A DNA stretch of 64,000 bases, from the NCBI GenBank assembly GCA_018268715.1, contig JAFDVZ010000034.1, positions 18,057 through 82,056 on the forward strand, given 5' to 3'. This DNA is from Acidobacteriota bacterium. Lineage in GTDB: Bacteria; Acidobacteriota; Terriglobia; Bryobacterales; Bryobacteraceae. Every line of letters begins with the position of its first letter. Within the stretch, counting starts at the first letter, position 1. Positions 1 to 64,000 of the stretch are shown here, in pieces. Made by a program: the position numbers and the translations under genes. The notes beneath the pieces were generated by a model. The model was not told where the DNA came from, made no database searches, and worked only from the letters and a program-made list of their open reading frames with translations.

Positions 1-1811
1 TGGGGCCCGCAGTATTCGGCGGCCAGGGTCACGCCGGCAATCTCGACGCTTGCCGCCGCCAGGCTGTTTCTGCCCCGCAGCCCGGTCCCGTACAGCACCA
101 GCCACAACCGGTCCCCCTCGCCGCCGAAGTCAATCGGCGCGGCCGCCACGGCGCCGGAATCGTCCACCCGGAACACCGCTTCGGAGGTCGTCGCTCCCGC
201 CTCGCTCAACCGCACCAACGAGGCGGCGGCTAGTCCGGCGGCGTTCAGCATGAACACCCCCGGCGAAACGTCCGCCACCGTCACCTTGGCGCGGGCGTCT
301 TCCTGGTTCTCCCGTCGCACCACCACCTCCGCCTCCCCTCGCTCCACTTCGGCGGGCACAAGCACGTTCAGTTGGCCGGGGTCGGCGTATAAGACGTTCG
401 CTTCTCTCTCCCCGCCCACCCCGCGAACAAGCACAGCCGGACTAGCGGACTTGCCCCCCAGGTCCGCGCCCGTAATCGTGGCCAACGATCCCGGAGCGAT
501 CGGCCCCGCCCGGAACGACGCGGCATTGGCGACGCCGGAGTCCTCAATTCTCGGGCCATAGTATTGCGGAAACAGGTCCACGTCGGGCCATTCCGTCACC
601 TGGGAGAGAATCTGGTAGGCCGAGTTGCCGATATCCGAACTGAGGCTCGTCTGGTCCTTGCTGTCCCCATTGAACAGGAACACGTAACACAGTCCCGTCG
701 CGAAGCGCCAGAAATAGCTCCGTGTCCCCGGATAACTCCCGCCGTGATCCCACGTGAGTCCGCCCAGTTGAGGAGTTACGAAAAGGCCGAACCCGTACCA
801 GCCCACCGAATCCACCCATGTGCTCCGCGGCGTCTCGGCCACCATCGCCTGCCAACTGGCTGCGCTGACGCTCCGCCGCGGCCGCGCCCCGTCCAGCAGC
901 GCCGTAAACTTCGCCATATCCACCACCGAACCCACCCAGCCGCCGTCGGCGTCGTGCAGGTCGAAACTCGCCACGCCGTAGGGCGCCGCTACTTTCTCGC
1001 GCAGGGGCGAAGCGTAGGACTGGATCATCGGCGCGCCGGGATAGTCGTAATACTTCACCTCTCCCGGCAACCGCCCGGCCAGCGTCGGCTTGCCCTGCTG
1101 GACCTGAGTCAAACCCATCGGCGCCAGGACCTGCGCGCGAACGTAGTCCTCATACGACATGCCGCTGACTTTCTCAATCACCCGTCCCAACAGCATGTAA
1201 CCGAAGTTAGAATATGCAAACCGTGATCCAGGCTCGAAATCGAGCCTCTGCGCGAGCATGTAACGAATCACCGCCTCGCGTGTCGGCGGGAAGCCCGACC
1301 CGGTGGCTTTGGCGATCTCCACCGTGCGGTCTCCGGTGACGGGATCTCCGCTGATGGCGCGGTCCCACCCCCCGGTGTGATGGAGCAGTTGCCGGACGGT
1401 AATCGAATTGAGTCGGCTATCGCCCCAGCGGCCGTTATACGGGGCGAACTGATTGAGGACGCTCCACACCGGCGCGTCGAGGGAGAGTTTGCCGCTTTCG
1501 GCCAGCCGGACGACGGCGGTGGCGGTCAGCGTCTTACTGACGCTCGCCCAACGAAAGCGGGACTCGGGAAGCACGGCCTCCCGCGCCTCGGCGTCGGCCA
1601 GGCCATAACCGCGAGCAAACACCAACCGCCCGTCCTTCACCACTGCCATCGCGCCGCCCTGCACGCTATATCGGGTGAGCGTCCGCTGCATGAAGTCATC
1701 CAGCGCGGCCAATTCCGGCGAAGGCGCGCCGGTCTGCGCGGCCGCGGCGCCGGCGACAAGCGTCAGCGCGGCGAACACACGTAGGGCCAACGCACGATTC
1801 CGGGGTTCCAT
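1..1811 (-). CDS. Serine hydrolase (class C beta-lactamase/PBP-like) fused to a Solibacter-type C-terminal TIG-like domain; C-terminus lies outside the window
   Basis: Absent from the ORF track because there is no stop inside the window. Minus-strand ATG at 1811. Signal-like N-terminus MEPRNRALALRVFAALTLVAGAAAAQ. S-x-x-K (ASVSK), Y-x-N (YSNFGY) and HHTGGW motifs. From about nt 560 downward the same frame reads NAASFRAGPIAPGSLATITGADLGG..LYADPGQLNVLVP..PGVFMLN..LVLYGTGLRG..AGVTLAAEYCGP, the pattern I recall for TIGR03437 (Solibacter C-terminal domain). The + ORFs 564-1226 and 1377-1784 are antisense shadows. Confidence 0.75.
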   Translation of the reverse strand, partial: MEPRNRALALRVFAALTLVAGAAAAQTGAPSPELAALDDFMQRTLTRYSVQGGAMAVVKDGRLVFARGYGLADAEAREAVLPESRFRWASVSKTLTATAVVRLAESGKLSLDAPVWSVLNQFAPYNGRWGDSRLNSITVRQLLHHTGGWDRAISGDPVTGDRTVEIAKATGSGFPPTREAVIRYMLAQRLDFEPGSRFAYSNFGYMLLGRVIEKVSGMSYEDYVRAQVLAPMGLTQVQQGKPTLAGRLPGEVKYYDYPGAPMIQSYASPLREKVAAPYGVASFDLHDADGGWVGSVVDMAKFTALLDGARPRRSVSAASWQAMVAETPRSTWVDSVGWYGFGLFVTPQLGGLTWDHGGSYPGTRSYFWRFATGLCYVFLFNGDSKDQTSLSSDIGNSAYQILSQVTEWPDVDLFPQYYGPRIEDSGVANAASFRAGPIAPGSLATITGADLGGKSASPAVLVRGVGGEREANVLYADPGQLNVLVPAEVERGEAEVVVRRENQEDARAKVTVADVSPGVFMLNAAGLAAASLVRLSEAGATTSEAVFRVDDSGAVAAAPIDFGGEGDRLWLVLYGTGLRGRNSLAAASVEIAGVTLAAEYCGP

Positions 1812-2038
1812 ACCTTAAACTACAACACACCTCCGCTTCCGCCCGCCCGCGTTCCCCGTGAGGCGTCCCCCACTGGCGGCCGCGGCGACGCGGCAGGCAG
1901 ACGAACCGTCGAATCGTTGTCAACCCGGGTCTGATTAGATTGTGAGTGGTGGATTGCCGGCGTTCCCGCGAACACGCGTGTCAGATGGCTCTGACCGGAA
2001 GCTGTGTGAAAACTAACATTCCCCACCGGAAGCCGGGA

Positions 2039-2063
2039 GGAAGGCGGCGTAACGCCGCCTTCC
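2039..2063 (-). terminator. GC-rich hairpin downstream of the 2085-3338 gene (putative terminator)
   Basis: Perfect 11-bp stem GGAAGGCGGCG-taa-CGCCGCCTTCC, 21 nt past the stop codon. There is no clear U-tract, so terminator function is inferred only. Confidence 0.4.
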
Positions 2064-2084
2064 ATGGGTCCCGGTCGGTGAGGT

Positions 2085-3338
2085 CTACTGCCCGATGCTT
2101 CCGCGAGCGCCGGACTGGCACGACTTGCAGATGCCCGTGACATTGCTGCCCAGGATCTTAACGTATTGGCAGTAAGTGGCCAACTTGGACAACTCGGCCG
2201 TAGACAACTCCGCCCGTGAGAACGTCGTTTCCGTAACGGCGCTGACCGAAGTTACCGGACTGCCTTGGAACGTGACGCTCCGGAGATTGGTGCCCCAGGC
2301 AATACCGCCGCCCGCCAGATTCGACACCGTGGCCTTGGTGGGATCACAAGGGCCACCGCTGTTCTGGGCCGACTTGAGCGTAAAGAGCACCTTCACCGTG
2401 ATGGCGCTCGAAGGATTGGCGATCAGATTTTGGGCCAGGATGTCCTCGGTGATGTTCATCGAGGACAGGCCATTGGGCGTCACGGGGCAGGAGCAGCACG
2501 CCTGCATCTCTTCGTTCGGATCGAACGAGTAGATGTTCGCGCAAATCGTCCCGGCGGAATCGTCGGAAACCTGCCCGGTGCTCATCGTGCCGGCGTTGGA
2601 GAGGATGATGTTGCCGGAGCCGTAGTTGGTGTTGAAGTATTTCAACTGGAAAGCGTCGGCCGGAACCAGGAACGGCTCGAAGTTCACAGCGGACTGCGTG
2701 TTGTTCTTCAGTTTGATCTGCAGTCCGTCCACCTTGCCCGTAAACCCGGCGGCCCAAGCGCTGCCAGTCTGAATCGAGAAGTACAGAATCTGTTGGCCGG
2801 CGTATGGAACGTTGTCGAGACTGTTGCCGGATACAAAGGTCGCGAACCCAGGGTCGTTATAGGCGCCGAAGTACCCGTTGGTGGACTCGAAGAAGCGGAG
2901 CGTGTTGCTCGGCCCTCCGGTCGACCACTGGTTCCACGCATTCGGCGTTTCCGACAGGTTCATCGAGAAGTACGGCTCCGAACCGATGCGAGCGCCATAC
3001 CAGCGAGGATTGCCGGGATAGGGTTTGGTGTAGATTACTAGAAACCAGTCGCGCGGATCAGCCGTGTGTGTCGCATTCTTGTTGGTCCAGTAGCTAATGC
3101 TCGCGATGTCCCCCAGCGTGACTGCGTGCCCGAACAGGCTCTCTGGAGTAAAGTACATGTCTGTCTTCCCGACCCCGTCTGAAGCCAGGCTTCCAACCGG
3201 GAATCCAGGCGCGGGATCAACCACGCCAACGACGTGATTGGAATCGTACACCGTCGATGTTGGTGTGACGACGGTAACCTGCGCACTGGTAGTCGCAATG
3301 AGAACTGCAAACATCATTATTGTAGTAGTGAGTCGCAT
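2085..3338 (-). CDS. Secreted hypothetical protein with a Cys-rich C-terminal half
   Basis: 417-aa ORF with signal peptide MRLTTTIMMFAVLIATTSAQ. Ten Cys are clustered in the last ~170 aa (TICANIY, ACCSCPV, GGPCDP, YCQYV, GICKSCQ). I recognise no family. By eye its GC is lower than its neighbours. Confidence 0.7.
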   Translation of the reverse strand: MRLTTTIMMFAVLIATTSAQVTVVTPTSTVYDSNHVVGVVDPAPGFPVGSLASDGVGKTDMYFTPESLFGHAVTLGDIASISYWTNKNATHTADPRDWFLVIYTKPYPGNPRWYGARIGSEPYFSMNLSETPNAWNQWSTGGPSNTLRFFESTNGYFGAYNDPGFATFVSGNSLDNVPYAGQQILYFSIQTGSAWAAGFTGKVDGLQIKLKNNTQSAVNFEPFLVPADAFQLKYFNTNYGSGNIILSNAGTMSTGQVSDDSAGTICANIYSFDPNEEMQACCSCPVTPNGLSSMNITEDILAQNLIANPSSAITVKVLFTLKSAQNSGGPCDPTKATVSNLAGGGIAWGTNLRSVTFQGSPVTSVSAVTETTFSRAELSTAELSKLATYCQYVKILGSNVTGICKSCQSGARGSIGQ

Positions 3339-4213
3339 ACGTGGTTCCCTTCTCGTCCTGCCACATCCTGGGAACGGTCAGACTTCCCATGATGTTACGG
3401 TACAACTCGTTACGATTTACAGATCCATGCCAAGTCGGTAGATCTCGGCATGACGGCAAATCGGCGATTGAATCATGTAAAGATAAAGTCTACACCTGAT
3501 TGCGGTCGACTGACGCATTGAAATGAGTACTGCCTTGGCTAGTGTCCTAAGCGGGGAGTCGGCTGGATAAGATGGACGTAGTCGAATACCTGGGCATGTC
3601 GATCGGGAAACCCACCAAACCCCTGACAACTAAGAGAGGAACGGCGCACGCTAACGTCTCTCGCGATGCCGCCCAGCTCGTGGTGTTAATCGCTTGTGGG
3701 TGTCAGAATCGCGCGGCAATTAACGGTGACACATGCGACCGCCCGCAACTGGCGCGAACGTCTTGCTGGATGAAAAGAGTCAGCAGCGAGCGTTGAACCT
3801 GATTGAACCCACCAGACTTCCTGCCTCCGACGACAGGCGTCGATAACCACCGACCCGCCAGCTCGATGGCGGCGAGCAGGCTGGTTAGCGCCGTGCCGCT
3901 CACGATCGTGTTATTACCTTGCCGGACCGTCTGCAGCGAGCGTGCGACGAGGAAGCAACACCACGGTTCGTGCTCTCGAAATAGGGATGCCTGATCACCC
4001 GGACCGGCGCCATCCAGAGTCCGGCGCCCTTCGCCTGGACCGCCGGCGCTTCAACTCCCGGCAAGGTCCCAGGCCGTTGAAAACGAATTCCTCACTCACG
4101 ACAACCTGCGACAAGTAGCAAACCGCAGGCTCCGCTCGCCGCTCAGCCATCTGAAGTGGAAACCGATTGCATCAACAAGGGCGGGCGCGAAACAGGAGCC
4201 ATCCGGCAAACCG

Positions 4214-4237
4214 AGACCATCCGACCGCGGATGGTCT
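4214..4237 (-). terminator. Putative intrinsic terminator of the TonB-dependent barrel gene
   Basis: Perfect 10-bp stem AGACCATCCG-accg-CGGATGGTCT about 20 nt after the stop at 4259. On the mRNA strand it is followed by CGGUUUGCC. Confidence 0.5.
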
Positions 4238-4258
4238 TCGGCGCCGCATTTAACAAAC

Positions 4259-7200
4259 TCAGAACTGGAACCGTAGCTGAAACTCCACCTTGCGGTTCCC
4301 GGCCGCGCTGCCGCCGCCGAAACCGCCCGGCCCGCCGCCGCTCAGCGAGGTCGACTCGCCAAAGAACGGGGACGACAGCACCCCATTCGGAGCTCCGTAA
4401 TTCACATGATTGAACAGGTTCCGCGCCGACGCCGTGAAGGTCAGGTTATACCGCTTGCCCGTACTCCCCCCGCCGAAACCGCCGAAGCCGCCCATCCCAC
4501 CGGCAAACCCGCCGCCTCCGCGCCCCCCACGAGGCCCGCCGCCGCCCGGCCCGCCGGGACCGCCCATTCCGCGGCCCGAGTCCATTGAACCGGAGCCCTT
4601 CTTCTCGCCCCAACCCCACGTGCGGCTCAACCGCATATTCACCGAGAACTGGCCGGGCCCCTCGCCATAGTTATAGGGAATCAGGGTCTCGCCGCTCACC
4701 GGATTGATGTTGAAGTTGCCCCACGGCGTTGCATAGACGCTCTTCGCATTCGACGCGCTCGTCGCAAACGTCGGCCGTGCGTTGAAGATTCCGGAGCCGT
4801 TGAACGCCCCACCCGTCGTAATATTGAACGGCGCGCCCGAACTCATCGTGATGAACGGCGCCGCCACCCACTTGAACGGAAGCCCGACGCTGCCGCCGAT
4901 AAAGGCCCGCTGTCGGATATCGTAGTTCGAGCGTCCCCAGTCCTGGTCCGCGTTGTACTGGTCCATCGGGAAGCCGTTGGCGTTGCTGTGCGCCTGCCCG
5001 TACACATAGTAGCCCTGCAACTGAAGATGGCTGCTCAGCCGGTTGCTCACGTTCATAATCAACTGCGTCTGCTTGAACATCCCGCTCGACTCAAACAGAT
5101 AAATGTCATTGTCCGTCGAATACGGCCGCACTCCGGTCCCCGGGCCCGTGTACGTGCCCGGCAGATAGGCGTTGATGTCCCGTGTGCGCAGGACATCCAG
5201 CCCCCGCGTCTGCACGAAATTCACCGAGAGCGACGTCTTCCATGGCAGCGTGCGGTCCACGCCCACGGCCGTCTGCATCATGTACGGCGCATGGAAATTC
5301 TTGTCCACTACATACAGCGCCTGGTTCTGCAGGTTCAGTAGCGAAACGGGCGGAGCCGCCGGAAAGTAGCCCAGCGCCGCCAGCGCTTGCGGAGTCGCTC
5401 CCGCGGTCCCGCTGTTGATCACGTAGTTGGCCTGGTTGACGCCATTGAACCGCAGCGCCAGCAGCGTATCGGACAAGTCGAAGCGATCGTAGAACACGCC
5501 CCATCCCGCGCGGATCACGGTCTTCGACGGACGGTTCGCCTTGGCCATGGGCGACCAGGCGATCGAAAGCCGGGGCGCGAAGTCGCGGTGGTCATGGATG
5601 TTGTTTTGCGTCTCGTACCGCAGCCCCGCGCTCACCGTCAGGTTCGGCCTCACCCGCCAGTCGTCCTGCACGAACAGTCCCAGGTCCAACTGGCGCACCG
5701 ACTGTTCCGGTATGCCCCCGCTCAGCGTGAACTGCGTCGGCCCGCAACCGGAGGCGAGAATCGCGCTCATCGGCATCCCTTGCGCAAGCAGAATCTCCGT
5801 CTGCCGGTACAGGTCGAGCGAAGTCGGATTCCCGATTCCGCTCAGGCAGGCCGCCGAGGCGGACGGCGTCCCGAACGTGTAACTCCCGTTGAAGTTCGAC
5901 GTCGATCGGCTGTCCAGGTCGCTCTGCCTCAGCCTGCCGCCGGCCTTGATCGTATGCGCGCCGTGAGTGAGCGTCAGAATGTTCTGCAGCTCATACGATC
6001 TCGTGTGCGTGAAATTCGACGACATCGGCGAGCCGCCCGAGTTGAACGAACTGGCCACGTTGATTCCGGGAATCGAGGAGTCGCCCGTCCCCGCCTGATT
6101 GGTGTGGTTGTCGCCGAACTGGAACCGCGTCTCGTCGATCGCCTTCGTGCCCAGAATCGCCGTCTCGGTGATCTGCGCCACGTTATTCTTCGTGTGAGCC
6201 ACCGTTTCCTGGCTAGGCAGGTTAAACTGCCCCACGCCGCCGGTGTTCGAGTTATCCGAGTGGGAATATCTCATCACCAGCGTGTTCGTCGCGTTTAGCT
6301 GATAGTCCAGTCTCGGGGCGATCGTCCAAAGATGTTGCGGCGTGGGATAGGACCCGTTATAGGCGACTTCGTTGAAACTCGAATCGAGCGTCCTGGCGTT
6401 AATCAGCGCCCCCTGGTTGATGTCCCTCCGGAAGAAGTCGATAAAGAAGGACGATTTCTTGGTCAGCGGCCCGCCGAAATTGCCCGTGAAGAACTTCGAC
6501 GAGTAACCCGGCTGATCCGATGTCAGCAGCGGATTGCGCGTGTCAAAGATACGATCGCCGACATTCAGGAACACCGTGCCGTGGTAGTTATCCGTCCCCG
6601 GCTTCGTGAGGATCTCGATGCGTCCGAAGCCCGGCCGGTCGTACTCCGGCGCGAAGGGATTCGAGTTGATCCGGATCTCGCGGATGGAGCTCTTGGGCGG
6701 CAGTTGCCCGCCGCTGAAACCGTCCACGAAGAACTGCGCCCCGTTCGGACCCGCCGAAGGACCGGCCAGCGCCTCCAGATCGGACTGCAAGTCGTCGGGA
6801 TCGTCGGGCAACTCCTCCAGGTCCTCCTTCTTCAACACGATCGCCCCCAGATTCGCCGAAGGATCCACTGAGGCCTGCGCCCCGCCGTCCGCCGTCACAT
6901 TCACCTGCTGCGCTTCCGCCGCGATCTCGAGCGAAATATCCAGGGTGGTGGGTTGCCCCGCCGTGATGGCGACATCGGCTCGATTGAACGGCGCGAAACC
7001 CGCTGCCTGCGCCTGTACCTGATAAGCGCCCGGGGGCAGGTTCACCGTGTACCGGCCCTGCGAGTCCGTCTTTACCTGGCGCGCTGCGGCGCCGCCCGTA
7101 ACCTTGATGTTGACGCCGGGAACCACCGCCGATGACGGGTCCGTCACCTGCCCTCTGAGAACGGCCTGTGCATTGGCTGAGACCGCCGCGGCCAAAAAGG

Positions 7201-7291
7201 CCACGACCGGCGGGAGCATTCGAAGCGCGCGCGATCGCGAACGCGATATGCGATGAAACAACGGTAGGCTGAAGCTTGCTGAATAGGTCAC
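4259..7291 (-). CDS. TonB-dependent receptor-like outer-membrane beta-barrel with N-terminal CarboxypepD_reg-like domain
   Basis: 1010-aa ORF. Signal peptide MLPPVVAFLAAAVSANAQA (the ATG at 7219 may be the true start). N-terminal beta-sandwich LRGQVTDPSSAVVPGVNIKVTG..GRYTVNLPPGAYQV, long barrel body, and terminal aromatic ...FQLRFQF. This architecture is typical of Acidobacteria. Confidence 0.85.
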   Translation of the reverse strand: MTYSASFSLPLFHRISRSRSRALRMLPPVVAFLAAAVSANAQAVLRGQVTDPSSAVVPGVNIKVTGGAAARQVKTDSQGRYTVNLPPGAYQVQAQAAGFAPFNRADVAITAGQPTTLDISLEIAAEAQQVNVTADGGAQASVDPSANLGAIVLKKEDLEELPDDPDDLQSDLEALAGPSAGPNGAQFFVDGFSGGQLPPKSSIREIRINSNPFAPEYDRPGFGRIEILTKPGTDNYHGTVFLNVGDRIFDTRNPLLTSDQPGYSSKFFTGNFGGPLTKKSSFFIDFFRRDINQGALINARTLDSSFNEVAYNGSYPTPQHLWTIAPRLDYQLNATNTLVMRYSHSDNSNTGGVGQFNLPSQETVAHTKNNVAQITETAILGTKAIDETRFQFGDNHTNQAGTGDSSIPGINVASSFNSGGSPMSSNFTHTRSYELQNILTLTHGAHTIKAGGRLRQSDLDSRSTSNFNGSYTFGTPSASAACLSGIGNPTSLDLYRQTEILLAQGMPMSAILASGCGPTQFTLSGGIPEQSVRQLDLGLFVQDDWRVRPNLTVSAGLRYETQNNIHDHRDFAPRLSIAWSPMAKANRPSKTVIRAGWGVFYDRFDLSDTLLALRFNGVNQANYVINSGTAGATPQALAALGYFPAAPPVSLLNLQNQALYVVDKNFHAPYMMQTAVGVDRTLPWKTSLSVNFVQTRGLDVLRTRDINAYLPGTYTGPGTGVRPYSTDNDIYLFESSGMFKQTQLIMNVSNRLSSHLQLQGYYVYGQAHSNANGFPMDQYNADQDWGRSNYDIRQRAFIGGSVGLPFKWVAAPFITMSSGAPFNITTGGAFNGSGIFNARPTFATSASNAKSVYATPWGNFNINPVSGETLIPYNYGEGPGQFSVNMRLSRTWGWGEKKGSGSMDSGRGMGGPGGPGGGGPRGGRGGGGFAGGMGGFGGFGGGSTGKRYNLTFTASARNLFNHVNYGAPNGVLSSPFFGESTSLSGGGPGGFGGGSAAGNRKVEFQLRFQF

Positions 7292-7422
7292 AATTGCCTC
7301 TGAGTGTCCCCTAAAAGACGCAACAGGAATCGCGGCGTGTTACGGGAGTTACAAAAATTGACATTAGCCGCCGCTGTAACATTTATCCCCGCCCTCATCG
7401 TCAACAACTCCGTCAGGAGACA

Positions 7423-8112
7423 ATGATGCAGATGAACATCTCCGCTGCGGCGGGGTTAGCGGCGCTCTTTGCCGCCATATCGCCCGGACTCGCGCAGCAA
7501 TCGTCAACGGGCCAGTCGGACCTGTCCTATCCATCCCTCGGCAGGCGTTCGACGACCATCAATCACGACAACGCCCCGCCCTCCACGAACGGACGCGCGG
7601 CCTCCGCCGGAGAGTCGATTCATGGGGCGGGCGGCGGTACCGACGTGTTCGCCGCCTCGGAATGGGTGGACTCTGAATTTCTCGGTGAAACCCTGCAAGC
7701 CGCCTCCGTCGAGTTAGAACTCGGGCGCCTGGCCGGCGAAAAGAGTCAGAGGGAGGATGTTAAGAATCTGGCCCGGTCGGTAGTTATGGGACACACTCGC
7801 ATGACGGCGGCCCTTAAGTCCCTTGCCGAATCCCACAACCTGGCTGTCTCAATCGCGACGCCGCCGAGGCGAAGAGCGCGGATCGACGCCATAACTAAGT
7901 TGCAGGGTGCCGAGTTCGACCGTGCGTACCTACAACACCTGGTCTCTTACTACGAACGCGAACTGGGCCGGTTCGCCTTCGAGGAGAAGAACGGGAGCAT
8001 CACCGAATTGACGGCCTTGGCCGGAAGGGTGTCCCCGCGCCTCCAGCATCATCTTAGAGCGGCGAAGGAATGTCTTCGAACTCCGGCCGCGGCCGCCCAG
8101 CCGCGAAAGTAA
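7423..8112 (+). CDS. DUF4142-like secreted protein
   Basis: 229-aa ORF with signal peptide (AAGLAALFAAISPGLAQQ). Two helical repeats match the DUF4142 pattern (EFLGETLQAASVELELGRLAGEKSQ..VKNLARSVVMGHT; GAEFDRAYLQHLVSYYERELGRF). Confidence 0.7.
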   Translation: MMQMNISAAAGLAALFAAISPGLAQQSSTGQSDLSYPSLGRRSTTINHDNAPPSTNGRAASAGESIHGAGGGTDVFAASEWVDSEFLGETLQAASVELELGRLAGEKSQREDVKNLARSVVMGHTRMTAALKSLAESHNLAVSIATPPRRRARIDAITKLQGAEFDRAYLQHLVSYYERELGRFAFEEKNGSITELTALAGRVSPRLQHHLRAAKECLRTPAAAAQPRK

Positions 8113-8380
8113 CCTGCCCGCGGCGATTCGGCCACGCTCCCCTCGGTCATGTCGAGAAGACGACGGCGCCTGGCCCTTCGGTTACAGGCGCCTCCTCCGC
8201 TTCGCCGCGTCTTCTCCCCCGTTTCAGCCCCCCGATTTCTTCCATTCACACGAAATGGAGGCAAATATCTTCAATAAATCCAACAACATCCAAAATTAGA
8301 CGCCGTCCAGTTACTGACAGGCGCGGTAATCTGAAAGTGGAAGGAGGGGCTCAGCGCCCCCAAATCCCGTTGTGGCGCTA

Positions 8381-8553
8381 GACACCTTGATCAGGTGGCT
8401 AGTCGTGAAAATCGACGAACCCATAGGCGAGTTCGCCTGTTCCTCCAAGCAATTGAAAATACAGACGATTTTATTCCGAATGGCTCAACCGGACCGCCGG
8501 ATTTCAAAACGAACCCATAGCCGGCCTCAAAGCCACCAGACTGAAGTGTACAT
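8381..8553 (+). repeat. Copy A of a ~170-nt dispersed non-coding repeat (partner at 30686-30859, minus strand)
   Basis: Blocks shared with copy B at identical spacing: GACACC..GGTGG hairpin, GTGAAAATCGACGAA (8405-8419), 96 nt start-to-start to ATTTCAAAACGAACCCAT (8501-8518), then a 26-nt gap to AGTGTA (8545-8550). It lies in the convergent spacer between the DUF4142 gene and hutH. Confidence 0.6.
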
Positions 8554-8561
8554 TCCGCCGG

Positions 8562-10049
8562 TCAGGCGAGGCCGCCCGCGGCGATCAGCGCGCTGACCCG
8601 TTCGATGTCGGCCGCCAGCGCCCGGTCGCCGGTCCACGGCGCCGACGCCTCGGCGATCCGCCCCCGGGCGGCCTCGATCGCCGGACTCGACCGCAACGGC
8701 TTCAGACAGTCGAGCGCCCGGGCGGCGGCCAGCGCCTCGATCGCCAGCACCGTGCGAGCGTTCCCGATCGCCTGCTGCAGCTTGAGCGCGCCCGTCATCC
8801 CCATGCTGACGAAGTCCTCCTTGTTGCCGCTGGTCGTGATGGAGCCGGGCGTGGCCGGCGTCGCCAGCACCCGATTCTCCGCCACCAGGGCGGAGGCGGT
8901 CACCTGCAGCATCATGAAGCCGGATTCAAGGCCCGCGTGATTGGCGAGAAACGGCGGCAGCCCCTCGTTGAGCGAAGGATTCACCAGGCGGTCGATGCGG
9001 CGTTCGGCGAAGCCGGCGAGCGCCGCCATGGCGATGGCCATATAGTCGAACTGCAGCGCGATCGGCTGCCCATGGAAGTTGCCGCCCGAGATAATCTCGT
9101 CGCCGAACACCAGCGGGTTGTCGGTCACCGAATTCAGCTCGATCTCGAACGTCCTCCGGGCCGCGGCCAGCGTGTCGCGGACCGCCCCGTGCACCTGCGG
9201 AGCGCACCGCAGCGTGTAGGCGTCCTGCACATGTCGGCAGGCGATGTGGCTCAACCGGATGTCGCTGCCTTCGAGCGTCCGCGCCAGCCGGGCCGCGCTC
9301 GCCATCTGCCCTGGATGCGGCCGCGCCGCGTGGATGCGCGGGTCGAACGCGCGAGGCGTGCCCTTCAGCCCGTCGATGGACATGGCGCAAATCAGGTCGG
9401 CCGCCTCGGCCAGCGTCTCGGCTTCGAGCAACGCCAGGCACCCGATCGCGAGCATCGCCTGCGTGCCGTTCACGAGCGAAATGCCCTCCTTGGCCTCGAG
9501 CGTGAGCGGCCCGACGCCCGCCCGACGCAAGGCCTCGGCGCCCGGCCCCCGTTCCCCCTGGAACTCGGCCTCGCCCTCGCCGATCAGCACCAGCGCCATA
9601 TGGGCCAGCGGAGCCAGGTCGCCGCTCGCCCCCGCGCTGCCCTTCGACGGCACACACGGCGTCACCCCGGCGTTCAGCAACTCGCACAACCGCTCGGCCA
9701 CAACCGGCCGGATGCCTGAACATCCAATGGCGAGAACGTTCGCCCGGATCAGCATCATCGCCCGAACCACGGACCGGTCGAGCAGCGGCCCCACGCCAAC
9801 GGCGTGCGACCGCACGATGTTACGCTGCAACTGCTCGAGCTCGCCCGGCGAGATACGAACATCGGCCAGCAGGCCGACCCCGGTATTGACGCCGTAGACC
9901 GCGTCGTCGCCCGCCGCCAACCGTTCGACGACGGCGCGCGACGCCCGCATCCGCCCGCGGGCCTGCTCCGCGATCTCGACGGCCTCGCCGCCCACCGCCA
10001 CCGCGTGGACCTGCTCGACCGAGAGCCGGTCCCCGGTTAATGTAACCAT
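8562..10049 (-). CDS. hutH: Histidine ammonia-lyase (aromatic amino-acid lyase family)
   Basis: Carries the MIO-forming motif GSAGASGDLAPLAHMAL, plus NTGVGLLA and YTLRCAPQVHG. The 496-aa length from the ATG at 10049 (MVTLTGDRLS..) fits HAL. The track ORF extends to 10520, but that extension is compositionally non-coding and overlaps the divergent gene. Confidence 0.9.
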   Translation of the reverse strand: MVTLTGDRLSVEQVHAVAVGGEAVEIAEQARGRMRASRAVVERLAAGDDAVYGVNTGVGLLADVRISPGELEQLQRNIVRSHAVGVGPLLDRSVVRAMMLIRANVLAIGCSGIRPVVAERLCELLNAGVTPCVPSKGSAGASGDLAPLAHMALVLIGEGEAEFQGERGPGAEALRRAGVGPLTLEAKEGISLVNGTQAMLAIGCLALLEAETLAEAADLICAMSIDGLKGTPRAFDPRIHAARPHPGQMASAARLARTLEGSDIRLSHIACRHVQDAYTLRCAPQVHGAVRDTLAAARRTFEIELNSVTDNPLVFGDEIISGGNFHGQPIALQFDYMAIAMAALAGFAERRIDRLVNPSLNEGLPPFLANHAGLESGFMMLQVTASALVAENRVLATPATPGSITTSGNKEDFVSMGMTGALKLQQAIGNARTVLAIEALAAARALDCLKPLRSSPAIEAARGRIAEASAPWTGDRALAADIERVSALIAAGGLA

Positions 10050-10067
10050 AGAGCCATCGTAGATCAC

Positions 10068-10610
10068 ATGGAACGCCTCCCCTATCTCGCCACCGCCGCG
10101 GCCGCGCCCTATGAGGCCATGGGCCGGCTGCCGGTGTGCGTCCTGCTCGACAACGTCCGCAGCCTCTACAACGTCGGGTCCTTCTTCCGCACCTGCGACG
10201 CGGCCGGAGTCGAGAAGCTCTACCTGTGCGGCATCACCGGCCACCCGCCCCACAAGTCCCTGAAGAAGACCGCCCTCGGCTCGGAGGAGCGCGTCCCCTG
10301 GGTGCACACCTGGCACGCCGCCGACTCGCTCCGCGTCCTGCACGACCGGGGCTTCGAGGTCGCCGCCATCGAAACCAGCGTCCATTCGGTCGACCTGTTC
10401 GACTGGCGCCCCCGCTTCCCCGTCTGCATCGCCTTCGGCCACGAAGTGGAGGGCCTTCAGCCGCACGTGCTCGAAGCCTGCGACACCCATGTCCGCATCC
10501 CCATGCTGGGCCTGAAGCACTCGCTGAACGTGGCCACGGCGGGCGGCGTCGTCATCTATGAACTGCTGCGCAAGTACCGCCGGCTGGTGGAGAATGGGAG
10601 CATCCTATGA
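10068..10610 (+). CDS. SpoU/TrmH-family RNA 2'-O-methyltransferase
   Basis: 180 aa. LLDNVRSLYNVGSFFRTCDAAGVEKLYLCG, FGHEVEGL and IPMLGLKHSLNVATAGGVVIYEL are the SpoU methylase motifs. Confidence 0.85.
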   Translation: MERLPYLATAAAAPYEAMGRLPVCVLLDNVRSLYNVGSFFRTCDAAGVEKLYLCGITGHPPHKSLKKTALGSEERVPWVHTWHAADSLRVLHDRGFEVAAIETSVHSVDLFDWRPRFPVCIAFGHEVEGLQPHVLEACDTHVRIPMLGLKHSLNVATAGGVVIYELLRKYRRLVENGSIL

Positions 10611-12367
10611 ACGCCTTCCGGTTGGTCTGCTTCGTCCTGTGTGTGGCCGCCTGGGCCGATCCTCCCACCATGTTCCCGCCCGTCCGCGGCACACACCACA
10701 TGGTGGGCGCGGCCAACAACCAGGAGGTGGAGGCCGGCTACCGCATCCTCGAAAAGGGCGGCAACGCGGTGGACGCGGGCGTCGCGTCGGTGCTCACCGC
10801 CGCCGTCACCGAGCAGTCGCGCTTTGGCCTCGGCGGCGAGATGCCCTTGCTCGTCAAGATGGCGGGGCAGCCCGTAATCGCCATCAGCGGCATCGGCGTC
10901 GCGCCCAAGAAGGCCACCGTCGACTTCTACAACTCGCGGAAGCCCGACCCCTGGGAGGACCCTAACCGCATGCCGCCGATCCCGGCCCAGGGTATCCTCG
11001 CGGCCATCACGCCGGGCGTGCTCGACGGTCTCGTGCTCGCGCTACAGCAGTACGGCACGATGTCGTTCGCGCAGGTTGCCCAGCCCGCCATCGAATACGC
11101 CGAAGGCTTCCCCATCGCCGAGGAGTTCGCCTCGTTCCTGGCCGGCTACAAGCGCATCATGGACATCTGGCCGACGTCCCGCGACTTCTTCTATCCGAAG
11201 GGCGAAGCGCCGGCCCGGGGCGATCTGGTGCGCATGCCCGCGCTCGCCAAAACCCTGCGCGAACTGGTCGCCGCCGAGAAGAAAGCCCGCGGCAACCGCG
11301 TCCGCAAGCTCCAGGCCGTGCGCGACGCCTTCTACCGCGGCTCCATCGCCAAGCGCATCGCGGCCTTTTCGGAGGCCAACGGCGGCCTCATCGCCTATGA
11401 GGACCTGGCGTCCTTCAAGGCCGAAACCGACCAGCCGCGCACCGGGACCTACCGCGGCTACGAGATCAACAAGCCCGGCTTCTGGACCCAGGGCCCGGTG
11501 ATGATCGAGACACTGAACATCCTCGAAGGCTTCGACCTGAAGGCGATGGGCCACAACAGCCCCCGCTACCTGCACACCGTGATCGAAGCGGTGAAACTGG
11601 CCTTCGCCGACCGGGACCGCTACTACGGCGATCCCAAGTTCTCCAAGATCCCCGAAGAGATCCTGCTCTCTAAGGCCTACGCCGCCGAGCGCCGCAAGCT
11701 GATCGATCCCGCCCGGGCGTCGCTCGAAAGCCGTCCCGGCGATCTGAACGCCTCGGCGCCCATCGAGGCCCGCGCCGGCGTTTCCGATGCGCGCGACACC
11801 ACCTGCGTGAACGTGGTCGACAGCAAGGGCAACGCCTTCAACGCCACTCCCAGCGGCGCCTGGCTGCCCTCGGTGATCGCGGGCGATACCGGCGTCCCGC
11901 TCAGCACCCGCCTACAGTCATTCGTCATGACTCCCGGCCACGCTAACCAACTCGCTCCCGGCAAGCGTCCCCGCGTCACTCTGAGCCCGACGCTCGTCAC
12001 CCGCAACGGCGACTTCTTCCTCGAAATGTCGACGCCCGGCGGCGACAATCAGGACCAGGCCCTGCTGCAGGTGCTGCTGAACATCATCGACTTCGGCATG
12101 GCCCCCCAGGAAGCCGCCGAAGCCCCGCGCTTCCAGACCGAGCACTTCTACAGCTCCTTCGCCTTCCACGAGTTTGTGCCCGGCCAGGTGAACCTCGAAG
12201 GCCGCATGGGCAAACCGACCGCGGAGGCGCTCACCGCGCTTGGGCACAAGATCCGCCTCGCCACGGACTGGAGCAACGGCTCCGCGCCCACCATCATCAT
12301 GAAGAAGGACGGAGTGCTCCACGGCGCGGCCGATCCACGGCGCGCCCGCTTCATTTTTGGCCGTTAG
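10607..12367 (+). CDS. ggt: Gamma-glutamyltransferase family protein (secreted)
   Basis: 586 aa with a signal peptide. Nucleophile region DTTCVNVVDSKGNAF, plus MSTPGGDNQDQALLQVLLN. Start overlaps the upstream stop by 4 nt. Confidence 0.85.
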   Translation: MNAFRLVCFVLCVAAWADPPTMFPPVRGTHHMVGAANNQEVEAGYRILEKGGNAVDAGVASVLTAAVTEQSRFGLGGEMPLLVKMAGQPVIAISGIGVAPKKATVDFYNSRKPDPWEDPNRMPPIPAQGILAAITPGVLDGLVLALQQYGTMSFAQVAQPAIEYAEGFPIAEEFASFLAGYKRIMDIWPTSRDFFYPKGEAPARGDLVRMPALAKTLRELVAAEKKARGNRVRKLQAVRDAFYRGSIAKRIAAFSEANGGLIAYEDLASFKAETDQPRTGTYRGYEINKPGFWTQGPVMIETLNILEGFDLKAMGHNSPRYLHTVIEAVKLAFADRDRYYGDPKFSKIPEEILLSKAYAAERRKLIDPARASLESRPGDLNASAPIEARAGVSDARDTTCVNVVDSKGNAFNATPSGAWLPSVIAGDTGVPLSTRLQSFVMTPGHANQLAPGKRPRVTLSPTLVTRNGDFFLEMSTPGGDNQDQALLQVLLNIIDFGMAPQEAAEAPRFQTEHFYSSFAFHEFVPGQVNLEGRMGKPTAEALTALGHKIRLATDWSNGSAPTIIMKKDGVLHGAADPRRARFIFGR

Positions 12368-12635
12368 GAGAAGTTCAGCGGCTGGTGGAGCGCCACCCGA
12401 ACAGGCTCAGTCGAGTCGGCTCGTTGGGCTCCTCCACCGCGGTCGCGGCGCCGCGCGAAGACGGTGGACGGCGGACCGGTTGACGTACGGACGCGTACGG
12501 GTCGCCGGGCGGATCCTGAGCGCGTCCGGTTAACCAGCGGAGCGCGCGCTTGGCAAGCTGGATCATTGGCCGATTATCGCACGCCGCCGGCCCGCGCCCG
12601 AACGTGCCCGCACAGCCCGGTATACTGGTTCCTCT

Positions 12636-13871
12636 ATGCGGAATACCCGGCTACTGGTCAGCGTCTTCACCGCCCTGGCGATCGCCGCCTCGGCCGATCC
12701 GATCCCGCTCGGCGAATACCACCAGCGCCGCGCGGAACTGCGCACCAAGCTGGAGGGCACGCTCGTCCTGTTCGGCTTCGTGGAAGGCCCGGACGAGGTG
12801 TACCATCATCCGCAGAACTCCGACTTCTACTACCTCACCGGGTGGACCCAGCCCGCCGCTATCGCGCTGCTGACGCCGGCGTCGGAAACGCTGTTCCTGC
12901 CGCACCGGATCCCGCGCCTGGAAACCTACATGGGCAAACGGATCGCTCCGGAGGACTCCGACGCGCCCGCCTCCACCGGCTTTGACGCTGTCCAGCCGCC
13001 CGAGAAGTTCGAGGCGGCGCTCGCCCGCGCCCTGGATTCGACAGGTCCCGTCTACGTCATCGGCGACGCGGCCGCCATCGCCAAGATCAAGGCGCTCGCG
13101 CCCTTCCGAGAGGTCTCCGACGGCTCCCGCCTGCTCGCCCGGCAGCGCATGAAGAAGTCGGAGGCGGAGATCGCCGCCATCCAGCGCGCCACCGACGTCT
13201 CCATGGACGCCCACCGCGCCGCCTGGAAACGCCTGACGCCGGGAGTTCACGAATACCAGGCCGCCGCCACTTTCACGGCCACCCTGCTCGAAGCCGGCTG
13301 CGACGGCCACGCCTATGAACCGATCTTCGGATCCGGTCCGAACTCCACCGTGCTCCACTACAGCGCCAACTCCCGGCGCATGGATGCGGGCGAGGTGATC
13401 GTCATCGACGCGGCCGCCCGCTGCGGCAACTACACGAGCGACATCACCCGCACGCTCCCCATCGGCGGCAAGTTCACCAAGCGACAGCGCGAGGTGTACG
13501 ACATCGTCCTGGGCGCCCAGCAGGCCGTCATCGACGCCATCAAGCCCGGCGTCGAACTGCGCGACCTGACGCGCATCGCCCGCGAGTACATCGACAAACA
13601 GGGTAAGGACAAGGACGGCAAGCCGCTGTCGAAGTACCTGCCGCACGGCGTCAGCCATCCGGTCGGCATCGACGTCCACGACCCTGCCAGCATGAACGCC
13701 AAGCTCGAAGCGGGCATGCTGGTCACCGTCGAACCCGGGCTGTACTTCCCCGAGGAGAACCTGGGAGTACGCATCGAAGATCTCGTTCTCGTCACCGAGA
13801 AGGGCGCTACGCTTATGAGTGGGGCGCTGCCGCGACGTGCCGACGAAGTTGAGAAAGCCATGGCCCACTAA
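12636..13871 (+). CDS. Xaa-Pro aminopeptidase (M24B family) with signal peptide
   Basis: 411 aa. Creatinase/AMP_N-like N-terminal half and a pita-bread C-terminal half carrying the metal ligands (VIVIDAAARCGNYTSDITRT, HGVSHPVGIDVHD, VTVEPGLY, GVRIEDLV). Confidence 0.85.
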   Translation: MRNTRLLVSVFTALAIAASADPIPLGEYHQRRAELRTKLEGTLVLFGFVEGPDEVYHHPQNSDFYYLTGWTQPAAIALLTPASETLFLPHRIPRLETYMGKRIAPEDSDAPASTGFDAVQPPEKFEAALARALDSTGPVYVIGDAAAIAKIKALAPFREVSDGSRLLARQRMKKSEAEIAAIQRATDVSMDAHRAAWKRLTPGVHEYQAAATFTATLLEAGCDGHAYEPIFGSGPNSTVLHYSANSRRMDAGEVIVIDAAARCGNYTSDITRTLPIGGKFTKRQREVYDIVLGAQQAVIDAIKPGVELRDLTRIAREYIDKQGKDKDGKPLSKYLPHGVSHPVGIDVHDPASMNAKLEAGMLVTVEPGLYFPEENLGVRIEDLVLVTEKGATLMSGALPRRADEVEKAMAH

Positions 13872-15723
13872 GGACTTCCTGGCGAAGTTCCGCCGCTCCA
13901 CGCCCTGGCCGCTGGGCGGCTACCTGGCCGTGGTTTCCATCTCCGCGCTGGTGGGCGTCACGGCTGGATGGACCGCCTTCGCCGCGCGCATCGATAACTA
14001 CGCCTACGACTTCTTCTCATCGCCCGCGCAGCCGACGAGCCAATCCGCCGTGCTCGCCATCGACGAGGAGACGCTGAAGCGCTTCGGCGGAATGCGTTAC
14101 ATCCGCACCATCCTGGCCCGCGCGCTGGACCTGCTGGCCCCCGTCGAACCCCGCGCGGTGGCGGTCGACGTCATCCTGGCCGACGAGGGCGACACGATCG
14201 AGAACGCGCGCCTCGAAGAGGCCATGTCGCGGACCCGCGGCCTGGTGCTGCCCTGCGACACCGTGCGCGCCGGCTGGGAGGATCCCCTGCCCCGGTTCCG
14301 CCGCTACGCCTCCGCCTTCGGCCACATCCACGCCGACGAGGACTCCAGCGACGGCGTCATCCGCAAGATCCAGCTGGAGATGGTGGCCCACGACGACCGC
14401 CGCTGGGCGCTTGGCCTGGTGGCCTACCAGTGCTTCCGGGGCCGTCCGCCCATCCTCGAATCGCCCGACGACATCGAAGTGGCCGGCCGGCGCATCCCCG
14501 CCGCCCGCGCGGGCGACAACCGCCCCATGCGGATCCGCTTCCCCGGCCCCGAGAACTCGCTGACGGTGGCCGATCTCGACCGCGACCCGGCCAAGGCCGT
14601 CGTCTTCCGCGACAAGGCCGTCTTCCTGGGCATCACCGCGCTCACCGCCGCCCGCGACCGTTGGACCACGCCGCTGAAACTCTCCATTCCCGGCGTCGAA
14701 GTCCACCGCAACGTCTTCGACACCATCGCCCGGGGCGAATTCCTCACACCCGTGCCGGATCTGACCGTGCTCTGCGCCTGCCTGGCCATCGCCATCGCCG
14801 CCGCGGCGATTTTCTGGTTCCGCGGCGACTGGATCGCCTATTTTCTTGGCGGACTTCTGTTGGTGGCGTCGCATTCTATACCGGCGATGCTATTTCGGAA
14901 CGGAATTGTTTTTCCCTATTTCGCCAGCGTCTCGGCGGCGTGGCTGCCGGTGGTCAGCGCGGCCACCTACCGGTACTTCGTCGTCCGCAAGGCGCTGGGA
15001 AAGTCGGAATCCGACCGGGCCCGCTATCGCCAGGCCATCCACTTCGTCACACATGAGATGAAGACGCCGCTCACCGCCATCCAGGGGTCGAGCGAACTGA
15101 TGGGCCGCTATGCGTTGAGCGAGGACAAGCGGAAGCAGATGGCCCAGATGATCAACTCCGAATCCAAGCGGCTGGCGCGCATGATTCAGACGTTCCTCGA
15201 CGTCGAGCGCCTGTCGGCCGGACAGATGGAGTTGAAACAGGAGCATTTCGCGGTCCGCGAGGTCGTGACGTCGTGTGTCGATCGGGCTCGGATCATCGCC
15301 GAGCGTAAGCAGATCGTCATACACGAGGGCGCCCTGGACGCCGACGTCCTGACCGGCGACCGCGAGCTGATGGAATATGCGGTATATAACTTGCTGACGA
15401 ATGCCGTGAAGTATTCCCCCGCAGAGACCGAAGTGTGGGTTGCCGCCGAGCATTCGGCGGGTCAGGTGCGGATCTCCGTGCGGGACCAGGGCATTGGCCT
15501 GGACGAGAAAGAGATACGTAACGTTTTCAAGAAGTTCTACCGCACGAAGAAGGCGGAGGCTTCCGGCGAGGCGGGAACCGGAATCGGGCTCTCCATCGTC
15601 GAACAGATTGTGACGGAGCATGGCGGCCGAATGGAAGTAACCAGCCAACCCGGCCGCGGGTCGACATTTACAATGATTCTGCCGGTCAGCGCGGACGCCG
15701 CCGTGGATGCGGTTCCCGCGTAG
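13819..15723 (+). CDS. CHASE2-domain sensor histidine kinase
   Basis: 634 aa: one N-terminal TM, a CHASE2-like periplasmic region (AVLAIDEETLKRFGG..VAVDVILAD) and three TMs. H-box HFVTHEMKTPLTAIQGSSE, with N/G boxes NLLTNAVKYS and GTGIGLSIV. Start is uncertain (ATG 13819, GTG 13837 or TTG 13849), and every option overlaps the upstream gene. Confidence 0.8.
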   Translation: MGRCRDVPTKLRKPWPTKDFLAKFRRSTPWPLGGYLAVVSISALVGVTAGWTAFAARIDNYAYDFFSSPAQPTSQSAVLAIDEETLKRFGGMRYIRTILARALDLLAPVEPRAVAVDVILADEGDTIENARLEEAMSRTRGLVLPCDTVRAGWEDPLPRFRRYASAFGHIHADEDSSDGVIRKIQLEMVAHDDRRWALGLVAYQCFRGRPPILESPDDIEVAGRRIPAARAGDNRPMRIRFPGPENSLTVADLDRDPAKAVVFRDKAVFLGITALTAARDRWTTPLKLSIPGVEVHRNVFDTIARGEFLTPVPDLTVLCACLAIAIAAAAIFWFRGDWIAYFLGGLLLVASHSIPAMLFRNGIVFPYFASVSAAWLPVVSAATYRYFVVRKALGKSESDRARYRQAIHFVTHEMKTPLTAIQGSSELMGRYALSEDKRKQMAQMINSESKRLARMIQTFLDVERLSAGQMELKQEHFAVREVVTSCVDRARIIAERKQIVIHEGALDADVLTGDRELMEYAVYNLLTNAVKYSPAETEVWVAAEHSAGQVRISVRDQGIGLDEKEIRNVFKKFYRTKKAEASGEAGTGIGLSIVEQIVTEHGGRMEVTSQPGRGSTFTMILPVSADAAVDAVPA

Positions 15724-15763
15724 AGGCCGGCCTAAGGCGCGCCATTCGAGAGTGAGGAGCGAA

Positions 15764-17080
15764 TTGCAGAGACTGTTGGTAGTTGAAGACGACGCCTCGG
15801 TGCGGACGACGATCACCACCTTCCTGGAACTGGAAGGCTACAACGTGGAGGCCGTGTCCTCCACCCGGGAGGCGATCGCGCGATTGAATCGCGATCAGTA
15901 CCCGATCGTCATCTCGGATATCTATCTGGACGAGCGCACCGGCATCGACGTACTGCGCACCGCGCGGGAGCAGAATCCGGGCTGCGTGGTGATCCTCATG
16001 ACCGCCCGGGGCAGCATGGAAACGGTGATGTCCGCCACACAGCATGGGGCATTTGACTACATCGCCAAGCCCTTTGAGCTGGACGCGATGCTCGCCACCA
16101 TCCGCCGCGCCGAGGCGACGCTGAACGGCGCCGAGGAGCACGTTGAGGACATCGACGACCTGCCCGAGACCGAGATGATCGGCAGCTCGCCGAAGATGAT
16201 CGACATCTATAAGATCGTCTCCAAGGTGGCCCCCACCGACGCCACCGTGCTGATTGAAGGCGAGACCGGAACCGGCAAGGAACTGATCGCGCGGATGATC
16301 CACCGCAACAGCCAGCGTTCGCGCGAGGCCTTTGTGCCGGTGGATTGCGGCTCCATCGCGCCGTCGCTGCTCGAAAGCGAACTGTTCGGCGCGATGAAAG
16401 GCGCCTACACTGGCTCGGACCGCGACCGCGTCGGCCTGTTTGAAGCGGCCCACCGCGGCACCGTGTTTCTGGACGAAATCGGCGACATCGACCTGGGCTT
16501 CCAGTTGAAGCTGCTGCGCTTCCTGCAGGAGCGGGAGATCCGACCGGTGGGCGCCTCTCGCCCGAAGCCGATCGACGTGCGCATCGTCGCCGCCACCAAC
16601 CGCGACATGCAGAAGATGGTGGACGAGGGCAAGTTCCGCGAGGATCTGTGGTTTCGCCTGAATGTGGTGCCGGTGCACGTGCCGCCGTTGTGCGAGCGTC
16701 GCGGCGACATCCCGCTGCTCGCCCACTACTTCCTGAAGAAGTACAACGGGCGGTATCACCAGACGACGCGCATGACGGAGTCCGGCCTGAAGACCATGGA
16801 AATCTACAGCTGGCCCGGCAACGTGCGCCAGTTGCAGCACATGATGGAGCGCCTGTCGATTCTCGCCCCCATGGGCCGCATCGACGAATCCGCCGTGCGC
16901 GAGGCCATCGAGCAGATGGAGCCGCGCGAAACTTCGAGCGAGACGCTGGCCGACACCGAAGCGGAGCAGATCCGCCGCGTGCTGGCCGCCACGGGCGGCA
17001 ACAAGAGCCGCGCCTCGAAGATCCTCGGCATCGAACGCAAGACGCTGTACCGGAAGCTCGAGCGGATGGGCCTCGCCTAG
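15764..17080 (+). CDS. Sigma-54-dependent response regulator (NtrC/Fis family)
   Basis: REC domain ([15 protein letters not shown]), AAA+ sigma54-interaction domain ([37 protein letters not shown]) and a C-terminal Fis HTH ([20 protein letters not shown]). I prefer TTG 15764, which is preceded by GAGGAG. The track start ATG 15707 overlaps the kinase stop. Confidence 0.88.
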
Positions 17081-17188
17081 CCACCCAACCCAGCGACCGA
17101 TAAACGCCGCTAACGTTCCGCCGAATCCCCGCCGATAATTCCCCCGTGGGGCTCCTTCACGGAGCCCGCACTGGGAAGAACAACGCTC

Positions 17189-18790
17189 GTGCACACGATC
17201 CGGACCAAGACCGCTGTCTGTTTCTCTCTGCTCGCCCTGCTGAACGTGGGGGCCGCGCTGATTCTGCTGCATTCGGTGGCGACGCAGGACGCCGATTCCG
17301 TCGTCATCAACCTTGCCGGCGCGCAACGAATGCTCTCGCAGCGGATGACCAAGGAGGCGCTTATGCTCGGCGCGGGCGGCGACGCCGCGCCGCTCAAGGC
17401 CTCGCTCGACCAGTTTGACCGGGTCCTGCGCGGGCTGTCCGCCGGCGATGAGGGACTGGGACTCCCGGGAACAACCGATCCGGAACTGGTGGCCAAACTC
17501 CGCGCGGTGAACGAGACCTGGCGGACCTTTCGCGCCGATGTGGAGGCCGTGATCGCCAATCCCGGCGATCGCGAGCGGCTGAAACCGGTGCTCGCCAACA
17601 ATGTAACGTTGCTCAAGCAATCCGACGCGGTGGTGAAGGCGTTTGAGCGTAACGCCCGCGCCAAGGTGTCGGCCACCAGCCACACGCAGGTCATCATCAC
17701 GGGCGTGTTGTTGGCGATGATGATCGCCGCCTGGTTTGGCGTGCAACGCGGCCTGTTGGCGCCCCTGGCGATGGCCGTGCAGCATCTGGAAACCGCCGCG
17801 GCCGGCGACCTCGCGCATGAACTGCCGGAGCGCTACCGCCAGCGCCGCGACGAGATCGGGCAGTTCGCTCGCGCCCTGCACGAGATGTCCACGCGCGTTC
17901 GCGAGGTGCTGCGGCGCATCACCGAGAGCGTCGGCGCGCTGGCGACGTCGTCGGCGGAACTGCACGATGTTTCGTCAACGGTCTCGGTGGGCAGCGAACA
18001 GGTGTGTTCGAAGGCCAGCAGCGTCGCTTCGGCGGCCGAGGAGTTGAACGCCAACTTCGCCTGCGTTTCGTCCGGCGTCGAGCAATCGTCCCAGAGCCTG
18101 AAAAGCGTCGTGTTTTCCACCGAACAGATGACCGCCACCATCGGCGAGATCGCCCGTTCGAGCGAGCGCGCCCGCGTGGTGACGGAGGCGGCCAATCGGC
18201 AGACCTCGGACATCAAGACGCGGATGGACGCGCTCGGCGCATCCACCGAGCAGATTGGCCAGATCACTGAGACCATCGCCCACATTTCGGCCCAGACGCA
18301 GTTACTCGCCCTGAACGCGGCCATCGAGGCGGCGCGCGCGGGGGCGGGCGGCAGGGGTTTCGCCGTGGTGGCCAATGAGATCAAGGACCTGGCGCAGAAA
18401 TCGGCGGCCGCCACCGTGGACATCCGCCAGATGATCGAGGGCGTCCAGACGTCGATGGGCAGCGGCGTCGCGGGCGTTGAGAAGGTGGCGGGCGTGGTGG
18501 CGGAGGTGCGCGAACTGGTGGCCTCCATCGCCGCCGCCATCGAAGAGCAGTTGACGGTCACCGGCGGTATCGGATCGAGCATCGGCGAAGCGGCCAACGG
18601 AATGAACGATGCGTCCGCCCGCGTCGTCGAATCCACGCTGGCGTCCTCGGCCATCGCGGACGACATCGCGCAGGTGGACTCCGCCATGCGGCATGTCGCG
18701 GAAAGCAGCGCCCAGGCGCTCGCCAACGCCGCCGCGCTGAAGGACATCGCGAGCGTGTTGCGGGCCTCGGTCGCCCAGTTCCAGGTTTGA
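17189..18790 (+). CDS. Methyl-accepting chemotaxis protein with PilJ/NarX-type N-terminal sensor
   Basis: 533 aa. [16 protein letters not shown] (PilJ-type N-terminal motif), a second TM, HAMP, and the MCP signalling hairpin [31 protein letters not shown]. Confidence 0.9.
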
Positions 18791-18819
18791 CATGCGCCCT
18801 CCGTCCTACAATTGACGGT

Positions 18820-20271
18820 GTGACCCGGCGCACTTTTCTCGCCTCCGGCAGCGCTCCCGCCCTGCTGCGAGCGGCCTCCCGATCGAAGCCCAACCTGTTG
18901 CTGCTGATGGCGGACCAGCATCGCGCCGATTGGATGGGTTGCGACGGTAACCGCGCCATCCACACGCCAAACCTCGACCGCCTGGCGCGCGACGGCGTCC
19001 GGTTCGCGCACGCCTACTCGTCGACGCCCACCTGCACGCCGGCCCGCGCGGCGTTGCTCACCGGGATGTCGCCCTGGCGCCACGGCATGCTGGGCTATGC
19101 CCAGGTGGCGCGATCCTATCCGGTCGAAATGCCGCGCCGGCTCCGCGAAGCCGGCTATTACACCCACGGGATCGGCAAGATGCATTGGACGCCGCAGCGC
19201 AACCTGCACGGTTTCCACTCCACCCTGCTCGACGAAAGCGGACGCGTGGAATCGCCGGACTTCCGTAGCGACTATCGCTCCTGGTTCGCCTCCGAAGCCC
19301 CCAACCTCAACCCCGACGCCACCGGCATCGGATGGAACGACTACACCGCCCGGCCCTATGTGCTGCCGGAACGCCTCCACCCCACCCGCTGGACCGCCGA
19401 CTCCGCCGTTCATTTCCTCGAAGGCTACCAGCGGCCCGAGCCCTTCTTCCTCAAGGTGAGTTTCGCCCGTCCGCACAGCCCCTACGATCCGCCCAACCGC
19501 TGGTGGGAACGTTATGAGAACGCCACCCTCCCGCCGGCCCGCGCGGGCGCCTGGGCCGACCGCTTCTGCACCCGCAGCGGCCCGGCCGACGACATGTGGC
19601 ACGGCGACCCCGGCGACGCGGCCGTCCGTCGGGCTCGCGTCGGCTATTCCGGCTCAGTGTCTTTCGTCGACGAGCAGTTGGGCCGAGTGCTCGAGGCGCT
19701 CGACAAACGAGGCTGGACCAACGACACCCTGATCGTCTATCTCAGCGATCACGGCGACATGACGGGCGACCATTGGCTGTGGCGCAAATCCTACGCCTAC
19801 CAGCCCTCGGCGCGCATCCCGATGCTCGTGCGCGGCCCCGGCGCCCAGGCCGGATCGGTGAACCAGACGCCGGTGGAGATCCGTGACATCCTGCCTACGC
19901 TGCTCACCGCGGCCGGCCTCGCCGTCCCCGAAGCCTGCGATGGCCAGAACCTGCTCACCGCGCGGCGCGAGTGGATCGACCTCGAGCACGACGTCTGCTA
20001 CGACGCGACCAATCACTGGACCGCGCTCACCGACGGCCGCCACAAATACATCTTCCACGCCTACGACGGCGCCGAGCAGCTATTCGACCTCACCGCCGAC
20101 CCGCATGAGTTGAACGACCTTTCCGGGGACTCGGCCCACGCCCCCCTGCTCGGCCGCTGGCGCTCCCGCATGGCGAGCCATCTCGAACCGCGCGGCCCCG
20201 AATGGACCCTCAACGGCCGTCCGCGCCCGCGCCCGAAAAAGATGCCGTTTTCGCCGAACTACCCGGCGTGA
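18820..20271 (+). CDS. Arylsulfatase (formylglycine-dependent sulfatase family), Tat signal
   Basis: From GTG 18820 the Tat-like N-terminus reads MTRRTFLASGSAPALL. LLLMADQHRAD, the C-x-P-x-R motif (CTPARAALLTGM), GKMHW and SDHGDM are present. The track start is TTG 18787. Confidence 0.85.
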   Translation: MTRRTFLASGSAPALLRAASRSKPNLLLLMADQHRADWMGCDGNRAIHTPNLDRLARDGVRFAHAYSSTPTCTPARAALLTGMSPWRHGMLGYAQVARSYPVEMPRRLREAGYYTHGIGKMHWTPQRNLHGFHSTLLDESGRVESPDFRSDYRSWFASEAPNLNPDATGIGWNDYTARPYVLPERLHPTRWTADSAVHFLEGYQRPEPFFLKVSFARPHSPYDPPNRWWERYENATLPPARAGAWADRFCTRSGPADDMWHGDPGDAAVRRARVGYSGSVSFVDEQLGRVLEALDKRGWTNDTLIVYLSDHGDMTGDHWLWRKSYAYQPSARIPMLVRGPGAQAGSVNQTPVEIRDILPTLLTAAGLAVPEACDGQNLLTARREWIDLEHDVCYDATNHWTALTDGRHKYIFHAYDGAEQLFDLTADPHELNDLSGDSAHAPLLGRWRSRMASHLEPRGPEWTLNGRPRPRPKKMPFSPNYPA

Positions 20272-21875
20272 CGGCGCGAGCCGTCGTAGCGCGTCTCCTT
20301 GAGGATCCGCTGCGCCGCGTTGTAGCCGGGCGCGCCCATCACGCCTCCGCCCGGATGCGTGCCGGAGCCGCACATCCACAGGCCTTCCACCGGCGTACGA
20401 TAGCGCGCCCATCCGGCCGCCGGCCGCATCACGAACATCTGGTCCAGGCTCATCTCGCCGTGGAAGATGTTGCCGCCCGTGATGCCGTAGCGCCGCTCCA
20501 TGTCGAGCGGAGTCACCACCATCTTATCCACGATAATGTCGCGGATATTCGGCGCATATTCGGAAATAATGTCGATAACCCGGTTATAGAAAGGCTCCCG
20601 CAGCTCGTCCCACGTTCCCTCGCTCAGCGTGTAGGGCGCGTATTGAAGGAAGACGCCCATGATGTGATGACCGGCCGGCGCGAGCGACGGATCGTACATG
20701 GTCGGCACGGTCATCTCAAGCAGCGGCGAGCGGGAGGGACGTCCGTACTTGGCGTCGTCCCAGGCCCGCTCCACATACTCGATGGAGGGGCAGATGTGCA
20801 TGGTCGCCCCATGCTGCGGTCCCGGAGCGCCCGGCAGGCAGGTGAACTCCGGCAGTCCGCGCAGCGCCAGGTTGATCTTGAGCGACGTGCCCTCGCAACG
20901 GAACTTCCGGATCGCGTTCAGGAACTCGCCGTCCAACTCCCCGGGCTCCAGCATGCCCAGGAACGTGCGCTTGGGATCGCAGTTGCTCACCACCAGCTTC
21001 GCCGCCACCTCTTCGCCGGACTTCAGCACGACGCCGCGCGCCCGCCCACCGCGCACCAGGATCCGCGCCACCTCCGCCTCGGTGCGGATCGTCGCCCCAG
21101 CCGCGCGCGCCGAATCCGCGATGGCGTTGGACACCGCGCCCATGCCGCCCCGCACGAAGCCCCATAGTCCGCGATGTCCGCCCACCCCGCCCATGCAATG
21201 ATGCAGAAGGATATAGGCGGTGCCGGCCGAACGCGGACCGCCGTTCGCGCCGATCACCCCGTCGGTGGCGAGCGTCACCTTCAGTTCCGGCGATTCGAAC
21301 CAGTCGTCCAGAAAATCGGCCGCGCTTTGTGTAAATATCTTGATTAATCCCGTTAATTCCCGGGCGGTTAATCCACGCAGGCGGCCCGCCAGTTTCAGGT
21401 ACTCAATCAGCGCGCCGGCGCCGGAGGGAGGGAACGGGGGCGGCGGCGTCAGCAGCAGACCCTCGACGATTTGCGACAGCCGCTCCAGGTGTTCTTCGTA
21501 GGCGGGATAACGTTCGGCGTCGCGTGAAGAAAATTTCGCCACCTCCGCGAGAGTCCGGGCCCTGTCCTGCCACATGAACATGTAGCGCCCATCCGGAAAC
21601 GGAGAGAAGAAAGCCGGGTCCTTCGGATCCACCGAATACCCGTACTTGTGGAGGTCGAGTTCGCGAATGACGCGCTCTTGCATGAGGCTGGCAAGATACG
21701 CAGCGGTTGAAACACGGAAGCCTGGCCAGACCTCCTCGGTCACCGCACAGCCGCCCACCATCTCCCGGCCCTCGAGCACCAGGGTCTTGCGCCCCGCGCG
21801 CGCCAGGTACGCCGCCGCGACAAGGCCGTTGTGCCCGCCGCCCACGACGACTACGTCATATTCGACCGCCACCAT
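20259..21875 (-). CDS. FAD-dependent oxidoreductase, phytoene desaturase (CrtI)-like family
   Basis: 538 aa. Rossmann motif DVVVVGGGHNGLVAAAYLARAG..VLE and C-terminal GLWMCGSGTHPGGGVMGAPG. Confidence 0.85.
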   Translation of the reverse strand: MVAVEYDVVVVGGGHNGLVAAAYLARAGRKTLVLEGREMVGGCAVTEEVWPGFRVSTAAYLASLMQERVIRELDLHKYGYSVDPKDPAFFSPFPDGRYMFMWQDRARTLAEVAKFSSRDAERYPAYEEHLERLSQIVEGLLLTPPPPFPPSGAGALIEYLKLAGRLRGLTARELTGLIKIFTQSAADFLDDWFESPELKVTLATDGVIGANGGPRSAGTAYILLHHCMGGVGGHRGLWGFVRGGMGAVSNAIADSARAAGATIRTEAEVARILVRGGRARGVVLKSGEEVAAKLVVSNCDPKRTFLGMLEPGELDGEFLNAIRKFRCEGTSLKINLALRGLPEFTCLPGAPGPQHGATMHICPSIEYVERAWDDAKYGRPSRSPLLEMTVPTMYDPSLAPAGHHIMGVFLQYAPYTLSEGTWDELREPFYNRVIDIISEYAPNIRDIIVDKMVVTPLDMERRYGITGGNIFHGEMSLDQMFVMRPAAGWARYRTPVEGLWMCGSGTHPGGGVMGAPGYNAAQRILKETRYDGSRRHAG

Positions 21876-22213
21876 ATCCTCCTCGAACTGCGTTTTGAGA
21901 TGCTACCATTCTGCTACGAACTGGAGACGGGCGCCTGGGGGTCTCCCCCTGGACGGAATAAGCACAAATAGCCATAAAATATCCGTGTAATTTGAGATAC
22001 TATGTTAGACTGTAGGGTAAATTTCTTACTGTAGCCGTGATCATTAGATACCAGCCACTCGGCCGGTACAGCCGGAGGTCTATCCGGCTGGATCGAGATC
22101 GTCCGATGCTGACGGTCCGCGATCTGAATTCCGCGGGCAATCGCCGCGGCGCGCGAACCGCGCCCGCCCAGGCCGGTCTCCATGGCGCTCCAATCCCTCA
22201 TCTCCGGAAACCA

Positions 22214-22519
22214 ATGGGGCAATTCTCCTTAAAATTATTTATTGCCGGACAGACGGCGCGTTCCGAGCACGCCGTCGCACAGGCGCGCCGCCTCAGTGAA
22301 TCGAAGCTCGCGGGAAAATGCGTGCTCGAAATCATCGATGTCGTCGAACGTCCCGACATCGCCGAACAGGAACGCATCCTGGCCACTCCGATGCTGGTCA
22401 AGGCGCACCCGCTCCCCATGCGCCGCATTATCGGCGACCTGACGCGCATGGAGGACGTGCTGTTCGGCCTTGGATTGTTGGCCGACATGGGAGTCCTCGA
22501 GCCCGGAGGGAGCGCGTGA
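22214..22519 (+). CDS. kaiB: KaiB-like protein (thioredoxin-like fold)
   Basis: 101 aa from the ATG at 22214. LKLFIAGQTARSEHAV..IIDVVERPDIAEQERILATPMLVKAHPLPMRRIIGDLTRMEDVLFGLGL aligns along its full length with cyanobacterial KaiB (ILATPTL.K.LP.PVRRIIGDLS..EKVLIGL). The upstream part of track ORF 22037-22519 is unlikely to be coding. Confidence 0.85.
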   Translation: MGQFSLKLFIAGQTARSEHAVAQARRLSESKLAGKCVLEIIDVVERPDIAEQERILATPMLVKAHPLPMRRIIGDLTRMEDVLFGLGLLADMGVLEPGGSA

Positions 22520-22568
22520 CGGGGCCCGTCGTGGCGTTCGCCGCCTGTCGAACTGAATCTGATTTGCC

Positions 22569-24458
22569 GTGAACGACCTGCAGAACGGGTTTGCCGTCGA
22601 ACGTCTACGACGGGAACTGGATGCCAGCGAGCGGCGCCTCCGCAGCATCATCAACCACAATCCCGATAGTATTCTCGTGCTCGACCAGGAGGGTGTTGTC
22701 CTGTTCGCCAACCCGGCCGCGGACGCCCTGTTCGGCTGGGGCGGCCGCCTTCAGGGTCACGTCTTCGGCTTCCCCACGGTCGCCGGAGAGACCACCGAAA
22801 TCGACATCGCCGCCCACGGCCGCAACGCGCGGCAGGTGGAGATGCGCGTCTCCGCCACGGAGTGGGACGGCCGGTCCGCCATGATGGCGACCCTGCGCGA
22901 CATCACCGACCGCAAGGCCTCCGAGCGCGCCCTTCGCGACAGCGAATTCCGCTACCGCCAGGCTTTCGACCAGGCGCTGACGGCGAACTACATCTCCGAC
23001 CCCGCCGGCGGCTTGCTCGCCTCCAACGCCACCTTCCTCCGCATCTTCGGCTTCGAGTCCGAACAGGAGGCGTGCGAAGCGGGCGTTCCCGCCCTGTTCG
23101 GCAACCCGGCCAAGCACGCCGAAATCGTCGAAGCGGTGCGCAGGCACAGGGCCCTGCGCGGCGTGGAAATCGAGATGACCCACCACAACGGCGCCATCGT
23201 CCACGTCATCGGCAACGTCTTCGGGTCCTTCGACGCCAATGGGAATCTGGAGGCGCTCACCGCCTTCCTGCTCGACGTCAGCGAGTGGAGAAGCCTCGAA
23301 GCCCAACTCCGCCACGCTCAGAAAATGGAGGCCATCGGCCGCCTGGCCGGCGGTCTGGCGCACGACTTCAACAATCTGCTCACCGTCGTCACCGGCTACG
23401 GTTCCCTGCTGCTGAACCGGCTGCCGGCGACCGACCGTCTGCGCCAGTGCGCCGTCGAAATCGTGGACGCCGCGGACCGGGCCGCCGCGCTCACCAGCCG
23501 CCTGCTCACCTTCGGCCGCCGGCAGTTCACCCAGCCGGCCCTGTTCCGCCTGGACGAACTGCTCGACAGTATCGCTCCGCTGCTTCGCTCGGCCGCCGGC
23601 GACGACATCGAACTGCGCCTCAGCGCCACTGGCGGAGGCGTCATCTTCGCCGATCGCAGCCAGATCGAACAGGTCATCATGAACCTGGTGGTGAACGCCC
23701 GCGACGCCATGCCCGATGGCGGCGTCATGACGGTGCGCAGCCTGCTGCAAGGCGAGGCCGATCTGCCGGTCGGTCTCGGCCCGGGCTCCAGGGTGCTGCT
23801 GGAGGTTTCAGACACCGGCCATGGCATGACGCCCGAAGTCCGCAGCCGGTTGTTCGAGCCGTTCTTCACCACCAAGAGCCAGGGCAAAGGCACCGGACTC
23901 GGCCTTTCCATCGTCTACGGCATCGTCAAACGAGCCGGCGGCGAGGTGCTGGTGGAAAGCCAGCCCGAACAGGGCGCGGTGTTCCGCGTGTACTTCCCCG
24001 AAGTGCAGGGCGAACCCGCGGTTCCCGCCCCCGTCGCGGAGCCGGCGCTACCCCGGCGCGGCACGGAGACGATCCTGCTGATCGACGACGACCCGAACCT
24101 CCGCCGGCTGGCCGTGTCCGTGCTTCACGACGCCGGCTACCGCGTGCTCGAAGCCACCGACGCCCTGCACGCCATTCGCATCGCCGAGGAGACGCCCATC
24201 GACCTGCTGCTCACCGATGTGCTGATGCCCGGCATGAACGGGCGCAACCTGGCGGCGAAGGTCCTGGGGATGCGCCCCAACTCGCGGGTGCTCTACATCT
24301 CCGGATTCAACGAGGACGCCACGCTGCTGCAAGGCGTCTATGAGCCCGGCGCCTCCTTCCTGCGCAAGCCGTTCACTCCGGCCCAATTGGAGCGGAACGT
24401 TCGCGAAATCCTCGACCGGCCGCACGGAGTGGCCGCCGCGGCCGCCACCGGAGCCTGA
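22569..24458 (+). CDS. PAS-domain hybrid sensor histidine kinase / response regulator
   Basis: 629 aa with a GTG start. Two PAS-like regions, H-box LAGGLAHDFNNLLTVV, HATPase (NLVVNARDAM, GTGLGLSIVYG) and a C-terminal REC (ILLIDDDPNL..LLLTDVLMPGMNG). Confidence 0.9.
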   Translation: MNDLQNGFAVERLRRELDASERRLRSIINHNPDSILVLDQEGVVLFANPAADALFGWGGRLQGHVFGFPTVAGETTEIDIAAHGRNARQVEMRVSATEWDGRSAMMATLRDITDRKASERALRDSEFRYRQAFDQALTANYISDPAGGLLASNATFLRIFGFESEQEACEAGVPALFGNPAKHAEIVEAVRRHRALRGVEIEMTHHNGAIVHVIGNVFGSFDANGNLEALTAFLLDVSEWRSLEAQLRHAQKMEAIGRLAGGLAHDFNNLLTVVTGYGSLLLNRLPATDRLRQCAVEIVDAADRAAALTSRLLTFGRRQFTQPALFRLDELLDSIAPLLRSAAGDDIELRLSATGGGVIFADRSQIEQVIMNLVVNARDAMPDGGVMTVRSLLQGEADLPVGLGPGSRVLLEVSDTGHGMTPEVRSRLFEPFFTTKSQGKGTGLGLSIVYGIVKRAGGEVLVESQPEQGAVFRVYFPEVQGEPAVPAPVAEPALPRRGTETILLIDDDPNLRRLAVSVLHDAGYRVLEATDALHAIRIAEETPIDLLLTDVLMPGMNGRNLAAKVLGMRPNSRVLYISGFNEDATLLQGVYEPGASFLRKPFTPAQLERNVREILDRPHGVAAAAATGA

Positions 24459-24464
24459 CGCCCA

Positions 24465-25130
24465 GTGCGGGAAACGAGCGTCGGCGCCCCGGTATGCGAA
24501 ACTGGAATCGTGCCGGAGAGTTGTACGTGTGGAGCCGTGCTGCCGCCCGATGCGCGGTTCTGTCATAAGTGCGGCAAGCCCCAGTTCGAATCGACGCAGC
24601 CCGAGCCCGAAGAAGCCCCGCTTGAACCCGTGCGGGCCGAAACGGTCGCGGCCCCCCTGCCGGCGGACGTCTCCTTCGGCAATCCGCACGCCGTCCGAAT
24701 CGGCCTGCTGGTGGCGTTTCTCAGCTTCTTCACATCGGTTCTGGCAAGTCCGGTCGCGCTGTTGCCGATCGTGTGCCTGCTGGGCGCCGGGTTCCTGTCG
24801 GTCTATCTCTATCGCCGCCGAACCGGCCAGCGGCTTTCCCCCCGGGGCGGCGCTCGCATGGGGTGGATGACCGGCCTGTTCGCCTTCATCATGCTGCTGG
24901 TGGTGTTCACCGCCGCCGTGCTGGCCATCTCGGATCCCGAAATGTGCAGCCGGCTGGTGGAGGAGATGCGAGCGCGCGGCGCGGGCGCGAACGCCGAGGC
25001 GGTGGTGGAGGCGTTCCGCAGTCCCTCCGGAGTGTTTCAGGTGGTGGTGATGTTCTTCGTCATCTTCACGCTGTTTCCCGCCCTGGGCGGATTGCTCGGC
25101 GCAAAGCTGCTCGACCGTTCCCGCGGCTAA
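24465..25130 (+). CDS. Zinc-ribbon membrane protein (hypothetical)
   Basis: 221 aa. N-terminal CTCG-x10-CHKCG zinc-ribbon-like motif followed by about four hydrophobic helices. Begins 6 nt after the kinase stop. Start codon is uncertain. Confidence 0.55.
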   Translation: MRETSVGAPVCETGIVPESCTCGAVLPPDARFCHKCGKPQFESTQPEPEEAPLEPVRAETVAAPLPADVSFGNPHAVRIGLLVAFLSFFTSVLASPVALLPIVCLLGAGFLSVYLYRRRTGQRLSPRGGARMGWMTGLFAFIMLLVVFTAAVLAISDPEMCSRLVEEMRARGAGANAEAVVEAFRSPSGVFQVVVMFFVIFTLFPALGGLLGAKLLDRSRG

Positions 25131-26035
25131 CTCCGCCGGGGGGACAGCCCGCCGTGTCCGTAGCGCTTGACGATGGCCACTCCCACGAAGATCACCATCA
25201 TCCCCATCGCCTCCCGCATTCCGAACGGCTCCCGGTAAAACAGCCACCCCAAAGACACCGCCACCACGGGATTGATGTAGGTGTAGATGGATGTCACCGC
25301 CACCGGCAGATTGCTCAGTGCGTAGCTATAGGCGCTGAAGCCCACGATGGTGCCGAACACCACCAGGTACAGCACCGCGCCCACACCCTTGGCCGACCAG
25401 TGGATCGCCGGCCCCTTCATCGCCAGCGCGGGAATCATGAACACAATCCCGGTGGCCAACTGTTGCACCGCGCCGTTCACCACCGGATGCGTGTCGAGCC
25501 CCATCCGCCGTTGCAGGATCGATCCGGCCGACCAGCCGGCGCAGGCCACCTGGAGCACCAGGAATCCCGCCGTCACGGCCGCCGCCGAGCCTCCCGTCAG
25601 CCCCCCTTGCGCCGCCAGCAGGCCCACGCCCAGGAACCCGACGCACATGCCGGCAATCGTCGGCGCGTGCAGCCGTTCGCCATCCGGAGCAAGCGCCTCG
25701 AAGCCCACCATCCAGAAGGGCTGCGTGGTGATGAATAGCGCCGCCAGCCCGCTGGGTATCCACTGCTCGGCCGCCACCAGGCCCCCGTTGCCCACGCCCA
25801 GGATCAGCAGGCCGTTGCCGGCGGTCCGCCACAGGTTCTTGCCGGTGGGCAGGCGGACGCCCATCGCCAACGACGCTCCCACCATTAGCACGCCGGAGAT
25901 GAGGTAGCGCGCCGCCACCAGCGTTTGGGGCGGGAACGATTCGAGCGCCATGCGGATCGCCAGGTACGTCGTACCCCAGAACAGGCACACCGCCCCCAGC
26001 GCGCCGTAGGCTTTCCACTGAGGATGATCTCGCAA
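25127..26035 (-). CDS. EamA/DMT-family transporter
   Basis: 302 aa with ten predicted TM helices in two EamA-like halves (WGTTYLAIR..; GTIVGFSAYSYALSNLP). Confidence 0.85.
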   Translation of the reverse strand: MRDHPQWKAYGALGAVCLFWGTTYLAIRMALESFPPQTLVAARYLISGVLMVGASLAMGVRLPTGKNLWRTAGNGLLILGVGNGGLVAAEQWIPSGLAALFITTQPFWMVGFEALAPDGERLHAPTIAGMCVGFLGVGLLAAQGGLTGGSAAAVTAGFLVLQVACAGWSAGSILQRRMGLDTHPVVNGAVQQLATGIVFMIPALAMKGPAIHWSAKGVGAVLYLVVFGTIVGFSAYSYALSNLPVAVTSIYTYINPVVAVSLGWLFYREPFGMREAMGMMVIFVGVAIVKRYGHGGLSPRRS

Positions 26036-26063
26036 TACTGAAGCGTAACATTACAATGGATGT

Positions 26064-26993
26064 TTGATTCTCACGCTCACGATCAACCCCGCCGTCGACC
26101 GGACGGTCCTCGTCGATCATCTTGTTTTTGAGGATCGTGGCTACATCCTCTCGCGTTCGGAAGCCGCCGGCGGCCGCGGCATCAACGCCTCGCGCGTGCT
26201 GCACTCGTTTGGGGCCAAGACGGCCGCCATCCTCACCTCGGGCGGCGGAACCGGCGAGAAGATGGAGGAACTGCTGCGGGGCGACGGCTTCCCGGTCCAC
26301 GTCGTCAAGATCCGCGGGGAGAGCCGCACCAACCTCACCATTTCCGACAAGCAGGGCCTCACGGTCAAGCTGAATGAACTCGGTCCATCCATCGACTCCG
26401 GTGAGATCGACGCGCTTACCGCGATGGTCGAAGCCCGCATCCGCAAAGCCACCTGGCTGATGATCTGCGGAAGTCTGCCGCCCGGAGTCCCGGCGCACAT
26501 TTATCGCGACCTGATCCGGTTGGCCCGCAAGAACGACGTCAAGACGCTGCTCGACGCCGACGGAGATGCGTTGCTGCACGGCATCGAGGGGGGCCCCACC
26601 GTCGTGACGCCCAATCAGCCCGAGGCCGAGCGCCTGTTGAACCGGGCCCTGTTGACGCGGAACCAGTTTCTGGAGGCCGTTCAGCGCATTAAGGCGATGG
26701 GGCCGGAGAGCGTGATACTCTCACTCGGCAGCCGCGGCGTAGTGGCTACCGACGGAACGGAGATGATCGAGGCGCTGCCGCCTCGTATCGACGCCCTGTG
26801 CCCGCTGGGGGCGGGCGACGCGCTGGCGGCGGCGTTCACCTGGTCGATGTCAAGGAAGCGTCCGTTCGCCGACGCGGTCCGCTGGGGGGTCGCCGCAGGC
26901 ACCGCCAGCGCCGCCATGCCCGGCATGACCTTCGCCGACCTCGCCAAGACCAAGGAAACGTATCGCCACGTCACCGTGCGCCCCGCCCACTAG
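26064..26993 (+). CDS. 1-phosphofructokinase-family hexose kinase (PfkB family)
   Basis: 309 aa. N-terminus ILTLTINPAVDRT, GGRGINASRVL, and C-terminal PLGAGDALAAAF (the PfkB signature region). TTG start. Confidence 0.85.
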   Translation: MILTLTINPAVDRTVLVDHLVFEDRGYILSRSEAAGGRGINASRVLHSFGAKTAAILTSGGGTGEKMEELLRGDGFPVHVVKIRGESRTNLTISDKQGLTVKLNELGPSIDSGEIDALTAMVEARIRKATWLMICGSLPPGVPAHIYRDLIRLARKNDVKTLLDADGDALLHGIEGGPTVVTPNQPEAERLLNRALLTRNQFLEAVQRIKAMGPESVILSLGSRGVVATDGTEMIEALPPRIDALCPLGAGDALAAAFTWSMSRKRPFADAVRWGVAAGTASAAMPGMTFADLAKTKETYRHVTVRPAH

Positions 26994-27040
26994 CGCCGGT
27001 CCGCTAGACTGGTCTCCATCCCCATCTGGTTCCTCAAGAC

Positions 27041-28405
27041 TTGGCTGACACATTGACCAACCATCCACAAGACTCCGCCGGCGGGCACGGCCTGGTTCGC
27101 GGCTTCGGAACGCTGGAGGCCACCGCCCTGAACATGAGCAACATGGTCGGCGTGGGACCCTTCATCACCATCCCGCTGATCATCGGCTCCATGGGCGGCC
27201 CGCAGTGCATGCTGGGCTGGCTGTTGGGCGCGATCCTGGCCTTGTGCGACGGCCTGGTGTGGAGCGAACTTGCCGCCGCCATGCCCGGCGTCGGCGGCAC
27301 GTACCTGTACCTGCAAACAGCCTTCGAGAAGACTCGGCTGGCCGCGCTGCTGCCCTTTCTGTTCATCTGGCAATTCATCCTTAGCGGGCCGCTCGAGATC
27401 GCCTCCGGCTACATCGGCTTCGCGCAATACCTGAAGTACTTCTGGCGCGAGATGGGCCCCATGGAGACGCGTCTGGTGACCTCGGCGGTGGGGGCGCTGG
27501 TGGTGGTGGCGCTGTACCGCAAGGTGACCGATGTGAGCCGCCTGACCGTGGTCCTGTGGGTCGGCATGCTGATCACGGTGGTGTTCAGCATCGCGAGCGG
27601 CCTGACGCACTTCCACCCCGAAATCGCTTTCGATTTCCCGCCCGGCGCCTTCACCTTTTCGACAGGGTTCCTGGCTGGTCTCGGCTCCGCGATGTTGATC
27701 GCGATGTACGACTTCATGGGGTACTACGACATCTGCTACGTCGGCGACGAGGTGCGCAGCCCGGCCCGGACCATCCCGCGGTCGATCATCTTTTCGGTGC
27801 TTGCGGTGGCGGGCATCTACTCGTTGATGAACGTCAGCATCATCGGCGTGGTGCCGTGGCGGGAGGCGATGCAATCGAAGTTCATCGGCGCGGAGTTCAT
27901 CGAACGGCTGTACGGCGCCAAGGCCGCGGCGGTGGTGACGATCCTGATCCTGTGGACGGCGTTCGCGTCGGTGTTCGCATTGCTGCTGGGCTACAGCCGG
28001 ATCCCCTACGCGGCGGCGGTGAAGGGGCATTTTTTCAAGCCCTTCGCGAAGTTGCACCCGACGGGCAATTTTCCTCACATTTCGCTGCTGGTGATGGGCG
28101 CCTTTTCGATTGTGGCGTCGTTCTGGAGCCTGGACACGGTGATCTCGGCGTTGTTGACCTCGCGCGTGCTGGTGCAATTTGTCGCGCAGATCGCGGCGCT
28201 TCATTACATTCGGAAGCACCGGCGGGAGATCGCGTTACCGTTCCGGATGTGGCTGTATCCGGCCCCGGCGATCATCGCGCTGGTGGGCTGGATCTATGTG
28301 TTTTCGACTTCCGGCTGGGTCTTCGTGGGCTTCGGAGTACTGACGTTGGCGGTGGGCGTGGCGGCGCACATCATCTGGCGCAAGCTGTCGCCAGAGACGG
28401 CGTAG
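27041..28405 (+). CDS. APC-superfamily amino-acid permease
   Basis: 454 aa, about 12 TM helices, N-terminal GTLEATALNMSNMVGVGPFITIPL typical of APC transporters. TTG start. Confidence 0.85.
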   Translation: MADTLTNHPQDSAGGHGLVRGFGTLEATALNMSNMVGVGPFITIPLIIGSMGGPQCMLGWLLGAILALCDGLVWSELAAAMPGVGGTYLYLQTAFEKTRLAALLPFLFIWQFILSGPLEIASGYIGFAQYLKYFWREMGPMETRLVTSAVGALVVVALYRKVTDVSRLTVVLWVGMLITVVFSIASGLTHFHPEIAFDFPPGAFTFSTGFLAGLGSAMLIAMYDFMGYYDICYVGDEVRSPARTIPRSIIFSVLAVAGIYSLMNVSIIGVVPWREAMQSKFIGAEFIERLYGAKAAAVVTILILWTAFASVFALLLGYSRIPYAAAVKGHFFKPFAKLHPTGNFPHISLLVMGAFSIVASFWSLDTVISALLTSRVLVQFVAQIAALHYIRKHRREIALPFRMWLYPAPAIIALVGWIYVFSTSGWVFVGFGVLTLAVGVAAHIIWRKLSPETA

Positions 28406-28412
28406 TCAGGAG

Positions 28413-28501
28413 TGGTGCCCGGGGCGGGACTTGAACCCGCACTCCGCTTGCGCGAAAACGGATTTTAAGTCCGTTGCGTCTGCCGATTTCGCCACCCGGG
28501 C
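28413..28501 (-). tRNA. tRNA-Leu (anticodon UAA), CCA encoded
   Basis: Minus-strand sequence GCCCGGGTGGCGAAATCGGCAGACGCAACGGACTTAAAATCCGTTTTCGCGCAAGCGGAGTGCGGGTTCAAGTCCCGCCCCGGGCACCA. It has a 7-bp acceptor stem, anticodon stem ACGGA/TCCGT with loop CTTAAAA, a long variable arm (type II tRNA) and T-arm GCGGG-TTCAAGT-CCCGC. Confidence 0.88.
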
Positions 28502-28560
28502 AAAACTCTATTATCGTACGAAGCCCGCGCGTCGCAACGCCATGGTTTCAGACGCCGGCC

Positions 28561-30519
28561 CTACCGGATGCCCTCCGTGGACAACGGCCAGTCGTCGGTC
28601 CGGAAGGGCCCGGCGGGAAGGCCCGCGGCGTTCCATAGCGTCGCCGGCGGATTGGATTGCCAGGCGTAGCGCGCTGCTACCGGGGCAGCGATGCCGGCCG
28701 ACGACAGGACCACCGAATCGCCCTCCACTCTGGCTTCCGCCCAGCGCCACTGGCGGTCCTCGCCCGCGATGGCGAATCCTTCCAGACGCTCACCCTTCAC
28801 CACGAGTCCGCCTTTGGCGTGCGCGAGCCTGAGCCGCAACGCTCCGGGGCTCCGCTCAACCCCGGCGAGCACCGGCCCGGAGTACGCCACGGCCTCGCCA
28901 TAGTGTCCGGCCAGGGCGCACAGAGCCAGGCGATCGCCGACTTCCCGCTTGTCCACCGGGTGGATGTTGTCGGGGTCGCCGGTGTCGATCGTGATCGCCA
29001 CACACGCGTGCCCGGCCGCCTTCGCCGCCACCGCCTGGGCCTCTCGGAATTCGGCCCACGAATCCTCGCCGGGCGCTTCCTTCCGCTTCTGAAACGCCGG
29101 CAGGCCAGCGATGTAGAACGGGAAGTCCCCTTGTCCAAACGACTCGCGCCACCCCGCGATCATCGCCGGCAACAGCTTCCGATATTGAAACGCCCGCACT
29201 GTGTTCGACTCGCCCTGATACCAGATCGCACCGCTGATCGCGAGGGGTTCAAGCGGCGCGATCATTCCGCGATACAGCACGCCCGGCATGGTCGGCAGGT
29301 TCTCGAATCCCGGCGGCAACGGATGCGGCGGCCGCGCATCCACGGCGACCTTACCCTTCCACCCGCCACCCAGCGGCACAGCCGTCCCGTCGCCCAGCAC
29401 GAGTTTCAAATCCGCGGCCGGATTCAGAAATCCACCGCCCTCCGCCTTGATGCGCAGAAGCCGGACGGCCACCACATTGCGCCCCGGTTTTAGCGCCTGC
29501 CCGACGAAATACACACGCGGGTTTTCAACCCACGAACTCGCGCCCACCTGCCTGCCATTCACGAACGTGGTGTCCATCTTCTCGACCGGCCCCAAGTACA
29601 GCCGCGCCGGCCCCTGCGGCAACCGCGCGGGCAAGGTGATCTCCTTGCGCAGCCACACCAGGCTCGGGACACCGGCTACGCCCAACTCCTCAAAGGCGCC
29701 TGGAACCGCCACCGCTTTCCACGCCGAATCATCGAGTTCCGGATCCGCCCACGAGCCGCCCTTGGACCCCGCGTCGTACTCGTCATACCAGTGCATGATG
29801 TAGTTGCCGTACTCCGGGCCGCCCTTGGCCGCCCGAGCCTCCACCTCCGCGACGCCCGCGTCGAAATCGTGGAGCGGCTTCAGGGAGCCGGCGCTGGCGA
29901 ACGTCTCAGCCGGCACACCGCCCACCGAGGCGTGCACCAATCCTATTGGGACGTGGATCGATTCCTGCAACCGCCGGGCGAAGAAATAGGCGACGGCGGA
30001 CACGCCGCCGAACCCGCCGACGGTGGTCGGCGAGACGATCTTCCAAGTCCCCTGCGGCGCGTCCACGTGCGAGTAGGTCACCTTCTGCCGGACGTTGAAG
30101 AATCGTATCTCCGGGTGATTCGCGTTTTTCACCTCGTCGGCGCCGTTGCGGGCCTGTCCTAGCCCGAAGCCCATGTTCGATTGTCCGGAGCATAGCCACA
30201 CGTCGCCGACGAGGACTTCGTGCAATTCGACGGTCTGCCGGCCGGTGATCTTCACCGTGTACGGCCCGCCGGGAGGGGGCGGCTCGATCCGCGTCATCCA
30301 CTTCCCATCGGGGCCCGCCACCGCCGCCGAGGACTTGCCGGCGATCTCCACCGTGACGCGGTCGCCAGCCTGCGACCAACCCCAGATCGCATTCGGCTTT
30401 CCCCGTTGCAACACCATGTAGTCGCCAAAGATCGAGCTAACGAACGGCGGCGGGTCCGCCGCCCAAACGGTCAACATCCCGACCGCCAACGCGGCCCACG
30501 CGCCAAGCATCCGTCTCAT
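28561..30519 (-). CDS. Sialate O-acetylesterase-like carbohydrate esterase (secreted)
   Basis: 652 aa with a signal peptide. GDVWLCSGQSNM (GQSNM catalytic-serine motif of the SASA/DUF303 family) and a second esterase-like half containing WYQGESN. Confidence 0.8.
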   Translation of the reverse strand: MRRMLGAWAALAVGMLTVWAADPPPFVSSIFGDYMVLQRGKPNAIWGWSQAGDRVTVEIAGKSSAAVAGPDGKWMTRIEPPPPGGPYTVKITGRQTVELHEVLVGDVWLCSGQSNMGFGLGQARNGADEVKNANHPEIRFFNVRQKVTYSHVDAPQGTWKIVSPTTVGGFGGVSAVAYFFARRLQESIHVPIGLVHASVGGVPAETFASAGSLKPLHDFDAGVAEVEARAAKGGPEYGNYIMHWYDEYDAGSKGGSWADPELDDSAWKAVAVPGAFEELGVAGVPSLVWLRKEITLPARLPQGPARLYLGPVEKMDTTFVNGRQVGASSWVENPRVYFVGQALKPGRNVVAVRLLRIKAEGGGFLNPAADLKLVLGDGTAVPLGGGWKGKVAVDARPPHPLPPGFENLPTMPGVLYRGMIAPLEPLAISGAIWYQGESNTVRAFQYRKLLPAMIAGWRESFGQGDFPFYIAGLPAFQKRKEAPGEDSWAEFREAQAVAAKAAGHACVAITIDTGDPDNIHPVDKREVGDRLALCALAGHYGEAVAYSGPVLAGVERSPGALRLRLAHAKGGLVVKGERLEGFAIAGEDRQWRWAEARVEGDSVVLSSAGIAAPVAARYAWQSNPPATLWNAAGLPAGPFRTDDWPLSTEGIR

Positions 30520-30685
30520 TTCTCAGCCGCCTCCCGAGGATAGTTAACCCCGTAACTCCGAGTCATGGGAAACTCCCGGACTTCCTTGTTTCGAGTTATC
30601 CCGTTCCCCGTTTCCACCCTAACTCGCCGATCGTGCGAAGCATCCATCATATCCCGGAACAGGATCGGCCTCATGGGCGCAGATC

Positions 30686-30859
30686 GTATACACTCCCGCC
30701 GAGTGGCGCCGAGGTGCCGGATGGGTTCGTTTTGAAATACGCCCTTGGCTGGACTTGTTCGATTCTGAGTTCCTGATATTTTTCTTTGGTTTAGGATGGC
30801 GCCCGATTTCGCCTGTGGCTTCGTCGATTTTCACCACATGACCACCCGTCACTGGTGTC
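30686..30859 (-). repeat. Copy B of the ~170-nt dispersed non-coding repeat (partner at 8381-8553)
   Basis: Read on the minus strand: GACACC (30859), GTGAAAATCGACGAA (30834-30820), ATTTCAAAACGAACCCAT (30738-30721), AGTGTA (30694-30689). The 96-nt and 26-nt spacings match copy A. It sits about 170 nt upstream of the esterase ATG. Confidence 0.6.
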
Positions 30860-31203
30860 ACCGGCTTCTGGCGAGTTGGCGGCGCACGGCGGAAGGAGCT
30901 ACGGCGGACCCCGTTGCGCAACGCGGGGCCGAGCTATCGCAGCCTCCCGATTTCATGATACCTGCGTCGTCCAGTAGGTGAGGGCATACGTTTTCCGGAT
31001 CGTGTTGCAGGAGTAGGAGATATAGACGGTCATTTTCTGTGAACGCCGAATTTCAGGGCGCCGAACCGGGGGAGATGAGAAGGCGAAGCCGGATGTTTTG
31101 GCGGCCAACTCGTCCGGGAGGAAATCGGGCGAGAGCGGCCCAGGGCAATTTGTTCGCACAGCCACGCTGGCTGTAGCCGGCTGCCGCGATACACTAGCTC
31201 AAC

Positions 31204-31776
31204 ATGCGACTATTCTTGCTGGCGCTCCTGGCAACCGTGCTCCAAGCGCAAGACGACACGCGGACATCCGCGCTCAAGCAGCTTGAACATACCCTGTCTG
31301 GTCAGACGTCGACGAATTGGGTACAAACGCCAACCGACTCCGCAAAGGCGGCTGACGCCGCCCGCGTCACTGCATCCATCACTGATGTCCATGCGGATGC
31401 CGGCGCCTGTACGCTTTCATTCAAAGATGGCCGCGGTTACCCCGATCAGAAGTACGAAAGCGTGCAGAGCTGGAAGCTCAACCTTTCGGACGTCGACCGC
31501 ATCCAGGTCGAATCGATGGAGGGTTTTGTCAATCGCCTCCGCGCCGAACACGGTCAGCGGCCTTGGGAGACAAAGAACGTTCCGACTGTATACGTCCTGC
31601 TGATCGCCGCCGCGCCCGACCGCAATTTCAAGGTGCATCGCTGGAGCAGGAGCAGTAACAACGAAGTTGCCGAACGCGACCTCAGCCAACCGCTCGCATT
31701 TGTCGTCTTCGCGGCTGAAGCCGCGGCGCGCGAAGCCGCGAGCACACTGCAGAAGGCGAAGGATCTCTGCAAGTGA
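31204..31776 (+). CDS. Small secreted hypothetical protein
   Basis: 190-aa ORF with signal peptide MRLFLLALLATVLQAQ. No family recognised. Confidence 0.5.
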   Translation: MRLFLLALLATVLQAQDDTRTSALKQLEHTLSGQTSTNWVQTPTDSAKAADAARVTASITDVHADAGACTLSFKDGRGYPDQKYESVQSWKLNLSDVDRIQVESMEGFVNRLRAEHGQRPWETKNVPTVYVLLIAAAPDRNFKVHRWSRSSNNEVAERDLSQPLAFVVFAAEAAAREAASTLQKAKDLCK

Positions 31777-32236
31777 AGTGAGCAGAGCGCTGCCTGGAAG
31801 GGCCCTCGCCGGCCACCAGGGAGGAGAGCAAGAACGTGTTGAACGCGGCCCACCATGCCGGCTCGGGGCCCCCTCGGATGACCCTCTGGCGGTTGATTTC
31901 GAGCCGGCGGCCACGGCGCCGGTCCGCGGTGGACTCCACCGGTCCGTAGAGCCCTGTCCAGGCACAACGCCAGCCGGTCGAAGAACCCCGACAACAGCGC
32001 AAGCAGACGATGGTGGACGTCCGAAATGGCAGCCCGGATGATGCCCGCGATGGGCAACGGCGCGATGGACAGAGTGCGGCGAGTGGAACCCGCGGAGCGT
32101 CCGGCATCACCGAAGGAAGAGACGGCGGCGGGCGATTCAGGCGCTGCCGGAGAACGGGCTGGCGCGGTTCGGGGCGGATGCGCCAAAACTAGCGAGGGGG
32201 AAAGACGGGCCTGCGCGCCCCGCGGCTCCACTTGCG

Positions 32237-32272
32237 CTTCTACAGGAGATGATGTACAGTCTCCTGTAGAAG
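32237..32272 (+). promoter_or_regulatory. Perfect 13-bp inverted repeat upstream of the first PadR gene (candidate operator or anti-SD hairpin)
   Basis: CTTCTACAGGAGA-tgatgtacag-TCTCCTGTAGAAG ends 14 nt before the ATG at 32287. The SD GAGGAG lies at 32278-32283. Confidence 0.45.
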
Positions 32273-32286
32273 CCATAGAGGAGCAC

Positions 32287-32619
32287 ATGCCGGACAAACG
32301 CATTGACCTTCCGCAAGGCACCCTGGACCTCCTGATCCTCCGCACGCTCGCCCTGGGACCGCAGCACGGCTGGGGCATCTCCGAGCGGGTCCAACAAACA
32401 TCGAGCAACGCGTTGCAGATTCAGCAAGGCTCCCTGTATCCAGCACTCCACCGGCTGGAGCGGCGCGGCTGGATCAAAGCACGCTGGGGAACATCGGAGA
32501 ATAACCGGAAGGCTAAATATTACGAACTCACGCGAGCCGGGCGCCGCCAGCTCGATTCGGAGACCGACGCCTGGAAGAGGCTGACAGCCGCCGTGGCCCA
32601 GGTGCTGGGGACGGCGTAG
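32287..32619 (+). CDS. PadR-family transcriptional regulator (acidobacterial type)
   Basis: 110 aa from the ATG at 32287. [67 protein letters not shown] is a PadR winged-helix. It is followed 11 nt later by an ADOP permease, the classic pairing. Confidence 0.9.
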
Positions 32620-32630
32620 GGAGACGCCTG

Positions 32631-35279
32631 ATGCTTGCAGATTTGTTCTTCCGCGCCCGCTCGCTGTTCCGGCGTAAAGCGGCTGAAGCAGACCTGGACG
32701 ATGAGCTTCGTTTCCACCGCGAACGGCAGTTGCGGAAGCACCTGGCGGCCGGCCTCACGGAGAGTGAGGCGTTGCGCCGCCTGCGAATGGAGTTCGGCGG
32801 GCTGGATCAAGTCAAGGAGGAGTGTCGCGACGCGCGCGGCGTACGCCCCGTCGAGATTCTCCTGCAGGACGTCCGTCACGGACTGCGGTTGCTGCGCAAG
32901 TCCCCGGGGTTCACCGCGGCCGCGCTACTTACACTCGCGCTGGGAATCGGCGCCAACACCGCGATCTTCTCGGTTCTCTACGGCGTCCTGCTTCGCCCGC
33001 TGCCATACCCGGATTCAGCGCGTCTGATCGTACTCAACGAGACTACGCCGAAGGTTGGCGGCGTCAGCGTCTCGTATCCGGACTTTCTGGACTGGCGGGA
33101 GCAGGGCCGCGCGTTTTCGAGCATGGCGGCAGCGCACAATGTCGGGTTCAATCTCTCCGGCGTCGATCGCCCGGAAAGCATCTCAGGCCAGGCTGTTTCC
33201 GCAAACTTCCTCGCGCTTCTGGGAGTGCAACCCCTTCTGGGACGCGACTTCAACGTGTCGGAGGAAAGGGCAGGCACGGCAGCGGTGGTACTGCTGAGCT
33301 ATCCACTTTGGCAGTCGCACTTCGGCGGCAACCCTAACGTGGTGGGGCGCACCCTGGCTCTCGATGGCCGGAGCTTCACAGTGGTGGGCGTGCTGCCGCC
33401 GGAGTTTCGATGGATCGAAAAGACGGACGTGCTGGAACCCATGGGCGTCTGGCTTACGAACAATCCGGCGTACGGCGAGAGAGGCGAGCGGGGCGACACC
33501 CTCGCCATTGGGCGGTTGGCTCCGGGGGTCACGCTGGCGCAGGCGCGTGCGGAAATGGCAGGCGTCGCCGCGCGGCTGGAGAGGACCTATCCCGCCACGA
33601 ATGACCAGTTCAGAGCGGAATTGCGGCCGATTCGCGACGTATTGGTCAGCGAGATCCGGCCGACCGTTCTGGTGCTCTTCGCCGCTGTTACGTTCGTGCT
33701 GCTGATCGCGTGCGCAAGCGTGGCGAACCTGTTTCTGATGCGGGGCAGCGGGCGGGCCAGGGAAATGGCCCTGCGGATGGCCATCGGCGCCACTCGCGGG
33801 CGCATCGCCGCGCAGATGCTCATCGAAAGTCTGCTTCTGACATCGCTGGGCGGCGTGGCGGGTTTGGCGCTCGCGGTCGCGGCAGTGCGCGGCATCGCCG
33901 GACTGCTTCCCGCCAATATGCTGGCGGGCGCCAGCATCGATCTGGACGGTCCCGCGGTTCTTTTCGCCATCGCGCTGGCGGCTTTGTCGGCGCTTGTTTT
34001 CGGCATCGTTCCGGCCATGCACGCGACGAGAGGCTCCGCACAGGCGGAACTGAAGAAAGGCGGAAGATCCGCAAGCGCGGGCGCGGGGGCGAGTCGCTGG
34101 CGGGGCGTCCTGGTTATCCTCGAGGTCTCGATGGCGTTGGTTCTGATGGTGGGCGCGGGGCTGATGGCGAAGAGTCTCTATCGCCTCTTTTCGGTGGACG
34201 CCGGAATTCAGACCGAGCACGTGCTGGCGATGGAAGTGAACCTGCGCACGGCGCAGTACGATCAGAGTCCCGCCAGGCTGAACTTCTGGAACCGGGTTCT
34301 GGGCGGCCTGCGGTCGCTCCCTGGCGTCCAGGCGGCGGCCCTGGGCACGGGGGTTCCGCTGACAAACGATCATTCGCGCGCCGACATCACGATTGAGGGG
34401 ATGACATTGCCGGGCCCGGGGGACTTCCCGCATCCGGATGTCCACATCGTCAGCCCCGAGTACGCCGGCGCGCTTGGCATTCCGCTGCTCGGTGGCCGGA
34501 CGTTCACAGACATGGACAATGAGCATGCTCTTCCGGTGGGCATGATCAGCGCACGCCTGGCGCGGCAGTTCTTTGGGGCCGGCGATCCGGTTGGCCGGCG
34601 TTTCCTGTTTGGCCATCCATCCTCGAAGAGAGCGCCGAGGTGGATCACGATCGTGGGGGTGGTGGGGGATACGAAACTGTACGGTCTGGCGAATCCCTCG
34701 CGGCTCGAGGTGTACGTTCCGTTCCGGCAGGAGGCGCCCGGCTCGATGACGCTATTGGTGAAATCGGCCATCGATCCGGCGACGCTCACCTCCGGGATTC
34801 GGGCTGTTATCGCTTCGGTCGACAAGGACCAGCCCCTGTTGTCCGCTGCGACGATGACGCAACTCGTCCGGGATTCGGTCTCGGCGCAACGTATCACCAT
34901 GATCGTTCTCGGAACCTTTGGCGCTCTCGCGCTGGTGTTGGCGGCGATCGGGATCTACGGCGTGATTTCGTACGCGGTGGCGCAGCGCAGCCATGAGATT
35001 GGAATTCGGATCGCGCTTGGGGCGCAGACCGGCGACGTGTTGCTTATGGTGATGACGCAGGGAGGGAAGATGGCCGGCGCCGGACTGCTGATCGGCCTGG
35101 GGGCGTCCTTCTGGCTCACGCGGCTGATGAGCAGTCTTCTCTTTTCGGTGAGCGCCGCCGACCCGGGCACGCTTGCGGCTATGACGTTTCTGCTTGGGGT
35201 GATTGCGATGCTGGCTTGCTACATTCCGGCGCGGCGAGCCGTACGTGTGGATCCGGTCAACGCGTTGCGCTGCGAGTAG
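32631..35279 (+). CDS. ADOP-family duplicated MacB/FtsX-like ABC permease (no cognate ATPase in the window)
   Basis: 882 aa. Characteristic N-terminus [57 protein letters not shown] and two MacB_PCD/FtsX halves (second FtsX: [23 protein letters not shown]). Confidence 0.9.
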
Positions 35280-35650
35280 CGGGGGTCTGAGGGCCCCTGA
35301 AGACCGGCTACGTTACTTCAGCGTGCAATGGAGTGCGGGGTCTTCGTCAGTGTAAAGCAAGAGTCCCGGCGGGGCCGAGGCGCGGCCGGTCGCAACGAGC
35401 GGGACTGCCCTTTGGCGCTTTCTTCGTGCAGCCAGTCAGTTAGCTGCGCGAAGACGACGGTCCACCTTCCTCCGACTGGCGCACGATCCGCTGGAAGGGA
35501 AAGTGCCCGACATGTCGCTGCGCCCCGCAAACTGCCAGCACCAGTGGAAGGCAAGAGCCGCGCCTGATACAAGTAGCCTGGGCGCTTGTGCGGGGCGGGT
35601 TCCTCATACGCTTACAAATAGCCTCCTGCTGGGCTATGCGACTCGCACGG

Positions 35651-36931
35651 CTAAGCCCACGGCACAAGTTCAACCTGTCCGACCCACCTACCGGATTGCG
35701 TTCGGTTGGCGTGCTCGCCGCTGAATCCGCACAACCGGAGAATTACGAGCTCGACATACCGCTGGGCGAGCGTCCACGCTTCGGTCGCGGGCAGGGGTCC
35801 CTCGCGCTTATCGGGATGGACAAGGTCGTTACGCACCGCGACGACAGCTCCAGGCCCGTCCGCAGCCACAGCGCTGAGCTGAGTCAGTGACGCCGGAATC
35901 TCCACCGGGATTTCCATGGCCTTGAGCAGAGTCCGGATCCTTCCAGCCGCCCCCAGTCTCTTGAAGGCTTTCGGCTCCATCCCGCCGACCATGACAAGAT
36001 ACGTCCAGCTTAGAACCTCCAGCGCCGCTTGACTCAGGATCAGAGATCCGTCGCCGCCCACGGCAACGGAATTCGCCCGAACAAACCAGTAAACCGCACG
36101 AGAGAGGGCGTACTTCCACTGGGGGTCTTCCCACTTCGCCATGAACGAAGGCACGATATCGGACAAGGTCATTCCCCGATGCGCGTCGAACCAAGTGAAG
36201 AGAGAGAATCCTTGGTCTACGAGCGGAACACTCCACCGGAACCATATGGGCTCGCCGGCCAGCCCGATGCCCGCAGGCAACATCGGGCCGGTCCACCGGC
36301 CACACACAAAGGAGAGAAATACCCCCAGCGCCTCAATGGCCGGCTCTGCATTTTGCCAGGTGAACAGTGCGGCGCCGGTTCTTTCGAGTAGCCCGATAGC
36401 GGTGATGCCGAAACCGCCGTCCTCGCTCAGCAGTTCTTTTCGCTCAGCAATGTCGGCCATCTTGCGGATAGTAGCGTGCCAGCCGGAAAACTCCAGTCGG
36501 ATTTCATCTTCTCGGACCCCGCCGCCTTCCGGGGACTTGTGGATGACGGCGTGGGCGAGGAAGTCGGGAAAGTTGGGAACCGCGAATACGATCTGCTTTA
36601 CCAACATGTCCTGCCCGGCAGGGACGACCTCCTGAAGGGGCCGCAGGCTGATGCTTGAGGGCGCTTGCGAAAACATCCTCCCCCTTGCAATTCGGCAGGG
36701 ACTTTTCGCGCCGGAGGACAGAAACGTCACATCCACGTCGTTGCTGATGTCGATTCCGAAATAGGGCGGTACTTCGAACTCGAACTCGAGCTTCGGCCGA
36801 GGAACCATGGTAACGGTAGCCGTGAGTGGGCCTGTCAGGGTCTTGCCGCCGAGCCGGACGGACACCTGCGCGGCGCCAAGCACGATGGGCCGGTTGGGGA
36901 GAGGGATCTCGAAGCAGGGATGCGCGGGCAC
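35651..36931 (-). CDS. Hypothetical protein with C-terminal HEPN-like domain (ApeA-like architecture suspected)
   Basis: 426-aa ORF with a GTG start and no signal peptide or TM. The C-terminal ~130 aa is helical and carries VAVRNDLVHP, an R-x4-H HEPN-type motif, preceded by SQAALEVLSW. The N-terminal ~150 aa looks beta-rich. Codon usage is less GC3-biased than in neighbouring genes. Confidence 0.6.
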   Translation of the reverse strand: MPAHPCFEIPLPNRPIVLGAAQVSVRLGGKTLTGPLTATVTMVPRPKLEFEFEVPPYFGIDISNDVDVTFLSSGAKSPCRIARGRMFSQAPSSISLRPLQEVVPAGQDMLVKQIVFAVPNFPDFLAHAVIHKSPEGGGVREDEIRLEFSGWHATIRKMADIAERKELLSEDGGFGITAIGLLERTGAALFTWQNAEPAIEALGVFLSFVCGRWTGPMLPAGIGLAGEPIWFRWSVPLVDQGFSLFTWFDAHRGMTLSDIVPSFMAKWEDPQWKYALSRAVYWFVRANSVAVGGDGSLILSQAALEVLSWTYLVMVGGMEPKAFKRLGAAGRIRTLLKAMEIPVEIPASLTQLSAVAADGPGAVVAVRNDLVHPDKREGPLPATEAWTLAQRYVELVILRLCGFSGEHANRTQSGRWVGQVELVPWA

Positions 36932-37399
36932 GGCAGCCTAACTCTACCGTACCGTAGACACCCGATACTGTGCGGGTAGGCGAGCGTCGCCGCGAGTGCG
37001 GCAATCGGTGGTAGCGCCTCGGCAGCCACCGCTAACTCGGCATCAGGTCCGAAGACAAGAACTCAACCCGTGTCTCCTGGATGCGCACACATATTCAGAA
37101 CCGACCGAGGGCGCCAAACCGATCAGCTTACTGAGACGCCGTTCTCCATTCTCAATGTCTGGATGGTCGACTGTCGCCGGTCCGGGGCCGCCATGGTGCG
37201 ACGCACCCACGATGCCGTACTTATGGTTCACTCCCAGCTCCGCCAGGGCCGCGGAAGCTTCACACTTCCCGCGAACGGAACCTCGCACGACTCCCTTTGG
37301 GGCTGCTAAACGGCCGTCTCCAGTTCCCCAAGCAAGTTTCAGCATTTCAATCCAGGCCGTCCAGAGGGCGCGAGAGGGCGCTTCCCTTCGCCGCTTCTC

Positions 37400-37448
37400 T
37401 TGACAGTCAGGAGAAAACGCGCCATACTTCTCCTGACGATCAGGAGAA
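37400..37448 (+). promoter_or_regulatory. Sigma70-like promoter plus three alternating 9-mers upstream of the second PadR gene
   Basis: TTGACA (37400-37405), 17 nt, CATACT (37423-37428). TCAGGAGAA (37407-37415), TTCTCCTGA (37428-37436) and TCAGGAGAA (37440-37448) overlap the spacer, the -10 box and the probable SD. The ATG is at 37458. Confidence 0.5.
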
Positions 37449-37457
37449 GACATCGCA

Positions 37458-37766
37458 ATGGTGCAGGGAACCCTCGACATGCTGATTCTGAAAACGCTCG
37501 CGCTCGAGCCGATGCACGGCTGGGGCGTCGCGCAGCGCATCGAACAGAGCAGCGGCGGCGTCTTCAAGGTGAACGCCGGGTCCTTGTTTTCGGCTTTCTT
37601 ACGACTGGAACGGGCCGGCAGCGTTAAAACCGAGTGGATGACCAGCGAGAATAACCGGCGCGCCAAGTACTATTCGCTGACGACCGCGGGCAAGAAAACG
37701 CTCGCGCGGGAAACGCGCGAGTGGGAACGGCAGATTTCGGCCATCGCCAGAATCCTGGAGGCGTGA
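37458..37766 (+). CDS. PadR-family transcriptional regulator (acidobacterial type)
   Basis: 102 aa. GTLDMLILKTLALEPMHGWGVAQRI..GSLFSAFLRLERAGSVKTEWMTSENNRRAKYYSLTTAGKKTL. Directly abuts the next ADOP gene. Confidence 0.9.
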   Translation: MVQGTLDMLILKTLALEPMHGWGVAQRIEQSSGGVFKVNAGSLFSAFLRLERAGSVKTEWMTSENNRRAKYYSLTTAGKKTLARETREWERQISAIARILEA

Positions 37767-40493
37767 GTGTTCTCCAAAAAGAGACGGGAACTCGACGAAG
37801 AACTGCGGTGCTATTTCGACATGTCCGTCGAGGCCAAGATGCGCGGAGGCATGACGGCAGACGAAGCCAGACGCGTCACCCGAATGGAGATGGGAAGCAT
37901 GGACTCGGTGAAAGAAGACGTTCGCGACTCCGCCTGGGAATCCGTGTTTGGCGACCTGTGGCAGGACCTTCGCCATGGTCTGCGCCAACTACGCCGCAGC
38001 CCCAGCTTCACTGCGATCGCGATTCTCACGCTGGCGCTTGGACTCGGCGCCAACACCGCGATCTTCACGCTGATTCACGGCGTCATGCTGAAGCAGCTTC
38101 CGGTGCAGGACCCGGGGAAACTGTATCGCATCGGCGCCGGTGAGAACTACTGTTGCCTTTGGCTTGGCTTGCAGGACAACTGGGGCACATTCTCCTACCC
38201 CTTTTACCGGCGCCTTGCCGATACGAACAAAGCATTCTCAAACATCGCGGCTTTCTCCGGCGCGAATCCTTCGCTGGGCGTCAGGCGCGCCGGTTCCACT
38301 GAACCGGCCAAGACACTCGCCGGCGAGTGGGTCTCCGCCAACTACTTTGCGACGTTCGGGTTGAACGCGGCGACCGGGCGTTTGTTTGTTCCAGCCGACG
38401 ACGCCACCACCGCGCCTCCCACCGTGGTGATGAGCCACCGTGCGTGGAAGCAGAAATACAACTCGGACTCCACAATCATCGGCTCGACTCTGATGGTGAA
38501 CGGGCGCGCGATGACGCTGATCGGCATAGCACCGGAAGGATTCGAAGGCGCACGCCTCACCCAGCGTCCGCCGGAACTCTGGATGTCACTGGGGCAGGAA
38601 CCGGGTTTTGCCGGGTCCGCACATAACTCCATGTTGCCCCAGCGGGAGGCGTCCTGGCTGTTCCTGATCGGGCGCATGAACCCGGGCTACTTGCCGGCCG
38701 CGGTTGAAGTGCAGATCACAAATGAGTTGCGGCAAACCCTGGCCGAATTCCGGACCAGCGATGAAGATCGCGAACGGCTGCCCAGACAACAGGTTCGGGT
38801 GATCCCCGGCGGCGCCGGCGTCTCTTCGCTGCGCTCGGACTCCGAATCCGGACTGCAATTCCTGGCGATCGCGGCCGGCCTGGTGCTCCTTATCGCCTGC
38901 GCCAATCTCTCCAACCTCCTGCTTGCCCGGGGCGTCGCGCGCCGTCAACAGATGGCTCTGCGCCTCTCACTCGGAGCCACCCGCTTCCGGCTGATGCGCG
39001 GCGTTTTCGCCGAAAGCCTGCTGCTCGCGATCTTCGGCGGCATCGGCGGCATCGCCGTCGCCTATGCAGGAACGGCGATGATTCTCTGGATTGCTTTTCG
39101 CGGGGATACCTTCATCCCGGTGAATGCGAGCCCTTCGATACCAGTGTTCGGCTTCGCCTTTGCGCTGGCGACGGTGGCAGGATTGGTCTTCGGTCTGTTT
39201 CCGGCATGGAAGAGCACGGATGCGGGAGTTGGGGAAGCGTTGCGCCGCGGGGGCCGGGGCACGACGGACTCATCCACCGGGCCGCAGCGCGCGCTCGTGA
39301 TCCTGCAGGCGGCGCTATCGATTGTGCTCCTGGCCCTGACGGGATTGGTCACGCAGAGCTTGCGGAATCTGGAAAAGACGGAATTAGGATTTGCTACACA
39401 AGGCCGGGTAATCGCCAACATCAGCCTTGACTCAGCGGGTTATCAACAAGCGGACCTCCCATCGTTTTATCCGCGGCTTGACGAGGCGCTGCGGGCCATC
39501 CCCGGTGTACAGACAGCCAGCTACTCGCTGCAGACACCGCAGCGTTCCTGTTGCATCAACCTTGGCGTTCAGATCGACGGGCGGACGGAAAAGTGGATCG
39601 GCGACACCAACGTCCTGTTCAATCGGGTCAGTCCGGAGTACTTCGAGACGATGGGTGTACGGGTGCTTCGCGGACGTCCGTTCTCACCCCGTGACACGCA
39701 GACGGCCGTACACGTCGCGATCGTCGATGAGTGGTTCGCGACCAAGTTCTGGGGCAGTATCGAAGAGGCAATGGGAAAGCGTTTCGGCGCGCCGGTTGAC
39801 GGCCACGCCCGTGACTACCAGGTCGTCGGCGTCGTGAACACGGTGAAGTACCGCAATCCATCGCTGGTGCAACACCCGATGTATTTTCTGCCGTTTACCC
39901 AGACCACGGATTACGTCCCCGAGGGTTACCGACGCCTGGAAGAGGGCACTCTACATCCGCAAGCAATTCAGCTGAAAGTCTCCGGGCCGCCGGAGCGGTT
40001 TGAGCCGCTGCTGCGCAATGCCCTTGCCCGCCTCAACCCCAATCTGCTTCCCATCGAACCCAGGTCCTACAGCGAACAGGTGGCGGTACAGTTCAATCGC
40101 GAACGGCTCGCCGCGCGGCTGACGGTGATCTTCAGCCTGCTCTCAGTGCTGCTTGCGTCAATCGGCCTATACGGCGTCACCGCCTACAACGTCACGCGGC
40201 GAACCAGTGAGATCGGGATACGAATGGCGCTCGGCGCGGACCGAGCCGGTGTCCTTCGGATGATCTTGAAAGGCGCACTCGTCAACGTCGGCATTGGCCT
40301 TTTGATCGGCGCCCCGATTGCGATCTTTGCTGGGCGGGCGCTCGCGTCCAAGCTCTACCAGATCGCGCCGTTCGACCCGCTATCGGTCGGCGGTGCGATT
40401 GCCGCGCTGTTGTTCTTCGCAACACTGGCGGGCGTCATCCCGGCGTTACACGCCGCGTCCATCGCTCCGATCGCTGCACTGCGAAACGAGTAA
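37767..40493 (+). CDS. ADOP-family duplicated MacB/FtsX-like ABC permease (second paralogue)
   Basis: 908 aa with a GTG start adjacent to the PadR stop. DLWQDLRHGLRQLRRSPSFTAIAILTLALGLGANTAIF, and second FtsX half YGVTAYNVTRRTSEIGIRMALGA. Confidence 0.9.
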   Translation: MFSKKRRELDEELRCYFDMSVEAKMRGGMTADEARRVTRMEMGSMDSVKEDVRDSAWESVFGDLWQDLRHGLRQLRRSPSFTAIAILTLALGLGANTAIFTLIHGVMLKQLPVQDPGKLYRIGAGENYCCLWLGLQDNWGTFSYPFYRRLADTNKAFSNIAAFSGANPSLGVRRAGSTEPAKTLAGEWVSANYFATFGLNAATGRLFVPADDATTAPPTVVMSHRAWKQKYNSDSTIIGSTLMVNGRAMTLIGIAPEGFEGARLTQRPPELWMSLGQEPGFAGSAHNSMLPQREASWLFLIGRMNPGYLPAAVEVQITNELRQTLAEFRTSDEDRERLPRQQVRVIPGGAGVSSLRSDSESGLQFLAIAAGLVLLIACANLSNLLLARGVARRQQMALRLSLGATRFRLMRGVFAESLLLAIFGGIGGIAVAYAGTAMILWIAFRGDTFIPVNASPSIPVFGFAFALATVAGLVFGLFPAWKSTDAGVGEALRRGGRGTTDSSTGPQRALVILQAALSIVLLALTGLVTQSLRNLEKTELGFATQGRVIANISLDSAGYQQADLPSFYPRLDEALRAIPGVQTASYSLQTPQRSCCINLGVQIDGRTEKWIGDTNVLFNRVSPEYFETMGVRVLRGRPFSPRDTQTAVHVAIVDEWFATKFWGSIEEAMGKRFGAPVDGHARDYQVVGVVNTVKYRNPSLVQHPMYFLPFTQTTDYVPEGYRRLEEGTLHPQAIQLKVSGPPERFEPLLRNALARLNPNLLPIEPRSYSEQVAVQFNRERLAARLTVIFSLLSVLLASIGLYGVTAYNVTRRTSEIGIRMALGADRAGVLRMILKGALVNVGIGLLIGAPIAIFAGRALASKLYQIAPFDPLSVGGAIAALLFFATLAGVIPALHAASIAPIAALRNE

Positions 40494-40498
40494 AGGGC

Positions 40499-40639
40499 AG
40501 GAACTGGCACGGTAGTGCTTCCGGTCTCAACCTTTCTCTGCATGATGGCGTGACTTCCGCGCTGTCGCACCTTCTGAAATCCATTGCGTTCCAAGATCCG
40601 GCAAACCCCTTCCCCCGAGAGCGGTCCGAGTTTAGGCAA
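40499..40639 (-). pseudogene. Truncated HicA-like toxin remnant
   Basis: The minus-strand frame reads LSGEGVCRILERNGFQKVRQRGSHAIMQRKVETGSTTVPVP, which matches the HicA/YcfA core (..GSH......G..TTVP.H). The conserved C-terminal ~15-20 aa are missing and the frame runs antisense into the ADOP gene. No hicB partner is present. Confidence 0.4.
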
Positions 40640-40667
40640 CCCTGACCTCGACTTAGGTGACACGGCG

Positions 40668-41153
40668 TTCAAGTACCGGCCCGGCGGCGGCTTCGGCCGG
40701 CTGGGCGTCAAGATGGCGGATTACATCCCTTACATGCGCGAGTTGCGGAGGGCCGTGGGACCCGACTTCGACCTGATTCAGGAGGCGAATAAATGATGGT
40801 CGATGGAGCAGTGCATGGAGGTGGCGCCGGTGATGGAGGAATTGAAGCACCTCTGGTTCGAGGAGCCCACGCGCAAGAAGATTGACAACTACGTCCGGCT
40901 CAGGAAACATCTGCCCACGGTGAAGATTTCCGGCGGCGAGACGATGCCGAACCGCGCTGCCTTGGCCGAATGGGTGGACCGCGGCACTTATAACATCGTG
41001 CAGCCCGGCTGCGACGACGCCGGCGTCACCGAGTGCTGGCACATGGCGCGGATGGCCGGCAGCCGAGGAAAGCTCATCAAGGAGGGGCTTGAGGAACTGT
41101 ATCCGCCGATTCCGGGCAACTGGAACATGCCTGACCCGAACTTTCCCGGGTGA
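40668..41153 (+). pseudogene. Enolase-superfamily (mandelate racemase/muconate lactonizing enzyme-like) gene fragment with an in-frame stop
   Basis: RELRRAVGPDFDLIQEANK-TGA-WSMEQCMEVAPVMEELKHLWFEEPT..KISGGETM..YNIVQPGCDDAGVTEC matches the MR_MLE C-terminal barrel region. An in-frame TGA sits at 40794-40796. The N-terminal capping domain and the distal C-terminus are absent. Confidence 0.6.
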
Positions 41154-41581
41154 CCAGCGGCCTGCTGGCGGCGGCCTCAGCACATCAACGAAGTCCGCCA
41201 GATCGTCATCAAGCGAACTCTGCTTGGACGACATCCCTATCCCTACTGATCCGGGCGACGCCGTGCGTGCAGGACAGCCGGGTAGCCTTCGCCGTCTGAA
41301 CGATGGGGATCGACACCGCCCGGCTTCGCAGTGTGACCGCCCGTGAGATCACTTCCTCCGCCGTGGGCGACGGCTTCGATCGGCGCTCCGGCAGACACCC
41401 GGCGCGCTGGACAGACGAGGACTTCAAGCGACGGCTTAAGAGCGAGGGAAGTCCTGGGCGCGATAGCATCAGCGCCACTCGCCGGTTGCTGGTTGCCATG
41501 CTGTTGAGCCGTGCTGGGCGGGCGCTTACGGACCAGGACGCTGCGACGTCACTCGATCTTGTTTGGAGAATGGTGGAAGCG

Positions 41582-41603
41582 CCAAGGGGGCCTGCCCCCT
41601 TGG
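41582..41603 (-). terminator. GC hairpin downstream of the TIR-FGE-like gene (possible terminator)
   Basis: CCAAGGGGGC-ct-GCCCCCTTGG, about 33 nt after the stop at 41636. No U-tract on either strand. Confidence 0.35.
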
Positions 41604-41635
41604 GAATCCCCCGTTAGGCGCAAAACGGTAAACGC

Positions 41636-42826
41636 TTAAGGCAATTCCCCGGCGCACCGGAACCCTATGTCGTCGCGCCGGACCGCTGGCCCGTACCAGC
41701 CACGGACCGAGACGCGGACGAACGTTGGACTGTGGCTCCAAGAGCCGCCCCGCAGAACTCGCGAATCTCCGGTCTGTGGGCCTTTCGGGTCCAGAGCCAC
41801 ATCCCGACTGTACGGTCCGTACCAATCCGCAACCCACTCCCACACGTTCCCGAGCGAGTCGTAGAGACCCCACGCATTCGCTTGCTTCCCTCGGACTGGC
41901 TGTCGCCGCCCGCCACTGTTGCTGTCGTACCAGGCCACCGCACTCAATTCTCCGTATCGAGGAGCAGCGCTCCCCGCCCTGGCGGCGTACTCCCATTCCG
42001 CTTCCGTGGGCAAACGCATACCCGCCCACTTGCAGTACTCCACCGCCTCATTCCAGGTCACATTCACCTGAGGCAAATCCGGGTTCGCTTCGGGCTCTTT
42101 CTTTTGGAACCGGGCGAAAGCACCGACTGTTACTGGCGTCTGACCCATCCAGAATCCACGGGGCAAGGTCACGCGATGCGCTGGCCTCTCATTAGCTCTC
42201 GCCTCGCGGTCGTTCTCCGAGGCGCCCATCATGAATTCGCCAGACGGGATCCACACGTACGTGAGCCCGTCGATCGGGTTCACCCGTGTGGCCCCTGGCG
42301 ACGGAGCGGACGGACGGTCCGCAGTTTCTACCAAAGGCGCGGATCCTTGGACGTTTGAGGAGTCGTCGAGAGGCTGGCCCTGCTGCTCCGGTCGAGGCTC
42401 TTCCGCGCCGGACTCCCGCGCCGGCGGCTTCACGGTCTGAGACAGCACCTCCCGGATGCTACCGACCAGGTGCGCGAAGCCCTCCGTCTCTCGAGCCCCC
42501 GCCCAGTCAGCGAGATCACAGGTCTGGAGCGAATCGAACGGGAGTTTCGGGACCACGCACTCCATTCGGGCGGGCACGAGGATGTTGCGGTTCAGCCCTC
42601 GGGTGGCTTCGGCGTACACCCAGTTACTGGCGGTGGAGTCGGCAGTCCAAACGACCAGGACACAGCGGGCGCCGTTCAATTCCCTCTCGATGACATCAAC
42701 GAATTGAACTCCGCCCCGTATCTTCGGGTCCCACCAGACAGAGAATCCTTCCTGAAGGAGCGCGGCTGCGAGTAGGCGCACTCGGTCCTTGTCCTTCTGC
42801 GAGTAACTCAGGAAGATGTCCGCCAT
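41636..42826 (-). CDS. TIR-domain protein fused to a cysteine-less FGE/SUMF1-like (formylglycine-generating-enzyme fold) domain
   Basis: From the ATG at 42826 (the track uses GTG 42844) the TIR hallmarks are MADIFLSYSQKDKD, FSVWWD and CVLVVWTADSTASNWVYAEA. A Pro/Glu/Gln-rich linker follows. The FGE-sulfatase-like C-terminus reads YVWIPSGEFMMG, NVTWNEAVEYCKWAG, RLPTEAEWEYAARAG, NAWGLYDSLGNVWEWVADWY and RVLRGGSWSHSPTFVRVSVRG. No signal peptide or TM. Confidence 0.85.
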   Translation of the reverse strand: MADIFLSYSQKDKDRVRLLAAALLQEGFSVWWDPKIRGGVQFVDVIERELNGARCVLVVWTADSTASNWVYAEATRGLNRNILVPARMECVVPKLPFDSLQTCDLADWAGARETEGFAHLVGSIREVLSQTVKPPARESGAEEPRPEQQGQPLDDSSNVQGSAPLVETADRPSAPSPGATRVNPIDGLTYVWIPSGEFMMGASENDREARANERPAHRVTLPRGFWMGQTPVTVGAFARFQKKEPEANPDLPQVNVTWNEAVEYCKWAGMRLPTEAEWEYAARAGSAAPRYGELSAVAWYDSNSGGRRQPVRGKQANAWGLYDSLGNVWEWVADWYGPYSRDVALDPKGPQTGDSRVLRGGSWSHSPTFVRVSVRGWYGPAVRRDDIGFRCAGELP

Positions 42827-42924
42827 GGGCCGGTGTCGCCTCACATTGTCCCATAGAGCGGGCGTTGTGATAGGCGCATCTTCGTGGCCTGTGGCTCCAA
42901 ACGGCCACCAGTATTCGGGCGATT

Positions 42925-44322
42925 CTACGCGCCGCCGCCGAGCACCTTGTAGAGAATCACCAGATTGCCGAGACGAGATAGCCGGATGCCCACCATGGCT
43001 TGCTGGGCGGCGTAGAGCGAACGCTGCGCCACCAGCACGCTCAGGTAGTTATCCACGCCGGCTTTGTAGCGCGCCTCAGTCAACCGATAAGTCTCACCCA
43101 AGGTGTTGACCAACGCCTGCTGCGCTGACTGCTGCTCAAGCAACCGGCCGCGCTGACTCAGCGCGTCGCTGACTTCGCGAAAGGCTACCTGGATGGCCTG
43201 CTCGTATTGCGCCACCGCGGCGTCGCGGTCGAGTTCCGCCACCTGGTAGTTCGTCTTGCGGATGCCGGAGTCGAAAATCGGGACGGTGATCTGCGGGGCG
43301 AATTGCCAGGTGAGCGCGCGCGGCGAAAATAGCTGCGATAACGCGCTGCTGGTGATTCCGCCGCCTCCCGTCAGCACGATGGTGGGGAAGAAGGCCGCCC
43401 GGGCCGCCGCGATGTTCGCGTAGGCCGCTTTCAACTGGTGCTCCGCGCTTACGATGTCCGGGCGGCGGAGAAGCACGCCGGAGGGTAGGCCGGCGGCTAC
43501 TTCCTTCAACGCCTCCGCCGGACCTAACTCGCGGGGTAACAGGCTCTCTGGCACAGGCGCGCCCACCAGAAGGGTCAGGGCGTTTTCATCCAATGTCAAC
43601 AGGCCCGTGAATCGCACGACGTCGACTTGCGCGGCTTCCACCTGGCTCTGAGACTGACTGACCTCCAGGTCGGACTTGAGTCCCTTGTCTCTAGTCTGGC
43701 GGACCAGATCGTAGGTCGCTTTCTGGGCGTCGAGCGTGGCCTGGGCCAGGCGCAGGTTGTCACGGTCGGCGCCCAGCGCGAGATAGGCCGTCGCTACTTC
43801 GCTGACCAGGGCGAGTTGGGTGGAGATTCGACCCTGTTCGGTGGCGAGATATTGCTCCAAGGCCTGTTGCTTCAGGCTGCGGATGCGGCCGAAGAGATCG
43901 GCTTCCCACGAGGAGACCTGCACGCCGATCTGCATGGTCTCGTAGGTGTAGGCCTTGTCGTTACTGGTCATGTCGCGGGGAATGCGGTAAGCGTCCCCGG
44001 TGGCGCCCGCGTTGACGGTCGGGAATTGACGGGCCCGCTGGATCCGAAACAGCGCTTGCGCCTTTTCGACGTTCAGGGCCGCCAGACGCAGGTTGCGATT
44101 GTTGTCGAGCGCCAGTTTCACCACCTGACGCAGACGGTCGTCCAGGAAGAAATCGGCCCACTTGAGATCGGCGGGCGAGGCGGCGCCGGCTGGCTCACTG
44201 GCTGGCAGGCCGGTGTTCCAGGTTTCCGGCACCGGGGGCGGCGGCGCTTTGTACGTCTGCTTCTGGGGCGCGCAGGCGGCCAGCAGCAGGGCGCAGGGGA
44301 CAAGAAGAACCTTACGGGTCAT
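42925..44322 (-). CDS. RND efflux outer-membrane factor lipoprotein (NodT/TolC family)
   Basis: 465 aa with lipobox LLLAACAPQ. Two OEP repeats and TolC-like coiled-coil heptads. Last gene of the MFP-RND-OMF operon. Confidence 0.9.
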   Translation of the reverse strand: MTRKVLLVPCALLLAACAPQKQTYKAPPPPVPETWNTGLPASEPAGAASPADLKWADFFLDDRLRQVVKLALDNNRNLRLAALNVEKAQALFRIQRARQFPTVNAGATGDAYRIPRDMTSNDKAYTYETMQIGVQVSSWEADLFGRIRSLKQQALEQYLATEQGRISTQLALVSEVATAYLALGADRDNLRLAQATLDAQKATYDLVRQTRDKGLKSDLEVSQSQSQVEAAQVDVVRFTGLLTLDENALTLLVGAPVPESLLPRELGPAEALKEVAAGLPSGVLLRRPDIVSAEHQLKAAYANIAAARAAFFPTIVLTGGGGITSSALSQLFSPRALTWQFAPQITVPIFDSGIRKTNYQVAELDRDAAVAQYEQAIQVAFREVSDALSQRGRLLEQQSAQQALVNTLGETYRLTEARYKAGVDNYLSVLVAQRSLYAAQQAMVGIRLSRLGNLVILYKVLGGGA

Positions 44323-44323
44323 G

Positions 44324-47300
44324 TCAGGCCACCTCCGGGGCTTCCGCCTTCTTACGCGAGAACATCTGCGAGATCAGGACGAAGAACATCGGGATGAAGA
44401 TCAGATCGATGAAGGTGGCCGACACCATGCCGCCGGTGACGGCCGTGCCTATGCCCTTCATGGCTCCGGCGCCCGCGCCATGGGCCAAGGCGAGCGGGAG
44501 GGTGCCGAAGAAGAACGCGAGCGACGTCATCATGACCGGGCGGAAACGGATGCGAACCGCGGCCAGGGTGGCCTTCACCAGAGGGTCGCCGTGACGCATC
44601 TGCTCCTGGATGAACTGGATGATCAGGATGGCGTTCTTGGTGGAAAGGCCCAGCGTGGTGAGGAAGCCGATTTGGAAATAGACGTCGTTCGGCATGTGCC
44701 GCAGGGTGGTGGCCAACAGCGCGCCGAGCACGCCGAGCGGCAGCATCAGCAGGTTGACGAAGGGGATGGTCCAGCTTTCGTACAGGGCCGCCACGCACAG
44801 GAAGATGACCAGGATCGAGAACGCGTAGAGGATGGGCCCCTGCGAGGTGGCCATGCGCTCCTGGTAGGAGATGGCGTTCCAATCGAGGCGGACGCCGCTG
44901 GGCAACTTGGCGACAATCTCCTCCATGGCCTGCATGGCTTCGCCGGAACTGCGGCCGGGCGCGGGCTCACCCTGAATGTTCATGGAGGGGAAGCCGTTGA
45001 AGCGTTCGAGACGCGGGGAGCCGGCCGTCCAGCGGGTGGACGCGATGGAGGAGAACGGAACCATCCGGCCCGCCTGGTTGCGGACGTAGAGCAGGTTCAG
45101 GTCCTCGGGCAGCATGCGATAGGGCGAGTCGTTCTGGAGAAAGACGCGCTTGACGCGGCCGCCCTTGACGAAGTCGTTCACATAGGCGGCGCCGAAGGAG
45201 GCGGAGATGGTGTCATGGACGCTCGAAAGCGACGCGCCGAGCGCCCCGGCCTTGTCCCAGTCGACGTCGACGCGAAACTGCGGCACATCTTCGAGGCCGT
45301 TGGGGCGGACTCGCACCAGGCGGGGGTCGCGGGCCGCCATACCCAATAGCTGGTTGCGGGCGGCGGTGAGGCCGGCGTGGCCCATGCCGGTGAAGTCGAC
45401 CAGTTCGGCGTCGAAGCCGGTGGCCATGCCGAGTTCGACGACGGCTGGCGGCGGAAAGGCGAAGACGGTGGCGTTACGGGTTTGGGCGAAGGCTCGCATG
45501 GCGCGGCCGGCCACCAGTTGCGCGGTGAGGTCCGGACGCTCGCGGAGCTTCCAATCCTTGAGGCGGACGAACACCATGCACTGGTTCTGCGCCTGGCCGC
45601 CCATGCCCATGCCGATGATGGACATGGTGGAGTTGACGGCGTCCTGCTCCTTGGTCTGGTAGTAATTCTGGACCTGGGCGGCGACGGCGCGGGTCTGTTC
45701 GAGGGTCGAGCCGGTGGGCAGCGAAATCATGGTGATCAGCGAGCCCTGGTCCTCATCCGGGAGGAAGCCGGTGTTGAGGTGCAGGAACAGGTAGCCGACG
45801 GCCCCGACGATGACGAGGTAGACCGCGACATAACGGAGTTTCTTCGCGATGGAATGGCCGACTATGCCGACGTAGCGGTCACGCACCCAGTCGAAGGTTT
45901 TCTCAAACCACCGCAGAAAGGGACGGAGGAAGAAGACGGCGTTTTCGCTGGTGGCGTGCCCGGCGGCCACCGGTTTCAGGAACTGGGCGCAGAGCACCGG
46001 GGTGAGGATCAGGGCGACCAGCACCGACAGCAGCATCGCCGCGATGATGGTGACCGAGAACTGACGGTAAATGACTCCGGTGGAGCCGGAAAAGAACGCC
46101 ATCGGGCCGAAGACGGCCGACAGAACCAGGGCGATGCCGATCAGGGCGCTGGTGATCTGGTCCATCGATTTGGCCGTGGCTTCGCGGGGAGAAAGGCCTT
46201 CCTCGCTCATGACGCGCTCGACGTTTTCGACGACGACGATGGCGTCGTCCACGAGCAGACCGATGGCCAGCACCATCGCAAACATGGTCAGCATGTTGAT
46301 GGAGTAACCGAAGGCGGCGAGAACGCCGAAGGTTCCCAACAGGACCACGGGCACCGCGATGGTGGGAATCAACGTAGCCCGGATGTTGCCCATGAAGAGC
46401 CACATGATGAGGAAGACGAGGACGATGGCTTCAAACAGCGTCTTCACCACCTCTTCAATGGCGACGGAGGTGAACGGCGTGGTGTCGACCGGGTAGACCA
46501 CCTTCATGCCGTGCGGAAAGTAGCGGCTCATCTGGTCGACGGCGGCGCGGATGTTCTTGGCCGTCTGCAGGGCGTTGGCGCCGGAGACCTGACGGATGGC
46601 CAGGGCCGCGGCGGGTTTGCCGTTGTAGTACGACTCCATGTCGTACATCTCCGTGCCCATCTCCGTGCGGGCTACGTCGCGGACGCGGACCACCGAACCG
46701 TCGGCGTTGGTGCGGAGCGGAATGGCGCCGAACTCTTCGGGCGTCTTCAAAAGATTCTGGACGATGATGGCGGCGTTGAGGCGCTGGCCGGGTTGGGCGG
46801 GGGCGCCGCCGAACTGTCCGGCCGAGACTTCGACGTTGTAGGACTTGATGGCGGCGATGACGTCCTCGACGGTCATCTGGTAGTCGGTGAGGCGGTCCGG
46901 ATTCATCCAGACGCGCATGGCGTACTGGCTGCCGAAGGTCTGGACCTCGCCTACGCCGGGAACGCGGGCCAGCACCTTTTCGAGGTTCGATGCGGCGTAG
47001 TCGCGGAGATCGGCGCCATCCATGCTTCCGTCGTCGGAGTAGAGGCCGATGATGATCAGGTAGTTGCGGGTGGACTTGGTGACGGTCAGACCGTAGCGCT
47101 GGACGGTTTCGGGCAGGCTGGCGGTGGCCTGCTGGAGTTTGTTCTGGACCTGGGCCCAGGCGAGGTCCGGGTCTGTGCCGGGGCGGAAGGTGAGTTCCAC
47201 GCGGGCGTTGCCCGAGGAGTCGCTGGTGGCCGACATGTACAGAAGATTGTCGAAGCCGGTCATCTTCTGTTCGATGATCTGAGTGACGGTGTTCTCCACC

Positions 47301-47467
47301 GTTTCGGCGGAGGCGCCGACGTAGTTGGCCGCGACCGCGATGGACGGGGGCGCGATGGGCGGGTATTGGGAGATGGGCAGGAAATAGATGGCCAGGCCGC
47401 CCAGCACCATGATGCTGATGGCGATGACCCAGGCGAAGACGGGACGGTCCAGGAAGAATCTAGACAT
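44324..47467 (-). CDS. RND multidrug efflux permease (AcrB/MexB family)
   Basis: 1047 aa. MSRFFLDRPVFAWVIAISIMVLGG and the AcrB-type 12-TM organisation with two large periplasmic loops; conserved VVVENVERVM. Confidence 0.95.
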   Translation of the reverse strand: MSRFFLDRPVFAWVIAISIMVLGGLAIYFLPISQYPPIAPPSIAVAANYVGASAETVENTVTQIIEQKMTGFDNLLYMSATSDSSGNARVELTFRPGTDPDLAWAQVQNKLQQATASLPETVQRYGLTVTKSTRNYLIIIGLYSDDGSMDGADLRDYAASNLEKVLARVPGVGEVQTFGSQYAMRVWMNPDRLTDYQMTVEDVIAAIKSYNVEVSAGQFGGAPAQPGQRLNAAIIVQNLLKTPEEFGAIPLRTNADGSVVRVRDVARTEMGTEMYDMESYYNGKPAAALAIRQVSGANALQTAKNIRAAVDQMSRYFPHGMKVVYPVDTTPFTSVAIEEVVKTLFEAIVLVFLIMWLFMGNIRATLIPTIAVPVVLLGTFGVLAAFGYSINMLTMFAMVLAIGLLVDDAIVVVENVERVMSEEGLSPREATAKSMDQITSALIGIALVLSAVFGPMAFFSGSTGVIYRQFSVTIIAAMLLSVLVALILTPVLCAQFLKPVAAGHATSENAVFFLRPFLRWFEKTFDWVRDRYVGIVGHSIAKKLRYVAVYLVIVGAVGYLFLHLNTGFLPDEDQGSLITMISLPTGSTLEQTRAVAAQVQNYYQTKEQDAVNSTMSIIGMGMGGQAQNQCMVFVRLKDWKLRERPDLTAQLVAGRAMRAFAQTRNATVFAFPPPAVVELGMATGFDAELVDFTGMGHAGLTAARNQLLGMAARDPRLVRVRPNGLEDVPQFRVDVDWDKAGALGASLSSVHDTISASFGAAYVNDFVKGGRVKRVFLQNDSPYRMLPEDLNLLYVRNQAGRMVPFSSIASTRWTAGSPRLERFNGFPSMNIQGEPAPGRSSGEAMQAMEEIVAKLPSGVRLDWNAISYQERMATSQGPILYAFSILVIFLCVAALYESWTIPFVNLLMLPLGVLGALLATTLRHMPNDVYFQIGFLTTLGLSTKNAILIIQFIQEQMRHGDPLVKATLAAVRIRFRPVMMTSLAFFFGTLPLALAHGAGAGAMKGIGTAVTGGMVSATFIDLIFIPMFFVLISQMFSRKKAEAPEVA

Positions 47468-48683
47468 TCGGACCGCCTAGATTGCCCTGGAACGGGACGG
47501 CGCGGACCGGGGCGCCCGCGCGGACCTTGTCGACGCCTTCGACGATGACGCGGTCGTCGGGGCCCAGCCCCTTGATGACAAGCCAACGGCTGCCGATGGT
47601 GCGTTCGAGGTCCAGGGCGCGGCGTTCTACTTTGCCGTCGGCACCGACTACCCAGGAGTAGGGCTGGCCCTTCGGGTCTCGGAGGACGGCCTGCATGGGA
47701 ACGAGGATGGCTTGTTCGCGCACGCCTTCTTCGACGACGGCGCGGACGAACATGCCGGGCAGCAGGATTTCGCGCGGGTTGCGGAAGACGATGCGGAGGG
47801 TGACGGCTCCGGTGGTGGAGTCGACCGTCACGTCGCGGAACTGGAGCACGCCGTCGATGGGGTAAGCGCTGCCGTCTTCAAGCAGCAGCTTCACCTTTCG
47901 CTGGTCGGCATCGCCGCGCAGGCGGCCGGTCTCCATGTTCTTGCGCAGGCGCAGGAGATCCGCGTTGGCCTGAACGACGTCGACGTAGATGGGGTCGATT
48001 TGCTGGATGACCGCGAGCGGCGTCGGCTGATAGGCGGTGGCGAGCGATCCGACGGTGATGTTCGATTTCCCAATACGGCCCTTGATGGGGGCCTTGATGG
48101 GGGTGTAGGCGAGGTTGATCTGGGCGCTTTCGAGCGCGGCGCGAGCGGCCACGATGGCGGCCTTGCGGGCTTCCACCATCGCGTTGGCCTGGTCGAGCGC
48201 GGACCGGGCGTCATCGTAATCCTGCTGGCCGATGGCGTGGATGGCGACCAGGTCGCCGTAGCGGGCGGCGCGCGACTTGAGCGAGGGGAGGTTGGCCTGG
48301 GCCGTCACCAGGTCGGCTTCGGCGGTGGCCACGCTGGCCTTGGCCTGGGCGACAGCGGCCTGATAGGGCGCGGGGTCGATGCGGTACAGCGTGGCGCCCT
48401 GCTCGACGAGGGTCCCTTCCTGGAAGAGGCGGTTCTGAACGATGCCGTTGACCTGGGGCCGGATTTCGGCGGTGAGGTAGGCGGTGGTGCGGCCGGGCAA
48501 CTGGGTGGTCAGCACCAGGCGTTCGGGCTGCAGGGCGACGACGGCAACTTCCGTGGGGCCGGGGGGCGGGCCGCCGGAAGCTGGGGCGGCCGCTTTCGAT
48601 CCGCACGCGGATTGGAGCATCGCGGCGGCCAACAGGGCGGCCACGCCGGCGGGCCATTTCGGAAATCTCATGACGGGGTTCAA
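47460..48683 (-). CDS. RND efflux periplasmic adaptor (membrane fusion protein, AcrA/MexA family)
   Basis: 407 aa. Signal or lipoprotein-like N-terminus, coiled-coil hairpin (AQAKASVATAEADLVTAQANL..) and beta-barrel/MP domains. Overlaps the RND gene by 8 nt. Confidence 0.9.
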   Translation of the reverse strand: MNPVMRFPKWPAGVAALLAAAMLQSACGSKAAAPASGGPPPGPTEVAVVALQPERLVLTTQLPGRTTAYLTAEIRPQVNGIVQNRLFQEGTLVEQGATLYRIDPAPYQAAVAQAKASVATAEADLVTAQANLPSLKSRAARYGDLVAIHAIGQQDYDDARSALDQANAMVEARKAAIVAARAALESAQINLAYTPIKAPIKGRIGKSNITVGSLATAYQPTPLAVIQQIDPIYVDVVQANADLLRLRKNMETGRLRGDADQRKVKLLLEDGSAYPIDGVLQFRDVTVDSTTGAVTLRIVFRNPREILLPGMFVRAVVEEGVREQAILVPMQAVLRDPKGQPYSWVVGADGKVERRALDLERTIGSRWLVIKGLGPDDRVIVEGVDKVRAGAPVRAVPFQGNLGGPNV

Positions 48684-48950
48684 TTCTTTCTACCTCGCTT
48701 ATTCAGGGCCTTCGGCGGAGGGCCGGCGGGTCCGCGAATCCCGCGCGATGTCGTTGATCACACGGGGCGCACGCTCCCCCCTCGGATAGGGTGGATGGAT
48801 CGCGGAACCTCGGTAGCGCATTCCAGTACTAATGAGTGCGTGGGGGCGGTGCTTCTTCGCTGGCAACTGCTTTCATCATACAACTATTGCACTACGCACT
48901 CACATGGATCGTGTCGTCCGGAGCAGCCGGGCAATTCAGGCCTGTTTTCA

Positions 48951-48986
48951 TTGACCGTCCACTGAAATCATTGCATTATGGAATAA
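48951..48986 (+). promoter_or_regulatory. Sigma70-like promoter giving a probably leaderless MarR transcript, overlapped by an imperfect palindrome
   Basis: TTGACC (48951-48956), 17 nt, CATTAT (48974-48979), then 7 nt to the ATG at 48987 with no SD. The 12/15 palindrome ATTGCATTATGGAAT (48970-48984) covers the -10 box. Confidence 0.5.
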
Positions 48987-49421
48987 ATGTCCACCGATGA
49001 CCGGCAGGCCTGCCGATTGCGGACGCTGTTGGCGAAGCTGGTGAGACCGCCCGATGAACATGCCCTGCCGGATCTTGAGTTATCGATCCGGGAGATCCGG
49101 CTGCTGCGCGCGCTGGGCGAAGTGGGCGAGATGACGATGACGGACCTGGCTGCGGTGATCCGGACTCCGTTGAGCACGGTGACCCGGATGGTGGACCGGA
49201 TGGAGGCCAAGGAACTGACCGAACGTGTACGGTCGGAGGCGGACCGGCGGAGCGTATTGGTGCGCATGGGGGCGAAGGGGCGGGAGTTGGACGCGATTTT
49301 CGACCAGCATCGACGGGAGCTGGCCGGGCGTATGCTGGAGCCCTTGACGCCGGGGGAACGCGAGATCCTGCTGGAACTGATGGCGAAGATGGTGGATGCG
49401 ATGGCCGCCCGGGACGCCTAG
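48987..49421 (+). CDS. MarR-family transcriptional regulator
   Basis: 144 aa. Winged helix LSIREIRLLRALGEVGEMTMTDLAAVIRTPLSTVTRMVDRMEAKELTERVRSEADRRSVLV. Divergent from the RND operon. Confidence 0.85.
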   Translation: MSTDDRQACRLRTLLAKLVRPPDEHALPDLELSIREIRLLRALGEVGEMTMTDLAAVIRTPLSTVTRMVDRMEAKELTERVRSEADRRSVLVRMGAKGRELDAIFDQHRRELAGRMLEPLTPGEREILLELMAKMVDAMAARDA

Positions 49422-49469
49422 CCGCTTCTTGACGGAAGTCGCGCCCCGGGACCAACCGGACCCACCGGA

Positions 49470-50759
49470 CTAGGCGAACGCCCGGGCTTTCGTGGTTTTA
49501 CGAGCCGGACGCTGCCGCAGGCTACCGGCGGGACGGTCGTGGCGGGGCTTGGGCCGCTCAAACAGCGTCGGTTTCGGAGCCGCCGCCGACCGGGTTTTCG
49601 CGGGGTGCGGCGTCAGCTTCTCTTCGCGCGGCAGTTCGGACAGCGCCACTTCGCGGGGCGTCAGGCGCACCTTCATGGCCGCTTCGATCTTGCGTACGTC
49701 GCCACGCTCGCCGCGCGTCGCGAAGGTGGACGCGGTGCCACGCGCTCCGGCGCGTCCGGTGCGGCCGACGCGGTGGATGAAGTCCTCGGGAACCTGCGGA
49801 AGGTCGTAGTTGACGACGTGCGCGATGTCGTTGACGTGGATGCCTCGGGCCGCTACGTCGGTGGCCACCAGGATCCGGTAGTCGCCGTTCTTGAAGCCGG
49901 CCAGGGCCTGGTTGCGCTGCCCCTGCGTGCGGTCTCCGTGGATGCGGGCGGCGTCGAAGCCGGAGGCGTTCAGGCGCTTGGCCAGGCGGTCGGTGCCGTG
50001 CTTGGTGCGTGCGAACACCAGGAACGAGCCGTGCTCCCGCCGTAGCAGGAGTTCCAGCAGGCCGAGCTTGCGGTCCTGCTCCACCTCATAGACGTGGAGA
50101 TCGATGGCGTCCATCGGCTTGGTGACGGCGCCGATGGCGACGCGCACCGGATTGTTCACGTATGTGCTGATCAGGTGGGCGACGGACTTTTCGATGGTGG
50201 CCGAAAACAGCAGAGTCTGCCGCTTGGCGGGCACATTCTTGACGATGCGCTGGAGGGCGGGCAGGAAGCCCATGTCGAGCATGCGGTCCGCTTCGTCCAG
50301 CACCACGGCGCGAACGTTGCTCAGGTCGATCAGTTTGCGATCGAGGAAGTCGCACAGGCGGCCAGGCGTGGCGATAACGATCTGCGCGCCGCGGCGGAGA
50401 TTCCGCAGTTGGGTATTCTCGTTCATCCCGCCCACTACCACCGCCGTCTGAAGATTCAGCCCTTCGGTCAACGTCAGCGCGGTTTCCTGGATCTGCAACG
50501 CCAGTTCGCGGGTGGGGGCGAGGATGAGGGCGTGAACGCCCGGAGCGGGTTTGCCTCCCCGCTGGTTCAGAGATTCGATGACTGGCAACAGGAACGCCAG
50601 TGTCTTGCCGGTGCCCGTTTGGGCCGTGGCCACGACATCCCGCCCGGCGAGCGCCGGCGGAATGGATTCTCGCTGCACGGGGGTCGGTTCGACAAAACCA
50701 TGTCGGGCGAGGCAGCCCTGCAGCATTCCGCAGAGCGGTAGTTCATTGAAGTTATTCAT
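49470..50759 (-). CDS. DEAD-box ATP-dependent RNA helicase (RhlE-like)
   Basis: 429 aa. Q-motif/PTPVQ, AQTGTGKT, PTRELA, DEAD (VLDEADRM), SAT, HRVGRTGRAG, and a basic C-terminal tail. Confidence 0.9.
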   Translation of the reverse strand: MNNFNELPLCGMLQGCLARHGFVEPTPVQRESIPPALAGRDVVATAQTGTGKTLAFLLPVIESLNQRGGKPAPGVHALILAPTRELALQIQETALTLTEGLNLQTAVVVGGMNENTQLRNLRRGAQIVIATPGRLCDFLDRKLIDLSNVRAVVLDEADRMLDMGFLPALQRIVKNVPAKRQTLLFSATIEKSVAHLISTYVNNPVRVAIGAVTKPMDAIDLHVYEVEQDRKLGLLELLLRREHGSFLVFARTKHGTDRLAKRLNASGFDAARIHGDRTQGQRNQALAGFKNGDYRILVATDVAARGIHVNDIAHVVNYDLPQVPEDFIHRVGRTGRAGARGTASTFATRGERGDVRKIEAAMKVRLTPREVALSELPREEKLTPHPAKTRSAAAPKPTLFERPKPRHDRPAGSLRQRPARKTTKARAFA

Positions 50760-50914
50760 TCAGGAAGTTAGTGTTGGGAAACAGGCAAACCGGCGCAGCG
50801 TGGGAGACTTCGTGGCTTACCTGATCATTGTAGCACACGTTTGCTGAGTCGCGATTGCAGGATGCTGCGGGCGCTTCGCCGACTCGTCAACCGTGAGCGC
50901 GAACCGTGAACCGC

Positions 50915-50966
50915 ACCAAACGAGGAAACGACAAGGCCGCCGGACTCGGGTGAGTCTCGGCGGCCT
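50915..50966 (-). terminator. Putative intrinsic terminator after rplQ
   Basis: On the mRNA strand: AGGCCGCCGAGACTC-accc-GAGTCCGGCGGCCT (14-bp stem with a one-nucleotide bulge) followed by UGUCGUUUCCUCGUUUGG. It starts about 30 nt after the rplQ stop. Confidence 0.6.
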
Positions 50967-50995
50967 GTGAATGAATGATGGTGACTGGAGGGGAG

Positions 50996-51448
50996 TTACT
51001 CTTCCCCGCCCTCTTCGCCTTCGCGGCCTTCGCGCATCGCCTTCAGGCGCTCTTCCTTGCGCTTGGCGCGCTCCGCGGCTCGCTTCACGAGCTCGGAACC
51101 CACCAGTTCCAGAATCGCCTGTTCGGCGCCGTCGCCCTGCCGCCATGCAAGCCGCGTGACTCGCGTGTAGCCGCCCTGGCGCTGGCCGAAACGCGCGCCC
51201 AGCTTGTCGAACAGCTTCTGCACCGCCTTGGGCGTCATCAGGAATGCCGCCGCCTGACGGCGGGCGTGCAGCGTGTCGCGCTTGGCGAGCGTGATCATCT
51301 TGTCCACCAAGGGCTTGGCCGCCTTCGCCTTCGGAACCGTGGTCACGATGCGCTCACTTTCGATCACGCTCGTCACCAGGTTACGGAGCAGCGCCCGGCG
51401 GTCGCTTACGTCCCGCTTTAACTTATATCCTGCTACCTTGTGTCTCAT
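50996..51448 (-). CDS. rplQ: 50S ribosomal protein L17 (with acidic/basic C-terminal extension)
   Basis: [53 protein letters not shown]. Synteny after rpoA. Confidence 0.93.
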
Positions 51449-51454
51449 TGGCGT

Positions 51455-52498
51455 TTACTCCGTTGCTCCGAATTCGCTCTCACCTTCCAACTCGCTGGGG
51501 GCCGGGGCCACCGGCGAACCCGACGGCGAGATCAGCCGTCCCTGCGAATCGAACTTCATGCCGAAACTCAGCCCGAGGTTCGACAGGATCTCCTTGATTT
51601 CGTTCAACGACTTGCGGCCGAAGTTCTTGGTCCGCAACATCTCCGCTTCGGTCTTCTGCACCAGATCGCCGATGGTCTGAATATTGGCGTTCTTCAGGCA
51701 GTTGTAGGAACGCACGCTCAGTTCGAGCTCTTCCACCGAGCGGTTCAGAACCTCGTTCATCTGGTTCAGGGCGCGCTCGGCCGGCTCTTCGGCGGCTTCC
51801 GGCAACTCTTCGAAGTTGATGAAGATGCTCATGTGGTCCTTGAGCAGCTTCGCCGCCTGGCCGATGGCGTCCTGCGGGCTGATGGCGCCGTTGGTCCAGA
51901 CTTCGATGGTCAGCTTGTCGTAATCGGTCATCTGGCCGAGACGAGCCGCTTCCACCGAGTAGTTCACCTTGCGCACGGGCGAGTGGACCGAGTCGATCGG
52001 GATGTAGCCGAGCGGGAGGTCCTCGTCGAAGTTACGGTCGGCCGAAACGTAGCCGCGGCCGGACTTCAGACGCACTTCGATGTTCAGTTTGCCGCCTTCG
52101 CTCACCGTCGCGATGTGCATCGTGCGGTCGAGGACTTCCACGTCGTGGTCGGTCTCGATCTGGCTCGACAGCACCTGGCCGGGAGCCTCGACACGGATGC
52201 GGGCGGTGCGCATGCCTTCGCCCATCATCTTGAACGGAACCTGCTTGAGATTGAGGATGATGTCGGTCGCATCCTCGACGACGCCCGGAATCGGGCTGAA
52301 TTCGTGCGCTACACCCTCGATCCGGACGGCGGTGATGGCCGCGCCCTCAATCGAGCTCAGCAGCACGCGCCGCAGACCGTTGCCGATCGTGGATCCGAAT
52401 CCACGCTCGAAGGGCTGGGCCGTAAACATGCCATACCGATCCGTCAGGGTTTCGGTGTTGGCGACCAGTCGCTTTGGCTTTTGGAACCCTTTGAACAT
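51455..52498 (-). CDS. rpoA: DNA-directed RNA polymerase alpha subunit
   Basis: [26 protein letters not shown] and the C-terminal domain [22 protein letters not shown]. The ATG at 52498 ([12 protein letters not shown]) is preceded by GGAG and matches RpoA N-terminal length. The track start 52519 lies inside the repeat element. Confidence 0.93.
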
Positions 52499-52504
52499 AT
52501 GTTC

Positions 52505-52562
52505 TCCAGTGGTCAGCAACCGGTGGTCAGTGGTCAGTTATGCCGCTATCCACCGGCCACAA
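52505..52562. repeat. Inverted heptad (GTGGYCR)n element, copy a (rpsD|rpoA spacer)
   Basis: + strand: CAGTGGTCAGCAACCGGTGGTCAGTGGTCAG..CCACCGGCCAC. On the mRNA the GACCACU arm abuts the rpoA SD (GACCACUGGAGAACAUAUG). Confidence 0.65.
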
Positions 52563-52566
52563 ACCC

Positions 52567-53199
52567 CTACTTGCTGTACAGTTCGACGATCAGCTGTTCG
52601 TTCAGCTGGATCTGAACCAGATCCTCGCGCTTGGGCTGGCCGAGCACCTTGGCCTTGAGCCCTTCACGATCCACTTCGAGCCAATTCGGACTGGGAGCGT
52701 GCGCGGTGGCGTCGCGGGCGCCGAGGATGGTCGGGTTATTCCGGCTCTTCTCGCGGACTTCGACGATGTCTCCGGGCTTCACTACGTAGGACGGGATATT
52801 GACCTTGCGGCCGTTCACCTGGATATGTCCGTGACGGACGATCTGGCGGGACTGCGGGCGGGAGGTGCCGAAGCCCATGCGATAGATCACGTTGTCCAGG
52901 CGGCGCTCCAGCATGTTCAGCATGTTGTCGCCGGTGATGCCCTTCTGGGCGGAGGCCTTCTCGTACAGGTTGCGGAACTGCTGTTCGAGAATGCCGTAGT
53001 AGCGGCGCGCTTTCTGCTTTTCGCGGAGCTGCAGACCATAGCCGACGATCTTCGGCTTGCGATCCTTGCCGTGCTGTCCGGGCGGGAAGTTGCGCTTTTC
53101 GATGGCGCACTTTTCGGTGTGGCACCGTTCGCCCTTGAGGAAGAGCTTCATTCCTTCGCGCCGGCACTGGCGGCAGGAAGGTCCGTTGTATCTTGCCAT
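52567..53199 (-). CDS. rpsD: 30S ribosomal protein S4
   Basis: [43 protein letters not shown]4 domain [11 protein letters not shown]. Confidence 0.95.
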
Positions 53200-53268
53200 G
53201 CTTTGTTAGGTGACCTTTCTCGTTTCAGGTGCAGTTTACGGCCGCATGCGGCCTTCCTCCTGCTTACT

Positions 53269-53343
53269 CAGTGATCAGTGGTCAGTGGCCGGTGGTCAGC
53301 TCCGCTCTAGGCGCTGACCACTGGCCACCGGCCACCGACCACC
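53269..53343. repeat. Inverted heptad (GTGGYCR)n element, copy b (rpsK|rpsD spacer)
   Basis: GTGATCAGTGGTCAGTGGCCGGTGGTCAGC (53271-53300), a 12-nt loop, then GCTGACCACTGGCCACCGGCCACCGACCAC (53313-53342). By hand that is 25 Watson-Crick pairs, 2 G-T and 3 A-C out of 30. Confidence 0.7.
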
Positions 53344-53348
53344 AAAAA

Positions 53349-53756
53349 TCAGACGCGGCGGCGCTTGGGGGGGCGGCAACCGTTGTGCGGAATGGGAGTG
53401 GTGTCCTTGATGCCCCGCACTTCGATGCCCGCCGTCGACAGCGCGCGGACGGCCGACTCGCGGCCCGCGCCCGGTCCACTGACGCGCACTTCCACAACCC
53501 GAAGCCCGTATTCCTTGGCCTTGTTGGCCGCCGTCAGCGACGCCTGCTGGGCGGCGAACGGAGTGCCCTTGCGGGAACCGCGGAATCCGAGCGAACCGGA
53601 ACTCGACCATGCGAGCACGTTCCCAACCTGATCGGTAAACGTCACGATCGTGTTGTTGAACGAAGCCTGCACGTGCACGACCCCGGCCGGGACGACTTTC
53701 TTTTCCTTCTTTTTGAAGGACTTCTTCTTGGTGCTCTTTGCCGGTGCTTTCGCCAT
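53349..53756 (-). CDS. rpsK: 30S ribosomal protein S11
   Basis: [64 protein letters not shown]. Confidence 0.95.
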
Positions 53757-53778
53757 TTATCGTTCTTAACCTGACTGA

Positions 53779-54165
53779 CTACGTCTTCGACGTGGCCTTC
53801 TTCTTGTTCGCCACCGTGCCGCGGCGCGGACCCTTGCGGGTGCGGGCGTTGGTGTGCGTGCGCTGGCCGTGGACCGGGAGGCCACGGCGGTGGCGCAGGC
53901 CACGATAGGAGCCCATCTCAATGAGCCGCTTCACGTTGAGCGAGGTCTCCTTGCGGAGGTCGCCCTCGACGGCGCCTTCTTCCTCGAGGATGTTACGGAC
54001 GCGATTGGTTTCCTCTTCGGTGAGGTCCGCAACCTTCTTCTCGGGATCGATGCCGGCCCGGTGGCACAGCGACAACGCCCGGGTGCGGCCAATGCCGTAA
54101 ATGTACGTCAGGCCGATCGCGGCCCGCTTCTTGTTCGGTAAATCAACGCCTGCAATACGCGCCAT
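53779..54165 (-). CDS. rpsM: 30S ribosomal protein S13
   Basis: [56 protein letters not shown]. Confidence 0.95.
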
Positions 54166-54217
54166 CTATAGCTTTCTCCCGCTTAAACCTGAACCGTGTG
54201 AGCCTGCCTCACCCGTC

Positions 54218-54331
54218 TTATCCCTGACGCTGCTTGTGCTTGGGGTTCACGCAGATCACACGGACCACGCCGTGGCGGTGGATCAGCTTGCACTTATCGC
54301 ACATTTTCTTAACTGACGCCCGTACTTTCAT
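54218..54331 (-). CDS. rpmJ: 50S ribosomal protein L36
   Basis: [37 protein letters not shown] (37 aa). Its ATG overlaps the infA TGA (ATGA). Confidence 0.93.
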
Positions 54332-54546
54332 AGTTCCTTGTTCACGACCTCGACGATCCTGCCGCGGCCCGGATCGTGGGGGGATATCGCAACCCGCACC
54401 CGATCGCCGGGACGCAACCGCATGAAATTCGCTGCCGACGGGCTCGCCGCATGGGCCAGCACCCGATCGTTGTTCTCCAGACGGACCCGCCAAGCCGCCT
54501 GCGGCATCTGCTCGACCACGATGGCGACCACGGTCCGTTCGTCCAC
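54328..54546 (-). CDS. infA: Translation initiation factor IF-1 (divergent)
   Basis: 72 aa, GTG start. S1-like fold pattern ..[17 protein letters not shown]....[25 protein letters not shown]. Canonical position between map and rpmJ. Confidence 0.8.
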
Positions 54547-54555
54547 TTCAAACCC

Positions 54556-55326
54556 TCAAGGCCGGGTCAAGACCCAGCACCCATCCGCCGTCACGGCCAC
54601 CGAATGCTCAAAGTGGGCCGACGGCTTTCCATCCACGGTCACGGCCGTCCACTTATTCGACTGCATCCGCATGTCGGCCTTGCCCATGTTCACCATCGGC
54701 TCGATGGCCAGGACCATGCCTTCCTTCAACCGCGGATTTTCGTTTCGGCGATCCACGTAGTTAGGGACCTGCGGCTCCTCGTGCAGCTTGGTGCCGATGC
54801 CGTGCCCAACCATCTCGCGAACCACCGAAAAGCCGTTGGACACCACGTGGCGCTCCACGGCTCCGCAAACATCGAACAACCGGTTGCCGGGCTTGACCTG
54901 CTTGATCGCCAACTCCAGGCTCTCGCGCGTCACATCCAGCAACTTCTGAACCTGCGGCGGGATCTCGCCGACCGGCACCGTAATGGCCGAGTCCCCAAAA
55001 TACCCGTTGATCGAAACGCCCGTGTCGATGCTGACTACGTCACTCTTCTTCAACAGCCGCTTGGCCGACGGCATGCCATGGACGATCTCGTCATTCACCG
55101 ACGTACACAGAACGAAGGGATATTTCGAACCCGCGCTCTGCGTGTAATAGCCCTTGAAGGCCGGAATCGCTCCCGCATCCTTCATCATCTTCTCGGCCTC
55201 GACTTCGAGATCCAGGGTCGAAACCCCTTCCTGAACCATCGAGCGCAGCCGGTTCAAAATCTCCCACACCACCAAGCCGCTGCGGCGCATCTTTTCCAGT
55301 TCCGCCGCGGTCTTTCGAATGATCAT
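54556..55326 (-). CDS. map: Type I methionine aminopeptidase
   Basis: 256 aa. VCTSVNDEIVHG, VVSIDTGVSINGYFGD, GHGIG, LAIEPM and FEHSVAVT metal-ligand motifs. Confidence 0.95.
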   Translation of the reverse strand: MIIRKTAAELEKMRRSGLVVWEILNRLRSMVQEGVSTLDLEVEAEKMMKDAGAIPAFKGYYTQSAGSKYPFVLCTSVNDEIVHGMPSAKRLLKKSDVVSIDTGVSINGYFGDSAITVPVGEIPPQVQKLLDVTRESLELAIKQVKPGNRLFDVCGAVERHVVSNGFSVVREMVGHGIGTKLHEEPQVPNYVDRRNENPRLKEGMVLAIEPMVNMGKADMRMQSNKWTAVTVDGKPSAHFEHSVAVTADGCWVLTRP

Positions 55327-56015
55327 TCCGACGCCATCCCCTTGGAGGCCTGCGAGCCCGGTTGGGGCAGCACAGCTTCAATCCGCCCGGCTATGGCCTG
55401 CGGCGAACCTTCGCTCGCCTCGACGCCATGGAACGGATATCCGCTCTTACGGAAGTAGTCAAGCAGAGGCAACGTCTGCCGGTCATACGCTTCCAGGCGC
55501 TCGCGGATCACCTCTTCACGGTCATCGTCACGAATCACCAGCGTCGCCCCGTCGTAGTCGCACACCATCGAAATCTCCGGAGCGTTGGAAGCCAGGCTGT
55601 AAAGGGCGCCACAAACAGGGCACAGCCTCCGGCCTGCAAGGCGAGCAACAATCCTATTGTAATCTACTTCCAGGTACACCACCACTGGGGTGAACCCCTT
55701 GGCGGCCAGCAACTTCTCGAGCATCCCCGCCTGCGGTATGGTGCGGGGGTAGCCGTCCAGGATAAAACCGCGTCCGCAATCCGGCTCGGCGATGCGAACT
55801 TCCACCAGCCGGTTCACCATCTCATCGGGAACCAACTTGCCCGACTGCATCATCTCGCCGATCTGAACGCCGAGATCGGTCCGCCTGGCGACGTGGTCCC
55901 GGAGCATATCGCCGGTCGAGATGTGCGGCCACGCCATGCGCTGCCGAAGCAGTTTCGCTTGCGTCCCCTTACCCGAACCCGGCGGTCCGAACAGTATCAG
56001 GCAAAATCTATTCAT
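55323..56015 (-). CDS. adk: Adenylate kinase
   Basis: LILFGPPGSGKGTQAKLL, ISTGDMLR, FILDGYPRT, and a LID with CPVCG...CDYDG. Confidence 0.95.
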   Translation of the reverse strand: MNRFCLILFGPPGSGKGTQAKLLRQRMAWPHISTGDMLRDHVARRTDLGVQIGEMMQSGKLVPDEMVNRLVEVRIAEPDCGRGFILDGYPRTIPQAGMLEKLLAAKGFTPVVVYLEVDYNRIVARLAGRRLCPVCGALYSLASNAPEISMVCDYDGATLVIRDDDREEVIRERLEAYDRQTLPLLDYFRKSGYPFHGVEASEGSPQAIAGRIEAVLPQPGSQASKGMASE

Positions 56016-56048
56016 TTACAGGCGGCGTGCGTGGCCGCCGGGCGCCTT

Positions 56049-57446
56049 CTATGCAAAACTGCGACGCCCACGAATCCGGCCGGCGCGCGGAGTGAAGCCT
56101 TCATAGTGCCGCATGATCAACTGCGCCTCGATCTGGTTGACCGTGTCCATGGCCACGCCCACCACGATCAGCAGCGACGTGCCGCCGAAGTAAAACGAAA
56201 CCCCAAGCCCGTCGAGCAGCCAGCGCGGGAACGTCGAGTCGATGAAATTGCCCACCAACGGCAGGCGCTGGAGCTTAATGCCCGAAATCATGATCTGCGG
56301 CAGCAGCGACAACAGCGCCAGGTACAACCCGCCGACCATGGTGACCTTGGTCAAAATCTTGTTCATGTAGTCGGCCGTGTTCTTGCCCGGCCGAATGCCC
56401 GGAATAAAGCCGCCGTACTTGCGCATGTTGTCGGCCGCTTCGTTCGGGTTGAAGATGATCGAAACGTAGAAGAAACAGAAGAAGATGATCAGCAGCGTGT
56501 AGAGCAGGTAGTACAGCGGATTGGATCCGCCGATGGCCGCGAGCATCCCGCTCATGAACGGCGAGTTCTTCACCGCCTGCACCTGCATCAGAGTCTGCGG
56601 GAAGGCGAGCAGCGAGGAGGCGAAGATCACGGGGATCACGCCGCCGGCGTTTACCTTCAGGGGCAGGTGGGTAGACTGGCCGCCCATCATCCTGCGGCCG
56701 ACCACGCGCTTGGCGTACTGCACCGGGATGCGGCGTTCGCCGCGCTCCACCAGCACAATGAAGGCCACCACGGCGATCATCATGGCCAGGATTACAATCA
56801 GGTGAAACGCGCCCCAGGTCCGGGTGACGAAGACGTTGTTGTAGATCTCCCGGATGGCCCTGGGAAGGCCAACGACGATGCCGGCGAAGATGATCAGCGA
56901 CATACCGTTGCCGATGCCGCGCTCGGTGATCTGTTCGCCGAGCCACATGATGAACGCCGTACCGGTGGTCAGCGTCAGCATCGTCATCAGGATGAAACCG
57001 ATGCCCGGATTGGGGACGAAACCGCCCTCCGACTTCATGAGCACGCTCGAAATGCCGAACGACTGCATCATGGCGAGGCCGATCGTCAGGTAGCGGGTCC
57101 ATTGGGTGATCTTACGGCGACCCAACTCCCCTTCCTTCTGCAGCTTTTCGAGCGTGGGAACCACGACGGTCAGCAACTGGAGGATGATCGACGCCGTAAT
57201 GTAGGGCATGATGCCCAGCGCAAATACGGTTAAGCGCCGGAACATGCCGCCGCTGAACAGGTCGATATATCCCCACAGCGTTCCCTGGCTCTGCTGAAAG
57301 AACTGCTCCAGACGGTGGACGTCCACCCCGGGGGTGGGGATGACCGCGCCCAGCCGGTACACGGCCAACAAGCCGAGAGTAAACAGGACCCGTTTCCGCA
57401 GGTCCGGGATACGAAAGATGTTGGCTACGGCTTCGAAGAACTTCAT
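56049..57446 (-). CDS. secY: Preprotein translocase subunit SecY
   Basis: 465 aa, 10 TM. LFSGGMFRRLTVFALGIMPYITASIILQLL and GTAFIMWLGEQITERGIGNGMSLIIFAGI. Confidence 0.95.
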   Translation of the reverse strand: MKFFEAVANIFRIPDLRKRVLFTLGLLAVYRLGAVIPTPGVDVHRLEQFFQQSQGTLWGYIDLFSGGMFRRLTVFALGIMPYITASIILQLLTVVVPTLEKLQKEGELGRRKITQWTRYLTIGLAMMQSFGISSVLMKSEGGFVPNPGIGFILMTMLTLTTGTAFIMWLGEQITERGIGNGMSLIIFAGIVVGLPRAIREIYNNVFVTRTWGAFHLIVILAMMIAVVAFIVLVERGERRIPVQYAKRVVGRRMMGGQSTHLPLKVNAGGVIPVIFASSLLAFPQTLMQVQAVKNSPFMSGMLAAIGGSNPLYYLLYTLLIIFFCFFYVSIIFNPNEAADNMRKYGGFIPGIRPGKNTADYMNKILTKVTMVGGLYLALLSLLPQIMISGIKLQRLPLVGNFIDSTFPRWLLDGLGVSFYFGGTSLLIVVGVAMDTVNQIEAQLIMRHYEGFTPRAGRIRGRRSFA

Positions 57447-57508
57447 TGTTCGCTTTCCTGGAAACTATTGTCCCGCGACGGGACGTCCCGGGCTAGTGCC
57501 CGCACCAA

Positions 57509-57952
57509 CTACTGAATCACTTCGGCCTTGCCGCCGGCCTTCTCAATCTTCTCAACCGCCGATTTGGAAAACAGGTTGGCCTTGACGTGGATGGCGCGGG
57601 TCAACTCGCCCGTGCCGAGGATCTTCACGCCGTCCTGCACTTTCCGGATCACGCCGAGTTCGAGGAGCTTGCCGGGATCGAAACTGTCGCCTTCGAGCTC
57701 CGCCAGACGGTTCAGGTTCACGACCACGTAGTCCTTCTTGAAGATATTGGTGAAGCCGCGCTTCGGCAGACGGCGGTGCAGCGGCATCTGGCCGCCTTCG
57801 AAACCGCGCATCGAGCTGTAGCCGGAAATCGACTTCTGGCCCTTGGCGCCGCGTCCGGAGTACTTGCCGCGGCCCGAGCCCATGCCCTGACCAATACGCT
57901 GCTCCTTCTGGACCTGTCCGGCGGGAGGATGTAGATTGCTGAGATTCGCCAT
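57509..57952 (-). CDS. rplO: 50S ribosomal protein L15
   Basis: [33 protein letters not shown]. Confidence 0.95.
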
Positions 57953-57958
57953 GGCGCG

Positions 57959-58147
57959 TTAGCCTTCTTCCACGATTTGCAACAGATGCGGCACCTTGTT
58001 GACCATGCCGCGGAACTCCGGCCGGTCGGGCCGCTCCACCACGCGGTTCATCTTCTTCAGACCGAGCGCGCGGACGATTGCCTTCTGCTTTTCGGGTGTG
58101 CAGATCGGACTGCCCACCAGCTTGATTTTGATCTTGCCTTCCGCCAT
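57959..58147 (-). CDS. rpmD: 50S ribosomal protein L30
   Basis: KIKLVGSPICTPEKQKAIVRALGLKKMNRVVERPDRPEFRGMVNKVPHLL. Confidence 0.93.
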   Translation of the reverse strand: MAEGKIKIKLVGSPICTPEKQKAIVRALGLKKMNRVVERPDRPEFRGMVNKVPHLLQIVEEG

Positions 58148-58163
58148 TGTCGTGTACCTGTAT

Positions 58164-58715
58164 CTATGCGGTGGGCTGCGTCTTCACCGGCGGCTGATAG
58201 GCGTCGAGCTTATCGACGGCAATGCCGCGCAGGTCGGCCGCGGCCGCCTTGTCGCGAATCTGCTCGAGCGCGTTGATGGTCGCCTTCACCACGTTGTGCG
58301 GGTTGTGCGAACCGATCGACTTGGTCAGCACGTTGGGAATGCCAACGGCCTGGATGACGGCGCGCACCGGGCCGCCGGCGATGACGCCGGTTCCTTCGGG
58401 CGCGGGCTTGAGCAACACCATTCCGCTTCCGAAACGGCCCAGCACGGGGTGCAGGATGGTGGTCTCAAGGACGTTGATCTTGCGGAGGTTCTTCTTGGCC
58501 GACTCGATGCCCTTCTTGATGGCGGCCGGGACTTCCTTGGCCTTCCCGGTTCCGAAGCCGACGACCTTCGCGCCGGGATCGCCCACCACCACCAGAGCCG
58601 AAAAGCTCAGGTTCTTGCCGCCCTTGACGACCTTCGTCACGCGGTTGATGGAGACGACGTGTTCCTTCAGATTCAGACTGTTCGAATCGACTCTCTTGGT
58701 CACGTGAGCAGGCAT
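58164..58715 (-). CDS. rpsE: 30S ribosomal protein S5
   Basis: [57 protein letters not shown]. Confidence 0.95.
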
Positions 58716-58719
58716 CTAG

Positions 58720-59079
58720 TTAGAACTCCAGTCCGGCTTCCCGGGCGGCATCGGCCAGGGCCTTGATGCGGCCGTGATAGAGATATCCGCCGCGATCAAA
58801 GACCACCTTCTTAATTCCCTTTTCCTGCGCGCGCTGGGCGAGCAGTTTTCCGATTTCCTTGGCGCCGGCGACGTTGCCGCCGCTTGCGCCGCCGACCTTC
58901 TTCTCAACCGACGAAGCGGCGGCCAGGGTGTGGCCCACGGTGTCGTCAATCACCTGCGCGGAGATGTGCTTCAGGCTGCGAAACACGGCCAGGCGCGGCC
59001 GCTCCGGCGTGCCCGAAACACGCTGCCGGATGCGTTTGTGAACTCTGACGCGAATATCGTCTTTGCTATCGCGTGGCAT
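58720..59079 (-). CDS. rplR: 50S ribosomal protein L18
   Basis: [63 protein letters not shown]. Confidence 0.95.
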
Positions 59080-59627
59080 TACTTACCTCCCGACTTGCCG
59101 CCCGCGCCGGCCTTACCGACCTTCTTGCGCAGGACCTCACCGGTGTAGCGGACGCCCTTGTTCTTATAGGGATCCGGCGGACGCAGGGCGCGGATATTGG
59201 CCGCCACCTGACCGAGCAGTTGCCGGTCGTGGCCCGTAAGGACCAGGTGCGTCTGCTTATCCACCTTCATGTCGACCCCTTCGGGCAGGAAGAACTCGAT
59301 CGGATGCGAATAGCCGAGCGTAAACGTGGCCACGCGGCCCTTGACGTCGGCGCGGTAGCCGATGCCAATGATGTCCAGTTCGCGAGTCCAACCGGTGGAG
59401 ACGCCGGTGATCGCGTTGGCGGCGAGAGCGCGGGTCAAGCCGTGGAGCGCGGCGAAGTTGTCGCCGTCACGCTGCACTTCGACGTTGCCGGCGTTCTGCC
59501 GCACAGTGACGCCCTTCGGAATGGGGACCGACAGCTTGCCCTTCGGTCCTTCTACCTGCAGTTGTTCGCCGATGGTCAGTTTCACGCCCTTGGGGAGCGG
59601 AATCGGCTTCTTTCCAACACGTGACAT
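59079..59627 (-). CDS. rplF: 50S ribosomal protein L6
   Basis: [41 protein letters not shown]. Its TAA overlaps the rplR ATG (TAATG). Confidence 0.95.
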
Positions 59628-59633
59628 AGTATT

Positions 59634-59744
59634 CCTGGTGGTCGGTGGTCAGTGGTCAGTGGTCCGTTTCGACCCCGTCTCACCGCTCCGACCGGTTTCT
59701 CAATCGCATCAGCACCGGCCACTGGCCACCGGCCACCGGCCACT
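59634..59744. repeat. Inverted heptad (GTGGYCR)n element, copy c (rpsH|rplF spacer); the best copy
   Basis: GGTGGTC GGTGGTC AGTGGTC AGTGGTC (59637-59664), a ~52-nt spacer, then GGCCACT GGCCACC GGCCACC GGCCACT (59717-59744). On the mRNA the arm abuts the rplF SD (GACCACCAGGAAUACUAUG). Confidence 0.75.
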
Positions 59745-59750
59745 TTCCGC

Positions 59751-60143
59751 CTACCAAACCTGACAAAGCACTTCGCCGCCCACGCCTTCCTTGCGGGCGC
59801 TCGCGCCGCTCATCACGCCGCGCGGGGTCGTCAGGATGTTGACGCCCAGTCCGCCCAGCACACGCGGCACTTCCTTCGAGCCGACATACACGCGGCAGCC
59901 CGGACGCGACACGCGCTCGATGCGCGAGATCACCGGGACGTTGCCGGGCGTGTACTTGAGATAAATGCGGATGAACTTCTTGGCTCCCTCTTCGGTGAGC
60001 TTGTAGTTCAGGATGTAGCCTTCTTCCTTAAGTATCCGCGCGATCTCGGTCTTCAGCTTCGAGGCCGGCACGTCGACCTTCGGGTGGCGGGCATTGATCG
60101 CGTTACGAACGCGAGTCAGCATGTCTGCTACGGGATCCGTCAT
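59751..60143 (-). CDS. rpsH: 30S ribosomal protein S8
   Basis: From the ATG at 60143: [28 protein letters not shown].. (130 aa). The track ORF starts 28 codons upstream, inside rpsN. Confidence 0.95.
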
Positions 60144-60157
60144 CGTTCCACCTCTTC

Positions 60158-60367
60158 CTACCAACTCGCCTTGGTCACGCCGGGAATCTCGCCGGCGAGC
60201 GCCAACAGCCGGAAACAGATCCGGCACAGCCCGAACTTACGGATATATCCGCGCGGACGTCCGCAGCGGAAGCAACGGTTGCGGTGACGGCACTGCAGCT
60301 TCGGCGTCTTGGCGATCCTCGCCTTTAACAGCTTCTCATCACGTGCGATTTTGGCGGTTGTTGCCAT
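60158..60367 (-). CDS. rpsN: 30S ribosomal protein S14, zinc-binding type Z
   Basis: 69 aa. [38 protein letters not shown] (CxxC..CxxC). Confidence 0.93.
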
Positions 60368-60395
60368 GTGATCTTCTCAAATTCTCCCTACGCGC

Positions 60396-61067
60396 CTATT
60401 GCCGGAACGGCATCCCCAGACTCTTCAGCAACGACCGGCCTTCGGGGTCGGTCTTCGCCGTCGTCGTGATGCAGATGTTCATGCCCTTGACCTTCTCCAC
60501 CTTGTTGTAGTCGATCTCGGGGAAAATCAGCTGGTCCTTCACGCCGAGCGTGTAGTTGCCGCGCCCGTCGAAACTCTTGGTCGACACGCCGCGGAAGTCG
60601 CGCACGCGCGGCAGGGCGACGTTCATCAACCGGTCGAGAAACTCGTACATGCGGTCGCCGCGCAGCGTCACACGGCAGCCGATGGACATGCCTTCACGCA
60701 ACTTGAACGCGGCGATGGACTTTTTCGCCTTGGTGACCACGGGCTTCTGGCCGGCGATGGCGGTCAACTCGTTCACCGCTCCGTCCATCAGCTTGGGGTT
60801 CTGCGTCGCCTCGCCCAGGCCGATGTTCAACGAGACCTTCTCGATCTTCGGCACGGCGTTCATGTTCGCGTATCCGAATTCCTTCACCAGGGAGGCGATG
60901 ACCGTCTTCTGGTAGTGCACCCGGAGCCGCGCCGGCGTCTTGCTCGACGCCTTCGGAGCGGCCGCCTTCTCTTGGACCGCGCCCTTGGATTCGCCTTTCG
61001 GCTCGCCCTTTGCGCCCTTGGCGGGCTTTGCGCCCTGCGCCTTCGGATCCTTGTTCTTCTCTGCCAT
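60396..61067 (-). CDS. rplE: 50S ribosomal protein L5 with ~44-aa Lys/Ala/Gly/Pro-rich N-terminal extension
   Basis: Core [62 protein letters not shown]. The only in-frame ATG is at 61067. Starting at GTG ~60925 would leave a 200-nt gap in a compact operon. Confidence 0.88.
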
Positions 61068-61122
61068 GTGTTTCCTCGGGTTCGGTTATCGGACCGCCGG
61101 GCGGCCCGAGACTCCGACCAGC

Positions 61123-61506
61123 CTAGCCTCGCTTCTCCAGAATCTCGCCGCCCTTTTTCGCGATGCGAACGCGATGGGCGGTGGGTCCGCTGCCTTCGAT
61201 GCGGTAGCCCACGCGGGTGGCGACGCCGCCCGAGGTGACCAGCATGACGTTGGAAATGTCGATCGCGCTCTCGCGCTCGGCGATGCCGCCCTTGATCTGC
61301 CGCTGCGGATTCGGCTTGGTGTGGCGCTTCACCATCGAGATGCCTTCCACCACCACCTTGCCATTTTCGCGGTCCACGCTCAACACGCGACCGGTCTTGC
61401 CCTTATCGCGGCCGGCGATCACCTTCACCATGTCGTCCTTGCGGACCTTGGACTTGATGACCGGCTTCGGCGCGTTCGCGTACCGCTGGGGGGTTCGTGC
61501 CGCCAT
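61123..61506 (-). CDS. rplX: 50S ribosomal protein L24
   Basis: KVRKDDMVKVIAGRDKGKTGRVLSVDRENGKVVVEGI..HTKPNPQ (KOW motif). The N-terminus is about 18 aa longer than in E. coli. Confidence 0.93.
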   Translation of the reverse strand: MAARTPQRYANAPKPVIKSKVRKDDMVKVIAGRDKGKTGRVLSVDRENGKVVVEGISMVKRHTKPNPQRQIKGGIAERESAIDISNVMLVTSGGVATRVGYRIEGSGPTAHRVRIAKKGGEILEKRG

Positions 61507-61507
61507 G

Positions 61508-61876
61508 TTAGATCACCTCCGGAGCGAGCGAAACGATCTTCATGAACTTCTTGTCGCGCAGTTCGCGGGCGACGGGCCCGAACACGCGCGTGCCCACCGG
61601 CTCGCCGAGTTCGTTCACCAGCACCGCCGCGTTCGAATCGAAGCGGATGTAGGTGCCATCCTTGCGGCGGGTTTCCTTACGCATCCGAACGATCACGCAA
61701 CGCACGACCTTGCCCTTCTTAATGTTGGAGTCGGGAGCCGCTTCCTTGACGGCGGCCGTGACAATGTCGCCCAGACCCGCGCGCAGACCCTTGTCGCCGC
61801 CGCGGGGCAGAATGCAGCTCAACTTACGGGCGCCGGAGTTGTCGGCCACCTCGAGAATGGTTCTCATTCCGATCAT
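61508..61876 (-). CDS. rplN: 50S ribosomal protein L14
   Basis: [47 protein letters not shown]. Confidence 0.95.
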
Positions 61877-61879
61877 GGA

Positions 61880-62251
61880 CTATTTACCCCGCTTTCCCGG
61901 CTTCTTGTTGGTCTTGGGACCCGTTTCGGCCTTCACGCCCTCCGGGACCAGATCGAGAGCGCTCGGCTCCACCGAGACCTGGACGGCCTTGCGGACCACC
62001 TCACCCAACGTCCAGCGCTTCAGCTTGCTCAGGGGACGGCATTCGATGATGCGCACCATGTCGCCCATCTTGGCCTCGCCCTTCTCGTCGTGCGCGTAGA
62101 AGCGCTTACGCTTGCTGATGATGCGCTTGTAGATCGGGTGGGGCACCCGGCGGCTGACCTCGACCACGATGGTTTTGGCCATCTTGGTGGAAACCACCTG
62201 GCCAACCTTTTCGTTCTTGTGAGTTTCGTGCTTCTGGGCTTCGTCGGCCAT
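61880..62251 (-). CDS. rpsQ: 30S ribosomal protein S17 (with C-terminal extension)
   Basis: [58 protein letters not shown]. Confidence 0.93.
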
Positions 62252-62254
62252 CGC

Positions 62255-62452
62255 TTACTTGCTCCCCTTCTCACGCTCGGCCAGGACGGTGAGCATACGC
62301 GCGCGGTCCTTGCGGAGCTGGCGGTACTTCTTGAGACCGTCGGTCTGGCCCATCGACATCTGGAACTTCAGCCGGAACATCTGCTCGGCGGAGTCGGTAG
62401 CCTGCTTGCGCAGCTCGTTGGCGTCCAGTTCGCGAATCTTGTCGGCTTTCAT
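62255..62452 (-). CDS. rpmC: 50S ribosomal protein L29
   Basis: [48 protein letters not shown]. Confidence 0.93.
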
Positions 62453-62482
62453 CGGATTCTCTTTCCCTGCTGCTGCGGCGGC

Positions 62483-62899
<417 letters not shown>

Positions 62900-62912
62900 G
62901 GCTGTTCTCTCC

Positions 62913-63034
62913 TAGTGGCCAGTGGCCAGTGGTCGGTGGCCAGTCGCCACTCTCCACCCGCACCGCCATGAATCTCCTGAAGTCGGCGGCCGTGGGGACC
63001 GTTTCCGGCCACTGTCCACCGCCCACCGACCACT
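62913..63034. repeat. Inverted heptad (GTGGYCR)n element, copy d (rpsC|rplP spacer)
   Basis: AGTGGCC AGTGGCC AGTGGTC GGTGGCC AGTCGCC (62914-62948), a ~58-nt spacer, then GGCCACTGTCCACCGCCCACCGACCACT (63007-63034), which is more degenerate. On the mRNA the arm abuts the rplP SD (GGCCACUAGGAGAGAACAGCCAUG). Confidence 0.65.
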
Positions 63035-63036
63035 CG

Positions 63037-63966
63037 CTATTCCTTACCCTTATCCTCGCTGCCCGGCTCCCGCGCTTCCTGCTTCCAGGCCGGCGCCGGA
63101 GGCGCCATGGGAGGCAGAATCGGAGCCACCGCCCGCGACGGCAACTCGCCCGGAGGCGCCTGCACCACGCCGTGATCGGCCGCGACAACCGGCGGCGGAG
63201 CGGCCTGCCGCTCTCCACCGTGCCCGCGATCGCCGCCATGGCCGCGATCCCCACGGTCCCTGCGGTCGCCCCGGTCCCCACGCTCGCGACGATCGCGACG
63301 GCGCGGCTCGGGTTCGGCGCGCAGGCCCAGACGGCGTCCGCCGTCGAGCACTTCACCCTTGTAGGTCCAGCACTTGATGCCGATCACGCCGTAGGTGGTG
63401 TAGGCTTCGCTGAAGCCGTAGTCCACATCGGCGCGCAGCGTGTGCAGCGGAAGCTGTCCCTGCAGATACCATTCGCTGCGGGCGATTTCGGCGCCGTTCA
63501 GACGGCCCGAAACGCGAACCTTGATCCCCTTGCAGCCGAAGCGCAGCGCGCTGTCGACGGCCTTGCGCATCGCGCGGCGAAACGCCACGCGCTTCTCAAG
63601 CTGCAGCGCGATCGACTCGCTCACCAGCTGCGCGTCGAGCTCGGGCTTGTGAACTTCCTGAATGTCGATGAAGACTTCCCGGCCCGTCTTCTTCGCGAGA
63701 TCGCTCTTCAGCTTCTCGATTTCGGCGCCCTTGCGGCCAATGATGATGCCGGGACGCGACGTGCGGATGGTGACGCGCAGCTTATTGCCCGGACGGTCCA
63801 CTTCAATCGAGCTGACGCCGGCCGCCTTCAGGCGCTCGCGCAGCGAATCCTTCAGGTCGAGATCCTCTTTGAGGAGCTTCGCGTAGTCCTGGTTGGCGAA
63901 CCAGCGGGACCGCCACGTCTTCGTGACGCCCAGCCTGAAACCATAGGGGTGTGTTTTCTGTCCCAT
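63037..63966 (-). CDS. rpsC: 30S ribosomal protein S3 with ~100-aa C-terminal extension
   Basis: [24 protein letters not shown].., KH domain [31 protein letters not shown]. The tail from about aa 208 is [33 protein letters not shown] followed by a Pro/Ala-rich segment. Confidence 0.93.
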
Positions 63967-63974
63967 CCGCTACC

Positions 63975-64000
63975 TTATTCCTTGTCTCCCACCGCGACCA
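63975..64000 (-). CDS. rplV: 3' end of 50S ribosomal protein L22 gene (partial, only 8 codons visible)
   Basis: The minus-strand frame ends ..VAVGDKE-TAA, 8 nt upstream of the rpsC ATG. The call rests on conserved S10-operon synteny (rplV-rpsC), not on the 8 residues. Confidence 0.45.

Follow-up and report, generated by a model that had tools for sequence, protein, structure and literature searches.

An acidobacterial protein that joins a TIR domain to a lectin-like FGE-fold domain: a candidate single-chain receptor-effector with relatives among DGR targets

The gene described here, from a soil bacterium, lies in a 64,000-nt stretch of an 85.9-kb Acidobacteriota contig, which we call the window, and encodes a TIR domain, a disordered linker and an FGE-sulfatase-fold domain in a single chain (Table 1). 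The open reading frame list lets it begin at a GTG at 42844, giving 402 aa, and the corresponding NCBI entry from an Acidobacteriota MAG, MBS1877766.1, begins at an ATG at 42826, giving 396 aa; the ATG is likely the true start. The NCBI/Logan protein P0001 is 100% identical to the window protein over 396 aa. The product name under which NCBI holds MBS1877766.1 is 'SUMF1/EgtB/PvdO family nonheme iron enzyme'. The GC content of the gene is like that of its surroundings, and no paralogue was found within the 64-kb window. An AlphaFold2 model of the whole protein, for which a family alignment of 62 sequences served as input, has a mean pLDDT of 90.5 and shows both domains with confidence; pLDDT drops below 50 only for residues 137-170 (396-aa numbering), in the linker, of which roughly 45 aa are disordered in this protein and whose length among homologues ranges between about 15 and over 200 aa. 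The window protein has neither a signal peptide nor a transmembrane segment: strand A of the TIR domain begins already at residue 3-4 of the model, so that there is no place for either, and the protein is, on the strength of this model, cytoplasmic. In all these respects (two domains in one chain, no export signal, no membrane anchor) a preliminary description of the locus had been accurate.

Table 1. Features of the TIR-FGE gene, in positions of the window.
Feature	Position	Strand	Basis
TIR-linker-FGE-fold (lectin-like) gene	41636..42844	(-)	ORF list; stop TAA 41636-41638
TIR domain, residues 10-127 of the 402-aa ORF	42464..42817	(-)	Pfam TIR_2, E=3e-22
GAA codon of the putative catalytic Glu, E79 (402-aa) / E73 (396-aa), motif NWVYAE	42608..42610	(-)	AbTir alignment
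Disordered Pro/Glu/Gln/Ala-rich linker, ~residues 134-185	42290..42445	(-)	pLDDT
FGE-sulfatase-fold domain, C-type-lectin/FGS type, residues 196-398, predicted ligand-binding sensor	41651..42259	(-)	Pfam, Foldseek
23-codon stretch SHSPTFVRVSVRGWYGPAVRRDD, between RGGSW and IGFRC; site of the FGE Cys pair, equivalent of the DGR variable repeat	41669..41737	(-)	alignment

Upstream, and in the same orientation, lies an RND efflux operon with membrane-fusion, pump and outer-membrane genes, the outer-membrane gene (42925-44322) being separated from the TIR-FGE gene by 80-98 nt. Because no terminator was detected in this gap, co-transcription with the operon is possible in this genome; a functional link to it was considered and rejected, as no homologue has an RND context. 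Downstream follow two truncated pieces, one of HicA (profile positions 4-38 of 58) and one from the interior of an enolase-superfamily gene, and the farther flanks carry pairs of PadR and MacB-like permease genes, a DEAD-box helicase and ribosomal protein genes. The preliminary description had given this arrangement correctly, with its 80-nt gap and its border on a decayed hicA/pseudogene region, but it had also joined the gene with a 'HEPN-like' neighbour into a small defence islet, a grouping that we rejected after scans of the neighbours with PADLOC, NCBIfam and Pfam. The neighbour in question is a 426-aa ORF (35651-36931) in which RNDLVH forms an R-x4-H motif; it has no match in any of the three collections. 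Among the neighbour ORFs scanned there was no PADLOC match at all and, except for the HicA fragment, no match to a defence model of Pfam or NCBIfam; the flanks are mostly efflux and housekeeping. The same neighbours included no sulfatase, no pyoverdine context and no ThsA-like gene.

The TIR domain is recognized with a wide margin by Pfam TIR_2 (79.8 bits, cutoff 28). When it is aligned with solved structures using HMMER, NWVYAE lines up column by column with DWTNYE of AbTir, and a Glu also ends the alignment to PdTIR; the TIR of SARM1 is among the structures matched too. E79 therefore stands at the position of the catalytic Glu (W-x3-E), where it had been placed from the start. The residue is a property of the family and not of this copy: among the best 120 homologues, 81 have the TIR-linker-FGE architecture and 80 of these keep the Glu, which is invariant in alignment A2, and the surrounding W-V-x-x-E-A motif is nearly invariant across TIR-FGE proteins. 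A model of the TIR domain alone (AlphaFold2, pLDDT 91) finds as its top PDB matches in Foldseek the active AbTir filament 7uxu, the SARM1 TIR and the SPARTA TIR-APAZ, while the best PADLOC match of the protein is a CBASS TIR-SAVED effector. AbTir, SARM1, SPARTA and CBASS TIR-SAVED are all NADases that become active upon assembly of their TIR domains. From these alignments and models, the window TIR is predicted to be an NAD+-cleaving enzyme, bearing in mind that a conserved Glu does not by itself entail NADase activity. The ThsB_TIR model gives 15.1 bits, below its cutoff of 21.2. When only the TIR domain was used to look for homologues, through a word index, 21 candidates came back, too few to speak to alternative sensor domains.

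The second domain covers the FGE-sulfatase profile from end to end (Pfam PF03781, E=9.5e-53, profile positions 5-254 of 255), and its scaffold aligns well with Streptomyces and human FGE. Where these two enzymes have their first active-site Cys, the window protein has a His, and a deletion of 3 residues takes in the position of the second; C-x4-C is found in none of the 81 TIR-linker-FGE proteins taken from the best 120 homologues. A full fold with no active-site Cys pair is what the preliminary description had seen, but it had taken the domain for a dead FGE enzyme, and this is the wrong frame. In Foldseek the domain matches PvdO, human FGE and TvpA, with the lowest rmsd (2.5 A) for TvpA; TvpA (2y3c) is also the best PDB sequence match of the C-terminal half, and the alignment runs from RGGSW to GFR without a gap. 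The domain is of the non-enzymatic C-type-lectin/FGS binding branch that TvpA typifies, and no decayed enzyme, and the 23 residues that replace the Cys-pair site are predicted to form its ligand-contact surface. The NCBIfam models of the enzymes behind the product name tell the same: the domain scores 113 with EgtB (cutoff 360), 98 with SenA (cutoff 420) and 75 with PvdO (cutoff 500), the best EgtB stretch being confined to profile positions 270-413 of 413, with the N-terminal part of EgtB unmatched, and the best SenA stretch likewise to the C-terminal part of its profile. With scores so far under the cutoffs, 'nonheme iron enzyme' is a label for the fold only. A profile search with the family alignment over 1.84 billion representatives returned above all giant proteins, in which as many as 11 FGE-like domains stand in tandem; the search presents the FGE-like domain as a widely repeated module and yields no count of TIR-FGE fusions.

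Repeats matching the 3' end of the TIR-FGE gene were sought in homologue loci. A scan of a genome collection with patterns of the FGE part led to 80 loci, three of which hold full-length TIR-FGE genes, and in two of these three a repeat of ~120-130 nt stands just upstream of the gene: at 3503-3623 in a Bryobacteraceae MAG (L009) and at 5625-5755 in a Methylococcaceae MAG (L012). The differences between gene and repeat are concentrated at adenines of the repeat, with 13 of 15 mismatches in L009 and 16 of 16 substitutions in L012. Both repeats translate as Asn-rich strings, as is typical of DGR template repeats, and both are adjoined by a reverse transcriptase; Avd is recognized by Pfam (bAvd) in L012, and by tblastn similarity upstream of the reverse transcriptase in L009. 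Given the template repeat, the adenine-specific mismatches, the reverse transcriptase and Avd, the Cys-less stretch is therefore a genuine DGR variable repeat in L009 and L012, and there it would be a programmable ligand-binding surface. The DGR of L012 has more than one client, since it serves also an nSTAND1-FGE protein and a restriction-enzyme-FGE protein, in the latter of which the Type II restriction enzyme is complete (PADLOC E=1.7e-157), and a DNA methylase and a SIR2-TIR protein adjoin these FGE-fusion genes. Across the family, pairs of proteins with 80-87% identity in the FGE scaffold differ at ~60-65% of the 23 positions, and all that is retained in the stretch is a P/R/S/R/P/R framework. 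Such hypervariability may come from the action of DGRs or from positive selection.

The copy in the window gives another picture. No repeat of the TIR-FGE gene that could serve as a template was found in the 64-kb window of the 85.9-kb contig, and neither was a DGR reverse transcriptase or Avd in tblastn searches of the same window with the L009 and L012 queries. The comparison between strains consists of a single pair: P0271, from an independent metagenome, is full length, 99% identical and differs by 3 substitutions, none of them inside the 23-residue stretch. The specificity of the window copy therefore looks fixed, which in this one comparison counts against ongoing hypermutation. The stretch has the register of 23 codons seen in the L009 and L012 template repeats. 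Of the 12 positions at which the L012 template encodes Asn, 9 are NNC codons in the window copy; counted over all 23 positions, NNC codons number 13 (p=0.015), a test that does not discriminate because proven-DGR loci give similar or weaker values. This codon pattern hints at a DGR ancestry of the window copy, and we take it as suggestive only.

Among the homologues sampled, full-length TIR-FGE copies are found in Acidobacteriota, Gammaproteobacteria and Cyanobacteria. No conserved partner gene accompanies the TIR-FGE genes across the 11 neighbourhoods compared (10 homologue loci and the window). About 7 of the 11 have NLR-like, SIR2, toxin-antitoxin, transposase or DGR genes: a NACHT-FGE protein, a DUF4062 protein and a YoeB toxin in L003; SIR2 and TPR proteins in L008; an nSTAND1-WD40 giant and a KAP-like NTPase in L065; transposases and a toxin gene in L004 and L006, the latter also with tandem TIR-FGE copies; and the complete DGR cassettes of L009 and L012. 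STAND-FGS genes adjoin the TIR-FGE homologues in L003 and L012. In L007 and in one JGI contig there are housekeeping genes only. Sulfatase genes are present in 0 of the 10 homologue neighbourhoods examined. Against an immune reading stand the mostly efflux and housekeeping context of the window and the homologue neighbourhoods, at least two, that contain nothing but housekeeping genes; in its favour are the DGR partners of the L012 gene, an nSTAND1-FGE and a restriction-enzyme-FGE protein, which are of immune type.

The reading towards which we lean, with a confidence that only slightly exceeds our doubt, is that of a cytoplasmic single-chain receptor-effector in which clustering triggered by a ligand switches on NAD+ cleavage by the TIR domain. 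The surface made by the 23 residues from RGGSW to IGFRC would let the lectin-like module recognize a specific macromolecule, most likely of a phage or another invader. When one multivalent or oligomeric ligand is occupied by a number of receptor molecules, their TIR domains would come together by way of the flexible linker, and the assembled TIRs would start to hydrolyse NAD+, leading to growth arrest or abortive infection. The family would descend from DGR targets, and in some genomes its members are DGR targets still; the window copy would have a fixed specificity of germline type. The NADase activity of the window protein, its activation by clustering, the nature of its ligand and its immune role are all things that we infer; the clustering step is a conjecture because the protein has no oligomerization module such as an NTPase or SAVED, and the ligand may come from the cell itself and not from an invader. 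A TIR effector with a ligand-binding FGE-fold sensor was the core of the preliminary description, and this core has gained from the DGR variable repeat in homologues, from the hypervariable stretch and from neighbourhoods where NLR-like, SIR2 and restriction-modification genes are common and sulfatases missing; what had to be given up is the origin of the sensor in a decayed enzyme.

The receptor-effector reading can be pushed further, to a minimal pattern-recognition receptor that would carry an antibody-like lectin paratope on a TIR NADase, be activated by clustering with no NTPase switch, and be the germline-fixed descendant of receptors hypermutated by DGRs, in a family spanning adaptive-like (DGR-linked) and innate-like (fixed) versions. 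We put this forward tentatively, as a possibility that is less likely than not.

It is also conceivable, if unlikely, that the protein is sensory or regulatory and not immune at all, with an endogenous or environmental ligand and a TIR domain that relays a physiological signal, comparable to the 'regulatory pathway tuning' proposed for cyanobacterial DGR targets. The housekeeping context of the window and of some homologue loci would suit such a protein, and the passages of PMC7517822 on multidomain lectin-like DGR targets, TIR-like ones included, read them as signal-transduction proteins. However, in L012 a single DGR diversifies STAND and restriction-enzyme fusions along with the TIR-FGE gene, TIR-FGE homologues often have NLR-like neighbours, the window TIR is closest to immune NADases, and an arms race would be expected to yield just such a hypervariable binding surface. 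Rather unlikely, in our judgement, is a generator of signals in the manner of Thoeris, where the lectin-like domain would sense and the TIR domain would make a messenger of the cyclic ADP-ribose type for a separate effector encoded elsewhere, instead of killing by depletion of NAD+. The weak partial matches of the window TIR to ThsB TIR models point in this direction, as do the SIR2 proteins beside TIR-FGE genes in L008 and in the L012 cassette, which match the SIR2 part of ThsA; but the ThsB matches stay below threshold, the SIR2 neighbours match nothing of the ThsA profile beyond that part (positions 10-230 of 478), and neither the window gene nor most homologues have a ThsA-like or other conserved partner beside them.

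That the gene is a decaying remnant with no current function is suggested by its place next to truncated HicA and enolase-superfamily fragments and by the lack of a DGR or partner nearby, and we regard it as quite improbable: the ORF is intact (396 aa) and keeps nearly invariant family residues, the catalytic Glu included, both domains are folded confidently by AlphaFold2, and P0271, the variant from an independent sample, is full length as well. Hardly any credence can be given to a genuine SUMF1/EgtB/PvdO-type enzyme with a TIR appendage, the possibility raised by the NCBI product name and by the fold-level matches to the EgtB, SenA and PvdO models, when every NCBIfam score is far under its cutoff, the N-terminal part of EgtB has no counterpart, the Cys pair and any sulfatase or pyoverdine context are missing, and the would-be active-site stretch is hypervariable.

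If the clustering-activated receptor-effector model is true, the TIR-FGE family, which is widespread, would be the simplest known design of a bacterial immune receptor, a hypervariable lectin-type surface wired to a TIR domain that destroys NAD+. Having DGR-hypermutated and fixed copies on one scaffold would then allow adaptive-like and innate-like recognition to be compared, and the stretch that binds the ligand would lend itself to reprogramming. For the window gene the practical gain is a corrected annotation, which no longer speaks of a 'nonheme iron enzyme', and a clean candidate for biochemistry that is free of a DGR.

FGS domains are described by the Aravind group (Kaur et al., 2020, PMC7159879; Kaur et al., 2021, PMC8195603) as lectin-like modules that sense invaders and are often linked to DGRs; the effector domain stands N-terminal to FGS in a fixed order (PMC7159879), as it does in the window protein. 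Architectures with TIR and FGS_fold appear among those in the supplementary tables of PMC8195603, and none was found in the supplement of PMC7159879. TIR-like domains on lectin-type DGR targets are reported for cyanobacteria by Vallota-Eastman, 2020 (PMC7517822) and for Thiohalocapsa in a PNAS paper of 2024 (PMC10907252), and FGE-sulfatase sensors on STAND proteins are known from work on bacterial NACHT proteins and from a 2026 survey in Nature. No experimental study of a TIR-FGS or TIR-FGE protein was found in the literature. The window gene belongs to this computationally catalogued class of TIR plus lectin-like proteins, predicted 'antigen sensors', as a bare member with no NTPase and apparently no DGR.

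Set against the systems that it resembles, the protein differs from each in a particular way. With SUMF1/FGE it has in common the fold and the scaffold motifs RLPTEAEWEYAAR, GNVWEW and RGGSW, but it is without the copper-binding Cys pair, the loop is 3 residues shorter, and the stretch there is hypervariable in the family instead of conserved. From Thoeris ThsB it is set apart by a TIR domain that remains below the ThsB_TIR cutoff and by having no adjacent ThsA effector. With AbTir, CBASS TIR-SAVED and SPARTA TIR-APAZ it shares the TIR fold and the catalytic Glu; these proteins, however, assemble via SAVED, an Argonaute partner or self-filamentation, whereas the window protein has only a lectin-like module on a disordered linker. 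In the STAND/NLR-FGS conflict systems (Kaur et al., 2021) a STAND NTPase stands between effector and FGS, a place taken here by the disordered linker only; more generally, FGS domains are placed, in the published portions that deal with their distribution, mostly in STAND or MoxR-vWA ternary systems of multicellular bacteria, whereas the window protein is acidobacterial and a bare two-domain chain, with no NTPase, ternary partners or DGR. There is, lastly, the likeness to TvpA, the DGR variable protein of Treponema denticola (2y3c). TvpA has no TIR domain, and the 64-kb window contains neither a template repeat for the TIR-FGE gene nor a reverse transcriptase or Avd, while the stretch is unchanged in the one variant compared; yet the two share the same fold and align without a gap through the variable-repeat stretch, and the homologues in L009 and L012 are, like TvpA, real targets of DGRs.

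The window around the TIR-FGE gene also holds two regulator-permease pairs, a 426-aa ORF, a decayed stretch and a GC-rich hairpin (see table). The PadR of the first regulator-permease pair matched TIGR03433, the acidobacterial PadR paralogue model, and a PadR and MacB-like pair likewise lies close to the TIR-FGE homologue of another locus (L001). The 426-aa ORF that the preliminary description called 'HEPN-like' carries an R-x4-H motif (RNDLVH) close to its C-terminus, and matched nothing in Pfam, NCBIfam or PADLOC. Intact MR_MLE genes are found less than 5 kb from the TIR-FGE homologues of L004/L005 and of one JGI contig, a proximity that may be coincidental. The hairpin beyond the TIR-FGE stop codon, which lacks a T-run after it and was not called in the terminator scan, could act either as a terminator or as a stem with a regulatory role.

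The nearest single-domain relatives of the window's FGE domain (56% identity) come from proteins that carry a tandem pair of FGE domains together with N-termini of other types, such as a trypsin-like domain. In the representative library, 6-11 tandem copies of an FGE-like domain similar to the window's are found in giants of 1,600-4,448 aa (P0121-P0134). In L003, the 3' end of the TIR-FGE gene is 78.6% identical over 238 nt to that of a convergent NACHT-FGE gene (L003:8836-9514). Both genes may draw on one distant template, or a domain may have been exchanged between them recently; the DNA covered at this locus showed no reverse transcriptase. In L008, the final 93 nt of the TIR-FGE gene recur about 3.7 kb downstream with 97.8% identity (L008:12895-12987), close to a 76-aa FGE fragment. 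Because the mismatches of this copy show no adenine specificity, it is probably a duplicated gene fragment.

Features of the window and of L009 and L012, two homologous loci that carry diversity-generating retroelements (DGRs)
Feature	Location	Strand	Remarks
PadR regulator and MacB/FtsX-type permease, pair one	window 32026-35279
426-aa ORF	window 35651-36931	-
PadR regulator and MacB/FtsX-type permease, pair two	window 37458-40493
Decayed stretch	window 40355-41153
HicA toxin fragment	within ORF 40355-40711	-	profile positions 4-38 of 58
Internal fragment of enolase-superfamily (MR_MLE) gene	window ~40650-41153	+
GC-rich hairpin	window 41582-41603	-	CCAAGGGGG-CAGG-CCCCCTTGG; 33 nt past TIR-FGE stop codon
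Bryobacteraceae DGR	L009:245-6413		two variable repeats
Variable repeat in X-FGE protein	L009:1776-1900
TIR-FGE gene	L009:3807-5156		contains the other variable repeat
Second TIR-FGE paralogue	L009:5247-6413		directly downstream of the first
DGR cluster	L012:599-10267
bAvd	L012:4218-4571
Reverse transcriptase	L012:4568-5632
Template repeat	L012:5625-5755
DNA methylase	L012:7456-8340		adjoins REase-FGE gene
REase-FGE gene	L012:8333-10261	+	PADLOC REase_II, E=1.7e-157, residues 6-385

In the L009 DGR, the stretch of the second TIR-FGE paralogue equivalent to the variable repeat is only 74.6% similar, so that, judging from this divergence, the paralogue may not be a current target. In L012, a single DGR appears to have three targets with different effectors, namely nSTAND1-FGE, TIR-FGE and REase-FGE. 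The variable repeat of TIR-FGE is 85% identical to the 3' end of the lectin-like domain of REase-FGE (L012:10005-10267). The cluster's 5' end is occupied by a SIR2_2-TIR fusion gene, and the REase-FGE gene is placed inside the cassette. The product of the REase-FGE gene consists of an entire Type II restriction endonuclease followed by the C-terminal FGE/lectin-like domain, and a hypermutable lectin domain on a restriction enzyme looks unusual.
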